A DNA stretch of 64,000 nt from Escherichia coli (GCF_044324785.1 NZ_CP172127.1), one strand, 5' to 3'. Positions 1-64,000 are shown, counted from the stretch's first letter. The notes: generated from the sequence alone by a model not told the origin. Program-made: numbers and translations.

Positions 1-134
1 GAGCACTTCCCTGGGCCAAACTGACAAATAAAATAGCCTAATGGGACAGGCGCTAAGAAAATTGTTGCGCATTATAGCTAATAAGCGCGTCATGTCATAA
101 AGTTGAGGGCTTATTTTCATTTGAGGACCGCACC

Positions 135-1244
135 GTGGCGACATTAACCCGGCTTTTTATTCATCCTGTTAAATCGATGCGCGGCATTGGTCTTACACAT
201 GCTCTGGCAGATGTCAGTGGTCTGGCCTTCGATCGCATCTTTATGATCACGGAACCTGACGGTACGTTTATTACCGCTCGCCAGTTTCCCCAGATGGTAC
301 GGTTTACTCCTTCACCTGTGCATGATGGCTTGCATCTCACCGCACCAGATGGCAGTAGCGCATATGTTCGTTTTGCTGATTTCGCCACACAAGACGCACC
401 AACCGAAGTTTGGGGCACACATTTTACCGCGCGAATTGCGCCAGGCGCGATCAACAAATGGCTAAGTGGATTTTTCTCCCGCGAAGTGCAATTACGCTGG
501 GTGGGGCCACAAATGACCCGGCGCGTGAAACGCCACAACACTGTACCTCTGTCATTTGCTGATGGCTATCCTTACCTTCTTGCTAACGAAGCCTCGTTAC
601 GTGATCTCCAACAACGTTGTCCAGCCAGTGTAAAAATGGAGCAATTCCGCCCCAATCTGGTGGTTTCCGGCGCGTCCGCCTGGGAAGAAGATAGCTGGAA
701 AGTGATTCGCATTGGTGATGTGGTATTTGATGTGGTTAAACCTTGTAGCCGCTGTATTTTCACCACCGTCAGCCCAGAAAAAGGGCAAAAACATCCGGCA
801 GGCGAACCATTAAAAACATTGCAATCTTTCCGCACTGCCCAGGATAACGGCGATGTCGATTTTGGTCAGAATTTAATTGCCCGTAATAGCGGCGTAATTC
901 GCGTTGGCGATGAGGTGGAAATTCTGGCAACGGCTCCGGCTAAAATTTACGGCGCAGCCGCCGCTGATGATACCGTCAACATCACGCAACAACCGGACGC
1001 AAATGTAGATATTGACTGGCAGGGACAGGCATTTCGTGGAAATAACCAGCAGGTGTTGCTGGAGCAATTAGAAAATCAGGGAATTCGTATCCCTTATTCT
1101 TGCCGCGCGGGCATTTGTGGAAGTTGCCGTGTTCAGCTTTTAGAAGGCGAAGTCACGCCGCTGAAAAAATCAGCAATGGGCGATGATGGCACCATTCTTT
1201 GCTGTAGCTGTGTACCGAAGACTGCGCTTAAGCTGACGCGTTAG
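135..1244 (+). CDS. ycbX: MOSC-domain 2Fe-2S protein YcbX (369 aa, GTG start)
   Basis: 369-aa ORF with C-terminal ferredoxin-like cysteine cluster ([11 protein letters not shown] ... CCSC); matches recalled E. coli YcbX length and N-terminus [17 protein letters not shown]. Confidence 0.9.
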
Positions 1245-1783
1245 ACTGCCTGTTCGAGGCTGAAGCTGTCCGCATTAACCTGCGGTTTCAGCCTGTCGTT
1301 CATGATTTTAATGGCGTCGCCCAACTGCATCGTGCGACCCGCAATAACAACGCAGGGTTGGGCCAGCAGGCATAGTGCGGCATTTTCGCCAGATTCAATG
1401 ACCAGCAAATTGACCTGCTCGTGAGTATCGCTCAACCAAACGCAGGCCGCATCGCCCGGCATGGGCATCCACATTTCACCATGAGATACAAAATGCCAGC
1501 TTTTCGGCATTTGCGGTTTGAGATAACGAATTGCTACCAGTGCATTAAGCACCAGTTCGGCTTTTTGTTCTTTAGATAAATTAAAATCGCGGCATTTTTC
1601 TTCAAATGAGAAATAGAGCGCTGCATCATCAACACAAAAAACGGAGGGATTAAAGGCATCTGGTGTGAGCATTTTACGAGCAAAACGCGAGCGAAATAAC
1701 ATACCATTGGCTAAATCGAGCATCATTCGATCGTGCTCTTCATCATAATACCAGCGCCAGTTATCGTCAGGTTTAATTCGCAT
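1241..1783 (-). CDS. zapC: cell division protein ZapC (180 aa)
   Basis: 180-aa ORF beginning [24 protein letters not shown]; 4-bp overlap with ycbX stop; conserved position between ycbX and pyrD. Confidence 0.9.
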
Positions 1784-1956
1784 GCGGATTCTCCCACCTA
1801 AATCATTCTGCGCAACATTGTCCTTTGCCGCTTCGTTTATTGCCCTAAATAAGAAAAGACTAAAATGTATAAATAAGCAACAGGTAAGGAATATAAAACA
1901 ACCAGGGCTGGAAATAAAGCCCCGGTTGTCTCATAACGTTAAAAAGGAGAAATTAA

Positions 1957-2967
1957 TCAGATATTGCTAACGATTTCTTTAATCAAAGGCGGTCCTTTGA
2001 AAATAAATCCCGAATAAATTTGCACCAGCGTTGCACCCGCAGCAATCTTTTCACGCGCAGCGATAACCGAGTCAATGCCGCCAACACCGATGATCGGTAA
2101 GCGACCGTTTAATTCCTGTGACAAGCGGCGAATAATTTCTGTGCTTTTTAACTGAAGCGGACGACCACTTAAGCCACCGGTTTGATCACAATTTTTCATT
2201 CCCTGAACCAGAGAACGATCGAGCGTGGTATTGGTTGCAATAACGCCATCAATATTATGGCGAACTAAACTATCGGCAACCTGGATCAATTCTTCTTCAG
2301 AAAGATCCGGCGCGATCTTCACTGCGATCGGCACATATTTATGGTGCATCGCTTGCAAATCATTTTGCTTATTTTTAATCGCGGTTAAGAGATCATCCAG
2401 CGCTTCGCCATATTGCAGTGTGCGTAGTCCTGGGGTATTCGGCGATGAAATATTGATGGCGATATATCCCGCATAAGCATAGATTTTTTCCATACAAATC
2501 AGATAGTCATCTTTACCCTGCTCCACCGGCGTATCTTTATTTTTGCCGATGTTAATACCCAGGACGCCATCATAATGGGCTTTTTTTACGTTCTCTACGA
2601 GGTTATCAACGCCAAGATTATTAAAGCCCATACGGTTGATCAAACCTTCGGCATCTACCAGACGAAAGAGACGCGGCTTGTCATTACCTGGCTGTGGACG
2701 TGGCGTGACGGTACCGATCTCGATCGATCCAAATCCCATCGCGCCTAACGCGTCAATGCACTCCCCGTCTTTATCAAGACCGGCTGCCAGACCAAGCGGA
2801 TTTTTAAACGTCAGGCCCATGCAGTTAACAGGTTTCGCAGGCACTTTCTGCCGCACCAGTGCTTCAAACGGCGTTCCGGTAATGCGGCGTAATTGCTGAA
2901 AAGTAAACTCATGAGCGCGCTCTGGATCGAGCTGGAAAAGGGCTTTACGAACGAAGGGGTAGTACAT
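1957..2967 (-). CDS. pyrD: dihydroorotate dehydrogenase (quinone), 336 aa
   Basis: Class 2 DHODH sequence; ORF-track start at 2994 trimmed to the ATG at 2967 ([11 protein letters not shown]) giving the canonical 336 aa. Confidence 0.95.
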
Positions 2968-3077
2968 GAACTCTCCTGGATTCCCGGTGTGCAAACCGGG
3001 GGCGTATTATGTGCGAGTTCGGACCAAAAGGGAATTGACCTGTGGCAAAAAAAGCGCAAACGTTTTCCGAACCTGTT

Positions 3078-3788
3078 TCAGAGCAGATTTTGCTCCTTCT
3101 TTGCACTCAACCCGCCGTAATCATTTATCGTCCGCCAGGAGACATGACACGGTGCTATTGCCTGACACCAGCTTGTCTGACGCTGGCTTTTAGGTGGCAC
3201 AACTCCCGCATTACTTAACGCTTTACCATTTACGCTCACCTGAATCAGGTTAATGTAGTAAGGCGTTGGGTTAGTGAGTTGTACACCCTGCGAATTCCGT
3301 GTCCAGCGTAATTGTTGATAAGCTTCCAGCGGGTCGCCCGGCAAACCTTCGGGTCGCCAGAACAGTTTAAATACCGAGCGCATCGCCACTTTTACGCTCT
3401 GATTTTCAACTTTGCCGGATGGTACGCTGGCAATGCTTAACTCAAATAGCGTTTCGCGATCCACAGGCAAAATGCCGCTTTCCGTTCTCAGCAAGCGCAA
3501 CGTGCCTGTAGTACCGGGCTTCAGGAGAACAAGTGGTGGAGCGACCAGTAGTGGTGCTGACCCTGTCGATGCTTCGCCCCCGGCCCAACGCGTTGGGCGA
3601 TTGATTTTACTGTTAATAAGCCAGGATTCCTGACTGGTATTAGTCAGTGAAATAGATATCGATTCTCTGTCTGCCGGGAAGATAAATCGCGTTCCGCCAA
3701 CCACCACTCCTGCCTGCAATTTCCCCGCCACCAGCAGCGATAAAACGGCAAAAATCGCGAGCGTCAATCTGTTCCACGTATTAGTCAT
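3078..3788 (-). CDS. ycbF: periplasmic fimbrial chaperone (PapD-like), YcbF
   Basis: Signal peptide followed by chaperone-like sequence; last gene of the ycb fimbrial cluster; start trimmed to MTNTWNR at 3788. Confidence 0.85.
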   Translation of the reverse strand: MTNTWNRLTLAIFAVLSLLVAGKLQAGVVVGGTRFIFPADRESISISLTNTSQESWLINSKINRPTRWAGGEASTGSAPLLVAPPLVLLKPGTTGTLRLLRTESGILPVDRETLFELSIASVPSGKVENQSVKVAMRSVFKLFWRPEGLPGDPLEAYQQLRWTRNSQGVQLTNPTPYYINLIQVSVNGKALSNAGVVPPKSQRQTSWCQAIAPCHVSWRTINDYGGLSAKKEQNLL

Positions 3789-4296
3789 AATGAAGTACAA
3801 ATGTCGCGCTGGCATTCACTTTACCCGACTGCACATCGCTATTAACAGGTCGCAATTGCGCATAAAAAGTTAATGGCACCTTACCGCTATGTAGGCTGTA
3901 GTCTTTACTCGCCTGGTTAAGCGGAATCAATATTTTCGCATCATCCAGAATCGCAATTGCCAGCCCGCTGGCTGCATCCGTACCACTTTCAATGGACAGC
4001 ATTTCGCTCTGCACTCCGTCGGGGGCTCCTGAAAAGGTGACGTCAACCGTGCTGACATCTGTTCCGCAATCCTGCAAATTAATAATGAAAGATTTCTCCG
4101 GGCCAAAATTCCCATTAGAAAAACGTGTCAGCGAGACATCGCCTAACTGCACATTGATTTGCTTGCTATCCTGTGCCAGCACGCATGTATTACGGCGAAA
4201 CGATCCGCTAATGTTAACCGTGCCATCATGGGCAAATAGCTCACAGCTTCCCATTAATCCCAGTAAGCACAGCATCCAGATTATCCGTTTCAACAT
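3781..4296 (-). CDS. ycbV: fimbrial-like subunit YcbV
   Basis: About 171 aa with signal peptide and C-terminal fimbrial-subunit-like ending (ATFVLHYD); start trimmed to MLKRIIWM at 4296. Confidence 0.8.
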   Translation of the reverse strand: MLKRIIWMLCLLGLMGSCELFAHDGTVNISGSFRRNTCVLAQDSKQINVQLGDVSLTRFSNGNFGPEKSFIINLQDCGTDVSTVDVTFSGAPDGVQSEMLSIESGTDAASGLAIAILDDAKILIPLNQASKDYSLHSGKVPLTFYAQLRPVNSDVQSGKVNASATFVLHYD

Positions 4297-4303
4297 CACT
4301 CCT

Positions 4304-4846
4304 TCACTGGTAAACCAGATCAAAATAGAGAACCGCCGTCGCATTACCGCCCGTTGCGCCCGCCTTTGTGGACTTATAGCGGAGTTGATATTTGAGTGTG
4401 TTATCCCCCGCTTTTAAGGGCGTAAGAGGCTGGACCTGATTGAGCGGGATTTCTTGCTGACTTTGCGCATCAAGAATTTGCACGGCAATCCCCGTTGCCA
4501 TACCACCGCCTCCGCCTGTGTCAGTTAGTTTGAGCAGTGTCGGCACAAGGGTGTCAGCCTCACCGCTAAAAAGGACGTCCGCGCCAGTAATACCAGCGGC
4601 ACAACCGGTGATATCGATATTCAAATCAGCAGCAGTGCTTACGGTATTCGCGGCCTGAAAATCACTGATATTAAAATCACCAATATGAATATTTTGTAAT
4701 GCACTTTTGGTGGCGACATCACAGCCCTGATCGACCACATTCCCATAAATATGCATACTAACTTGTTCAGGCCCAGCCATCCCGACATGGATGTTAAGAT
4801 TGCTAAAGAACAAGATAACGCACTGAAATATCGTTTTTTTCTTCAT
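4304..4846 (-). CDS. ycbU: fimbrial-like subunit YcbU
   Basis: 180-aa secreted protein with pilin-like C-terminus (AVLYFDLVYQ). Confidence 0.8.
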   Translation of the reverse strand: MKKKTIFQCVILFFSNLNIHVGMAGPEQVSMHIYGNVVDQGCDVATKSALQNIHIGDFNISDFQAANTVSTAADLNIDITGCAAGITGADVLFSGEADTLVPTLLKLTDTGGGGGMATGIAVQILDAQSQQEIPLNQVQPLTPLKAGDNTLKYQLRYKSTKAGATGGNATAVLYFDLVYQ

Positions 4847-4857
4847 ACGTTCACGCG

Positions 4858-8519
<3,662 letters not shown>

Positions 8520-8543
8520 CTCGCTCTCTTAACTGAAGACGGC

Positions 8544-9245
8544 TTACGATTTACAGTTGAGTTGCGGCGTTTCCGCCCCGTAGTCATTGATGGTTCGGTA
8601 CGTTACGCTACTGTTTTGAGCACCCTTTGGCAGAGGGAATTGGTATTTATCAAAGGGGGAAATCATTTGATTTTTAACTACTTTTCCACCTATTTTCAGG
8701 TCTGTCAGGGTAATGAAATAAGGTGTTGGGTTACTGACCGTAACCATGTCAGCTGACGAAGTGCAACGCAGTTTCGCCGGAGCCTCGGCTAAGGGATACG
8801 CTAAACCTTTTGGTCGCCAGAAAAGTTTGATGACGCTTTGTGTGGCAATCTTCAGGGTATTGCCTTCTTCCCGCTTCGTTGTTGAAGGGACTGCCCGTAC
8901 GCTGGTGAAGAAAAGAGTTTCTCTGTCTTTCGCCAACGGCGCACCAATATACATAATGCGTAACAGATTCTCGTTTGCCGGATTCAGCACAAATAGCGGT
9001 GGTGTAATAATAAAGTCCGCTGACTTTTTATTATCTGGGGTCATCACCCATGACTGAATAAGATAAGGAACATCCGGACTGGTGTTACGTACACCCAGTG
9101 AAATTTGCTCTTCACCTTCCGAATAAACAAGACGTGTTGCTGCAAGTCCGACCCCACCTTTACCTGCCGCCCATGTGAACGAACAGCTGAGTAATATTGC
9201 CGTTAAACTTACGGTCACAATTCCCTTTGTTATGCAAGTTTTCAT
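8544..9245 (-). CDS. elfD: periplasmic fimbrial chaperone ElfD (YcbR)
   Basis: 233-aa PapD-family chaperone sequence with signal peptide. Confidence 0.9.
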   Translation of the reverse strand: MKTCITKGIVTVSLTAILLSCSFTWAAGKGGVGLAATRLVYSEGEEQISLGVRNTSPDVPYLIQSWVMTPDNKKSADFIITPPLFVLNPANENLLRIMYIGAPLAKDRETLFFTSVRAVPSTTKREEGNTLKIATQSVIKLFWRPKGLAYPLAEAPAKLRCTSSADMVTVSNPTPYFITLTDLKIGGKVVKNQMISPFDKYQFPLPKGAQNSSVTYRTINDYGAETPQLNCKS

Positions 9246-9327
9246 AAATAGTCACTCTTAAAAAATATGGATATCCCCTCCAGAACACTGGAGGGGTACT
9301 AATTAATAAAACAATTAATGAGTTCTA

Positions 9328-9867
9328 TTAATAATAGTTAATATGGAAATTTGTTACCGCATTCACATTACCAGAAGTCGCTTTCCCCGTAGCGATATAA
9401 TCAACTTTAAAAGTCAACGTCTGATCTCCATCTTGCAACAAAATGTTCCCGGTTTCTGTGTCTGGCGTGATGGCCGTTGTACCATCATTCATATACATTT
9501 GCAGGGCCACGTTTGTAGCAGCATCAGATGAGGCCTGGTTAGCAAACGCTGTAATCTGAGTAGTATCCGCAGTGCCATTAAAGGTGAACGTTGCATTTTT
9601 TGTTACGGTAGTATCACAATCTTTTAATTCAATTGGCACATCAGTTTGCACGCCAGAAACCTGACCATTGGTTTGCAACTTCGTGGCACTAACATCTGGC
9701 AAAGTCACCACGGAATCTTTCGTCGCAGCGACCAGAGTACAAGCTGGAGCAATAACTTTACCATTAAATGTTACTGAGCCATCCGTGATAGCATTATCAT
9801 CAGCAGCCATAACGCTGGACGTTGCACATACCACAGTTATAAACGCCGTCAATACACTTTTTTTCAT
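9328..9867 (-). CDS. elfA: major fimbrial subunit ElfA (YcbQ)
   Basis: About 179 aa with signal peptide (MKKSVLTAFITVVCATSSVMA) and pilin C-terminus (TNFHINYY); start trimmed to 9867. Confidence 0.85.
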   Translation of the reverse strand: MKKSVLTAFITVVCATSSVMAADDNAITDGSVTFNGKVIAPACTLVAATKDSVVTLPDVSATKLQTNGQVSGVQTDVPIELKDCDTTVTKNATFTFNGTADTTQITAFANQASSDAATNVALQMYMNDGTTAITPDTETGNILLQDGDQTLTFKVDYIATGKATSGNVNAVTNFHINYY

Positions 9868-10222
9868 CGTTATCATCCTGATCTCTTCGTAAATATGATA
9901 ATGCCTTTAAATGACATTAGACTTAATAATAACAATAATTGTCCGCCATTTAAATCAAGCATACTAAATCCAATAAGTGACAAATCTTTAATTTATAGAT
10001 TTCATGAATATTTAAATATTAACTGAACGAGTAATTCATTGATTCAACATCTAATGACTATCCAATAAATAAATATGCGTGATATATAAAGCCCTTTCTT
10101 TAGTTTATTTTCAGAAAAAGATACACAAAATTTATATTTGGCATTTTCTTGTCTCTCCGACAGACTGACCGAATTGTTATCAATGTTAACAAAACAAGAA
10201 CAATTGGTTATAAGGAGAGAGT

Positions 10223-10798
10223 ATGCGTGTCATCACCCTGGCGGGTAGTCCTCGCTTTCCTTCTCGCTCCAGCTCCTTGCTGGAATATGCGCGGGAAAAA
10301 CTGAATGGCCTGGATGTAGAGGTTTATCACTGGAATCTGCAAAACTTCGCCCCGGAAGATCTACTTTATGCTCGTTTCGATAGTCCGGCACTCAAGACCT
10401 TCACCGAACAGCTGCAACAGGCTGATGGACTGATAGTCGCTACACCTGTGTATAAAGCCGCCTATTCCGGCGCGCTGAAAACCCTGCTCGACCTGCTGCC
10501 AGAGCGCGCTTTGCAAGGCAAAGTGGTGCTGCCGCTGGCGACAGGCGGCACGGTGGCTCATCTTTTGGCGGTCGATTATGCCCTTAAGCCAGTTTTAAGT
10601 GCGCTGAAAGCCCAGGAGATCCTGCACGGCGTGTTTGCCGATGACTCACAAGTAATTGATTACCACCACAAACCCCAGTTCACGCCAAATCTGCAAACCC
10701 GTCTTGATACCGCGCTGGAAACTTTCTGGCAGGCATTGCACCGTCGGGATGTTCAGGTTCCTGACCTTCTGTCTCTGCGAGGTAATGCCCATGCGTAA
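10223..10798 (+). CDS. ssuE: NADPH-dependent FMN reductase SsuE
   Basis: 191-aa ORF; first gene of ssuEADCB. Confidence 0.9.
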   Translation: MRVITLAGSPRFPSRSSSLLEYAREKLNGLDVEVYHWNLQNFAPEDLLYARFDSPALKTFTEQLQQADGLIVATPVYKAAYSGALKTLLDLLPERALQGKVVLPLATGGTVAHLLAVDYALKPVLSALKAQEILHGVFADDSQVIDYHHKPQFTPNLQTRLDTALETFWQALHRRDVQVPDLLSLRGNAHA

Positions 10799-11750
10799 GA
10801 TCATTAAACTGGCGCTGGCGGGCTTACTTAGCGTCTCTACACTTGCTGTTGCCGCGGAGTCTTCGCCAGAGGCGTTACGGATTGGCTATCAGAAAAGCAA
10901 CATCAGTTCGGTGCTGGCGAAAAATTACCAAATGCTGGAAAAACGCTATCCGCAAACAAAAATCTTCTGGGTGGAGTTCCCGGCTGGCCCGCAGATGCTG
11001 GAGGCACTGAACGTCGGTAGTATCGATCTGGGTAGTACGGGAGATATTCCGCCAATCTTTGCTCAGGCCGCCGGGGCTGATTTGCTGTATGTGGGTGTCG
11101 AGCCACCGAAGCCAAAAGCCGAAGTGATTCTGGTGGCAGAAAATAGTCCGATCAAAACCGTAGCCGATCTTAAAGGTCACAAAGTTGCCTTTCAGAAAGG
11201 TTCCAGTTCACACAACCTTTTACTGCGTGCACTGCGTCAGGCCGGACTTAAGTTTACCGATATACAACCCACTTACCTGACACCCGCTGATGCCCGCGCC
11301 GCGTTCCAGCAAGGTAACGTTGACGCCTGGGCTATCTGGGATCCCTACTACTCCGCTGCATTATTACAGGGCGGCGTGCGGGTGCTGAAAGACGGCACCG
11401 ATCTCAATCAAACCGGATCGTTTTATCTGGCTGCCCGTCCGTATGCAGAAAAAAACGGCGCATTTATTCAGGGTGTACTGGCAACCTTTAGTGAGGCCGA
11501 TGCGTTAACCCGCAGCCAGCGCGAGCAAAGCATCGCCTTATTGGCAAAAACGATGGGCTTACCGGCCCCGGTGATTGCCTCGTATCTGGATCATCGCCCT
11601 CCCACCACCATCAAACCGGTTAACGCCGAAGTTGCCGCCTTACAGCAGCAAACGGCAGATCTGTTTTATGAAAACCGTCTGGTGCCGAAAAAAGTCGATA
11701 TTCGCCAGCGTATCTGGCAGCCCACTCAACTGGAAGGAAAACAATTATGA
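10791..11750 (+). CDS. ssuA: aliphatic sulfonate ABC transporter periplasmic binding protein SsuA
   Basis: 319 aa from the ATG at 10791 ([21 protein letters not shown] signal peptide); 8-bp overlap with ssuE; ORF-track start over-extended. Confidence 0.9.
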
Positions 11751-12892
11751 GTCTGAATATGTTCTGGTTTTTACCGACCCATGGTGACGGGCATTATCTG
11801 GGAACGGAAGAAGGTTCACGCCCGGTTGATCACGGTTATCTGCAACAAATTGCGCAAGCGGCGGATCGTCTGGGCTATACCGGTGTGCTAATCCCAACGG
11901 GGCGATCGTGTGAAGATGCGTGGTTGGTGGCGGCGTCGATGATCCCGGTGACGCAGCGGCTGAAGTTTCTTGTCGCCCTGCGCCCCAGCGTAACCTCACC
12001 TACCGTTGCCGCCCGCCAGGCCGCCACGCTTGACCGTCTCTCTAATGGACGTGCGTTGTTTAACCTGGTCACAGGCAGCGATCCACAAGAACTGGCAGGC
12101 GACGGCGTGTTCCTTGATCATAGCGAGCGCTACGAAGCCTCGGCGGAATTTACCCAGGTCTGGCGGCGTTTATTGCTGGGCGAAACCGTCGATTTCAACG
12201 GTAAACATATTCATGTGCGGGGAGCCAAACTGCTCTTCCCGCCGATTCAACAGCCGTATCCTCCGCTTTACTTTGGCGGATCGTCAGACGTCGCCCAGGA
12301 GCTGGCGGCAGAACAAGTTGATCTCTACCTCACCTGGGGCGAACCGCCAGAACTGGTTAAAGAGAAAATCAAACAAGTGCGGGCGAAAGCTGCCGCGCAT
12401 GGACGCAAAATTCGTTTCGGTATTCGTCTGCATGTGATTGTTCGTGAAACCAACGACGAAGCGTGGCAGGCCGCCGAGCGGTTAATCTCGCATCTTGATG
12501 ATGAAACTATCGCCAAAGCACAGGCCGCATTCGCCCGGACGGATTCCGTAGGACAACAGCGGATGGCGGCGCTCCATAACGGCAAGCGCGACAATCTGGA
12601 GATCAGCCCCAATTTATGGGCGGGCGTTGGCTTAGTGCGCGGCGGTGCCGGGACGGCGCTAGTGGGCGATGGTCCGACGGTCGCCGCGCGGATCAACGAA
12701 TACGCTGCACTTGGCATCGACAGTTTTGTGCTTTCGGGCTACCCGCATCTGGAAGAAGCGTATCGGGTTGGCGAATTGCTGTTCCCGCATCTGGATGTCG
12801 CCATCCCGGAAATTCCCCAGCCGCAGCCGCTGAATCTGCAAGGCGAAGCGGTGGCAAATGATTTTATCCCCCGTAAAGTCGCGCAAAGCTAA
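11747..12892 (+). CDS. ssuD: FMNH2-dependent alkanesulfonate monooxygenase SsuD
   Basis: 381-aa luciferase-like monooxygenase; 4-bp overlap with ssuA. Confidence 0.95.
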
Positions 12893-12903
12893 GGAACACG
12901 ATA

Positions 12904-13695
12904 ATGGCAACGCCAGTGAAAAAGTGGTTATTGCGCGTTGCCCCCTGGTTTTTACCGGTGGGCATCGTGGCGGTGTGGCAACTGGCCTCCTCAGTTGGCT
13001 GGCTGTCAACACGTATTTTGCCCTCACCGGAAGGGGTGGTGATGGCGTTCTGGGCGCTCTCCGCCAGCGGCGAATTGTGGCAGCATCTGGCGATCAGCTC
13101 CTGGCGGGCGCTCATTGGCTTTTCAATTGGCGGATCGCTGGGCTTGATTCTGGGACTGATTAGCGGGCTGTCGCGCTGGGGAGAACGGCTGCTGGATACC
13201 TCAATTCAGATGTTGCGCAACGTGCCGCATCTGGCGCTGATCCCGCTGGTGATTTTGTGGTTTGGCATTGATGAATCCGCAAAAATCTTTCTGGTCGCAC
13301 TCGGTACGCTATTCCCCATTTATATCAACACCTGGCATGGCATCCGTAATATCGATCGCGGGCTGGTGGAGATGGCGCGTAGCTATGGATTATCCGGCAT
13401 ACCGCTGTTTATCCATGTGATCCTGCCTGGCGCCCTGCCCTCAATTATGGTCGGCGTGCGTTTTGCGTTGGGCCTGATGTGGCTGACGCTGATTGTTGCC
13501 GAAACCATTTCTGCCAATTCTGGCATTGGTTATCTGGCGATGAATGCGCGGGAGTTTTTGCAAACGGACGTGGTGGTGGTCGCCATTATTCTTTACGCCC
13601 TGCTCGGCAAACTGGCTGACGTCAGCGCACAGCTGTTAGAGCGCCTCTGGTTGCGCTGGAACCCGGCTTATCATTTGAAGGAGGCCACGGTATGA
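12904..13695 (+). CDS. ssuC: aliphatic sulfonate ABC transporter permease SsuC
   Basis: 263-aa multi-pass membrane protein with ABC permease-like sequence. Confidence 0.9.
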
Positions 13696-14459
13696 ATACT
13701 GCTCGTCTGAACCAGGGCACACCATTGTTGCTCAATGCAGTAAGCAAACATTACGCGGAAAATATCGTCCTGAACCAACTGGATTTACATATTCCGGCTG
13801 GTCAGTTTGTGGCGGTGGTGGGCCGCAGCGGTGGTGGCAAAAGTACCCTGCTGCGCCTGCTGGCAGGTCTGGAAACGCCAACCGCTGGCGATGTGTTAGC
13901 GGGCACCACACCGCTGGCTGAAATTCAGGAAGACACGCGAATGATGTTTCAGGATGCGCGTCTGCTGCCGTGGAAATCGGTGATTGATAACGTTGGGTTA
14001 GGCCTTAAAGGCCAGTGGCGCGATGCCGCGCGTCGGGCGCTGGCTGCAGTAGGACTGGAGAATCGCGCAGGGGAATGGCCTGCCGCACTTTCTGGCGGGC
14101 AGAAACAGCGTGTGGCGCTGGCAAGAGCGTTGATTCATCGACCGGGTTTATTATTGCTTGATGAACCGCTCGGGGCGCTGGACGCCCTGACTCGGCTCGA
14201 GATGCAGGATTTGATTGTGTCACTTTGGCAGGAGCACGGCTTTACCGTACTGTTGGTGACGCATGATGTGAGCGAAGCGGTAGCAATGGCTGACCGGGTG
14301 TTGTTAATTGAAGAGGGAAAAATTGGTCTGGATTTGACGGTGGATATCCCCCGTCCGCGCCGGTTAGGGTCGGTGCGATTAGCGGAGCTGGAAGCGGAAG
14401 TGTTGCAACGGGTGATGCAGCGTGGTGAATCTGAAACTCGCCTGAGAAAACAGGGGTAA
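13692..14459 (+). CDS. ssuB: aliphatic sulfonate ABC transporter ATPase SsuB
   Basis: 255 aa with Walker A (GRSGGGKST), ABC signature (LSGGQKQR) and Walker B (LLLDEP). Confidence 0.9.
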
Positions 14460-14500
14460 ATTCCCGAATGGCGGCGCTATTGCCGCCATTCGGTTATTTA

Positions 14501-17113
14501 TCAAGCCAGTGCTTTAGTTATCTTCTCGTACAGATCGCCAGAGAGATTTTCCAGCCCTTTCAACTGTTCCAGCGCCGCGCGCATTTTCTCCTGACGTTTG
14601 GCATCATATCGTTTCAGGCGAATCAGCGGCTCAATCAGGCGCGAAGCCACCTGCGGGTTACGGCTGTTGAGGTCGGTAAGCATTTCCACCAGGAACTGGT
14701 AACCGCTGCCATCTTCAGCATGGAACGCTGCCGGGTTGCTGCCCGCAAACGCGCCAATCAACGAACGAATACGGTTCGGGTTGCTCATGGTAAATGAGCG
14801 ATGCTGCAACAGACCGCGCACCGTCTCCAGAACATTCGCCGCCGGGCTGGTGGCTTGCAGGATAAACCATTTATCCATCACCAGACCATCCTGATGCCAC
14901 TTGTCGTCGTACTCCTGCATCAGCGCATCACGGCATGGCAACTGTGCAGCAACCGCCGCAGAAAGCGCCGCCAGCGCATCAGTCATATTGTTTGCTTCAT
15001 GGAACTGCTTGCTTACCAGCACGTCAGCCAGATGCGTTTCACCAAAAGCGAGGAAGCGCAGGCAGGCATTACGCAGAGTGCGTTTTGCAATATCTTCATG
15101 CTCAACACGGTACTCGCTCTGGTAATTCGCGTTGTAAATAGCCAGCAGCTCATCCGCCAGTTCAGTCGCCAGAGTACGGGTGAGTGCTTCGCGCACTTCG
15201 GCAATAGCAATCGGGTCGATGATATCGAACAGTTCCGCCATTTCATTGACGGAAGGCAGCGTCAGGATTTCTGCCGCCAGTGCCGGATCAATCTTCTCAT
15301 CAAGCAGCACTGCGCGGAAAGCGTCAGCCACATGCACCGGCAGAGACAGCGGCTGCCCTTGCTGATGACGGGCGACGTTGAGCTTGATGTAGGTTGCCAG
15401 CAGGCTTTGCGCCGCATCCCAGCGGGAGAAATCATTACGCGCATGGCGCATCAGGAAGGTCAGTTGCTGATCGCTCCACTTATATTCCAGTTTCACTGGC
15501 GCAGAGAATTCGCACAGCAGCGCAGGCACCGGCTGAAAGTAGACATTATCAAAGACAAAGGTCTGTTCCGCCTGGGTGACGTTCAGCACCGAATTCACCG
15601 GATGACCGCCTTTTTGCAACGGGATCACTTTGCCTTCGTTATCATACAATTCGATTGCAAACGGAATATGCAGCGGTTGTTTTTCTGCCTGATCCGGCGT
15701 AGCAGGCGTACGCTGGCTGATGGTCAGGGTGTACTGCTCGGTTTCTGGATTATAGTCGTCTTTGACGGTCACAACCGGCGTACCGGACTGGCTGTACCAA
15801 CGGCGGAAATGAGAGAGATCGACATTCGACGCATCTTCCATCGCCTGAACAAAGTCGTCGCAGGTTGCCGCGCTGCCATCATGGCGCTCGAAATAGAGCT
15901 GCATCCCTTTCTGGAAGTTTTCTTCGCCCAGCAGGGTGTGGATCATGCGAATCACTTCCGCGCCCTTCTCGTAAACGGTCAGGGTGTAGAAGTTGTTCAT
16001 CTCAATGACCATATCCGGGCGGATCGGGTGCGCCATCGGGCTGGCGTCTTCCGCAAACTGCAATCCGCGCATGGTGCGCACGTTGTTGATACGGTTTACC
16101 GCGCGAGAACCAAGGTCAGAGCTGAATTCCTGATCGCGGAACACGGTTAAACCTTCTTTCAGGCTGAGCTGGAACCAGTCGCGGCAGGTCACACGGTTAC
16201 CGGTCCAGTTGTGGAAATATTCGTGACCAATAACACGCTCAATATCGAGGTAATCTTTATCGGTGGCGGTGTCGGTACGGGCCAGCACATATTTGGAGTT
16301 AAAGATATTCAGACCCTTATTCTCCATTGCGCCCATATTAAAGAAGTCCACCGCGACGATCATATAGATGTCGAGGTCATACTCCAGGCCGAAGCGTTCT
16401 TCATCCCATTTCATGGAGTTTTTCAGCGAGGTCATCGCCCACGGCGCGCGGTCGAGGTTGCCGCGATCGACGTACAACTCCAGCGCCACTTCGCGACCAG
16501 AACGCGTGGTGAAGGTGTCGCGCAGCACGTCGAAGTCGCCTGCAACCAGCGCAAACAGGTAGCACGGTTTCGGGAACGGGTCCTGCCACTGTACCCAGTG
16601 ACGTCCGTTTTCCAGTTCGCCTTGCGCAACGCGGTTACCGTTGGAAAGCAGGAAGGGATATTTGGTTTTATCGGCAATAATTTTGGTGGTAAAACGCGCC
16701 AGCACGTCCGGGCGGTCAAGATAATACGTAATATGGCGGAAACCTTCGGCTTCACACTGAGTGCAAAGCGCATCGCCTGACTGATAAAGCCCTTCCAGCG
16801 CGGTATTCGTCGCCGGGCTAATTTCATTAACGATCTTAAGCGTAAAACGCTCCGGCAAATTACTGATGACCAGTGCGCCATCTTCTTCTTTCCAGGCGGT
16901 CCACGGCTCATCATTAATATGAACAGAAACCAGTTTAAGATCTTCGCCATCAAGACGAAGCGGAGCATCTGATGCACCATGACGGACAGCCTGGCTGACC
17001 GCGGTAACGACCGTCTTTTGCGCGTCCAGGTCAAAGGTCAAGTCAATATCAGTAATCTGGTAATCCGGCGCACGATAATCGTGACGGTATTTGGCTTGTG
17101 GCTGTTGAGTCAT
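14501..17113 (-). CDS. pepN: aminopeptidase N
   Basis: 870-aa M1 metallopeptidase with HEYFHNWTG zinc motif and GAMEN motif. Confidence 0.95.
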   Translation of the reverse strand: MTQQPQAKYRHDYRAPDYQITDIDLTFDLDAQKTVVTAVSQAVRHGASDAPLRLDGEDLKLVSVHINDEPWTAWKEEDGALVISNLPERFTLKIVNEISPATNTALEGLYQSGDALCTQCEAEGFRHITYYLDRPDVLARFTTKIIADKTKYPFLLSNGNRVAQGELENGRHWVQWQDPFPKPCYLFALVAGDFDVLRDTFTTRSGREVALELYVDRGNLDRAPWAMTSLKNSMKWDEERFGLEYDLDIYMIVAVDFFNMGAMENKGLNIFNSKYVLARTDTATDKDYLDIERVIGHEYFHNWTGNRVTCRDWFQLSLKEGLTVFRDQEFSSDLGSRAVNRINNVRTMRGLQFAEDASPMAHPIRPDMVIEMNNFYTLTVYEKGAEVIRMIHTLLGEENFQKGMQLYFERHDGSAATCDDFVQAMEDASNVDLSHFRRWYSQSGTPVVTVKDDYNPETEQYTLTISQRTPATPDQAEKQPLHIPFAIELYDNEGKVIPLQKGGHPVNSVLNVTQAEQTFVFDNVYFQPVPALLCEFSAPVKLEYKWSDQQLTFLMRHARNDFSRWDAAQSLLATYIKLNVARHQQGQPLSLPVHVADAFRAVLLDEKIDPALAAEILTLPSVNEMAELFDIIDPIAIAEVREALTRTLATELADELLAIYNANYQSEYRVEHEDIAKRTLRNACLRFLAFGETHLADVLVSKQFHEANNMTDALAALSAAVAAQLPCRDALMQEYDDKWHQDGLVMDKWFILQATSPAANVLETVRGLLQHRSFTMSNPNRIRSLIGAFAGSNPAAFHAEDGSGYQFLVEMLTDLNSRNPQVASRLIEPLIRLKRYDAKRQEKMRAALEQLKGLENLSGDLYEKITKALA

Positions 17114-17331
17114 AAATAACCTTTAGCATCTTTTATAGAGTCTGGTGTTCAGTCTATTCCTGTTGCGTAAATCGCGCTATGCAGAATCTTCATCTTTTCA
17201 GGTACAAACGCCTTTATTGCTACATTTTTATAACATACACCGCGTAATGCCATCGACCAGAAAGGTGGCATATGGTGTGATCGGGGTTCAATAAATTGCG
17301 AAACAAGGTATACTCCAGCAGTTCCTGAAGA

Positions 17332-17349
17332 TGTTTATTGTACTAAACG
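17332..17349. promoter_or_regulatory. putative NadR operator (TGTTTA-N6-TAAACg) in the pncB promoter
   Basis: Imperfect inverted repeat TGTTTATTGTACTAAACG about 30-45 bp upstream of the pncB ATG; resembles the NadR box consensus. Confidence 0.45.
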
Positions 17350-17378
17350 CTCCTGTACGAGGACGCTACTGCGCACCT

Positions 17379-18581
17379 ATGACACAATTCGCTTCTCCTG
17401 TTCTGCACTCGTTGCTGGATACAGATGCTTATAAGTTGCATATGCAGCAAGCCGTGTTTCATCACTATTACGATGTGCATGTCGCGGCGGAGTTTCGTTG
17501 CCGAGGTGACGATCTGCTGGGTATTTATGCCGATGCTATTCGTGAACAGGTTCAGGCGATGCAGCACCTGCGCCTGCAGGATGATGAATATCAATGGCTC
17601 TCTGCCCTGCCTTTCTTTAAGGCCGACTATCTTAACTGGCTACGCGAGTTCCGCTTTAACCCGGAACAAGTCACCGTGTCCAACGATAATGGCAAGCTGG
17701 ATATTCGTTTAAGCGGCCCGTGGCGTGAAGTCATCCTCTGGGAAGTTCCTTTGCTGGCGGTTATCAGTGAAATGGTACATCGCTATCGCTCACCGCAGGC
17801 CGACGTTGCGCAAGCCCTCGACACGCTGGAAAGCAAATTAGCCGACTTCTCGGCATTAACCGCCGGTCTTGATATGTCGCGCTTCCATCTGATGGATTTT
17901 GGCACCCGCCGACGTTTTTCTCGTGAAGTACAAGAAACCATCGTGAAACGTCTGCAACAGGAATCCTGGTTCGTGGGCACCAGCAACTACGATCTGGCGC
18001 GTCGGCTTTCCCTCACGCCAATGGGAACACAAGCACACGAATGGTTCCAGGCGCATCAGCAAATCAGTCCGGATCTTGCCAACAGCCAGCGAGCTGCACT
18101 TGCTGCCTGGCTGGAAGAATACCCCGACCAACTTGGCATTGCATTAACCGACTGCATCACTATGGATGCTTTCCTGCGTGATTTCGGTGTCGAGTTCGCC
18201 AGCCGCTATCAGGGCTTGCGTCATGACTCCGGCGACCCAGTTGAATGGGGTGAAAAAGCCATTGCACATTATGAGAAGCTGGGAATTGATCCACAGAGTA
18301 AAACGCTGGTTTTCTCTGACAATCTGGATTTACGCAAAGCGGTTGAGCTATACCGCCATTTCTCTTCCCGTGTGCAATTAAGTTTTGGTATTGGGACTCG
18401 CCTGACCTGCGATATCCCCCAGGTAAAACCCCTGAATATTGTCATTAAGTTGGTTGAGTGTAACGGTAAACCGGTGGCGAAACTTTCTGACAGCCCTGGC
18501 AAAACTATCTGCCACGATAAAGCGTTTGTTCGGGCGCTGCGCAAAGCGTTCGACCTTCCGCATATTAAAAAAGCCAGTTAA
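17379..18581 (+). CDS. pncB: nicotinate phosphoribosyltransferase
   Basis: 400 aa from the ATG at 17379 ([26 protein letters not shown]); ORF-track start over-extended. Confidence 0.95.
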
Positions 18582-18589
18582 TATCATCA

Positions 18590-18614
18590 GGGAGCTAATC
18601 GGCTCCCTTTTTTT
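18590..18614 (+). terminator. rho-independent terminator downstream of pncB
   Basis: GGGAGC-TAATCG-GCTCCC stem-loop followed by a run of 7 T. Confidence 0.7.
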
Positions 18615-18749
18615 ACCTTTAATTCCGAAATCTTTCGCTGCATTTGCGAATTCTGCTTGTCTGATTGCAGATGCCAGGTAACATAGGTATCCCCCCATTT
18701 ACGGGTGGACAAGTGTTTATTTTTTCCGACTATTAACAGAGAGAATATT

Positions 18750-20150
18750 ATGAGCGTTGTGCCTGTAGCCGACGTACTCCAGGGCCGCGTAGCCGTTGAC
18801 AGCGAAGTCACCGTACGCGGATGGGTACGTACCCGCCGAGATTCAAAAGCTGGCATCTCCTTCCTCGCCGTTTATGACGGTTCCTGCTTTGATCCTGTAC
18901 AGGCTGTCATCAATAATTCTCTGCCCAATTACAATGAAGACGTCCTGCGTCTGACCACCGGTTGCTCGGTCATTGTGACGGGTAAAGTCGTGGCGTCGCC
19001 GGGCCAGGGGCAACAATTTGAAATTCAGGCCAGCAAGGTTGAAGTTGCTGGTTGGGTTGAAGATCCAGACACTTACCCGATGGCGGCAAAACGCCACAGC
19101 ATTGAGTATCTGCGTGAAGTCGCTCACCTGCGTCCGCGCACAAACCTGATTGGTGCCGTCGCGCGCGTTCGCCATACGCTGGCGCAGGCGCTGCATCGCT
19201 TCTTTAACGAGCAGGGATTCTTCTGGGTTTCAACGCCACTGATTACTGCGTCTGATACCGAAGGGGCTGGCGAAATGTTCCGCGTTTCTACGCTGGATCT
19301 GGAAAACCTGCCGCGTAACGATCAGGGCAAAGTGGATTTCGACAAAGACTTCTTTGGTAAAGAGTCTTTCCTGACCGTATCTGGCCAGTTGAACGGCGAA
19401 ACCTACGCTTGCGCATTATCCAAAATTTATACCTTCGGCCCGACTTTCCGTGCTGAAAACTCCAACACCAGCCGTCACCTGGCGGAATTCTGGATGCTGG
19501 AGCCGGAAGTGGCGTTTGCTAACCTGAACGATATCGCGGGTCTGGCTGAAGCCATGCTGAAATATGTCTTCAAAGCGGTTCTCGAAGAACGCGCTGACGA
19601 CATGAAATTCTTCGCTGAACGCGTAGATAAAGATGCCGTTTCACGTCTGGAACGCTTCATTGAAGCCGATTTTGCGCAGGTGGATTACACCGACGCAGTG
19701 ACCATTCTCGAAAACTGCGGCAGGAAGTTTGAAAACCCGGTTTACTGGGGCGTTGATCTCTCTTCTGAGCATGAGCGTTATCTGGCGGAAGAACACTTTA
19801 AAGCACCGGTAGTGGTTAAAAACTATCCGAAAGATATTAAAGCGTTCTATATGCGCCTTAACGAAGACGGTAAAACCGTTGCGGCTATGGACGTTCTGGC
19901 TCCGGGCATCGGTGAGATCATTGGTGGCTCCCAGCGTGAAGAACGTCTGGACGTGCTGGACGAGCGTATGCTGGAAATGGGCCTGAATAAAGAAGATTAC
20001 TGGTGGTATCGCGATCTGCGTCGCTACGGTACTGTTCCGCATTCAGGTTTCGGTCTTGGTTTTGAACGCCTGATTGCTTACGTAACTGGTGTGCAAAACG
20101 TGCGTGATGTGATTCCGTTCCCACGTACTCCGCGTAACGCCAGCTTCTAA
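18750..20150 (+). CDS. asnS: asparaginyl-tRNA synthetase
   Basis: 466 aa from the ATG at 18750 ([13 protein letters not shown]); class II aaRS sequence ending [10 protein letters not shown]. Confidence 0.95.
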
Positions 20151-20164
20151 TTTAGCGTCTTCAA

Positions 20165-20191
20165 GAGCCAGCACCCGCTGGCTCTTTTTTT
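20165..20191 (+). terminator. rho-independent terminator downstream of asnS
   Basis: GAGCCAGC-ACCC-GCTGGCTC hairpin followed by a T7 tract. Confidence 0.75.
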
Positions 20192-20262
20192 ATCCTTTCT
20201 GTCAAGTTATCTGTTTGTTAAGTCAAGCAATCTATTTGCAACCCCGCCATAACGATCATCCT

Positions 20263-20292
20263 GTTACGGAATATTACACTGCAATATTTTCG
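20263..20292. promoter_or_regulatory. distal OmpR binding site (F4-like) upstream of ompF
   Basis: GTTACGGAATATTACACTGCAATATTTTCG about 450-490 bp upstream of the ompF ATG, resembling the recalled F4 site. Confidence 0.5.
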
Positions 20293-20542
20293 CACAAAAA
20301 ATAATCCGCATTCTTATTGCGGATTAGTTTTTTCTTAGCTGATAGCACAATTTTCATACTATCTTTTGGCGTTCTGGATGTCTGAACGAGGATTTAGTGC
20401 CAGGTCGATAAAGTTTCCATCAGAAACAAAATTTCCGTTTAGTTAATTTAAATATAAGGAAATCATATAAATAGATAAATATTGCTGTAAATATCATCAC
20501 GCTTCTATGGAAATATGACGGTGTTCACAAAGTTCCTTAAAT

Positions 20543-20605
20543 TTTACTTTTGGTTACATATTTTTTCTTTTTGAAACCAAATCTTTATCTTTGTAGCACT
20601 TTCAC
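20543..20605 (+). promoter_or_regulatory. OmpR binding sites F1-F3 and ompF promoter region
   Basis: Three tandem about 20-bp boxes TTTACTTTTGGTTACATATTT / TTTCTTTTTGAAACCAAATCT / TTATCTTTGTAGCACTTTCAC about 150-210 bp upstream of the ompF ATG, matching the classical OmpR F1-F2-F3 arrangement. Confidence 0.7.
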
Positions 20606-20752
20606 GGTAGCGAAACGTTAGTTTGAATGGAAAGATGCCTGCAGACACATAAAGACACCAAACTCTCATCAATAGTTCCGTAAATTTTTATTGACAGAAC
20701 TTATTGACGGCAGTGGCAGGTGTCATAAAAAAAACCATGAGGGTAATAAATA

Positions 20753-21826
20753 ATGATGAAGCGCAATATTCTGGCAGTGATCGTCCCTGCTCTGTTAGTA
20801 GCAGGTACTGCAAACGCTGCAGAAATCTATAACAAAGATGGCAATAAAGTAGATCTGTACGGTAAAGCTGTCGGTCTGCATTATTTTTCTAAAGACAATG
20901 GTGTAAACAGTTACGGCGGAAACGGCGACAAAACTTATGCCCGTCTTGGTTTTAAAGGGGAAACACAAATCAATTCCGATCTGACCGGCTACGGTCAGTG
21001 GGAATATAACTTCCAGGGTAACAACTCTGAAGGCGCTGATGCCCAGAAAGGTAACAAAACTCGTCTGGCATTCGCAGGTCTGAAATTCGCTGATGCGGGT
21101 TCTATCGACTACGGTCGTAACTACGGTGTGGTTTACGACGCACTGGGTTACACCGATATGCTGCCTGAGTTTGGCGGTGACACGGCATACAGCGATGACT
21201 TCTTCGTTGGTCGTGTAGGCGGCGTTGCTACCTATCGTAACTCCAACTTCTTCGGTCTGGTTGACGGCCTGAACTTTGCCGTTCAGTACCTGGGCAAAAA
21301 CGAACGTGCTGGTATTCCTGAGCGTTCCAACGGCGACGGCGTCGGTGGCTCTATCAGCTACGAATTCGAAGGCTTTGGTATCGTAGGTGCTTACGGTGCA
21401 GCAGACCGTACCGACGCCCAGGAAGCCGAATTCCGCGGTCAGGGTAAAAAAGCTGAACAGTGGGCAACTGGTCTGAAGTATGACGCGAACAACATCTACC
21501 TGGCAGCGAACTACGGTGAAACCCGTAACGCTACGCCAATTGAAGGCGGCTTCGCCAACAAAACGCAAGACGTTCTGTTAGTTGCGCAATACCAGTTCGA
21601 TTTCGGTCTGCGTCCGTCCATCGCTTACACCAAATCTAAAGCGAAAGACGTAGAAGGTATCGGTGATGTTGATCTGGTGAACTACTTTGAAGTGGGCGCA
21701 ACCTACTACTTCAACAAAAACATGTCCACCTATGTTGACTACATCATCAACCAGATCGATTCTGACAACAAACTGGGCGTAGGTTCTGACGACACCGTTG
21801 CTGTGGGTATCGTTTACCAGTTCTAA
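20753..21826 (+). CDS. ompF: outer membrane porin OmpF (357-aa allele)
   Basis: Signal peptide [22 protein letters not shown]; trimeric porin sequence ending VGIVYQF; conserved position between asnS and aspC. Confidence 0.9.
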
Positions 21827-21852
21827 TAGCACACCTCTTTGTTAAATGCCGA

Positions 21853-21881
21853 AAAAACAGGACTTTGGTCCTGTTTTTTTT
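21853..21881 (+). terminator. rho-independent terminator downstream of ompF
   Basis: AACAGGAC-TTTG-GTCCTGTT hairpin followed by a T8 tract. Confidence 0.8.
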
Positions 21882-22010
21882 ATGCCTTCCAGAGCAATCT
21901 CACGTCTTGCAAAAACAGCCTGCGTTTTCATCAGTAATAGTTGGAATTTTGTAAATCTCCCGTTACCCTGATAGCGGACTTCCCTTCTGTAACCATAATG
22001 GAACCTCGTC

Positions 22011-23201
22011 ATGTTTGAGAACATTACCGCCGCTCCTGCCGACCCGATTCTGGGCCTGGCCGATCTGTTTCGTGCCGATGAACGTCCCGGCAAAATTAAC
22101 CTCGGGATTGGTGTCTATAAAGATGAGACGGGCAAAACCCCGGTACTGACCAGCGTGAAAAAGGCTGAACAGTATTTGCTCGAAAATGAAACCACCAAAA
22201 ATTACCTCGGCATTGACGGCATCCCTGAATTTGGTCGCTGCACTCAGGAACTGCTGTTTGGTAAAGGTAGCGCCCTGATCAATGACAAACGTGCTCGCAC
22301 GGCACAGACTCCGGGTGGCACTGGCGCACTACGCGTGGCTGCCGATTTCCTGGCAAAAAATACCAGCGTTAAGCGTGTGTGGGTGAGCAACCCAAGCTGG
22401 CCGAACCATAAGAGCGTCTTTAACTCTGCAGGTCTGGAAGTTCGTGAATACGCTTATTATGATGCGGAAAATCACACCCTTGACTTCGATGCACTGATTA
22501 ACAGCCTGAACGAAGCTCAGGCTGGCGACGTAGTGCTGTTCCATGGCTGCTGCCATAACCCAACCGGTATCGACCCTACGCTGGAACAATGGCAGACACT
22601 GGCACAACTTTCCGTTGAGAAAGGCTGGTTACCGCTGTTTGACTTCGCTTACCAGGGTTTTGCCCGTGGTCTGGAAGAAGATGCTGAAGGACTGCGCGCT
22701 TTCGCGGCTATGCATAAAGAGCTGATTGTTGCCAGTTCCTACTCTAAAAACTTTGGCCTGTACAACGAGCGTGTTGGCGCTTGTACTCTGGTTGCTGCCG
22801 ACAGTGAAACCGTTGATCGCGCATTCAGCCAAATGAAAGCGGCGATTCGCGCTAACTACTCTAACCCACCAGCACACGGCGCTTCTGTTGTTGCCACCAT
22901 CCTGAGCAACGATGCATTACGTGCGATTTGGGAACAAGAGCTGACTGATATGCGCCAGCGTATTCAGCGTATGCGTCAGTTGTTCGTCAATACGCTGCAG
23001 GAAAAAGGCGCAAACCGCGACTTCAGCTTTATCATCAAACAGAACGGCATGTTCTCCTTCAGTGGCCTGACAAAAGAACAAGTGCTGCGTCTGCGCGAAG
23101 AGTTTGGCGTGTATGCTGTTGCTTCTGGTCGCGTAAACGTGGCCGGGATGACACCAGATAATATGGCTCCGCTGTGCGAAGCGATTGTGGCAGTGCTGTA
23201 A
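22011..23201 (+). CDS. aspC: aspartate aminotransferase
   Basis: 396-aa PLP aminotransferase containing the SYSKNFGLY motif with the PLP lysine. Confidence 0.95.
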
Positions 23202-23216
23202 GCGTTAAAAACAATG

Positions 23217-23244
23217 AAGCCCGCTTGAAAAGCGGGCTTTTTTA
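23217..23244. terminator. bidirectional hairpin terminator between convergent aspC and ycbL
   Basis: AAGCCCGCTT-GAAA-AGCGGGCTTTTTT; the stem is flanked by A-run and T-run and could terminate both strands. Confidence 0.7.
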
Positions 23245-23251
23245 TGCGCTT

Positions 23252-23899
23252 TTACCAGACGGGCATTTCGTCTTGCAGGAAGGGATTATGCAGGCGCTCA
23301 TAACCAAGTGTGGATAATGGTCCGTGACCCGGAATAAATGTCACGTCATCCCCCAGTGGCAGCAACTTATCTTTGATTGAAGAAATCAGTTGATTATGAT
23401 CGCCACGCGGGAAGTCACTGCGCCCTACTCCGCCTTTGAAAATAACGTCGCCAGAAATCAGCAGCTTTGCCCGATCATCAAAAAACACGACATGACCCGG
23501 CGTATGCCCAGGGCAATGTAACACCTGTAAAGCCACATTCCCTATGCTGATGGTATCGCCTTCGTTCAGCCAACGATCCGGCGTCAGCGGCTGGCACTCT
23601 TCCAGACCAAACATACGACTTTGCGCAGGCAAGCCTTGCAGCCAGAACTCATCTTCTTTTTCCGGGCCAAAAACCGGCACGCCGTAATGTTGCGCCAGTT
23701 CCGCCGCTGCACCAACGTGGTCCAGATGACCATGCGTCAGCAGGATCTGCATCAGTGTCAGGCCGCTGGCGTCAACTTCCTGTTTGATTTTTTCCGCATC
23801 GCCGCCAGGATCGACCAGTGCGGCCAGGCGGGTTTGTTCACACCAGATCAATGAACAGTTCTGGGAGAATGCGGTGACCGGAATAATACGATAGTTCAT
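23252..23899 (-). CDS. ycbL: metallo-beta-lactamase fold hydrolase (glyoxalase II-like) YcbL
   Basis: 215 aa with THGHLDH metal-binding motif. Confidence 0.9.
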
Positions 23900-23925
23900 A
23901 CTGCCCCTGTTTCGTTAAGCAATTG

Positions 23926-24474
23926 CTACCAGTGCCGTGCTGGCCCGGTATCAATATGCACAAAGTTACTACGTGGGTAATATCCTACACCACCTGCGCG
24001 CATAGATAACGCGGCTTTGCGAATATTGCTTAACGCGATACCTTCAATATGGAAATCCATCGCCTGCCCTTTCGTGTGATAGCTTTTCTTCGCTACTCCA
24101 CGGCTGCGGGCGCGTAGTTCATTGTTGGTATCAATGGAACGATAACCGGAAATGAGTTGCACCGGTTTGCGGGTGCCTAATAACCCTTGCAGGCGATACA
24201 ACTGATCGAACAATCCTGGGTCGATGGACTTTATTTTGTTCGCGCGGTAATCGCGGAAAAAATGGTTAAGTTTTGCCAATTCTTCCTGAATATAGCCTCT
24301 GCCATCGAAAAACTCCGCTTTGATTGACTCTCCGGTATGAAGATTATTGAGTGTCAAAATGCGCGGGCGTGGGGTAGAGAGTGTTGCAAACGCAGGGGTC
24401 GGCAGGATGGCGGCACCGAGTGCAACGCCACCAAGCGCCAGCAATTTGCGGCGATTAGCGTCGAATTTGTCCAT
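23926..24474 (-). CDS. mepK: peptidoglycan LD-endopeptidase MepK (YcbK)
   Basis: About 182 aa with twin-arginine-like signal (RRKLLALGGVALGAAILPTPAFA); start trimmed to MDKFDANRR at 24474. Confidence 0.85.
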   Translation of the reverse strand: MDKFDANRRKLLALGGVALGAAILPTPAFATLSTPRPRILTLNNLHTGESIKAEFFDGRGYIQEELAKLNHFFRDYRANKIKSIDPGLFDQLYRLQGLLGTRKPVQLISGYRSIDTNNELRARSRGVAKKSYHTKGQAMDFHIEGIALSNIRKAALSMRAGGVGYYPRSNFVHIDTGPARHW

Positions 24475-24654
24475 GATAATCAAGTCTACAGGTCAATGTT
24501 ATCGTTTATATGCACTTCTGGCGCACAAGAGGCACCTTAACCGCCCGTAAAGCAGACGTCAAGATGACTCAACCCCAGCAGTGACGGGGGCTGCAGAGAA
24601 TCGCCCCCGATCATGCTAATTATTACGACAACTGATTTCCCCGAACTGCTTCAT

Positions 24655-26502
24655 TTACCTGATTAATTGTTCCGCTTTCGATACGATTTGCGAGCTGGAT
24701 CGCGCAGGCAGATCATAATTGTAAATATCTGTACGATACTGGGTACGACCATCTGCACCAACAAATGCCGTCAGGTAGTAGAGATTTACCGGAATCGACT
24801 GCCGAATATTGACGTAACGCGTATCGCCCTGCTTCAGCGCATCAGAAATACGTTTGTCATTCCAGCCTGCATCCTGCAACAGCATATTCGCCAGATCGGA
24901 AGCTTTATTCACTCGTACACAGCCTGAGCTCAATGCGCGTGTATCACGCTTGAACAGATTGTGGTTCGGCGTGTCATGCAAATAAATGGCCTCTGAACTC
25001 GGCATATTGAATTTATAGCGCCCCAGCGAGTTCCGTGGGCCTGGAGCCTGCTGGAAGCGGAACGGTAAATTCGAGGCCGTGATTGTAGACCAGTCAACCT
25101 GCCATGGGTCAATCGCTTCTCTGCTGTTCCAGCCGCGCATCACCGTATAGCCATGGCTTTCGAGATATCCCGGATCGTTGCGCACTTTCGGCAGAATATC
25201 TTTGCGTGCCAGAGTTGGGGGTACGTTCCACGGCGGGTTTACCACTACGTTGTTAAGTGCACTGCTCATCATCGGCGTTTTGCGATCGGGGCGACCAACA
25301 ATGACTCGCGAATCCAGCACCTGATTGCCGTTCTGATAGTAGACCAGCGAATAGGCCGGAATGTTAACCATGATCCCGGTAGAAAGCTCTGTTGGCAGCA
25401 AGCGCAATCGCTGGATGTTGAGTGCCAACACGCCAGCACGCTGGGCGGGCGTTACGTTTAACCAGTCACGCGTTGCCGGGCCAATAGCGCCATCTGCTCC
25501 CAATCCTTGCCATGCCTGAAAACGTTTAACGGCTTCCACCAGTTCATTATCGTAGGCGGCACGAACGGCAGGCGCAGGTTTACTACGAGACGTCGTTTGC
25601 TTGTCCATCGGCTTAGTTTCTGCTGTTTCAACAGTAACAGCGGATGGGCTGACTACTGCGTCAGTTGGCGTGTCATCGCCAGGGAGAGTAATTTTTGGCC
25701 CCCCGTCCAACATGCCTGTGCGTTGCAATATTTCGCGCAACGCCGGTACGTCGTTACTCCACTGCCCTGGGCGCAACGTTGCTTTACCGGTCAGTTGAGG
25801 CCACGGTTTGGTGTCACTGAGTAAGGCCAGTAACGATTCATGCATCGCCGCATATTGCGGATGCTGCGGTGCCAGTCCTGCAACAAACGTCGGCAATTGA
25901 CCTTTATCCAGCGTCAGCTGCCATTGGTTAATCACCGAAAGCGGCGGCGTTGCAAGCGCATAAGGTTTACTGCTATATAGCCAGCGAGTGCCTTTGACCG
26001 GAATATTTGCAATGAAATGGAGATAGCCCATCATCGCATCAGAGAGCACGACGTCGCGTGCCATCCCGTTAACACCAGGATCGGTCAGTAACTCTACCCA
26101 TTTATTAAACTGCGGCTGGAAACCGGCAATCGCCACCTCTGCCAGCTGTTGCTGGAAGGCTTTAACAGCATCACGGTTTTCCCACATGGGTTGCATATCG
26201 CGTGCGGCATACAACAGTTGAAGCTGGTTAAGATAAACCGGCTTGTAACCTGCGGGTAATTGAGATTCGATTTGCGTGCGGGCTTTTTCTGCCGCACCTT
26301 CAGGCAATGGCTGGATCCCCGCCATTATTGCCGTGGCTTGCGCCTGCGGCAGTGCCTCGCCCTGTTCACTGACAGCCACCGGGCTGTCGCCAGGGATTAC
26401 TTCAGGCTCATCGGCCTGCGCATTGAACAGTGGAGCGAATGTTACGGCCAGGCACAAACTGATTGCCGACAGCCGACGACCACACATCATATTAAGCAAC
26501 AT
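24655..26502 (-). CDS. ldtD: L,D-transpeptidase LdtD (YcbB)
   Basis: 615 aa with signal peptide and YkuD-type L,D-transpeptidase catalytic motif (HDTP ... SSGCVRV). Confidence 0.9.
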
Positions 26503-26762
26503 CCCTTGCCCCCTGTTTTTATCATACTCTGAATAGCCAGGCTGTTATTTTACGACTTGCCTGTACAACGCCAATACTCACGAAAGTATGACGAGCAAGC
26601 CTGTTACTCATCAGGCTTATCTTCAGTATATAAACGCCGATACGTTTTTACATAACCTAATGTAAAGAAGTTTAAAGAAAAGCGCGCCGTAATGTGCCAC
26701 TTTTTTAGTGCAGAAACGGAGTTTTCGGAAAAAGAAAAGGCGGCATTGCTGCCGCCTTCATT

Positions 26763-29700
26763 TTAACTCGCCTGGGAAGGCGCTTCGTCACTTCCTGGAA
26801 GCGTTTCAGGGAGTTGCGGCGCAAATCCTCGCAGGCCGACGACGTGAACGTGTTCGGTATTCTGGAAGACTTTACGTACCAGTTTATAGGTGGTGCCTTT
26901 TTCCGGACTGATATTTTCCGGCGCTGCGATGATGAGCTGCATTTGCAAACGTTCACACAATTCAAACAGCGTGGCGATAGAACGAGCATCCAGTCGCGCT
27001 GCTTCATCGAGGAACAGCAGGCGGCAAGGAGAGATATCTTTACCGCGCAGGCGGCGAGATTCATCTTCCCAGCTTTGTACCACCATCACCAGAATCGACA
27101 TACCGGTACCAATCGCCTCACCGGTCGACAATGCACCAGACTCTGCACGCAACCAGCCATCAGAACCACGGTTAACCTCAACTTCCATTTCCAGATAGTT
27201 GCGGTAATCCAGCAGTTCTTCGCCAATGGTCTGCGGCGTGCGCTGCCCCATATCAATCTGCGGATTAAGACGCTGATACAATTTCGCCAGTGCTTCTGAG
27301 AAGGTCAGACGGTTGCTGTTAAACAGATCCTGATGCTGCTCGTGCTGTTCAGAGAGCACATCCAGCAGCATGGCGTGCGTTTCACGCACGTTCACGTTCA
27401 GACGTACGCTGTTCACCTGACCAAACGATACGTTCTGCAACCCCTGGTTGAGCATACGGATACGGTTCTGTTCGCGCTGAATGGTTTTGCGAATAATGTT
27501 CGCCACGCTGCGGGAACTGATCGCCAGTTTCTGTTCACGGGAGGTTAACTCTTCGGTCAAACGGCTAAGTTCGATCTCCATCTGTTCGATAGCTTCCACC
27601 GGATCATCGGTACGAATAATATCCTGACGAATACGTTCACGCAGATGCTGATAAACCGCCACGAAGAACTGAATTTTACGTTCCGGACGTTTTGGATCTT
27701 CCGACATCCGCAGCACGTCGCGCAGATGTTCGTTATCCGCCACCGCCAGACGCAGCGCACCTAACGCCTTATCCGACATGGAACGCAAATCATCAGCGGA
27801 GAGATAAGCCAGCTCACGACGGTGTAAGCGACGCTCAACGCCGTTATCTTTCACCATGCGCATGACTGCACACCAGCCCGCTTTCGCGGTCACTACCTGC
27901 TCGCGCATCTCAAAGTAATCACGCTCCAGCTTGCGTAGTTTGCGGGTCAGATTGTCCATCTCCGCTTCGCAGAAGGTAAGCGCTTTTTCCAGTTGATTGC
28001 GGCGGGACCGGTTATTGCTCAGCTGCGCATGCAACTCGTCACGGCGAATACGCGCCCGCTCTTCTGCCCCGCTATCAGCACGCACGCCGATATCCTGCAA
28101 TTCACGTTGCAGATCGTTGAGTAGCTCTTTTTTGGTGTCGTAAGAACTTTTCAGCGAAGCCAGCACCTGGTTGTACTGACTCAACTGCGCTGCGTGACCG
28201 CGCAACGCTTCGCGAGCGCGGGTACGCTCCGCTTCCGCCTGTTCCAGACGTTCACGCAGTTTTTCGTTGAGATCGCTGTTACCGCTAAGCATTTCTGCCG
28301 AGTCAGAATAGCTAAAGTGCGCACGACGCTGCACCACTTCCGTCAGGGCAAACGCCTGCTGACGGGCATCGCGCTGCATCTGCTGAGAGTACGCGTAATC
28401 TTCTTTTAACTGTTCGAACTGTTCCGGGTCGCTCTGCAATACCGAAACGATCGGTTCCAGTTTCGCCAGTTGATTACCGAACTGCTGAACAAAACGCGCG
28501 GCTTCCTGGGCTTCATCCAGACGTTCGCGGATTTCCTCGACGCGATCCGCCAGGCTGTCATCAGCCAACAGGTTGAGACGCGGCAGAATGCGGTTCAGCG
28601 CCGTAACGCCTTCTTTCGCCTGCTCAAACTGAATGCGCTGCTGCTGGTTATCATTTTCATGATTACTCAACGCCCGCTCCAGTTCGACGCGACGGCTGTT
28701 CAGTTGACGGATTTCTGCTTCCGGGTCAGACTCAAACGCCACCGCCAGATGACTACCGATAAAGCGGCTGAACGCCTGATGCAGACGCTGGGTTTTCTGT
28801 ACATCAAAGGAGAGCGTGGCGAAGCGTTCGGAAAGCACTTCACGCTCAGCATGGAGACTTTCAATACGGCTTTCACGCGCAGCACGACCAAACAGCGGCA
28901 CTTCCGGGAAACGTGAATAACGCCACTGACGATCGGCGATTTTCACCACCACCGCTTTTTCCAGCTCATCAACGCTGAACACGCTGTCATCGAATGACTG
29001 CGGATCCCCTTCGATCAAATAGAGATCTTCCGGGCAATCGCTCAAGCCTTCCAGGTGTTCGGTTACCTGTGACAGATCTGGCACCACGATGGCGTGGCGT
29101 GACGGGCCATACAGCGCCGAGAAGTACGGCGCATCCTCCAGGCTAACGTCGTCATAAATTTCTGACAGCAGCACACCACCAAAACGCTCCGCCAGTGCGT
29201 TCAGACGCTGATCTTCAGAGCCGCCAGGCTGGCTTAAACGTTCGATCTCTTCATCGACAGCGTTTTTGCGCGCGCCCACTTCATCGCGTTCAACAATGGC
29301 TTCGCGCTCACGCTCCAGCAGCTGTTGCAGATATTCGGTGACGTCCTGGCTGGAGGAGAACTCTTCGCCGCACTGTTCACTCAACTGGTTGAGACTGTTT
29401 TGCGCTGCCAGCCAAACCGGTGCACGCTGCATCAAACTCTGAATGCGAGACTGCAGCTGTTCCTGCTCCTGGCGCAGTGCCATACGCTCTTCGCGGGCGT
29501 TAGACACGCTATCGGAAAGAGAGGCAATACGCGCTTCCAGCTCCTGATGCAGGGCTTCCAGTTCGTCGATATCAAAATTCTTGCCCTGACGTTTGCAGAA
29601 ATCTGCCAGCAGGCGTTCGGCTTCTTGCTGTTCGCGCAGACGCTGTTCCAGTTCGCTTAAGCGCATCCGCAACGGCTGAACCTGCTCTGCCAGGTGACGC

Positions 29701-31223
29701 TGATCGACCCCTTCGCGCAATAGTTCGCGAGCGACATCCCACGCCTCGTTACGCGCCAGCGGGCCGTTGATTGCCACCACCAGCTGATAAGCCTGCTCAA
29801 ACTGGCTGTGCGCGGTTTGCGCCATGCTCATTTTCTGCTCAAGAGAGAGCATTTTTTCAGTCGCTTCCAGCTCTTTCGCCTGGAAGGTTTCCAGCCATTC
29901 GGCGGCGCTGTCGGCGGTTAAGTCCGGCAGATGGCACAGTTCTTTGGCACGATTAAGCGCAGCAATCGCCTGGTTATACTGGATCGCGCGCGTTTGCTGG
30001 ACGTCCAGCGCCTGCTGGTAGTCAGCAAGCTGGCTTTTCAGCTCGTCCACTTCCAGTTCGGCAGCTTCCGCACGAGCCTCATTCTCTTCCTGGCGTTCGA
30101 TGGCTTCTGCCACCACTTCATTTTGCTCTTCCAGACGGATCTGCAGCTCATCGAGATCCGCTTCGTAGCGTTCGATCTTCTCCTGCTGACGCAGTGCGGT
30201 TTGCACCAGGTTCAGGTGATCGCTGGCCGCCTGATAATCCGCTTCCAGATCGCCTTCGGCACCGTTGTGCTCTGCCAGCTCACGCGCCATATCGACGTGT
30301 TTGTACTGCTCCGCCGCCAGTTGCTGACGCGAAGTATGTAGTTCGCGACGAAACTCCAGGGCCTTATCGAGATGGACACGGCGCTCGTTGGCGTGACGCA
30401 TGTAGTCCGCCGCCACGTAGTTGGTGGCTTCGCTGATCAGATGCTTAAACAGGTCGCGGTCCGACTGGGTGACACGAATCGCTTCCAGCGTCATGCGGTT
30501 TTCGCGCAGCGCCGCTTCCATGTCCTGGAACGCTTTCCGCACGCCGCTGTTTTCCGGCAACAGGTAGTCGCGCAGAGAGCGCGTAATGGCGCTGGAGATC
30601 CCGCCGTACAGCGAAGCTTCGATCAGACGATAGAATTTGCTACGGTCAGATGCGGAGCGCAGACGACGCGCGATGATGCCCAGATCGAACATCAGCGAGT
30701 GGTAATCGGTAATGGAGTTGAACTGCTTAAACTGCACGCCTTCCATCGCCTCGAGCTTGTCTTTCAGCTCGTTCAGCGGCAGTACACGCGCCTGGCGTTC
30801 GTTCAGAGTTTCGGTCACCAACTGCGTCGGCTGCACCGACATCGGCAGTCCCTGAATGGCAAATGGTTTGATATCCACTTTACGATCGCGTCCGGCAACC
30901 TGTTGCAGACGCACACCGACCACCACGCGCTGGTGGCGCGAGTTAATGGTGTCGAGCATCGAATAACAGACACCCGCTTTCAGCTTACCGTGCAGACCTT
31001 TATCGCGCGAACCGCTGGTGGCCCCGGCTTCCGTAGTGTTACGGAAGTGCAGCAGGGTCAGGTCGGGGATCAGCGCCGTAACGAACGCCGCCATGGTGGT
31101 GGATTTACCCGCCCCGTTACCGCCGGAGAGCGTCGTAACCAGCTCATCGAGGTCAAAAGTTCGGGCAAAAAAGCCGTTCCAGTTAATCAGCGTCAGTGAG
31201 CGAAATTTACCGCGTTCAATCAT
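26763..31223 (-). CDS. mukB: chromosome partition protein MukB (SMC-like condensin)
   Basis: 1486 aa with N-terminal Walker A (GGNGAGKST), long coiled coils and C-terminal ABC-like head. Confidence 0.95.
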
Positions 31224-31927
31224 TATTCTTCCTCTCCGCTATCTGGCTGATTCTCTTCGGTTTCATCGTTGAGTTGCAGATGATTTTCAATCGGCATTGC
31301 TTCGCCATCACGAATCAGGCGACGCTGTGCTTCACGGGGATCGTCGCCAGCACGCACATCGGCTCCGAAGCGGAACACCGATTCGGTAATGCGGAACTTG
31401 CTGCTGTCGTGGCCCATAAACCACACCATACCCAAACGACGCAGACGGTTGAGCGAAGAACGTACTTTTTCCTGCAACTTCTGGCGGTCAACGTCTGAAC
31501 CGGTTGAACGGTTGTTCACCAGTTTCAGCAGTTTCGCTTCATCGGCCAGGGTGAGCAGTTCGTCGTACAGTTCCTGCTGGGTGAAAATCCCCTCGTTCGC
31601 CAGCCGTTCCGGGCTGAGATAGAGATAACAGAGGATTTTCCCGACCATCATATCCAGTTCCGACAAGACGGAACGAGGGATCAGCGTGGTGGAACGTGGG
31701 CGTAAATAGAAGAACCCTTCTGGTGCGCGAATAAGCTCAACGTTATAACGCGCGTAAAACTCTTCCAGATATTCCTGAAAATCCATCAGGAATGCATGAT
31801 TATCCAGTTCGTCGAGGCCAATATGGCGGCCTGAACGTAAGGCGCTGTCCAGCGCCGGAAATAACGGATTCGCCAGCGCCTGCGCCAGCTTAACCGGCAT
31901 CACTTGTTCAATATTTGTCGATGACAT
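31223..31927 (-). CDS. mukE: chromosome partition protein MukE
   Basis: About 234 aa from the ATG at 31927 ([23 protein letters not shown]); overlaps the mukB start and the mukF stop. Confidence 0.9.
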
Positions 31928-33230
31928 GCGCCTGTACCTTGGCTCCGTAATCATTAATCGGCTGCCATTTCGCTGGCAGTCCGGTGAAATCTGCTTGCGC
32001 TACGCCAAGACGTACCGCCTGATCAATAACAATGCGCGCAACGTCAAAGTGACGTGCACGCGGATACTGTGACAGATATTCGCGTACCACCAGACCAAGA
32101 TCCAGCGGCACTTGTCTGGTTTTGTACACGGCAAGTTGTTCTTCGATGATCGCCGCCAGCTGTTCGCGGATCTCGTTAAACTCTTCGTATTCCAGATCCT
32201 CAGGAAGTTCCCCAGTCACTTCTTCATCGCGCAGTGCCATCTCTTCGTCACGCATATCCAGCAGACGATCGGCATTGGCATAAGTTAGCGCCCACGGCTC
32301 ATCAAAATAGGTTTGTACCGACTGACGTAACCGCTGGGCAAAGACACGGTTTTTATCCATATCGATAGCGGTACGGATAAATTTATGTACGTGGCGGTCG
32401 TAGCCAATCCACAAATCGATGGATTGCTGGCCCCAGCTGATAATACGGTCAAGTTTGCTCTGCAGATCGAATACCAGACGATCGACAAAATGCAGATCGT
32501 CATGGGTCATCGTCGCATCCTGAATGCGCAACAGATTAGCCTGCAACTTGTCGCCTGCCGCTTCCAGCGTATCCTGCAATTCACGCAGCGTGCCGGAAGT
32601 TTCCGAAAGCAACAATTCACAGCTGGAGATCGCCGCCCGCCAGTCTTTGTTCAGCAACTGGGCGATATCGTCCTTCACCTGCTGCTGCTGTTCGTCCATC
32701 AGACGTTGCGTCAGGTCGATACTGTCGAAAATTTCTGCTACCGAATATTTCAGTGGCGCATAAACATTACGGTGCCAGTGAAATTCATCACCGCCCTCTT
32801 CGGCGGCATCTGCCGCGCGTTTGAGCTCACCCGCCACAATCGACAACTGCATAGAAAGGCGCAGCGTAGAAAACTCGCGCTGACGGATGTAATAGTCAGT
32901 AATGCCGATGCCGAGCGGCGTCAGACGGTAAATTGCGTTCCCTTCCGCCTGCTCGCTGGTAAAGCGGTTCAGCAGACGTTGACGCACCATGTCGTTGATC
33001 GCGTTGTTGGCGCGCACGCCGATGGTTTCGCTGGTTTGCTCAAACGCATCACTCACATGGCGGAATGCATCCACCAGCTCGCCTTCACTCATCTCACCAT
33101 CCAGACGCTCGCCGTTCAGCGTGGCAACCGCCAGCAGAAAAGAGAGTCGGTCTACCGGCAGCGAGATGGAGAAGTCATTTTTTCTGGCCCAGGCAACCAG
33201 TTCGGGGACTGTCTGGGAAAATTCACTCAT
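31908..33230 (-). CDS. mukF: chromosome partition protein MukF (kleisin)
   Basis: 440-aa ORF; first gene of mukFEB. Confidence 0.95.
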
Positions 33231-34012
33231 ACTTTATCCTTGCTCTGCGGTTTGCGCGCGGTGACATGAATATAACGCCCCAGGGTAATATACGGTTCCT
33301 GACGGCAATAACGCGTTTCTAATTCAAGTAATGCTTCATAGCAGTCGCGCTGCTGGTGCTTCTCGCGCAGATAATCATGAAACACGCGAACGCCTGTCTT
33401 ACCCATAATTTGCCAACCAGCTTCTTCCAGCCACAGATAAACCTGCGCCGGGTCGCGTGGATAATCTGGCGAAAGCGTCCGTTTTTTCTTTTTCGGCATT
33501 CCCGCCTGCACGTAATCAAAATTCCCGGCGACCATGTTATGCATCAACAAACCATGCGCATTGTAGAACATTAACGACAACACACCGCCTGGACGCAACA
33601 CTGACCACAGGGTCTGTAATACGCTGCGGGGATCGGCCACCCACTCGAGCACCGCATGGAACAATATCAGATCAACGGGCGTTTCCAAATGCGAAGCAAC
33701 ATCCTGAGCGGCGCAATGTATAAATTGCATGTTGTCGCTCACACCTTTTGCTTCTGCCGCCTGTTTTGCGCGGTCGATCATCTGCGCAGAAAGATCGCAT
33801 AAAATGACCTGATGCCCGCGCTCAGCCATTTTGATTGCGGTCTGCCCTTCTCCACCGCCAGCATCCAGCACACGCAGTTTTTGCGGGCCCATTTCCGCCA
33901 GCACGCGATCGAGATCCTGCCACAGAATAGCCTGTCGAAGCTGCCCTTTGGTGGTGCCGTAAATGTTACGGGAAAACTTTTCCGCAATATCATCAAAATT
34001 GCGATCCTGCAT
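33227..34012 (-). CDS. cmoM: SAM-dependent methyltransferase CmoM (SmtA)
   Basis: About 261 aa with class I methyltransferase motif (VLDAGGGEG); 4-bp overlap with the mukF start. Confidence 0.9.
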
Positions 34013-34147
34013 TGCTTTCTCCACCGGTTGGCTAAGACGTTTTCTGATAAAGACGCTATTTTGTCACAGCCACGGCGAGAATGAACCCGTCTGGTGTAAT
34101 ATCGCTGGCGATCCCTTGCTATATGGTTAAAAAAGGAACCAGAAAGG

Positions 34148-34927
34148 ATGCTTTTTACACTGAAAAAAGTGATTGGCAATATGTTGCTGCCACTTCCGCT
34201 GATGTTGTTGATTATTGGCGCTGGCCTGGCGCTGCTGTGGTTTAGCCGTTTTCAAAAAACCGGGAAGATTTTTATTAGCATTGGGTGGCTGGCGCTCTTG
34301 TTATTGAGTTTGCAACCGGTAGCCGACCGCCTGCTGCGTCCCATCGAAAGCACCTATCCGACATGGAATAATTCGCAAAAAGTGGACTATATCGTGGTGC
34401 TCGGAGGTGGTTATACCTGGAACCCGCAGTGGGCACCAAGCTCGAATTTAATCAATAACAGTCTGCCCCGCCTGAATGAAGGTATTCGCTTATGGCGCGA
34501 AAATCCGGGATCAAAACTGATCTTCACGGGAGGCGTAGCAAAAACCAATACGGTGAGTACAGCGGAAGTAGGTGCCAGAGTTGCGCAATCGCTGGGCGTG
34601 CCGCGCGAGCAAATTATCACCCTGGATTTGCCAAAAGATACCGAAGAAGAAGCTGCGGCAGTGAAACAGGCGATTGGTGACGCCCCTTTCCTGCTGGTGA
34701 CCTCCGCATCACATCTGCCGCGGGCGATGATCTTTTTTCAGCAGGAAGGGCTAAATCCGCTGCCAGCCCCGGCGAATCAGTTGGCCATCGACTCGCCGCT
34801 TAATCCGTGGGAACGGGCAATCCCTTCTCCGGTTTGGTTGATGCATAGCGATCGTGTTGGCTATGAAACGCTTGGCCGCATCTGGCAGTGGCTAAAAGGT
34901 TCGTCAGGCGAGCCACGGCAAGAGTGA
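34148..34927 (+). CDS. elyC: envelope biogenesis factor ElyC (YcbC), DUF218
   Basis: 259 aa with two N-terminal transmembrane segments and a DUF218-like domain. Confidence 0.85.
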   Translation: MLFTLKKVIGNMLLPLPLMLLIIGAGLALLWFSRFQKTGKIFISIGWLALLLLSLQPVADRLLRPIESTYPTWNNSQKVDYIVVLGGGYTWNPQWAPSSNLINNSLPRLNEGIRLWRENPGSKLIFTGGVAKTNTVSTAEVGARVAQSLGVPREQIITLDLPKDTEEEAAAVKQAIGDAPFLLVTSASHLPRAMIFFQQEGLNPLPAPANQLAIDSPLNPWERAIPSPVWLMHSDRVGYETLGRIWQWLKGSSGEPRQE

Positions 34928-35797
34928 TTTTGATGCCAGATCGAAGTTGCGCCGACTAAATCGTCCGGTATTAACCAGTTGCGCAACTTCATCCCATAAC
35001 ACATACAACCAACGCCGCCAGATGAATGACTCCGCCACTGGCGCGCGTTGCAGGTAACTCCAGAGCAAATCTTCCGCCAGAGAATTATCCATTAGTCGGA
35101 ACAGTTCGTATTCTCGCGGTGCCCAAAGCATTAGTCCCGGCCCGACCATCGCCAGTAACTGATCGCTGCGCGAATCTTTCAGCATGCTGCGTAAACAGAA
35201 GTTACCGTGAATCAGCACACAATTGTCGTTAAAGCCTTCAAATAATGCCGGGAGACATTCGCGAGTACGAAACAGGATCCGCTTATCCTGCATCGTTAGA
35301 CCGGTGTTATTGAACTGATTGAGCGTGGTCCATAGCACTTCAACATGTTGCCGGTACCATGAGGGCCAGAAATTTTCCTGAGTATTGTCGACCGCGCCGA
35401 CGCAACCGCGACTGTCCTGACGGTGCCAGGCCAGTAAGGCTTCAACGATTTGATCTTTGAGTTGTTCCCAGCGTTCTGGTGTTCGGGCTGGTGCCTCCAC
35501 CGAAACACCACGCATCCGCTCCAGTAGCAGGACATCGGGGCCGGGGTGTTCTTCATGCGTCATCACACCATAAATAGTCGGCATACGGACAGTCCCACTT
35601 CTTGCCAGCATGGTGGTTTTCCATGCCAGTTGTCGGGCTTTTCCGGGCGTACTAAAGCTTCTTGCCATTAACGGCATTGGGTTTCCCTGGCTGTCATACA
35701 AAGCCCACAACGCCGTATCCGCTTTTTCATTGACGCACTCAATACGACTGAGTTTCTCGCCCAGTAAATGGCTTAATTCGGCACGCAGCTGTTCCAT
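34904..35797 (-). CDS. ycbJ: putative phosphotransferase/kinase-fold protein YcbJ
   Basis: 297-aa ORF in conserved position; 24-bp overlap with the elyC 3' end. Confidence 0.8.
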   Translation of the reverse strand: MEQLRAELSHLLGEKLSRIECVNEKADTALWALYDSQGNPMPLMARSFSTPGKARQLAWKTTMLARSGTVRMPTIYGVMTHEEHPGPDVLLLERMRGVSVEAPARTPERWEQLKDQIVEALLAWHRQDSRGCVGAVDNTQENFWPSWYRQHVEVLWTTLNQFNNTGLTMQDKRILFRTRECLPALFEGFNDNCVLIHGNFCLRSMLKDSRSDQLLAMVGPGLMLWAPREYELFRLMDNSLAEDLLWSYLQRAPVAESFIWRRWLYVLWDEVAQLVNTGRFSRRNFDLASKSLLPWLA

Positions 35798-35950
35798 TCA
35801 GATTACCCTCATAAAAGCTACTGCTTTCATAATGAGCGCCAATATAAAAGATGTCACCTGAATGAGATCAATTGTTGAAAAGAAAAATTGAGGAAAATCG
35901 TAACGGTACGACACTCCTCCCAAAATTGGCTGGAGTGTCGTGAAGTGAAA

Positions 35951-36876
<926 letters not shown>

Positions 36877-36927
36877 AGTTCCTCCAGATGGATCGGGTTA
36901 TGAATGCATAAATCTTATCATAATCAT

Positions 36928-38160
36928 TTATGCGACGGGGTCTATTTCCCAGCCGGTGCGGCAATCAGTAAAGAGGCCTTGCGGGCAGCGTCCTAATGTC
37001 ACCCGCGTTGCCTGCTGCCAGTTAGCGAAATCAGTAATCGCCTGACGTAACCCTTTTTGCAGCGTTGTAGTTGGTTTAATACCTTCTTGTAACCACAGAG
37101 AGATAACTTCAAGGATGCCTGTCTGGCGATGCATTTTGGCATCCATTCGCCCAACTAATTGCCCACGATGTAATAACGGCAGAACAAAATAGCCATACTG
37201 GCGTTTCGGCGCTGGGGTATAGCACTCCAGCCGGTAGCTAAAATCAAAAAGCTGCTCTGCGCGTTTGCGATCCCAGACAACAGGATCAAAAGGCGAAAGT
37301 ACCGCGCTGTGCGTTGCAGTGAGCTTTCCGGCCAGCGCACGCTCGAGTAGCGGCAGCAAATCAGCATGCAGCCAAAGATTGCCCAATTTTTCAACATGCA
37401 CAGCAATGATTTGCTGCTGTTCAGCCCTCGCTTCGCGCCAAGCCGCCAGTGCCGGACGTTTCAGCCGATAGTAATCTGCCAGCCACTGTTCGCGGAATAT
37501 TCCCAGGCTACGCGCACTGTTATCCAGCATGATGATTTCTGCTTCTGTTTGCGAAACGAGATCGCGCTCATCATCCCAGTCAGGCATGACACGGTAGGTT
37601 AAATCATAAACGCGCTGGAAGTTGCGCCGTTCAATCACCATCACTTTCCCGGCTGTAAATAAACCTTCCAGATGCCGTTTATGCGGCTTCCACTCCCACC
37701 AGCCGCTTGCACCTTTACGAGGATGCTCAAAATCGGCTGAACGTACCGGCCCCTTATCATGAATATGCTGAATTAACTGTGCAATTTCCGCCGCATGTTC
37801 CTGCATCCAGGCGTTTTTGTATTTCCAGCCCATTTTTTCAGGTGCCAGCATGCGGTGGCGAATAAGACGAAAGTCGCTACGCGGCATAAAGCAGGCTTCA
37901 TGCGCCCAGTATTCCATTAATTCACCACGCGCCAGAGACTCATCCAGCCATTGCGCAGGATAATTTCCCAGACGACTGAAAAGCACCAGATATGGGCTAC
38001 GGGCAACAATATTGATGGTATCGATTTGCAGCAAGGACATGCGGGAGATCGTTGCCGGAATATCCTCCAACGATGCTCGACGGCGGGGTTTGTTTAACAG
38101 GCCTTGCGCGGCAAGGTGAAGATTACGCGCATCAGCAAGGGAGATGTGCGGCAGCGACAT
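36928..38160 (-). CDS. ycaQ: winged-helix DNA glycosylase YcaQ (interstrand crosslink repair, AlkZ-like)
   Basis: 410-aa ORF in conserved position upstream of ycaR-kdsB. Confidence 0.85.
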   Translation of the reverse strand: MSLPHISLADARNLHLAAQGLLNKPRRRASLEDIPATISRMSLLQIDTINIVARSPYLVLFSRLGNYPAQWLDESLARGELMEYWAHEACFMPRSDFRLIRHRMLAPEKMGWKYKNAWMQEHAAEIAQLIQHIHDKGPVRSADFEHPRKGASGWWEWKPHKRHLEGLFTAGKVMVIERRNFQRVYDLTYRVMPDWDDERDLVSQTEAEIIMLDNSARSLGIFREQWLADYYRLKRPALAAWREARAEQQQIIAVHVEKLGNLWLHADLLPLLERALAGKLTATHSAVLSPFDPVVWDRKRAEQLFDFSYRLECYTPAPKRQYGYFVLPLLHRGQLVGRMDAKMHRQTGILEVISLWLQEGIKPTTTLQKGLRQAITDFANWQQATRVTLGRCPQGLFTDCRTGWEIDPVA

Positions 38161-38196
38161 TCATGACTCCATCAATCGAACGCTGCCGCGGCGTAA

Positions 38197-39183
38197 CTAG
38201 TTGCCAGAAGCCAGCGAGGTTAGTTGCGCAAGCAGTTTCGCTGGTTCATCACCTGAAAGCTGTGCGTCTACAGGCAAATACCACCAATTTTCTTCTGCAA
38301 AGGCCCGGCATTTCACCGCATCTTTTTCAGTCATTACCAGCGTTTGCCCGGCGCTTACCAACGCGCTGACATCCGCATGGTTCAAAGACTGATGATCGGC
38401 CAGCGGTATACATTTTTCCGGTTGTACGCCGCACATCTTCAGCGTGGCAAAAAAGCGCGGCGGATGACCAATCCCTGCCATCGCCACCACATGTTCAAGC
38501 TGAGCAACGTCACAACGCGTACCGGTACGTAAATTCACCGCCTGACCCGGCAGCAGATGCATGGGGATTTCACCGCTGCGGGGGACACCACCGTTGACAA
38601 TTACCGCATCAACCGACTTTAAGCGCCCCGCTCGCTCACGCATTGGCCCCGCCGGCAACCACCAGCCATTGCCAAAGCGACGCACACCATCAACAACGAC
38701 AATTTCCACATCACGCGCCAGACGGTAATGCTGTAAACCGTCGTCGGTTACGATGATCTGCACATCAGGGTGTTGCGCCAGAATGGCTTTTACCGCATCA
38801 GAACGCACGGGAGAAACCGCAACAGGCGCATCAGTGCGTTGATAAATCAACACAGGTTCATCACCCGCCTGTGCTGTGGTGGTATCTGCCGACAATAACA
38901 GCGGATAAGATTCAGCCTTACCACCATATCCCCGCGATACGACCCCCACGCGAATACCGCGCTGTTGCAGCTGTTCCACCAGCCAGACAACGACCGGGGT
39001 TTTTCCGTTGCCGCCTGCGGTGAGATTACCAACCACGACAACCGGTACGGGGGCACGCCAGGCGCGCTTCAGTTTTAGTTTATAGCAAAGACGGATCGCG
39101 CCACTCACCAGGCCATACAACCAGGAGAGTGGCAGCAAGAGCCGCCACAAAGGGGATTCACCAGACCAGATTTTTTCGATCAT
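38197..39183 (-). CDS. lpxK: tetraacyldisaccharide 4'-kinase
   Basis: 328 aa with P-loop ([12 protein letters not shown]). Confidence 0.95.
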
Positions 39184-40928
39184 TGGCCAAACTGCATTTT
39201 GTGAAGTTGCGCGTAAACGCCACGGTGCTCAAGCAAATCGTTATGCGTACCGCGTTCCACAATGACACCATCCTCGACGACCACGATTTCGTCTGCCTTT
39301 TCAATGGTAGACAAGCGGTGGGCAATCACCAGAGAGGTACGGTTTTTCTGCAACTCATCCAGTGCCGCCTGAATCGCACGTTCAGATTCGGTATCCAGCG
39401 CCGAGGTAGCTTCGTCCAGAATCAGAATCGGGCTATCACGCAACAAGGCTCGAGCGATAGCAATACGCTGACGCTGACCGCCAGAGAGCAGCACGCCGTT
39501 TTCACCAATCACTGTATCGAGACCGTTATCCATCTTATTGATGAAGTCCATGGCGTAGGCCATACGCGCCGCTTCTTCAATTTGCTCACGGCTGTACTGT
39601 TCAGTCCGTGCGTAAGCAATGTTGTTAGCAACAGTATCGTTAAACAGATGGACATTCTGCGACACCAGAGCAACCTGGTTACGTAGCGACGCCAGGGTAT
39701 ACTCGCGCAGATCGTGACCATCCATCAGGATTTCGCCTTCATCAATATCGTAAAAACGCGTGATCAGGCTGGCGATGGTTGATTTACCCGAACCAGAGCG
39801 TCCAACCAGAGCAACCGTCTTCCCTGCCGGAATTTTCAGGTTGATGTTACGCAATGCGGGTACGTCACGTCCCGGATAAGTAAAGGTGACATTGCGGAAT
39901 TCCACGTCGCCAGTCGCACGCTCGATCACGCGCTTACCTTCGTCTTTCTCCTGCTCACTGTCCAGAATGGTAAACAGCGTCTGACAAGCCGCCATACCGC
40001 GCTGGAACTGGGCGTTAACGTTGGTCAGCGATTTCAGCGGACGCATCAGTGCAATCATTGAAGAGAAAACAACGGTAATCGTACCGGCAGTCAGGCTATC
40101 CATGACACTTGGGAAGCTCGCCGCATACAGAACAAACGCCAGCGCCAAAGAGGCGATCAGCTGAATGATCGGATCAGAGATGGAAGAGGCTGAAACCATT
40201 TTCATCCCCTGAAGACGCATTCGGTTGCTGACTTTATCGAAGCGTTTCGTTTCCACTTCCTGACCACCGAATATCAATACTTCTTTGTGGCCCTTCAGCA
40301 TTTGTTCTGCGCTGGTGGTCACCTGCCCCATGGTGTTCTGCATGTTTTTACTGATGTTACGAAAACGCTTCGATACAACGCGAATCGCAATCGAAACAAT
40401 CGGTGCCAGCACAATCAAAATGATCGACAGTTGCCAACTGTAATAGAACATCATGATGAACAGGCCGATGATCGACGCACCTTCACGCACAACAGTAATC
40501 AGTGCGCCAGAAGAAGAAGAAGCAACCTGTTCGGAATCGTAGGTGATACGTGACAACAGCGTACCCGTTGACTGTTTGTCAAAAAATGAAACAGGCATTC
40601 CCATCATGTGACCAAACAGGCGGCGACGCATAGTCATTACCACCTTTCCTGATACCCAGGAGATACAGTAGCTGGAGACATAGCTGGTGATACCACGTAA
40701 AATCATCAGCCCGATCACCACCAGCGGCATCCACACCAGCACGGAGCGATCTGTTTTACCAAAGCCATCATCAAGAAGTGGCTTAAGGAGCGATAACATG
40801 AAGGTATCGCTGGCTGCGTTGAGGATTAACGCTACGCCCGCCACGATCAGACCCGCTTTAAAAGGCGCAATGGTTGGCCACAGTCGGCGGAACGTCTGCC
40901 ACGTAGAGAGATCTTTGTCGTTATGCAT
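39180..40928 (-). CDS. msbA: lipid A/LPS flippase ABC transporter MsbA
   Basis: 582 aa with N-terminal TMD and Walker A (GRSGSGKST), signature (LSGGQRQR) and Walker B ([12 protein letters not shown]); 4-bp overlap with lpxK. Confidence 0.95.
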
Positions 40929-40964
40929 TCAAAAAACCAGCATTTGTTGAAATAGCCGCATATT

Positions 40965-43229
40965 CTACCCGTTATCCACTGGCACGCCAAACCACTGATG
41001 ATACCAACGAGGTAAAATTTGCTCCCTGAGGCTGCTAATCCGCCATCCTTGCGCTGAAAAATTGACCATTATTTGCCCCTGATGAGGAGTATCAAGCCAC
41101 TTATAACCCTGTTGTTGATAGCGATGTTTAACTTTGCTTGAGGGCAGTCGCCATGCGTTATAGCGCGATGCCGATGCGAGTGCCACTTTTCCATTCACTC
41201 GCTGAATTAATGGCAACGATGATGAGGTATTACTGCCATGGTGAGGTACCTGAAGCAATGTTGCCTGCACTTGCTGCCAGTAACGGCTTAGCATCTTTTG
41301 TTCAGCGGGGGCTTCAATATCACCGGTTAGAAGAATGCTATTCGTCCCGTCATCAACCTTAACCACACAGGAATGGTTATTTCCTTTATCGTTGCTAGCT
41401 TGTAAAGGCCAGTGCACGCTGAAACGCAATCCTTGCCATCGCCACTCTTCGCCACGCACACAGGGCTGATGATGTTCCCAGTTTAACGGACTTCTGATCC
41501 ATAACATCGGCCATGTATGCAATATTGAGTCCAGTCCTCCCCGGTGATCCAGATGTTCATGACTCAGAATAACGCCTTCCGGTTCAAGATTATGCCAGTG
41601 GAGCCAGGGGATAATCAGTTGTTGCCCACTATCTCCTTCAGGCCAGGCCAGTCCCGTGTCATAGAGAATCGCTTTGCCGTTTCTGGCTATCACCATTGCC
41701 AGCCCTTGCCCGACATCAAGCATGTACACTTGCCACTCGTCAGGTCGAGGTTTTTGCCACAGCGGCCAGCACATCAGCAAGCCTCCAGCCACACACATTG
41801 CTGGCAACGTTCGCCAGGCGTTTAATCGCCATACCGCCAGTAAGAACCATGGGGAAAATGTTAGCCATTGCCAACGTTCAGCAATGTTGATCCACCCTTC
41901 CGGCAAACTCTTTAACCCCCAGAAAAGTAAAGCCAAAGACTGGTCGGCAAGAAACCATAACCCTTGTTCCAGAATAAACGGCCCGCTTAAATGCGCAACC
42001 ATCGCGGCGAGGATCAACGGAACCGTGATAAATGTCACCAAGGGAATTGCAAAAAGATTTGCAATAAACGAGGTCAGACTAATGCCATGAAATATGACGA
42101 TTTGCACGGGCATAAGCAGGAGGGTGATTCCCAGTTGCAGATGGATGAGGGAAACAACCGCACGCAATACCGGCGGCAGCTGCCACTCAGGACAGGGAAA
42201 CCACTGATACCAAAAAATCAGTGCCGCGACCGCAGCGGCAGAGAGCCATAAACTTTGCGAGAGAATGGCAACAGGATCCATCAGCAAAATTGCCGCCAGA
42301 CAACATATCCATACATCCCAGCCACTCCATTGTCGCCCACTTAACTTAAGCATTCCCCACATGGCAAGCGCCACCACGGTACGCAATGCAGGAGGTTGCA
42401 TCCCAGTCAGCCAGGCATAAAAAGCAGCACAGCAGATTCCGCCAATTAATGGCATTTGCCAGTGGATCCAGCGCCCAGGCAGAAAAACTTGCCCACCGCG
42501 AATGAGTCCGGCAGCCAGCAACGCCGCAAAAGCGATATGCAATCCCGATATCGCCATTAAATGCGCCGTTCCAGTATCGCGCATGATATTTTTGATTTCT
42601 TTGGGAACGGATAACCGTTCCCCCATACCTAAACCAAGAATAACTGCATTCCACGGATAGGGTTGCAGCGTTGTTTGTAATGACGCCAGATACTGTGCAC
42701 GCAAGCTACAATTCGGTTCAATGACACTTGCCTGCAGAAAGCGGCCGGTCAGCGGCTGATGCTGGGCAATGGCATAACGCTGGCTATCAAAGCTGCCATC
42801 ATTAAGTTGGCCATGAACTGCACGAACTTTGAGTTTCATTGACCATAGTTGTCCAGCACAAACCGCTTGCGGAAGATATTCGCCATACAGCACGAGGCCT
42901 GGCGCAGGGAATATACGTCGACCTTGTAGATGAGTGACTTGACCGTAATGAGTGGTCATGCCGTCAGTAGCAGTGATCTCAACTATTGCATCCTGCGTCG
43001 CGCCAGTTAAGGTTTCTCCTGCCCACAAAATTTGCTTTGCCGCTGATATGCCCCAAAGAAAAAACAGCAACGTCAGCGCGATATAACGGACGGCTTTAAC
43101 AGGAATAAATGCCAGTACGCAGGCGAAGACAGTCAGAAACGCAAGGGTTAATGTCCCAGGCAATTGGGGCAAAACCAGCAACGGAAAAATTCCGCAAATT
43201 ATGCATACGCCGACTGTCGTTATTTTCAT
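40965..43229 (-). CDS. ycaI: ComEC/Rec2-family inner membrane protein YcaI
   Basis: About 754 aa polytopic membrane protein with C-terminal metallo-beta-lactamase-like domain (HEHLDHRGG); start trimmed to MKITTVGV at 43229. Confidence 0.85.
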   Translation of the reverse strand: MKITTVGVCIICGIFPLLVLPQLPGTLTLAFLTVFACVLAFIPVKAVRYIALTLLFFLWGISAAKQILWAGETLTGATQDAIVEITATDGMTTHYGQVTHLQGRRIFPAPGLVLYGEYLPQAVCAGQLWSMKLKVRAVHGQLNDGSFDSQRYAIAQHQPLTGRFLQASVIEPNCSLRAQYLASLQTTLQPYPWNAVILGLGMGERLSVPKEIKNIMRDTGTAHLMAISGLHIAFAALLAAGLIRGGQVFLPGRWIHWQMPLIGGICCAAFYAWLTGMQPPALRTVVALAMWGMLKLSGRQWSGWDVWICCLAAILLMDPVAILSQSLWLSAAAVAALIFWYQWFPCPEWQLPPVLRAVVSLIHLQLGITLLLMPVQIVIFHGISLTSFIANLFAIPLVTFITVPLILAAMVAHLSGPFILEQGLWFLADQSLALLFWGLKSLPEGWINIAERWQWLTFSPWFLLAVWRLNAWRTLPAMCVAGGLLMCWPLWQKPRPDEWQVYMLDVGQGLAMVIARNGKAILYDTGLAWPEGDSGQQLIIPWLHWHNLEPEGVILSHEHLDHRGGLDSILHTWPMLWIRSPLNWEHHQPCVRGEEWRWQGLRFSVHWPLQASNDKGNNHSCVVKVDDGTNSILLTGDIEAPAEQKMLSRYWQQVQATLLQVPHHGSNTSSSLPLIQRVNGKVALASASRYNAWRLPSSKVKHRYQQQGYKWLDTPHQGQIMVNFSAQGWRISSLREQILPRWYHQWFGVPVDNG

Positions 43230-43435
43230 GCACCCCTCCGTGTTTATGGAAAGTGTGCAACTTTGTTGAGCGGTTGTCTGGTGGGAGTTTTGCGTTCCCC
43301 GAGGCACGTTCAGAAGAATTTAACGAGAGGGTGAAAACTGTTCAAAACTCTGCGAGGCTGCTTCCAGTTCCAGATTAGAGAAATGAAAAAAGCACCCGAC
43401 AGGTGCTTTTCTCGCGTTCAAGTTTGAGTAAAAAC

Positions 43436-43720
43436 TTAACCGTAAATATTGGCGCGATCGCGCAGTTCTTTACCTGGTTTAAAGTGAGGAACGTATTTTC
43501 CTTCCAGTTCTACTTTATCGCCAGTCTTCGGATTACGTCCGGTACGTGGTGCGCGGTAGTGCAAAGAGAAACTGCCGAAACCGCGGATTTCAATACGCTC
43601 GCCCTGCGCAAGAGTCGAGGCCATATGCTCCAGCATCTCTTTTACTGCATCTTCAACCGTCTTGGCGGGAATGTGCGATTGCTGGGTGGCAAGTCTTTCT
43701 ATCAATTCTGACTTGGTCAT
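43436..43720 (-). CDS. ihfB: integration host factor beta subunit
   Basis: 94 aa beginning [67 protein letters not shown]. Confidence 0.95.
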
Positions 43721-43879
43721 GATTCCTCCGGTTCCTTAAAGGCAAATTTAGCGGCTGCTGTTGCTGCATTGATTAAGGGCGGCCGTAGCCGCCCTTAGTG
43801 CTTGATTACAGGACGAAACCTGCAATCTGTCAAGTAAACTCAACAAACTTCGGAATAAAAATCCCGAAGAGTCAGAGAA

Positions 43880-45553
43880 TTACTCGCCTTTAGCTGCTTT
43901 GAAAGCTTCAGCCATTGCGTTGTTGGAGAAGTTTGCATCTTCCTGTTTGTTAACAGTTGCGATTGCATCTTTCTCGTCAGCTTCGTCTTTTGCACGAACA
44001 GACAGGCTGATTGCGCGGTTTTTACGATCAACGCCGGTGAATTTAGCTTCAACTTCGTCGCCAACGCTCAGAACCAGGGTAGCGTCTTCAACGCGGTCAC
44101 GGGATGCTTCAGAAGCACGCAGGTAACCTTCAACGCCGTCAGCCAGTTCTACGGTTGCGCCTTTAGCGTCAACTGCAGTTACTTTACCGGTTACGATAGC
44201 GCCTTTCTTGTTCAGAGCAACCCAGTTGTTGAACGGATCTTCTGCGAGCTGTTTAACGCCCAGGGAGATACGTTCACGTTCTGCGTCAACCTGCAGAACA
44301 ACTGCAGCGATTTCGTCGCCTTTTTTGTATTCACGAACTGCTTCTTCGCCTGCAACGTTCCAGGAGATGTCAGACAGGTGAACCAGGCCGTCGATGCCGC
44401 CGTCAAGGCCGATGAAGATACCGAAGTCAGTGATAGACTTGATTTTACCTTCAACACGGTCACCCTTGTTGTGGGTTTCCGCGAACTGCTGCCACGGGTT
44501 AGCTTTGCACTGTTTCAGACCCAGGGAGATACGACGACGTTCTTCGTCGATATCCAGAACCATAACTTCCACTACATCGCCAACGTTAACAACTTTGGAC
44601 GGGTGGATGTTTTTGTTGGTCCAATCCATTTCGGAAACGTGTACCAGGCCTTCAACGCCTTCTTCGATTTCAACGAAGCAGCCGTAGTCGGTCAGGTTGG
44701 TCACGCGACCAGTCAGTTTGGTACCTTCCGGATAACGTTTAGCGATAGCTACCCACGGATCTTCGCCCAGCTGTTTCAGGCCCAGGGATACACGGGTACG
44801 TTCGCGGTCGAACTTCAGCACTTTAACAGTGATTTCGTCGCCCACGTTGACGATTTCGCTCGGATGCTTAACGCGTTTCCAGGCCATATCAGTGATGTGC
44901 AGCAGGCCGTCAACGCCGCCCAGATCAACGAATGCACCGTAGTCAGTGAGGTTCTTAACGATACCTTTAACTTCCATGCCTTCCTGCAGGTTTTCCAGCA
45001 GCTGATCGCGCTCTGCGCTGTTTTCGGATTCGATAACGGCACGACGAGAAACAACAACGTTGTTGCGCTTCTGATCCAGCTTGATTACTTTGAATTCAAG
45101 CTCTTTGCCTTCCAGGTGCAGAGTGTCACGCACCGGACGAACGTCTACCAGAGAACCTGGCAGGAACGCACGAATACCGTTCAGCTCAACAGTGAAGCCG
45201 CCCTTAACTTTGCCGTTGATAACACCGGTAACAGTTTCAGCATCTTCGTAAGCTTTTTCCAGCGTGATCCAGGCTTCGTGACGTTTAGCTTTCTCACGGG
45301 ACAGCAGAGTTTCACCGAAGCCGTCTTCTACTGCGTCCAGAGCAACGTCAACTTCGTCACCTACCTGGATTTCCAGCTCGCCCTGGGCATTTTTGAACTG
45401 CTCAGCCGGGATGGCGGACTCAGATTTCAGACCAGCGTCAACCAGTACTACGTCTTTGTCGATAGCAACAACAACGCCACGAACGATAGAACCCGGGCGG
45501 GTTTCGATTTCTTTTAAGGACTCTTCAAAGAGTTGAGCAAAAGATTCAGTCAT
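43880..45553 (-). CDS. rpsA: 30S ribosomal protein S1
   Basis: 557 aa with six S1 repeats, beginning [26 protein letters not shown]. Confidence 0.97.
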
Positions 45554-45663
45554 GTTTAATCTTCAGGTTTATATTTAACGTCCACCTGGCTCCATGCCGG
45601 ATGGGGTTGTTTAACATACCCGCTGTCATTCCATTGCAACGGGGGTACTGCAAATTCGGTCGC

Positions 45664-46347
45664 TTATGCGAGAGCCAATTTCTGGCGCGCGTATTGTAGC
45701 GCTTTTTCAATCACTTGCTCAATGCTTAAGGTGGTGGAATCCAACACTAAAGCATCGGCTGCCGGAACCAGTGGCGCTACCGCTCGGTTACGATCGCGGT
45801 CGTCGCGTTCTTTGATCTCGGCCAAAAGGCGCTCAAAGTTAACACTAAAGCCCTTCTCCTGCAACTGTAGCATGCGGCGATGCGCACGTTCTTCCGAGGA
45901 GGCGTCAAGGAAAATTTTCACTGGCGCATCAGGGAATACCACCGTTCCCATATCGCGGCCATCGGCAATCAAGCCTGGTAATTCGCGAAACGCGCGTTGG
46001 CGACGCAATAATGCTTCACGAACGCGTGGGAATGCCGCGACTTGTGAAGCAGCATTCGCCACTTCCTGAGTACGAATTTCGCCGCTGACATCTTCCCCTT
46101 CGAGGATCACTTCCAGATTGCCATTGGTCGACACAAAACGTACATCCAGATGGGATGCCAGCGGCACGAGCGCATCTTCCGATGCAACATCAACATGGTG
46201 ATGTAATGCCGCCAGTGCCAGTACGCGATAAATTGCACCCGAGTCCAGCAGATGCCATTGCAACGCTTCCGCCATAGCCTTACACAAGGTGCCTTTCCCT
46301 GCACCGCTTGGGCCATCAATGGTAATAACCGGGGCAATTGCCGTCAT
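45664..46347 (-). CDS. cmk: cytidylate kinase
   Basis: 227 aa with P-loop (GPSGAGKGT). Confidence 0.95.
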
Positions 46348-46519
46348 CTTTATCTCCTTAAAACAGGCGTACCGTTAACATAACCGCGCGCATTATACGC
46401 GCCGACGCCACAAATCGTTAACGTTGTGTGCAAAAACCAGTTTTGTCTGTATTCAGATGGGGATTTATTGCGCAATTATAGCGGGCTGGCAGAAGACCAG
46501 CCCGAAAGATGACAATGAT

Positions 46520-47284
46520 TTACTTACCAGAGGCGATACGATCACGGATGTGTTGCGCACGCTCTGTTGATGGTGGGTGAGAGTCAAACATGGACTGGGT
46601 ACGACCGCCATCCAGGCTGGCCAATTTTTCAAAGCTGCCAACCAGCCCCTGGGTGCTGATGCCACGTTTCTTCAACAGATCAAAGGAGAAATCATCTGCT
46701 TCGGACTCTTTATCGCGGGAGTATTTAGCATTGATCGCGCCTTCTGCGATATCACCTAATTGTGAGCGAGAAAGCTGGGAAGCCACACCGCTGGTAGCGG
46801 AAATCGCATCACGTGCGGCCACGATCGCATAAGAAGCTTTCATTTCAGCCAGCGAGTGACCCAACGCGACGTGGCCCAGTTCATGACCCAGAACGCCTTC
46901 AATTTCGTTGTCGTTCATCATGTCCATCAGGCCACTGTAGACACGAACACAGCCGTTCGCCATCGCCCATGCGTTGACGTCGCTGGTCATATAAACCTTA
47001 TAGTTGACCGGCGTGCCATTAATATTGTTACCCAATGCTTTGGCGATTTTTGCCAGACGTTTACCGTACTTGCTGGATTTACTTGCGACTTGATTGCCGC
47101 TGTCCATTTCGGCACAGCCCTGATTGGCAATCGCTTTTGCATCAGCATCGCTTAACGTTGCTGCTTTATAGGCATTTAAACCTGAGCTGATAGCCATATT
47201 GGTATCAATACCGTGGGTATTTTGACACCCTGTCAGTAATGCTGCAGAGGCCGCAATCGCCAGCAGTAATTTAGTATTCTTCAT
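46520..47284 (-). CDS. ycaL: M48-family metallopeptidase lipoprotein YcaL
   Basis: About 254 aa with lipoprotein signal (LLTGC) and HELGH zinc motif (GHELGHVALGH); start trimmed to MKNTKLLLAIA at 47284. Confidence 0.85.
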   Translation of the reverse strand: MKNTKLLLAIAASAALLTGCQNTHGIDTNMAISSGLNAYKAATLSDADAKAIANQGCAEMDSGNQVASKSSKYGKRLAKIAKALGNNINGTPVNYKVYMTSDVNAWAMANGCVRVYSGLMDMMNDNEIEGVLGHELGHVALGHSLAEMKASYAIVAARDAISATSGVASQLSRSQLGDIAEGAINAKYSRDKESEADDFSFDLLKKRGISTQGLVGSFEKLASLDGGRTQSMFDSHPPSTERAQHIRDRIASGK

Positions 47285-47452
47285 GTGAATCATCCGTTGA
47301 TTAATCATATATAAATATTATGTATCAATAACTTACATTGACAAACGACGCTACCATTAATCAAAATGACTCACAAGGTCCGAAAAAAAACGCCGGCAAT
47401 GTGCCGACGTTTTGATAAAGAAAGATTTGGCTATTTATTGCACGTTGTTCAT

Positions 47453-48736
47453 TCAGGCTGCCTGGCTAATCCGCGCCAGCTGCTCGAAATAATCCGGAAA
47501 TGTTTTGGCCGTGCATTTGGGATCAAGAATCGTCACTGGTGTATCTGACAACGCCACCAGCGAGAAACACATCGCTATCCGGTGATCATTGTATGTCGCG
47601 ATCTCGGCAAAGTTCAGCTTTTCCGGTGGAGTGATACGAATGTAATCGTGCCCCTCTTCTACTTCCGCACCAACTTTACGCAGTTCTGTTGCCATCGCAA
47701 ACAGGCGATCGGTTTCTTTAACACGCCAGTTATAGATATTGCGCAGCGTGGTGGTGCCTTTTGCAAATAACGCCGCCGTGGCAATGGTCATCGCCGCATC
47801 GGGAATATGGTTCATATCCATATCAATAGCGTTCAGTTCACCACGCGTGCAGGAAATATAATCATCACCCCAGCAAATGGTCGCGCCCATTTTTTCCAGC
47901 ACATCAGCAAAGCGAATATCACCCTGCATACTGTTGCGTCCAATGCCGGTCACTTTTACAGTGCCACCTTTGATTGCTGCTGCTGCCAGGAAGTAAGAAG
48001 CCGAAGATGCATCGCCTTCGACCAAATAAGTACCCGGAGACTGATAAGACTGCCCGCCTTTTACGACAAATTGTTGATAGTGCTGATTTTCAATTTCAAC
48101 ACCAAACGTCTTCATCAGATTGAGTGTGATGTTGATATAAGGTTTAGAAACCAGATCGCCTTTAATACGAATCACCGTATCTTCCGGTGCAAGAGGCGCA
48201 GTCATTAACAGTGCGGTGAGGAACTGGCTGGAAACGGAGCCATCAACGTCAACGTTGCCGCCAGTAAAGCCGCCCTGTAAACGCAATGGCGGATAATTTT
48301 CTTGTTCCAGGTAAGTGATCTTCGCCCCGCCCAGGCGCAGCGCATCCACCAGATGACCAATCGGGCGCTCTTTCATACGCGGCTCACCAGTCAGCACAAT
48401 ATCATTGCTACCCAGACAAAGAGCTGCCGCCAGCGGGCGCATTGCCGTTCCGGCGTTTCCGAGGAACAACTCCAGGGCACCTTCTGCGTGTAATGGACCG
48501 CCGTTACCGATGATTTCGCAACGCGTACGATCGGCTGAAAGCGTATAGCTTACCCCTAACGCTGCTAATGCATTCAGCATATGGCGCACGTCATCGCTAT
48601 CCAGCAGATTGGTTAATACTGTTTTGCCGTGTGCTAATGCCGCCAGCAATAAAGCGCGGTTAGAAACGCTCTTGGAACCGGGCAGATTAATAGTGCCATC
48701 GACACGAGCGATGGGTTGTAACGTCAGGGATTCCAT
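47453..48736 (-). CDS. aroA: 3-phosphoshikimate 1-carboxyvinyltransferase (EPSP synthase)
   Basis: 427 aa beginning [35 protein letters not shown]. Confidence 0.95.
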
Positions 48737-48806
48737 GAACTCAACTCTCTACAACAGAAATAAAAACCCCACAGGCTGGCTGTGGGGATTAAGCAAAATT
48801 TCGGCA

Positions 48807-49895
48807 TTAACCGTGACGGCGTTCGAACTCAACCATGAAGTCTGTCAGCGCTTTAACGCCTTCCAGCGGCATGGCATTATAAATAGACGCGCGCATTCCG
48901 CCGACCACACGGTGACCTTTCAGTGCATGAAGGCCTGCAGCAAAAGACTCTTCAAGGAACAATTTGTCAAGCGCACTGTCCGCCAACTGGAACGGCACGT
49001 TCATCCGCGAACGGTTAGCTTTCGCCACGTCATTGCGGTAGAAATCGCTGTTATCAATCACCCCATACAGCAGTTCTGCTTTTTGCTGATTGATTTTATC
49101 CATTGCAGCTACACCGCCGTTCGCTTTCAGCCATTTAAAGACCAGACCAGACAGATACCAGGCAAATGTCGGCGGCGTGTTAAACATGGAGTCGTTATCG
49201 TTGAGAATGGAATAATCCAGAATCGACGGACACGCGATATTCGCTTTGCCCAGCAAATCTTCACGAACGATGACGATTGTCAGGCCAGCCGGGCCGATAT
49301 TTTTCTGCGCGCCAGCGTAAATTACACCATAACGGCTGACGTCAATCGGACGGGAAAGAATGGTTGAAGAGAAGTCGGCGGCGACCACCACATCTTTGCC
49401 GAAGTCTGGCGTTTCGTCGATAGCGATACCGTCGATGGTTTCATTCGGGCAGTAATGCATATAAGCAGCATTATCAGAGAGTTGCCATTCACGCATTGGT
49501 TTAACCGCGCGCAGACCATCAACAGTCACTTTGGCGTCAAAGACATTAGGCGTGCAGTATTTTTTCGCTTCTTTAATGGCACTTGCCGCCCAGTAACCGG
49601 CATCAACATAATCTGCAGTGGTTTTATCACCGAGAATATTCAGCGGAACAGCAGCAAACTGACCGCGACCGCCGCCATGGCAGAACAATACTTTGTAGTT
49701 GGAGGGGACATTAAGAAGATCGCGAAAATCCTTCTCGGCTTCCTCTGCAACCTGAATGAACTCTTTGCCACGGTGACTCACTTCCATCACCGACGTACCA
49801 AGACCGTTCCAGTCGCGCAGTTCCTGTTGAGCCTGTTTAAGCACCTCTGCCGGTAGCATTGCCGGACCAGAACTAAAATTGAAGATTTGAGCCAT
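48807..49895 (-). CDS. serC: phosphoserine aminotransferase
   Basis: 362 aa beginning [33 protein letters not shown]. Confidence 0.95.
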
Positions 49896-50093
49896 TTCCC
49901 CTCACCACGTTGCGTTGCTATTAACCCGCGGTCAATCGATTGCGACCACAGGTAATACATTATTCCTGTGGCTATCGGTTTTATCATTCAGTGACACACA
50001 TCGCAATGAGTAAAACCGTTGAGGGCAAAAATGTGGCTTGCATCACACAAAAGAATCTCTCGGATTATTAGCAAAAAGCCGATGTTTTTACTG

Positions 50094-50786
50094 TCAGGTC
50101 ACCCGTTTTGCCCGACTTGCCTTCGTCCATTCTGGATTTGCACAGCGCGGACATAATTGTTTTTCCCCCGCGTTCATATGAATGATTTCACTGCAACGAA
50201 TGCAGGCATAGTCCGCCGACTCGGGTACCACTTTGTAACGCTGAGTACAGTCACTGGGTAAAATAAGTAAGCCCGGTTTCACCTTGTCATCTTCAAAGAA
50301 ATAGACACTGATTTGCCCGTTGGTTTCGAGAATCGCCAGACGTACCTGCCCCAACTGCTCTACACCGCGCAATCGTAGCTCCATAAAGAACTCAAATTCC
50401 GTCATGTTGGAGTTATTGAGTTTTGACCAGGCCAGCTCGCCATCTTCAATAATGACAACCGGCTTACCTTCCAGAAGATCTTCCAGTTTTTCACTGTGCG
50501 CCATCAACCACATTACCAGTCGGTATAACAACGCCAGAGTAATAAAGACGATAAGTACCGGGACCATCGGCACATCATCATAAAACGCCACATCTCCCGC
50601 CGCTGATCCCAGCGTCAGAATGATTAACACTTCAAAAAGCGACATCTGCCGCACACCGCGTCTTCCGGTCATTTTGAGGAACAAAAAAACCAGTACAAAG
50701 GTATACAGACTACGTAGTGCCACTTCGCCAAGGAAATCAAAAGGCACTTTATCAAATGCCATACGGTGGAGATCGAACGCCTTCAT
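50094..50786 (-). CDS. ycaP: DUF421-family inner membrane protein YcaP
   Basis: 230-aa ORF with N-terminal TM segments; divergent to ycaO. Confidence 0.8.
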   Translation of the reverse strand: MKAFDLHRMAFDKVPFDFLGEVALRSLYTFVLVFLFLKMTGRRGVRQMSLFEVLIILTLGSAAGDVAFYDDVPMVPVLIVFITLALLYRLVMWLMAHSEKLEDLLEGKPVVIIEDGELAWSKLNNSNMTEFEFFMELRLRGVEQLGQVRLAILETNGQISVYFFEDDKVKPGLLILPSDCTQRYKVVPESADYACIRCSEIIHMNAGEKQLCPRCANPEWTKASRAKRVT

Positions 50787-50915
50787 TTTTATGCTCTTAT
50801 CGTAGTTTATCCACTAAAAGCATAGTCAACAGTTCATCGGCATGGCGGCGGTGATAGCGCCTTTGAGATAAAACCCGTATTATTGCGCGCTTTCCGTACG
50901 ACTAAAGTGATTTTC

Positions 50916-52676
50916 ATGACGCAAACATTTATCCCCGGCAAAGATGCCGCTCTGGAAGATTCCATCGCTCGCTTCCAGCAAAAACTTTCAGACCTCGGTT
51001 TTCAGATTGAAGAGGCCTCCTGGCTGAATCCCGTGCCTAACGTCTGGTCTGTACATATTCGCGACAAAGAGTGCGCACTGTGTTTTACCAACGGTAAAGG
51101 CGCAACCAAGAAAGCGGCGCTGGCTTCTGCACTCGGTGAATATTTCGAGCGTCTCTCAACCAACTACTTTTTTGCTGATTTCTGGCTGGGCGAAACCATC
51201 GCCAACGGTCCATTTGTGCATTATCCCAACGAAAAATGGTTCCCACTGACCGAAAATGACGATGTGCCAGAAGGGCTGCTCGATGACCGTCTGCGCGCAT
51301 TTTACGATCCGGAGAATGAATTGACCGGCAGTATGCTGATTGACCTGCAATCTGGTAACGAAGATCGTGGTATTTGCGGCCTGCCGTTTACGCGTCAGTC
51401 CGACAATCAGATCGTTTATATTCCGATGAATATCATTGGTAACCTGTACGTTTCTAACGGTATGTCCGCTGGCAATACCCGCAACGAAGCACGCGTTCAG
51501 GGGTTGTCCGAAGTTTTCGAACGCTACGTGAAAAACCGCATTATTGCTGAAAGCATCAGCTTGCCGGAAATCCCGGCAGACGTGCTGGCGCGTTACCCAG
51601 CGGTGGTTGAAGCCATCGAAACGCTGGAAGCAGAAGGTTTCCCAATCTTTGCTTATGATGGTTCGCTTGGCGGCCAGTATCCGGTGATTTGCGTGGTACT
51701 GTTCAATCCTGCTAACGGTACCTGCTTTGCCTCTTTCGGTGCGCATCCTGATTTTGGCGTAGCACTGGAACGTACCGTGACCGAGCTGCTGCAAGGTCGT
51801 GGCCTGAAAGATTTGGATGTGTTTACTCCGCCAACCTTCGATGATGAAGAAGTTGCTGAACATACCAACCTCGAAACGCACTTTATCGATTCCAGCGGTT
51901 TAATCTCCTGGGACCTGTTCAAGCAGGATGCCGATTATCCGTTTGTGGACTGGAATTTCTCCGGCACTACGGAAGAAGAGTTTGCTACGCTGATGGCTAT
52001 CTTCAACAAAGAAGATAAAGAAGTTTATATTGCCGATTACGAGCATCTGGGCGTTTATGCTTGCCGTATTATTGTGCCTGGCATGTCCGATATTTATCCG
52101 GCTGAAGATCTGTGGCTGGCGAATAACAGTATGGGCAGCCATTTACGTGAAACGATTCTTTCGTTACCAGGCAGCGAGTGGGAAAAAGAAGATTACCTGA
52201 ACCTTATCGAGCAACTGGATGAAGAAGGTTTTGATGACTTTACTCGCGTGCGTGAGCTGTTGGGTCTGGCGACCGGGTCGGATAACGGTTGGTACACCCT
52301 GCGTATCGGAGAATTAAAAGCCATGCTGGCGCTGGCTGGTGGCGATCTGGAACAGGCTCTGGTCTGGACCGAATGGACGATGGAGTTTAACTCATCAGTA
52401 TTTAGTCCGGAACGCGCCAACTATTATCGCTGCCTGCAAACGTTGTTATTACTGGCGCAGGAAGAAGATCGCCAGCCGCTGCAATATCTGAATGCGTTTG
52501 TTCGCATGTACGGCGCAGATGCCGTGGAAGCCGCCAGTGCGGCAATGAGCGGCGAAGCGGCGTTTTATGGCTTGCAACCAGTAGATAGCGATCTGCACGC
52601 GTTTGCTGCACATCAGTCGTTGTTGAAGGCCTACGAAAAGCTGCAGCGCGCCAAAGCAGCATTCTGGGCAAAATAA
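50916..52676 (+). CDS. ycaO: YcaO-domain protein (ribosomal protein S12 methylthiolation accessory factor)
   Basis: 586 aa from the ATG at 50916 (MTQTFIPGKDAALEDS); YcaO superfamily namesake; ORF-track start over-extended. Confidence 0.9.
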   Translation: MTQTFIPGKDAALEDSIARFQQKLSDLGFQIEEASWLNPVPNVWSVHIRDKECALCFTNGKGATKKAALASALGEYFERLSTNYFFADFWLGETIANGPFVHYPNEKWFPLTENDDVPEGLLDDRLRAFYDPENELTGSMLIDLQSGNEDRGICGLPFTRQSDNQIVYIPMNIIGNLYVSNGMSAGNTRNEARVQGLSEVFERYVKNRIIAESISLPEIPADVLARYPAVVEAIETLEAEGFPIFAYDGSLGGQYPVICVVLFNPANGTCFASFGAHPDFGVALERTVTELLQGRGLKDLDVFTPPTFDDEEVAEHTNLETHFIDSSGLISWDLFKQDADYPFVDWNFSGTTEEEFATLMAIFNKEDKEVYIADYEHLGVYACRIIVPGMSDIYPAEDLWLANNSMGSHLRETILSLPGSEWEKEDYLNLIEQLDEEGFDDFTRVRELLGLATGSDNGWYTLRIGELKAMLALAGGDLEQALVWTEWTMEFNSSVFSPERANYYRCLQTLLLLAQEEDRQPLQYLNAFVRMYGADAVEAASAAMSGEAAFYGLQPVDSDLHAFAAHQSLLKAYEKLQRAKAAFWAK

Positions 52677-53081
52677 AATCAAATAGCCTACGCAATGTAG
52701 GCTTAATGATTCGTCTGAGTTATATTACGGGGCGTTTTTTTAATGCCCCGCTTTACATATATTTGCATTAATAAAATAATTGTAATTATAAAGTTAAATA
52801 TCGGTAATTTGTATTTAATAAATACGATCGATATTGTTACTTTATTCGCCTGGTGCTCCCTTTTAATTAACTGTTTTAGCGGAGGATGCGGAAAAAATTC
52901 AACTCATTTGTTAATTTTTAAAATTTATTTTTATTTGGATAATCAAATATTTACTCCGTATTTGCATAAAAACCATGCGAGTTACGGGCCTATAAGCCAG
53001 GCGAGATATGATCTATATCAATTTCTCATCTATAATGCTTTGTTAGTATCTCGTCGCCGACTTAATAAAGAGAGAGTTAGT
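52677..53081 (+). promoter_or_regulatory. AT-rich focA-pflB regulatory/leader region
   Basis: About 400 bp of very AT-rich DNA upstream of focA; in E. coli this region carries the multiple FNR/ArcA/IHF-controlled pfl promoters; individual sites not mapped here. Confidence 0.5.
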
Positions 53082-53939
53082 GTGAAAGCTGACAACCCTT
53101 TTGATCTTTTACTTCCTGCAGCAATGGCCAAAGTGGCCGAAGAGGCAGGTGTCTATAAAGCAACGAAACATCCGCTTAAGACTTTCTATCTGGCGATTAC
53201 CGCCGGTGTTTTCATCTCAATCGCATTCGTCTTCTATATCACAGCAACCACTGGCACAGGAACAATGCCCTTCGGCATGGCAAAACTGGTTGGCGGCATT
53301 TGCTTCTCTCTGGGGCTGATTCTTTGTGTTGTCTGCGGAGCCGATCTCTTTACTTCCACAGTGTTGATTGTTGTTGCTAAGGCGAGTGGGCGCATCACCT
53401 GGGGTCAGTTGGCGAAAAACTGGCTAAATGTCTATTTTGGCAACCTGGTCGGCGCACTGCTGTTTGTACTTTTAATGTGGCTTTCCGGCGAGTATATGAC
53501 CGCGAATGGTCAATGGGGACTAAACGTTCTACAAACCGCCGACCACAAAGTGCACCATACTTTTATTGAGGCCGTCTGTCTTGGTATCCTGGCAAACCTG
53601 ATGGTATGTCTGGCAGTATGGATGAGTTATTCTGGCCGCAGCCTGATGGATAAAGCGTTCATTATGGTGCTGCCGGTCGCGATGTTTGTTGCCAGCGGTT
53701 TTGAGCACAGTATCGCAAACATGTTTATGATCCCGATGGGTATTGTAATCCGCGACTTCGCATCTCCGGAATTCTGGACCGCTGTCGGTTCTGCACCGGA
53801 AAATTTTTCTCACCTGACCGTGATGAACTTCATCACTGATAACCTGATTCCGGTTACGATCGGTAATATTATCGGCGGTGGTTTGTTGGTTGGGTTGACA
53901 TACTGGGTCATTTACCTGCGTGAAAACGATCACCATTAA
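53082..53939 (+). CDS. focA: formate channel FocA (GTG start)
   Basis: 285 aa from the GTG at 53082 (VKADNPFDLLLPAAMAKV...); the ORF-track 398-aa ORF is an in-frame upstream extension through the AT-rich leader. Confidence 0.9.
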   Translation: MKADNPFDLLLPAAMAKVAEEAGVYKATKHPLKTFYLAITAGVFISIAFVFYITATTGTGTMPFGMAKLVGGICFSLGLILCVVCGADLFTSTVLIVVAKASGRITWGQLAKNWLNVYFGNLVGALLFVLLMWLSGEYMTANGQWGLNVLQTADHKVHHTFIEAVCLGILANLMVCLAVWMSYSGRSLMDKAFIMVLPVAMFVASGFEHSIANMFMIPMGIVIRDFASPEFWTAVGSAPENFSHLTVMNFITDNLIPVTIGNIIGGGLLVGLTYWVIYLRENDHH

Positions 53940-53993
53940 TGGTTGTCGAAGTACGCAGTAAATAAAAAATCCACTTAAGAAGGTAGGTGTTAC

Positions 53994-56276
53994 ATGTCCG
54001 AGCTTAATGAAAAGTTAGCCACAGCCTGGGAAGGTTTTACCAAAGGTGACTGGCAGAATGAAGTAAACGTCCGTGACTTCATTCAGAAAAACTACACTCC
54101 GTACGAGGGTGACGAGTCCTTCCTGGCTGGCGCTACTGAAGCGACCACCACCCTGTGGGACAAAGTAATGGAAGGCGTTAAACTGGAAAACCGCACTCAC
54201 GCGCCAGTTGACTTTGACACCGCTGTTGCTTCCACCATCACCTCTCACGACGCTGGCTACATCAACAAAGCGTTGGAAAAAGTTGTTGGTCTGCAGACTG
54301 AAGCTCCGCTGAAACGTGCTCTTATCCCGTTCGGTGGTATCAAAATGATCGAAGGTTCCTGCAAAGCGTACAACCGCGAACTGGACCCGATGATCAAAAA
54401 AATCTTCACTGAATACCGTAAAACTCACAACCAGGGCGTGTTCGACGTTTACACTCCGGACATCCTGCGTTGCCGTAAATCCGGTGTTCTGACCGGTCTG
54501 CCAGATGCTTATGGCCGTGGTCGTATCATCGGTGACTACCGTCGCGTTGCGCTGTACGGTATCGACTACCTGATGAAAGACAAACTTGCACAGTTCACCT
54601 CTCTGCAGGCTGATCTGGAAAACGGCGTAAACCTGGAACAGACTATCCGTCTGCGCGAAGAAATCGCTGAACAGCACCGCGCTCTGGGTCAGATGAAAGA
54701 AATGGCTGCGAAATACGGCTACGACATCTCTGGTCCGGCTACCAACGCTCAGGAAGCTATCCAGTGGACTTACTTCGGCTACCTGGCTGCTGTTAAGTCT
54801 CAGAACGGTGCTGCAATGTCCTTCGGTCGTACCTCCACCTTCCTGGATGTGTACATCGAACGTGACCTGAAAGCTGGCAAGATCACCGAACAAGAAGCGC
54901 AGGAAATGGTTGACCACCTGGTCATGAAACTGCGTATGGTTCGCTTCCTGCGTACTCCGGAATACGATGAACTGTTCTCTGGCGACCCGATCTGGGCAAC
55001 CGAATCTATCGGTGGTATGGGCCTCGACGGTCGTACCCTGGTTACCAAAAACAGCTTCCGTTTCCTGAACACCCTGTACACCATGGGTCCGTCTCCGGAA
55101 CCGAACATGACCATTCTGTGGTCTGAAAAACTGCCGCTGAACTTCAAGAAATTCGCCGCTAAAGTGTCCATCGACACCTCTTCTCTGCAGTATGAGAACG
55201 ATGACCTGATGCGTCCGGACTTCAACAACGATGACTACGCTATCGCTTGCTGCGTAAGCCCGATGATCGTTGGTAAACAAATGCAGTTCTTCGGTGCGCG
55301 TGCAAACCTGGCGAAAACCATGCTGTACGCAATCAACGGTGGCGTTGACGAAAAACTGAAAATGCAGGTTGGTCCGAAGTCTGAACCGATCAAAGGCGAT
55401 CTCCTGAACTACGATGAAGTGATGGAGCGCATGGATCACTTCATGGACTGGCTGGCTAAACAGTACATCACTGCACTGAACATCATCCACTACATGCACG
55501 ACAAGTACAGCTACGAAGCCTCTCTGATGGCGCTGCACGACCGTGACGTTATCCGCACCATGGCGTGTGGTATCGCTGGTCTGTCCGTTGCTGCTGACTC
55601 CCTGTCTGCAATCAAATATGCGAAAGTTAAACCGATTCGTGACGAAGACGGTCTGGCTATCGACTTCGAAATCGAAGGCGAATACCCGCAGTTTGGTAAC
55701 AACGATCCGCGTGTAGATGACCTGGCTGTTGACCTGGTAGAACGTTTCATGAAGAAAATTCAGAAACTGCACACCTACCGTGACGCAATCCCGACTCAGT
55801 CTGTTCTGACCATCACTTCTAACGTTGTGTATGGTAAGAAAACTGGTAACACCCCAGACGGTCGTCGTGCTGGCGCGCCGTTCGGACCGGGTGCTAACCC
55901 GATGCACGGTCGTGACCAGAAAGGTGCTGTAGCGTCTCTGACTTCCGTTGCTAAACTGCCGTTTGCTTACGCTAAAGATGGTATCTCCTACACCTTCTCT
56001 ATCGTTCCGAACGCACTGGGTAAAGACGACGAAGTTCGTAAGACCAACCTGGCAGGTCTGATGGATGGTTACTTCCACCACGAAGCATCCATCGAAGGTG
56101 GTCAGCACCTGAACGTTAACGTGATGAACCGTGAAATGCTGCTCGACGCGATGGAAAACCCGGAAAAATATCCGCAGCTGACCATCCGTGTATCTGGCTA
56201 CGCAGTACGTTTCAACTCGCTGACTAAAGAACAGCAGCAGGACGTTATTACTCGTACCTTCACTCAATCTATGTAA
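53994..56276 (+). CDS. pflB: pyruvate formate-lyase (formate C-acetyltransferase)
   Basis: 760 aa with C-terminal glycyl-radical motif (RVSGYAVRF). Confidence 0.97.
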
Positions 56277-56317
56277 TTAGATTTGACTGAAATCGTACAG
56301 TAAAAAGCGTACAATAA

Positions 56318-56345
56318 AGGCTCCACGAAAGTGGGGCCTTTTTTA
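56318..56345 (+). terminator. rho-independent terminator downstream of pflB
   Basis: AGGCTCCAC-GAAA-GTGGGGCCT hairpin followed by TTTTTT. Confidence 0.75.
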
Positions 56346-56467
56346 GCACGAGAGCCTTTTTTGTCAGCTATCTATACTTTAATGTGACTGCCAAAACAGA
56401 CTCGACGTAGCCTTCGAGCTGCGCACCAACACGGCCTCAGATGGGCCACATCTGGAGAAACACCGCA

Positions 56468-57208
56468 ATGTCAGTTATTGGTCGCATTCACTCCTTTGAA
56501 TCCTGTGGAACCGTAGACGGCCCGGGTATTCGCTTTATCACCTTTTTCCAGGGCTGCCTGATGCGCTGCCTGTATTGTCATAACCGCGACACCTGGGATA
56601 CGCATGGCGGTAAAGAAGTTACCGTTGAAGATTTAATGAAGGAAGTGGTGACCTATCGCCACTTTATGAACGCTTCCGGCGGCGGCGTTACCGCATCCGG
56701 TGGTGAAGCAATCCTGCAAGCCGAGTTCGTTCGCGACTGGTTCCGCGCCTGCAAAAAAGAAGGCATTCATACCTGTCTGGACACTAACGGTTTTGTTCGT
56801 CGTTACGATCCAGTAATTGATGAACTTCTGGAAGTGACCGACCTGGTAATGCTCGATCTCAAACAGATGAACGACGAAATCCACCAGAATCTGGTAGGCG
56901 TTTCCAACCATCGTACACTCGAGTTTGCTAAATATCTGGCGAACAAAAATGTGAAAGTCTGGATACGTTATGTCGTAGTACCTGGCTGGTCTGACGATGA
57001 CGATTCAGCTCATCGCCTCGGTGAATTTACTCGCGATATGGGTAACGTCGAAAAAATCGAGCTCCTCCCCTACCATGAGTTAGGCAAACATAAGTGGGTG
57101 GCGATGGGCGAAGAGTACAAACTCGACGGTGTGAAACCACCGAAAAAAGAAACCATGGAGCGAGTGAAAGGGATTCTTGAGCAATATGGTCATAAAGTGA
57201 TGTTCTAA
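56468..57208 (+). CDS. pflA: pyruvate formate-lyase activating enzyme (radical SAM)
   Basis: 246 aa from the ATG at 56468 ([23 protein letters not shown]) with the CxxxCxxC radical-SAM cluster motif ([10 protein letters not shown]). Confidence 0.95.
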
Positions 57209-57264
57209 AACATCATGTGCAGGCTGAATTCCGACCTGCCACCCCTTCCTTTAGTAGTAAAAAG

Positions 57265-57300
57265 TAAATCAGCGTTGAGAACATGCTCGACGCTGATTTA
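57265..57300. terminator. hairpin between convergent pflA and the bcsC-like gene
   Basis: Inverted repeat TAAATCAGCG ... CGCTGATTTA around a 16-nt loop; an A-run on the plus-strand 5' side gives a T-run on the minus strand, so it most plausibly terminates the bcsC-like transcript. Confidence 0.4.
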
Positions 57301-57342
57301 CTGGATTTAATTTCCGAGTTTTAACCTTCTGATTCTACCTCA

Positions 57343-60300
57343 TTACCAGTCGGCGTAAGGTATCAGCGGCTGCGGCGGTAAATCCATGTCGCCCTGCCAT
57401 CCGGCGGCGGAATACCGCACGTAGAGCAGGAAATGGCTTGGCGCATAATCTTTCGCCTGCTGGATATCAATCGCCGTGCCGACAAACCAGTTGGACGTGA
57501 CGCGACGCTCAAGTAACGCCCGCGCCGTGTAGCCAAAGCCCTGACTGCTGCCGCCGTCGTTGGTCTGACTGGCGGCATCCTCTTTCCAGTCCGTCGGGAT
57601 CAGGTTCATCAGCGGATAACGCGGCATGGTTTTGGTGCGCGAATGCGACCACGAGCCAGACGCACCCAGCTCCCACGACCAGTTTTCCGTCCGCTCCCGC
57701 CACATCACCGGTATGGCAAACGACAGGTATTCCTGCGGGCTGTAGTAACCGCCCTGACCAAGTGAGTAGCCACTCAGGTCTTTGTCGTAATGCCAGATCA
57801 TATTGTTAAGACCAATGGTCACACGGCGATTATTCTGGTTGATGATCTTATAGTAATAGCCCGTCATCCAGCGCACGCGCCAGTTATCTTCGACATTTTT
57901 ACCGGTTAACTGGTCACCGCTAAGCGATGCCCAGACGCCGTTTGCTTCACCTTTATCGTAGCTCAGGCTTAGCCCCACGCCGTCGGCACGCACGCCGCCC
58001 CATTTTTTCCCGGTATTGCTCGGGGAGTCTTTTTGCCCGCCAAAGGCCAGCAAAGAACTGGAGATGGGCCGACGGTGGGCGTTAACGGTGTAACCCAGCG
58101 GCCCGATATCATCGCTGTAACTGATGCCGCCGACCACATCCACCACGTTGAAGCCCATCGGCGTGGTGCCGATATCCCAGCTCCAGACGTCATTTCGCCA
58201 GCCGACCGCCACGCTGGCACCGGAATCCGACTGGCTGCGGTTGCCGCTACAGTCCTGTAATGTACAGGTGCCCCAGTTGTCATCCCATTTGCCATCGGCA
58301 TTAGTGGAGAAACTGCCGACGTTCATATTGACGAAATCACTGCGAAAGAACATCCGCCCGTCAGAGTACGGCGCATCCACCTGCAACATGGTGGTGTGCG
58401 CTTTCAGATCGGAGTAACCACCGGTGCCGCTCGAACCCCAGTAATCGTGCTCGAGGGTGACGTTAAGATCCTGCTGGCGATAGAGGTCCGCTGCATCGCT
58501 GCGCACGCCGCGTTTCAGCCAGTCATCTTTCTCGTCGTTACGGGTCAGCCGGGTAAAGGTGTCGTTATCCTGCGGACGCGTCGTGGTCACACCGGATGCG
58601 ACCATCGCGTCTTTGTAGGTTTCCAGCGCCTGCGTTGGATCGCCCGCCTGCGCTTCAAACTTCGCACCGTCGCGCAGCACCATCGCGCTTTCCATCGACG
58701 GTGGCTGAGATTTTGCCTGCGGGATCAACTTATTAAACGTCTGCTGCGCCGCTGCGGTATCGCCAAGCTGCGCCTGCGCCAGCGCCACGCGCCGCTGAGT
58801 GTTCAGAGAGGCGTTATCAGTGGCGGGCAGTTTCGCCAGCTGGCTACGTGCCGCCGCTTTGTCACCGGCAGCAATATCCACTTCCGTCAGACCAAGAATG
58901 GCATCGGCGTTAGTTGGCTCCCGCGTCAGGACATTCTGATATGCAGCGCGAGCGGCGGTGTAATCACGTCGTTGTTGCGCCCAGTCAGCCAGCGTGAGGT
59001 CAATACGCGAGGAAGGCGGTTGCTGGCGCAGCATCGCTTCCGCTTCTGCCTCTTTGCCGCTTTCTCGCAGGCGATTAGCGGTTTCCAACACCTGATCGCT
59101 TTGCAGTCGATTAACCAGCTCCTGAATATTGCTGCTCCACTGCGCGCGCGGCAGGCTGTTGATATGCGCCAGCGCCGCTCTGTCCTGGTCATGACCAGAG
59201 AGATACAGCCCGTAAGCGTAAACCTGCTCCGGGTCGTTCGGCTTCTGCTGCGCCAGATTGCGCATTAACGTATCGGCCTGGCTGCGTTGTCCGGCCTGCC
59301 AGAGATCCTGTGAAAGTCGGTAAGTAATCCATACACTGCCGGGGTCCAGCGCCAGTCGCTGGCGCTGAAGTGCTGCTGCCTGCGCCCATTTGCCCTGTTT
59401 TTCCAGCGCTTCGGCCTGCTGTGACAAACGGTCATTTTGCAGGCTGCGTTCGATATCATCAATGCTACGCCGCTGACTGGCAGAGAGCGAGGCGATAAAC
59501 GCTTCAGCCTTTTCTGGCGATTGCTGGCGGTATATATTCGCCAGCCCGCGCACGGCGTTAGTGTTGCCGCTGTCCATACGCAAGGTCTGCTGATAATAAC
59601 GTTCGGCGGCGGGATAATCTTTTCGCGCCATCGCCACATCGCCCAGCCCCAGCACTGCATAGCTGTCGGTGTTATCGACATTACGCGCCTGCTGGAACAG
59701 GCGTTCTGCCCGGTCAGGATTATTGGCTTTCAGCGCAGCATCGCCCTGCTGGATCGCCAGCCAGTAGCGGTTTACTTTCAGGAGACTGTTCCATTTGTCG
59801 TTGTTGCTGCTGTGCGGATCCAGGGCGAGGGCTTTTTCCAGATTCGCCACCGCATTGGCGCGATCGCCTTTCTGAGAATACGCCTGGCCCAGCGCTCCAA
59901 ATATGGCACCAGAGTCAGGATTATCAATATTAAGTATTTTCAACTGACGAATCGCTTCGTTGCGACGGGAGGCAATTTGCGTCATTGCCCCCCAGTATTC
60001 CAGCGCCATTTCGATATCTGGCGGTGCACCGTTAAATAGCTTGTCGTAACTGTCGATAGCCTCTTTATGTCGCCCGGAGATAGCTTGTAAGCGTGCCATT
60101 TGCAGTGCCTGACGCCCCTCAGGCGAAGAAAGTCGCATGGCCGTGCGCGATGCTTTATATATTTTTGAATCAGGAGCGAGCAGGGAAAGTCTGGCAAGTT
60201 GTTTTTGCGCGCCTTCAATATCTCCCTTACGCAGCAGATAGCGAAAACGCGCCGCAACGACATCTGGATTATCAGGTTCCGCCAATTCAAGACGATAAAG

Positions 60301-60450
60301 CGACTGTTCGACCAGATCTTCACGATGAATGTCTTCGCCTAACCGAATCTGCGCCATTAACAGCTTGTGTGCAGTTGGTGTGGCTTTCGCCATCGACATT
60401 ACCGCCAAACCAAGGGATATTGTGAGTAAATTTAGGGTGAATTTGTACAT
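57343..60450 (-). CDS. bcsC: BcsC-like outer membrane polysaccharide export protein (TPR repeats plus C-terminal beta-barrel), 1035 aa
   Basis: Signal peptide; long TPR-rich N-terminal region (repeated A/L/Q/R-rich about 34-aa units); aromatic-rich C-terminal beta-barrel ending PLIPYADW; directly downstream of a BcsB-like gene. Call based on architecture and recalled similarity, not a database search. Confidence 0.75.
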   Translation of the reverse strand: MYKFTLNLLTISLGLAVMSMAKATPTAHKLLMAQIRLGEDIHREDLVEQSLYRLELAEPDNPDVVAARFRYLLRKGDIEGAQKQLARLSLLAPDSKIYKASRTAMRLSSPEGRQALQMARLQAISGRHKEAIDSYDKLFNGAPPDIEMALEYWGAMTQIASRRNEAIRQLKILNIDNPDSGAIFGALGQAYSQKGDRANAVANLEKALALDPHSSNNDKWNSLLKVNRYWLAIQQGDAALKANNPDRAERLFQQARNVDNTDSYAVLGLGDVAMARKDYPAAERYYQQTLRMDSGNTNAVRGLANIYRQQSPEKAEAFIASLSASQRRSIDDIERSLQNDRLSQQAEALEKQGKWAQAAALQRQRLALDPGSVWITYRLSQDLWQAGQRSQADTLMRNLAQQKPNDPEQVYAYGLYLSGHDQDRAALAHINSLPRAQWSSNIQELVNRLQSDQVLETANRLRESGKEAEAEAMLRQQPPSSRIDLTLADWAQQRRDYTAARAAYQNVLTREPTNADAILGLTEVDIAAGDKAAARSQLAKLPATDNASLNTQRRVALAQAQLGDTAAAQQTFNKLIPQAKSQPPSMESAMVLRDGAKFEAQAGDPTQALETYKDAMVASGVTTTRPQDNDTFTRLTRNDEKDDWLKRGVRSDAADLYRQQDLNVTLEHDYWGSSGTGGYSDLKAHTTMLQVDAPYSDGRMFFRSDFVNMNVGSFSTNADGKWDDNWGTCTLQDCSGNRSQSDSGASVAVGWRNDVWSWDIGTTPMGFNVVDVVGGISYSDDIGPLGYTVNAHRRPISSSLLAFGGQKDSPSNTGKKWGGVRADGVGLSLSYDKGEANGVWASLSGDQLTGKNVEDNWRVRWMTGYYYKIINQNNRRVTIGLNNMIWHYDKDLSGYSLGQGGYYSPQEYLSFAIPVMWRERTENWSWELGASGSWSHSRTKTMPRYPLMNLIPTDWKEDAASQTNDGGSSQGFGYTARALLERRVTSNWFVGTAIDIQQAKDYAPSHFLLYVRYSAAGWQGDMDLPPQPLIPYADW

Positions 60451-60562
60451 GCCTGCCTCAATCAGGTGTTAACTCACTTTTTATTAAAAACAGAACGGGC
60501 GCAGCTCCCTGCCTGTATAAAGTCAGGACAGAATGGAGCCGCAAAATAGAAATGATGATGAA

Positions 60563-61166
60563 TTACTGTTGATGAGGGTTCAGACGACGGCGACTAATGT
60601 TACGTAACAGACTCCATACTACCCACGCCAATAGCACCACACTGAGAGTTGCCAGCACTGCCAGTAGAATGGGATGTCTGGCTAACACATATTGCACTCG
60701 TTCAATCCAGGGGAGATGCCCAACGTAATAAGTATCTCCAACTCGTAAACTATTGATGCCAGATTCACGAATAACCGCGACTGAACCAAAAATATTGCCG
60801 CGTTTTGTACTATTAATTAACGCATTGTTGAGTAGCGTATCTCCGCGTGATCCCTCGGACATTAAAGCAATTACGCTGCGTTGGGTATGATATGGAGACT
60901 GAAAACCAACTATCGCCGCCATTGGCAATGGAGAATTTATAGTTGTTTGTATTTCAGGTTTTTGATCGTCGTTATCTGTCATAATTTTGGCGTAATCAGA
61001 GTGTCGTATTGGGCTTTTTACCCAACTTGTTGTTGCCTCAATGAGCAGATTAATTTGCTGATTGTCTGCAAATTCTTGCGGAAGTCTTCCTATTAACAGG
61101 ATATCTGAATCCTTGCCCTGGACAGAACCTATATCATCAGTAATTGTCAGATTAATTGCCGGAGAT
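60563..61166 (-). pseudogene. bcsB: 3' portion of BcsB-like gene (cellulose synthase periplasmic subunit) separated from its 5' portion by IS2
   Basis: Reading frame is open from the IS2 boundary (61166) through the ORF-track ORF 60563..60982 and ends in a C-terminal TM anchor (HPILLAVLATLSVVLLAWVVWSLL); frame is continuous with the 5' part once IS2 plus one TSD copy are removed. Confidence 0.7.
61162..61166. repeat. IS2 target-site duplication GAGAT (copy 1)
   Basis: GAGAT immediately flanks both IS2 termini. Confidence 0.9.
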
Positions 61167-61177
61167 TGGATTTGCCC

Positions 61178-62083
61178 CTATATTTCCAGACACCTGTTAT
61201 CACTTAACCCATTACTGGCCTGCTGCCGCAGATATTCCCGTGGCGAGCGATAACCCAGTGCACTATGCGGATGCCATTCGTTATAATGCTCGAACGCCTC
61301 TGCAAGGTTCTTTGCTGCCGTTAACCCGTCTGGTTTAGGCATGATACTGATGTAGTCACGCTTTATCGTTTTCACGAAGCTCTCTGCTATGCCGTTACTC
61401 TCCGGACTCCGCACCGCCGTGTTCTTCGGTTCAAGCCCCAACATCCGGGCAAACTGCCGTGTTTCATTAGCCCGGTAGCATGAACCATTATCCGTCAGCC
61501 ACTCTACTGGAGACGCCGGAAGCTCGTTGCCGAAGCGGCGTTCCACCGCTCCCAGCATTACGTCCTGTACTGTTTCACTGTCGAAGCCGCCCGTAGTGAC
61601 TGCCCAGTGCAGTGCCTCACGGTCACAGCAGTCCAGCGCGAACGTGACTCGCAGTTTTTCTCCGTTATCACAGCGGAACTCGAACCCGTCAGAGCACCAT
61701 CGTTGATTGCTTTCTTTCACGGCCACTTTGCCAGTATGTGCCCGTTTCGATGGCGGTACAGCGGTTTTTCGCTCAAGCAACAGCGCATTCTGGCGCATGA
61801 TCCGGTAAACACGTTTGGCATTGATCGCAGGCATACCATCAAGTTCGGCCTGTCTGCGAAGCAGCGCCCATACCCGACGATAACCATACGTGGGCAGCTC
61901 TCCGATAACATGGTGTATACGGAGAAGCACATCCGTATCATCTGAGTGACGGCTGCGGCGACCATCTTTCCAGTCATCGGTTCGTCTGAGAATTACGTGC
62001 AACTGCGCACGCGACACCCGGAGACAACGGCTGACTAAGCTTACTCCCCATCCCCGGGCAATAAGGGCGCGTGCGCTATCCAC
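61178..62083 (-). CDS. insD: IS2 transposase OrfB (InsD), DDE integrase domain
   Basis: 301-aa ORF beginning [29 protein letters not shown], with rve-type catalytic region; overlaps insC in the -1 frame as expected for IS3-family frameshifting. Confidence 0.9.
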
Positions 62084-62406
62084 TTTTTTGCACGCCCGTA
62101 TTCAACGGCTTCTTTAAGGAGTTCATTTTCCATCGTTTTTTTGCCGAGCAGGCGCTGGAGTTCTTTAATCTGCTTCATGGCAGCAGCAAGTTCAGAGGCA
62201 GGAACGACCTGCTCTCCTGCGGCCACAGCAGTAAGACTTCCCTCCTGGTATTGCTTGCGCCAGAGAAATAACTGGCTGGCTGCCACACCGTGTTGCCGGG
62301 CAACAAGGGAGACCGTCATTCCCGGTTCAAAACTCTGCTGAACAATAGCGATCTTTTCCTGTGTAGTACGCCGTCTGCGTTTCTCCGGTCCTAAGACATC
62401 AATCAT
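62041..62406 (-). CDS. insC: IS2 OrfA (InsC), helix-turn-helix regulator
   Basis: 121 aa from the ATG at 62406 ([41 protein letters not shown]...); ORF-track start over-extended. Confidence 0.9.
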
Positions 62407-62497
62407 CTGCTCTCCAATGACTAGTCTAAAAACTAGTATTAAGACTATCACTTATTTAAGTGATATTGGTTGTCTGGAGATTCAGGGGGCCAGTCTA

Positions 62498-62502
62498 GAG
62501 AT
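62498..62502. repeat. IS2 target-site duplication GAGAT (copy 2)
   Basis: GAGAT immediately flanks both IS2 termini. Confidence 0.9.
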
Positions 62503-64000
62503 CCAGTTTGAGCACCAATCAGTCCAAGGGTATTTAATAATGTTTCAACTTGCGTTGTGCCAGGATTTTCAGGCATAACCACAACCGTTTCTGATAGATC
62601 GGCCATGCGGCTAAATGGAAAGCCTGAGCTGGCAAAAGCGCGTAAATCTGGCATTGCGATAAAGTGATGGTACTTTGAAAAATCGATAGTGGAATCATCT
62701 GCAATAACCGCATGATTTTTTAGCGACCGGGAAATAATACAGCTATCGGCATCAGAGCGCGGCATTGTATTAACGTACTCAAAATTAAATCGCAATTGAT
62801 TAAGCGCCCCTAACGTCAGCGCAGGAATGTTAATTTCATTATTACCATCCAACAATTCTTGCAATAACGGTAAACGTAACAATAACCTATCAGTAGCAGA
62901 TTGCGGACTCAGCCGGAAAGATTCAAGGTACTGGTTATTAAGGCTGACATCCATGCGTGAACCACCTATCGTTGGCGTGGTATAACGATAGTTAATCTTC
63001 ATCTCACCCCCACGATTACGCAATAGAAAGAGATCAGGTGGCAAATTAAATGAAACATTAATTGCCGCAGACTCCAGGGCACTTGCCTGTAACTGCCCTT
63101 CATAATTTTTAAGCTCTGCGAAAGTTACAGGACGATCAGTGCGTATCCAGTTTGGCGCATCATAAGGTTTACGCGGCAGTAACGGCTTCACGTCATTTAC
63201 GACCACGCTATCGCCGCGAAATAATATATTTCCCTGTGCAAGGCCTTTTGCCGCCTGTAATAAATCTTTATCATCGCGGCCCAAAAGTACCAGCAATTTG
63301 ACAAAGGGATTTTGTGGATGACTGATCATTTTAATAACAGGCGCATTCACCAACGGATGCTCGCGCAGAAAGTCTGGGCGTCTATTGTTCGTGGCAAAGA
63401 CTACTGCATTACTTTCCGGTAACTGGTTATAGAAAACCGGAAATCGGTGACCACGCCAGCCAGATTGCGAACCAAACCACGAAGCGACAATAGCTGATAC
63501 CTGCTGCAAACCAGTCCCAGGAGTACCGGCAAAAACCATCGGCAATGTATTAGGGCGGTTATCTCGCGGATCAAAGAACGGTACAGGAAGATATGAAAGA
63601 TCATTTTTCAAATTGAGTCTCTGAACTACCAGTTCAAGTTCACTGGTACGTCCAATATCAAGCCACAAATTGCCGCTGGTCGGGTTTTCGCAGGCGCTCT
63701 GGTAGTGACTAATTAATTCTAGGCGCAAGCGATTAAAATCCGAAAAATACAATGGGTTAAGAGTTATTTCCGCCAGCGTTTTCTTCCCCAGTTGTTCTTT
63801 GGTAATCGGCAATACCTCCATCAACTCGTCATTAAGATAGACCTTAAGCTGTGACTGGACCGGGATCAGCGACGGTGATGGAGTGTATTCAAGTTTTAGT
63901 TTCGCTTCTGACACTATTTCATCGCTACGCATACCAAACTCAATTTGCCCCTGTGGGTTAACTCCATTCAGGACTATGTTTCCTGGCGCTGGTGCGATTT
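62498..64000 (-). pseudogene. bcsB: 5' portion of BcsB-like gene interrupted by IS2 (runs off the window end)
   Basis: Open minus-strand frame from the window edge to the IS2 boundary; ORF-track protein 62448..63932 (494 aa) is BcsB-like, with its last 16 codons read from IS2 sequence before a stop. Confidence 0.7.

Follow-up and report, generated by a model that had tools for sequence, protein, structure and literature searches.

Introduction

In E. coli K-12 MG1655, bcsQ is annotated as a pseudogene. The lesion is a point mutation in the core bcs operon; its phenotype has been demonstrated, and the absence of cellulose production is attributed to it. The locus described here is likewise a natural single lesion in a bcs operon, but of another kind, an insertion sequence in an accessory operon. 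The sequence analysed is a 64,000-nucleotide stretch of E. coli DNA, hereafter called the window.

Accessory bcsABC clusters of E. coli were described in 2025 in a preprint from the Römling laboratory (Hosseinpourlamardi et al., bioRxiv 10.1101/2025.05.09.653004). It names them "bcs2" and "bcs3", places YliE-like and YliF-like genes next to them and predicts that they are functional; for the chromosomal accessory class, function is a prediction only. It also holds that evolution does not favour a second bcs operon in E. coli, and reports that BcsA3 is approximately 41% identical to BcsA1 and that BcsC clusters concordantly with BcsA. A cluster of the type found in the window resembles these clusters in that it consists of bcsABC only, occupies a non-core chromosomal site and is flanked by CHASE9-EAL (YliE-like) and GAPES2-GGDEF (YliF-like) genes. 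Unlike the clusters of the preprint, that of the window has a bcsB gene interrupted by IS2. The words "insertion", "IS2" and "pflA" do not occur in the main text of the preprint, and its text and supplements contain no pflA, ycaM or IS2 and no strain names or accessions of the loci considered here.

The insertion sequence, like the cluster type, is already known. In the classical IS2 insertions of the gal operon, as in the window, the element lies inside an operon upstream of further cistrons, and Rho-dependent polarity has been documented for gal::IS2 (Yarulin and Gorlenko 1985, as cited in PMC12095673). The event examined here is thus an ordinary one, a known insertion sequence in a known, if rare, gene cluster, which by itself opens no new question. 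What can be established is how cleanly the insertion occurred, which gene it struck and what it is likely to have cost the host.

Results

The window derives from the pepN-mukB-rpsA-aroA-pflB region of the E. coli core genome. One edge of the accessory bcs island is marked by pflA (56468..57208, plus strand), a conserved core-genome neighbour identified from the annotations of strains N3, 06-00048 and MS 21-1. In these three strains, and in an assembly whose locus is referred to below as L007 (GCA_054216615.1), the order is pflA, bcsC-bcsB-bcsA-GGDEF(GAPES2)-EAL(CHASE9), ycaM. In K-12, the site downstream of pflA holds ycaK and ycaN in place of the accessory bcs genes. Of 5426 complete E. coli genomes, 9 have the accessory locus and 5381 have core bcsC; strain N3 carries both the core and the accessory locus. 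The core bcs locus (bcsRQABZC-bcsEFG, beside dppF, yhjV and pdeK) was also considered and was rejected on three grounds: the position beside pflA, the absence of bcsZ, and a BcsB that is 64.6% identical to that of K-12. The interrupted gene is bcsB of a rare accessory bcsABC cluster, not core bcsB, and we read that cluster as horizontally acquired.

Compared with BcsA1, the accessory BcsA is without the N-terminal extension, and its identity is 52.9% over 690 aligned residues, or approximately 42% of the full BcsA1 length of 872, a figure in keeping with that given for BcsA3 in the preprint. By this value and the gene layout, the locus is a putative member of the chromosomal "bcs3" class. The accessory BcsA is 73.4% identical to a plasmid BcsA; the identity of the accessory BcsB to that of the common plasmid-borne version is only about 60%.

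Divergence from N3 was uneven along the window, with approximately 81 mismatches between aroA and pflA (~9.6 kb; window 47394-57000) as against 3 in the 5.7 kb of accessory bcs genes (window 57000-64000). In addition, N3 and MS 21-1 have an IS4 element between ycaL and aroA, which the window does not. Together, the uneven divergence and the IS4 difference suggest that the island and its flank have had different recombination histories.

The accessory bcsB gene is present in two pieces, both on the minus strand. The 5′ fragment (62498..64000; codons ~67-567 of 766) was assigned from the N3 annotation and the NCBIfam BcsB family, and the 3′ fragment (60563..61166; codons ~566-766), which encodes most of domain D4, the amphipathic helix and the transmembrane anchor HPILLAVLATLSVVLLAWVVWSLL, from alignment to the structures 9fmt and 6yg8. 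By the N3 annotation, the gene starts approximately 199 nt past the window end at position 64000, and the ATG at 63932 is internal to bcsB and is not its start codon. The window thus ends inside bcsB; in the sequence-identical loci L007 and L008, and in N3, bcsA directly precedes the gene. The part of BcsB that the window encodes, once restored, scores 1111 bits against the NCBIfam equivalog NF008325 (cut-off 922), with the N-terminal 89 residues missing. For the full-length protein of 766 aa, the first 66 residues, which lie beyond the window, were borrowed from N3. The restored BcsB aligns with the solved E. coli BcsB chains (9fmt, 6yg8) from end to end, the C-terminal anchor included, at 1149 bits. 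Its C-terminal amphipathic helix and single transmembrane anchor (...HPILLAVLATLSVVLLAWVVWSLL...) are encoded downstream of the insertion.

The element that separates the two fragments is an IS2 of exactly 1331 bp (61167..62497, minus strand), whose transposase genes run in the same direction as bcsB; its IRL end is at 62497 and its IRR end at 61167. The termini were read directly as TGGATTTGCCCC... from 61167 and, on the minus strand, TAGACTGGCCCCC... from 62497, and they form the imperfect terminal inverted repeats typical of IS2. Read along the plus strand, the 1331 bp begin with TGGATTTGCCCC... and end with ...GGGGGCCAGTCTA. Both ends are those of K-12 IS2A, the outermost differences lying at positions 88 and 1305. 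The upstream gene, insC (orfA; 62041..62406, minus strand), encodes the 121-aa TnpA repressor; it matches all 121 positions of the profile NF006928 ("IS2 repressor TnpA") at 275.8 bits (cut-off 229), and the protein is identical to K-12 InsC1. The second gene, insD (orfB; 61178..62083, minus strand), encodes the catalytic part of the transposase (301 aa) and covers 301 of 301 positions of NF006918 ("IS2 transposase TnpB") at 706.5 bits (cut-off 597); it is free of internal stops and its product differs from K-12 InsD1 at 11 residues. Within the overlap of the two genes lies an AAAAAAG slippery site (62083..62089, minus strand; IS2 positions 409-415). At such A6G sites in IS2 and the IS3 family, a −1 frameshift generates the InsCD fusion transposase.

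K-12 MG1655 IS2A (381260-382590) and the window element share the two-ORF layout, the A6G frameshift site and a 5-bp target duplication, the flanks being ATTAC/ATTAC for the former and GAGAT/GAGAT for the latter. The two are 95.7% identical, with 57 substitutions and no indels. At full length, the window element is 100% identical to copies, annotated as IS3-family/IS2, that occupy many different positions in numerous E. coli chromosomes and plasmids; unlike K-12 IS2A, it is of the type that recurs at 100% identity in many non-K-12 chromosomes and plasmids. The window IS2 is an intact isoform. Because identical copies occupy many other sites and both proteins match their profiles over the full length, this isoform appears to be currently mobile and competent for transposition.

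The IS2 isoform of the window is 4.3% diverged from K-12 IS2A. Among the 7741 matching records from complete E. coli genomes, the best IS2 match was at least 99% identical in only 1283 and 95-99% identical in 5735. Two identity bands of this kind indicate that at least two IS2 sequence types circulate.

A direct repeat, GAGAT, was read immediately outside each end of the element, at 61162..61166 and at 62498..62502. The chance of a 5-bp flank match alone is 1/1024, but the decisive evidence comes from removal of the element. When 61167-62502 (IS2 and one GAGAT copy) was excised, the minus-strand frame ran for 699 codons without a stop, from the end of the window as far as the terminal stop codon at 60563. 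From position 55000 to its end (7665 bp), the excised window was 100.000% identical, without gaps, to two loci that lack IS2 at this site, L007 and L010 (GCA_044081815.1), an identity that places the insertion beyond chance. The empty sites of N3, L007 and L010 each have a single GAGAT. Relative to the complete genome of N3, only 3 of 5665 positions differ; the single difference in bcsC is synonymous, and the two in bcsB are missense. The exact restored 766-aa BcsB is recorded intact in 17 contigs of other assemblies. The event is a clean, recent and simple IS2 insertion, with nothing else altered across at least 7.6 kb around the site. By the usual transposition pathway of the IS3 family, the active isoform would have entered accessory bcsB at codon ~566-567 and, in doing so, would have duplicated the 5-bp target GAGAT.

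These results agree in all particulars with what an earlier note had read from this DNA. It had described an IS2 of exactly 1331 bp with both termini and both ORFs, which direct reading and the NCBIfam profiles confirm. The perfect GAGAT repeats that it had placed around the element are present, and the host frame is continuous, as it had stated, once IS2 and one repeat are removed. It had also proposed that the insertion was simple and probably recent, a view upheld by the identity of the restored sequence to intact alleles elsewhere. The additional frameshifts or stops that, according to the same note, might have pointed to an older pseudogene are absent from the restored ORF.

One could nevertheless envision that the accessory cluster was already decaying and that IS2 is one lesion among several. 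Such decay would be in keeping with the rarity of the cluster (9 of 5426 complete genomes) and with the argument of the preprint that second bcs operons are not favoured in E. coli, and further lesions might reside in bcsA and the upstream genes, which sit beyond the window. However, neither bcsB nor bcsC contains a frameshift or a stop within the window, and the excised sequence is 100% identical to loci in which all five genes of the accessory cluster were called full-length. For the part inside the window, the identity to intact alleles led us to reject older decay, and for the cluster as a whole we regard it as very unlikely.

A different concern is that the junction was created during assembly. 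IS2 is a multicopy repeat, with a median of 4 matching places per genome, and repeats cause misassemblies, so that a misjoin could have placed the element here. A misjoin does not, however, account for a perfect 5-bp duplication exactly at the element ends, which is the signature of transposition, nor for a contig assembled independently of the window. The latter is a 1329-bp Logan contig from SRR31073010 (2 samples) that opens with 28 nt of the IS2 IRR end fused to exactly this bcsB target. On the strength of the duplication and the independent junction, the artefact was rejected, and we assign it next to no probability. Because the same IRR/target junction occurs in that contig, the filled site is real and is not unique to the assembly of the window.

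The filled site is otherwise scarce. IS2 is absent from this bcsB site in all 5426 complete RefSeq E. coli genomes, and the best coverage of a 7-kb query among them was 81%, which matches the empty site. An exact protein look-up of the 583-aa truncated BcsB predicted from the interrupted gene (see below) returned no records, which is expected if short-read contigs break within IS2. Since the insertion recurs in at least two public read sets, one might propose that it is a selected, lineage-fixed switch-off of the accessory system and not a neutral accident, and that the secreted D1-D3 fragment (567 residues, from a BcsB that overall is 64.6% identical to core BcsB) might also act as a dominant negative, lowering core cellulose output by hindering the core BcsB crown as it assembles. 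We consider this proposal highly improbable.

The insertion falls in codons 566-568 of the 766 codons of bcsB. The truncated ORF continues for 16 codons into IS2 and stops at 62448-62450. Its predicted product of 583 aa would retain the signal peptide and the periplasmic domains D1-D3 and would be without D4, the amphipathic helix and the C-terminal membrane anchor. According to the passages on the BcsB tail in the review PMC8892547, which cites Omadjela et al. 2013 and Morgan et al. 2013, the tail fits a groove of the BcsA transmembrane domain, and cellulose is not polymerised without it. Without the tail that completes its transmembrane channel, the accessory BcsA would be catalytically dead. 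Because the truncated product is without the helix and anchor needed for BcsA activity, loss of function of the accessory BcsB, and with it of the synthase, is strongly inferred. The expectation of the earlier note that the BcsB-like subunit is inactivated thus finds support in the loss of the C-terminal helix and anchor together with the indispensability of the tail.

Downstream of IS2, an ATG-initiated ORF of 139 aa lies in the bcsB frame (60563-60982, minus strand) and encodes the end of D4, the amphipathic helix and the transmembrane anchor. Gene callers report it as a separate small protein, for example on the Logan contig L006. In principle, this ORF could express the anchor-bearing C-terminal piece alone.

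It could therefore be argued that output of the accessory pathway is kept, whether by an anchor supplied in trans from the 139-aa ORF, by substitution of core BcsB for the accessory protein, or by transcription of bcsC from a weak internal promoter. This argument draws on the in-frame ATG that precedes the helix and anchor and on the statement, in the same passages of PMC8892547, that in vitro no part of BcsB other than its C-terminal tail is indispensable; on the 64.6% identity between core and accessory BcsB; and on weak promoter-like sites (8/12 matches) downstream of the element. On the other hand, no strong promoter was found for the 139-aa ORF, its product has no signal peptide of its own so that correct insertion of the anchor is hypothetical, and cross-complementation is speculative given that the BcsA classes are only about 53% identical over the aligned region. 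Retention of output by any of these routes seems to us a very improbable outcome.

The accessory bcsC gene (57343..60450, minus strand), which lies downstream of the insertion and starts 112 nt after the bcsB stop, is intact; it encodes 1035 aa and scores 1899.7 bits against the NCBIfam BcsC profile NF008520. The earlier note had expected the insertion to be polar on this gene. To reach bcsC, transcription would have to cross the 1.3 kb of IS2 and approximately 600 nt of bcsB remnant that is probably untranslated, an arrangement that would invite Rho-dependent polarity. In a consensus scan for promoters and terminators from 60300 to 62700, sites were no more frequent than in shuffled controls, and the gene strand had none. 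With relaxed settings, the gene strand from the IS2 end to bcsC showed no promoter-like site with at least 9/12 matches, nor was a hybrid promoter found at the IRR junction; weak 8/12 matches occur in the bcsB remnant and in the bcsB-bcsC spacer. In a reporter study, the wild-type right end of IS2 had no detectable outward promoter activity (PMC12095673). Because no promoter-like site of 9/12 or better was found downstream and the IS2 right end showed no detectable activity of this kind, reduced transcription of bcsC by polarity is plausible, though less certain than the loss of BcsB. No terminator-like site was found inside IS2 on the gene strand, and read-through from insD is for that reason possible.

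Discussion

As a whole, the locus is very probably explained by a recent and clean hit of IS2 in accessory bcsB, with a presumed loss of BcsB function and with core bcs untouched. The annotation is corrected to a split bcsB pseudogene plus IS2 in the accessory cluster, not in the core operon.

The consequence for the strain is narrower than the consequence for the cluster. The insertion would almost certainly switch off the accessory cluster. The core bcs operon was not touched by the IS2 event, and the insertion probably does not switch off this main operon. The earlier note had called the locus a candidate natural knock-out of cellulose-type exopolysaccharide production. As a candidate knock-out of an accessory pathway, this description stands; as a statement about the cellulose of the strain it goes too far, given that core bcs is a separate locus and that core bcsC is found in 5381 of 5426 genomes. 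A cellulose-negative phenotype of the whole strain is not supported. Core bcs, which nearly all E. coli carry, is not in the window, and unless core bcsA were removed this locus would probably mask a Congo-red or calcofluor phenotype. The insertion does supply a natural matched pair, the IS2-bearing strain and the strains with a sequence-identical empty site (e.g. GCA_054216615.1), for testing whether accessory bcsABC makes a polymer.

A more interesting lead, on the origin of second cellulose operons, is provided by the bcsC mosaic of the chromosome together with the bcsZ′-bcsC arrangement of plasmids. By sliding identity to K-12 bcsC, the accessory gene falls into a 5′ part of ~530 nt at 65-75% and a 3′ part of ~2.6 kb at about 88-100%, where most values lie between 95% and 99%. 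After the 5′ part, the alignment with core bcsC has a gap of 366 nt (122 aa, in the TPR region), and by blastp residues 165-1035 of the accessory BcsC are 96.9% identical to residues 287-1157 of the K-12 protein. In its sequence, accessory bcsC is a mosaic with core bcsC, whereas the preprint finds BcsC concordant with BcsA; its accessible text (10.1101/2025.05.09.653004) does not describe such a mosaic.

The bcsC allele of MS 21-1 has the same length and architecture, and its 3′ part is only about 87% identical to both the K-12 and the window allele. Because MS 21-1 shares the architecture while its 3′ part diverges, the comparison suggests an old, possibly ancestral, bcsC fusion, after which individual lineages underwent separate gene conversion with their resident core bcsC.

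Six of eight empty-site contigs (L008, L009 and L011-L014, all from draft assemblies) end in the core-like 3′ part of accessory bcsC, at positions equivalent to ~58200-59340 of the window. Such ends are expected if the same genomes carry a near-identical core bcsC, which would cause short reads to collapse.

On the plasmid pLH13-b-B (L005, NZ_CP100527.1, 11119-22041), the bcsA and bcsB genes of an accessory cluster, which is of the bcs2 type, belong to another class than those of the window locus, the BcsB being approximately 60% identical to that of the window. After bcsA and bcsB come a group II intron reverse transcriptase gene, an IS200/IS605 tnpA gene, a bcsZ remnant and a full-length bcsC of the core type. 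From this gene content, the core bcsC of the plasmid appears to have been captured from a chromosome. The encoded BcsC has 99.2% amino acid identity to K-12 BcsC, and IS2-like and IS1 elements adjoin the gene.
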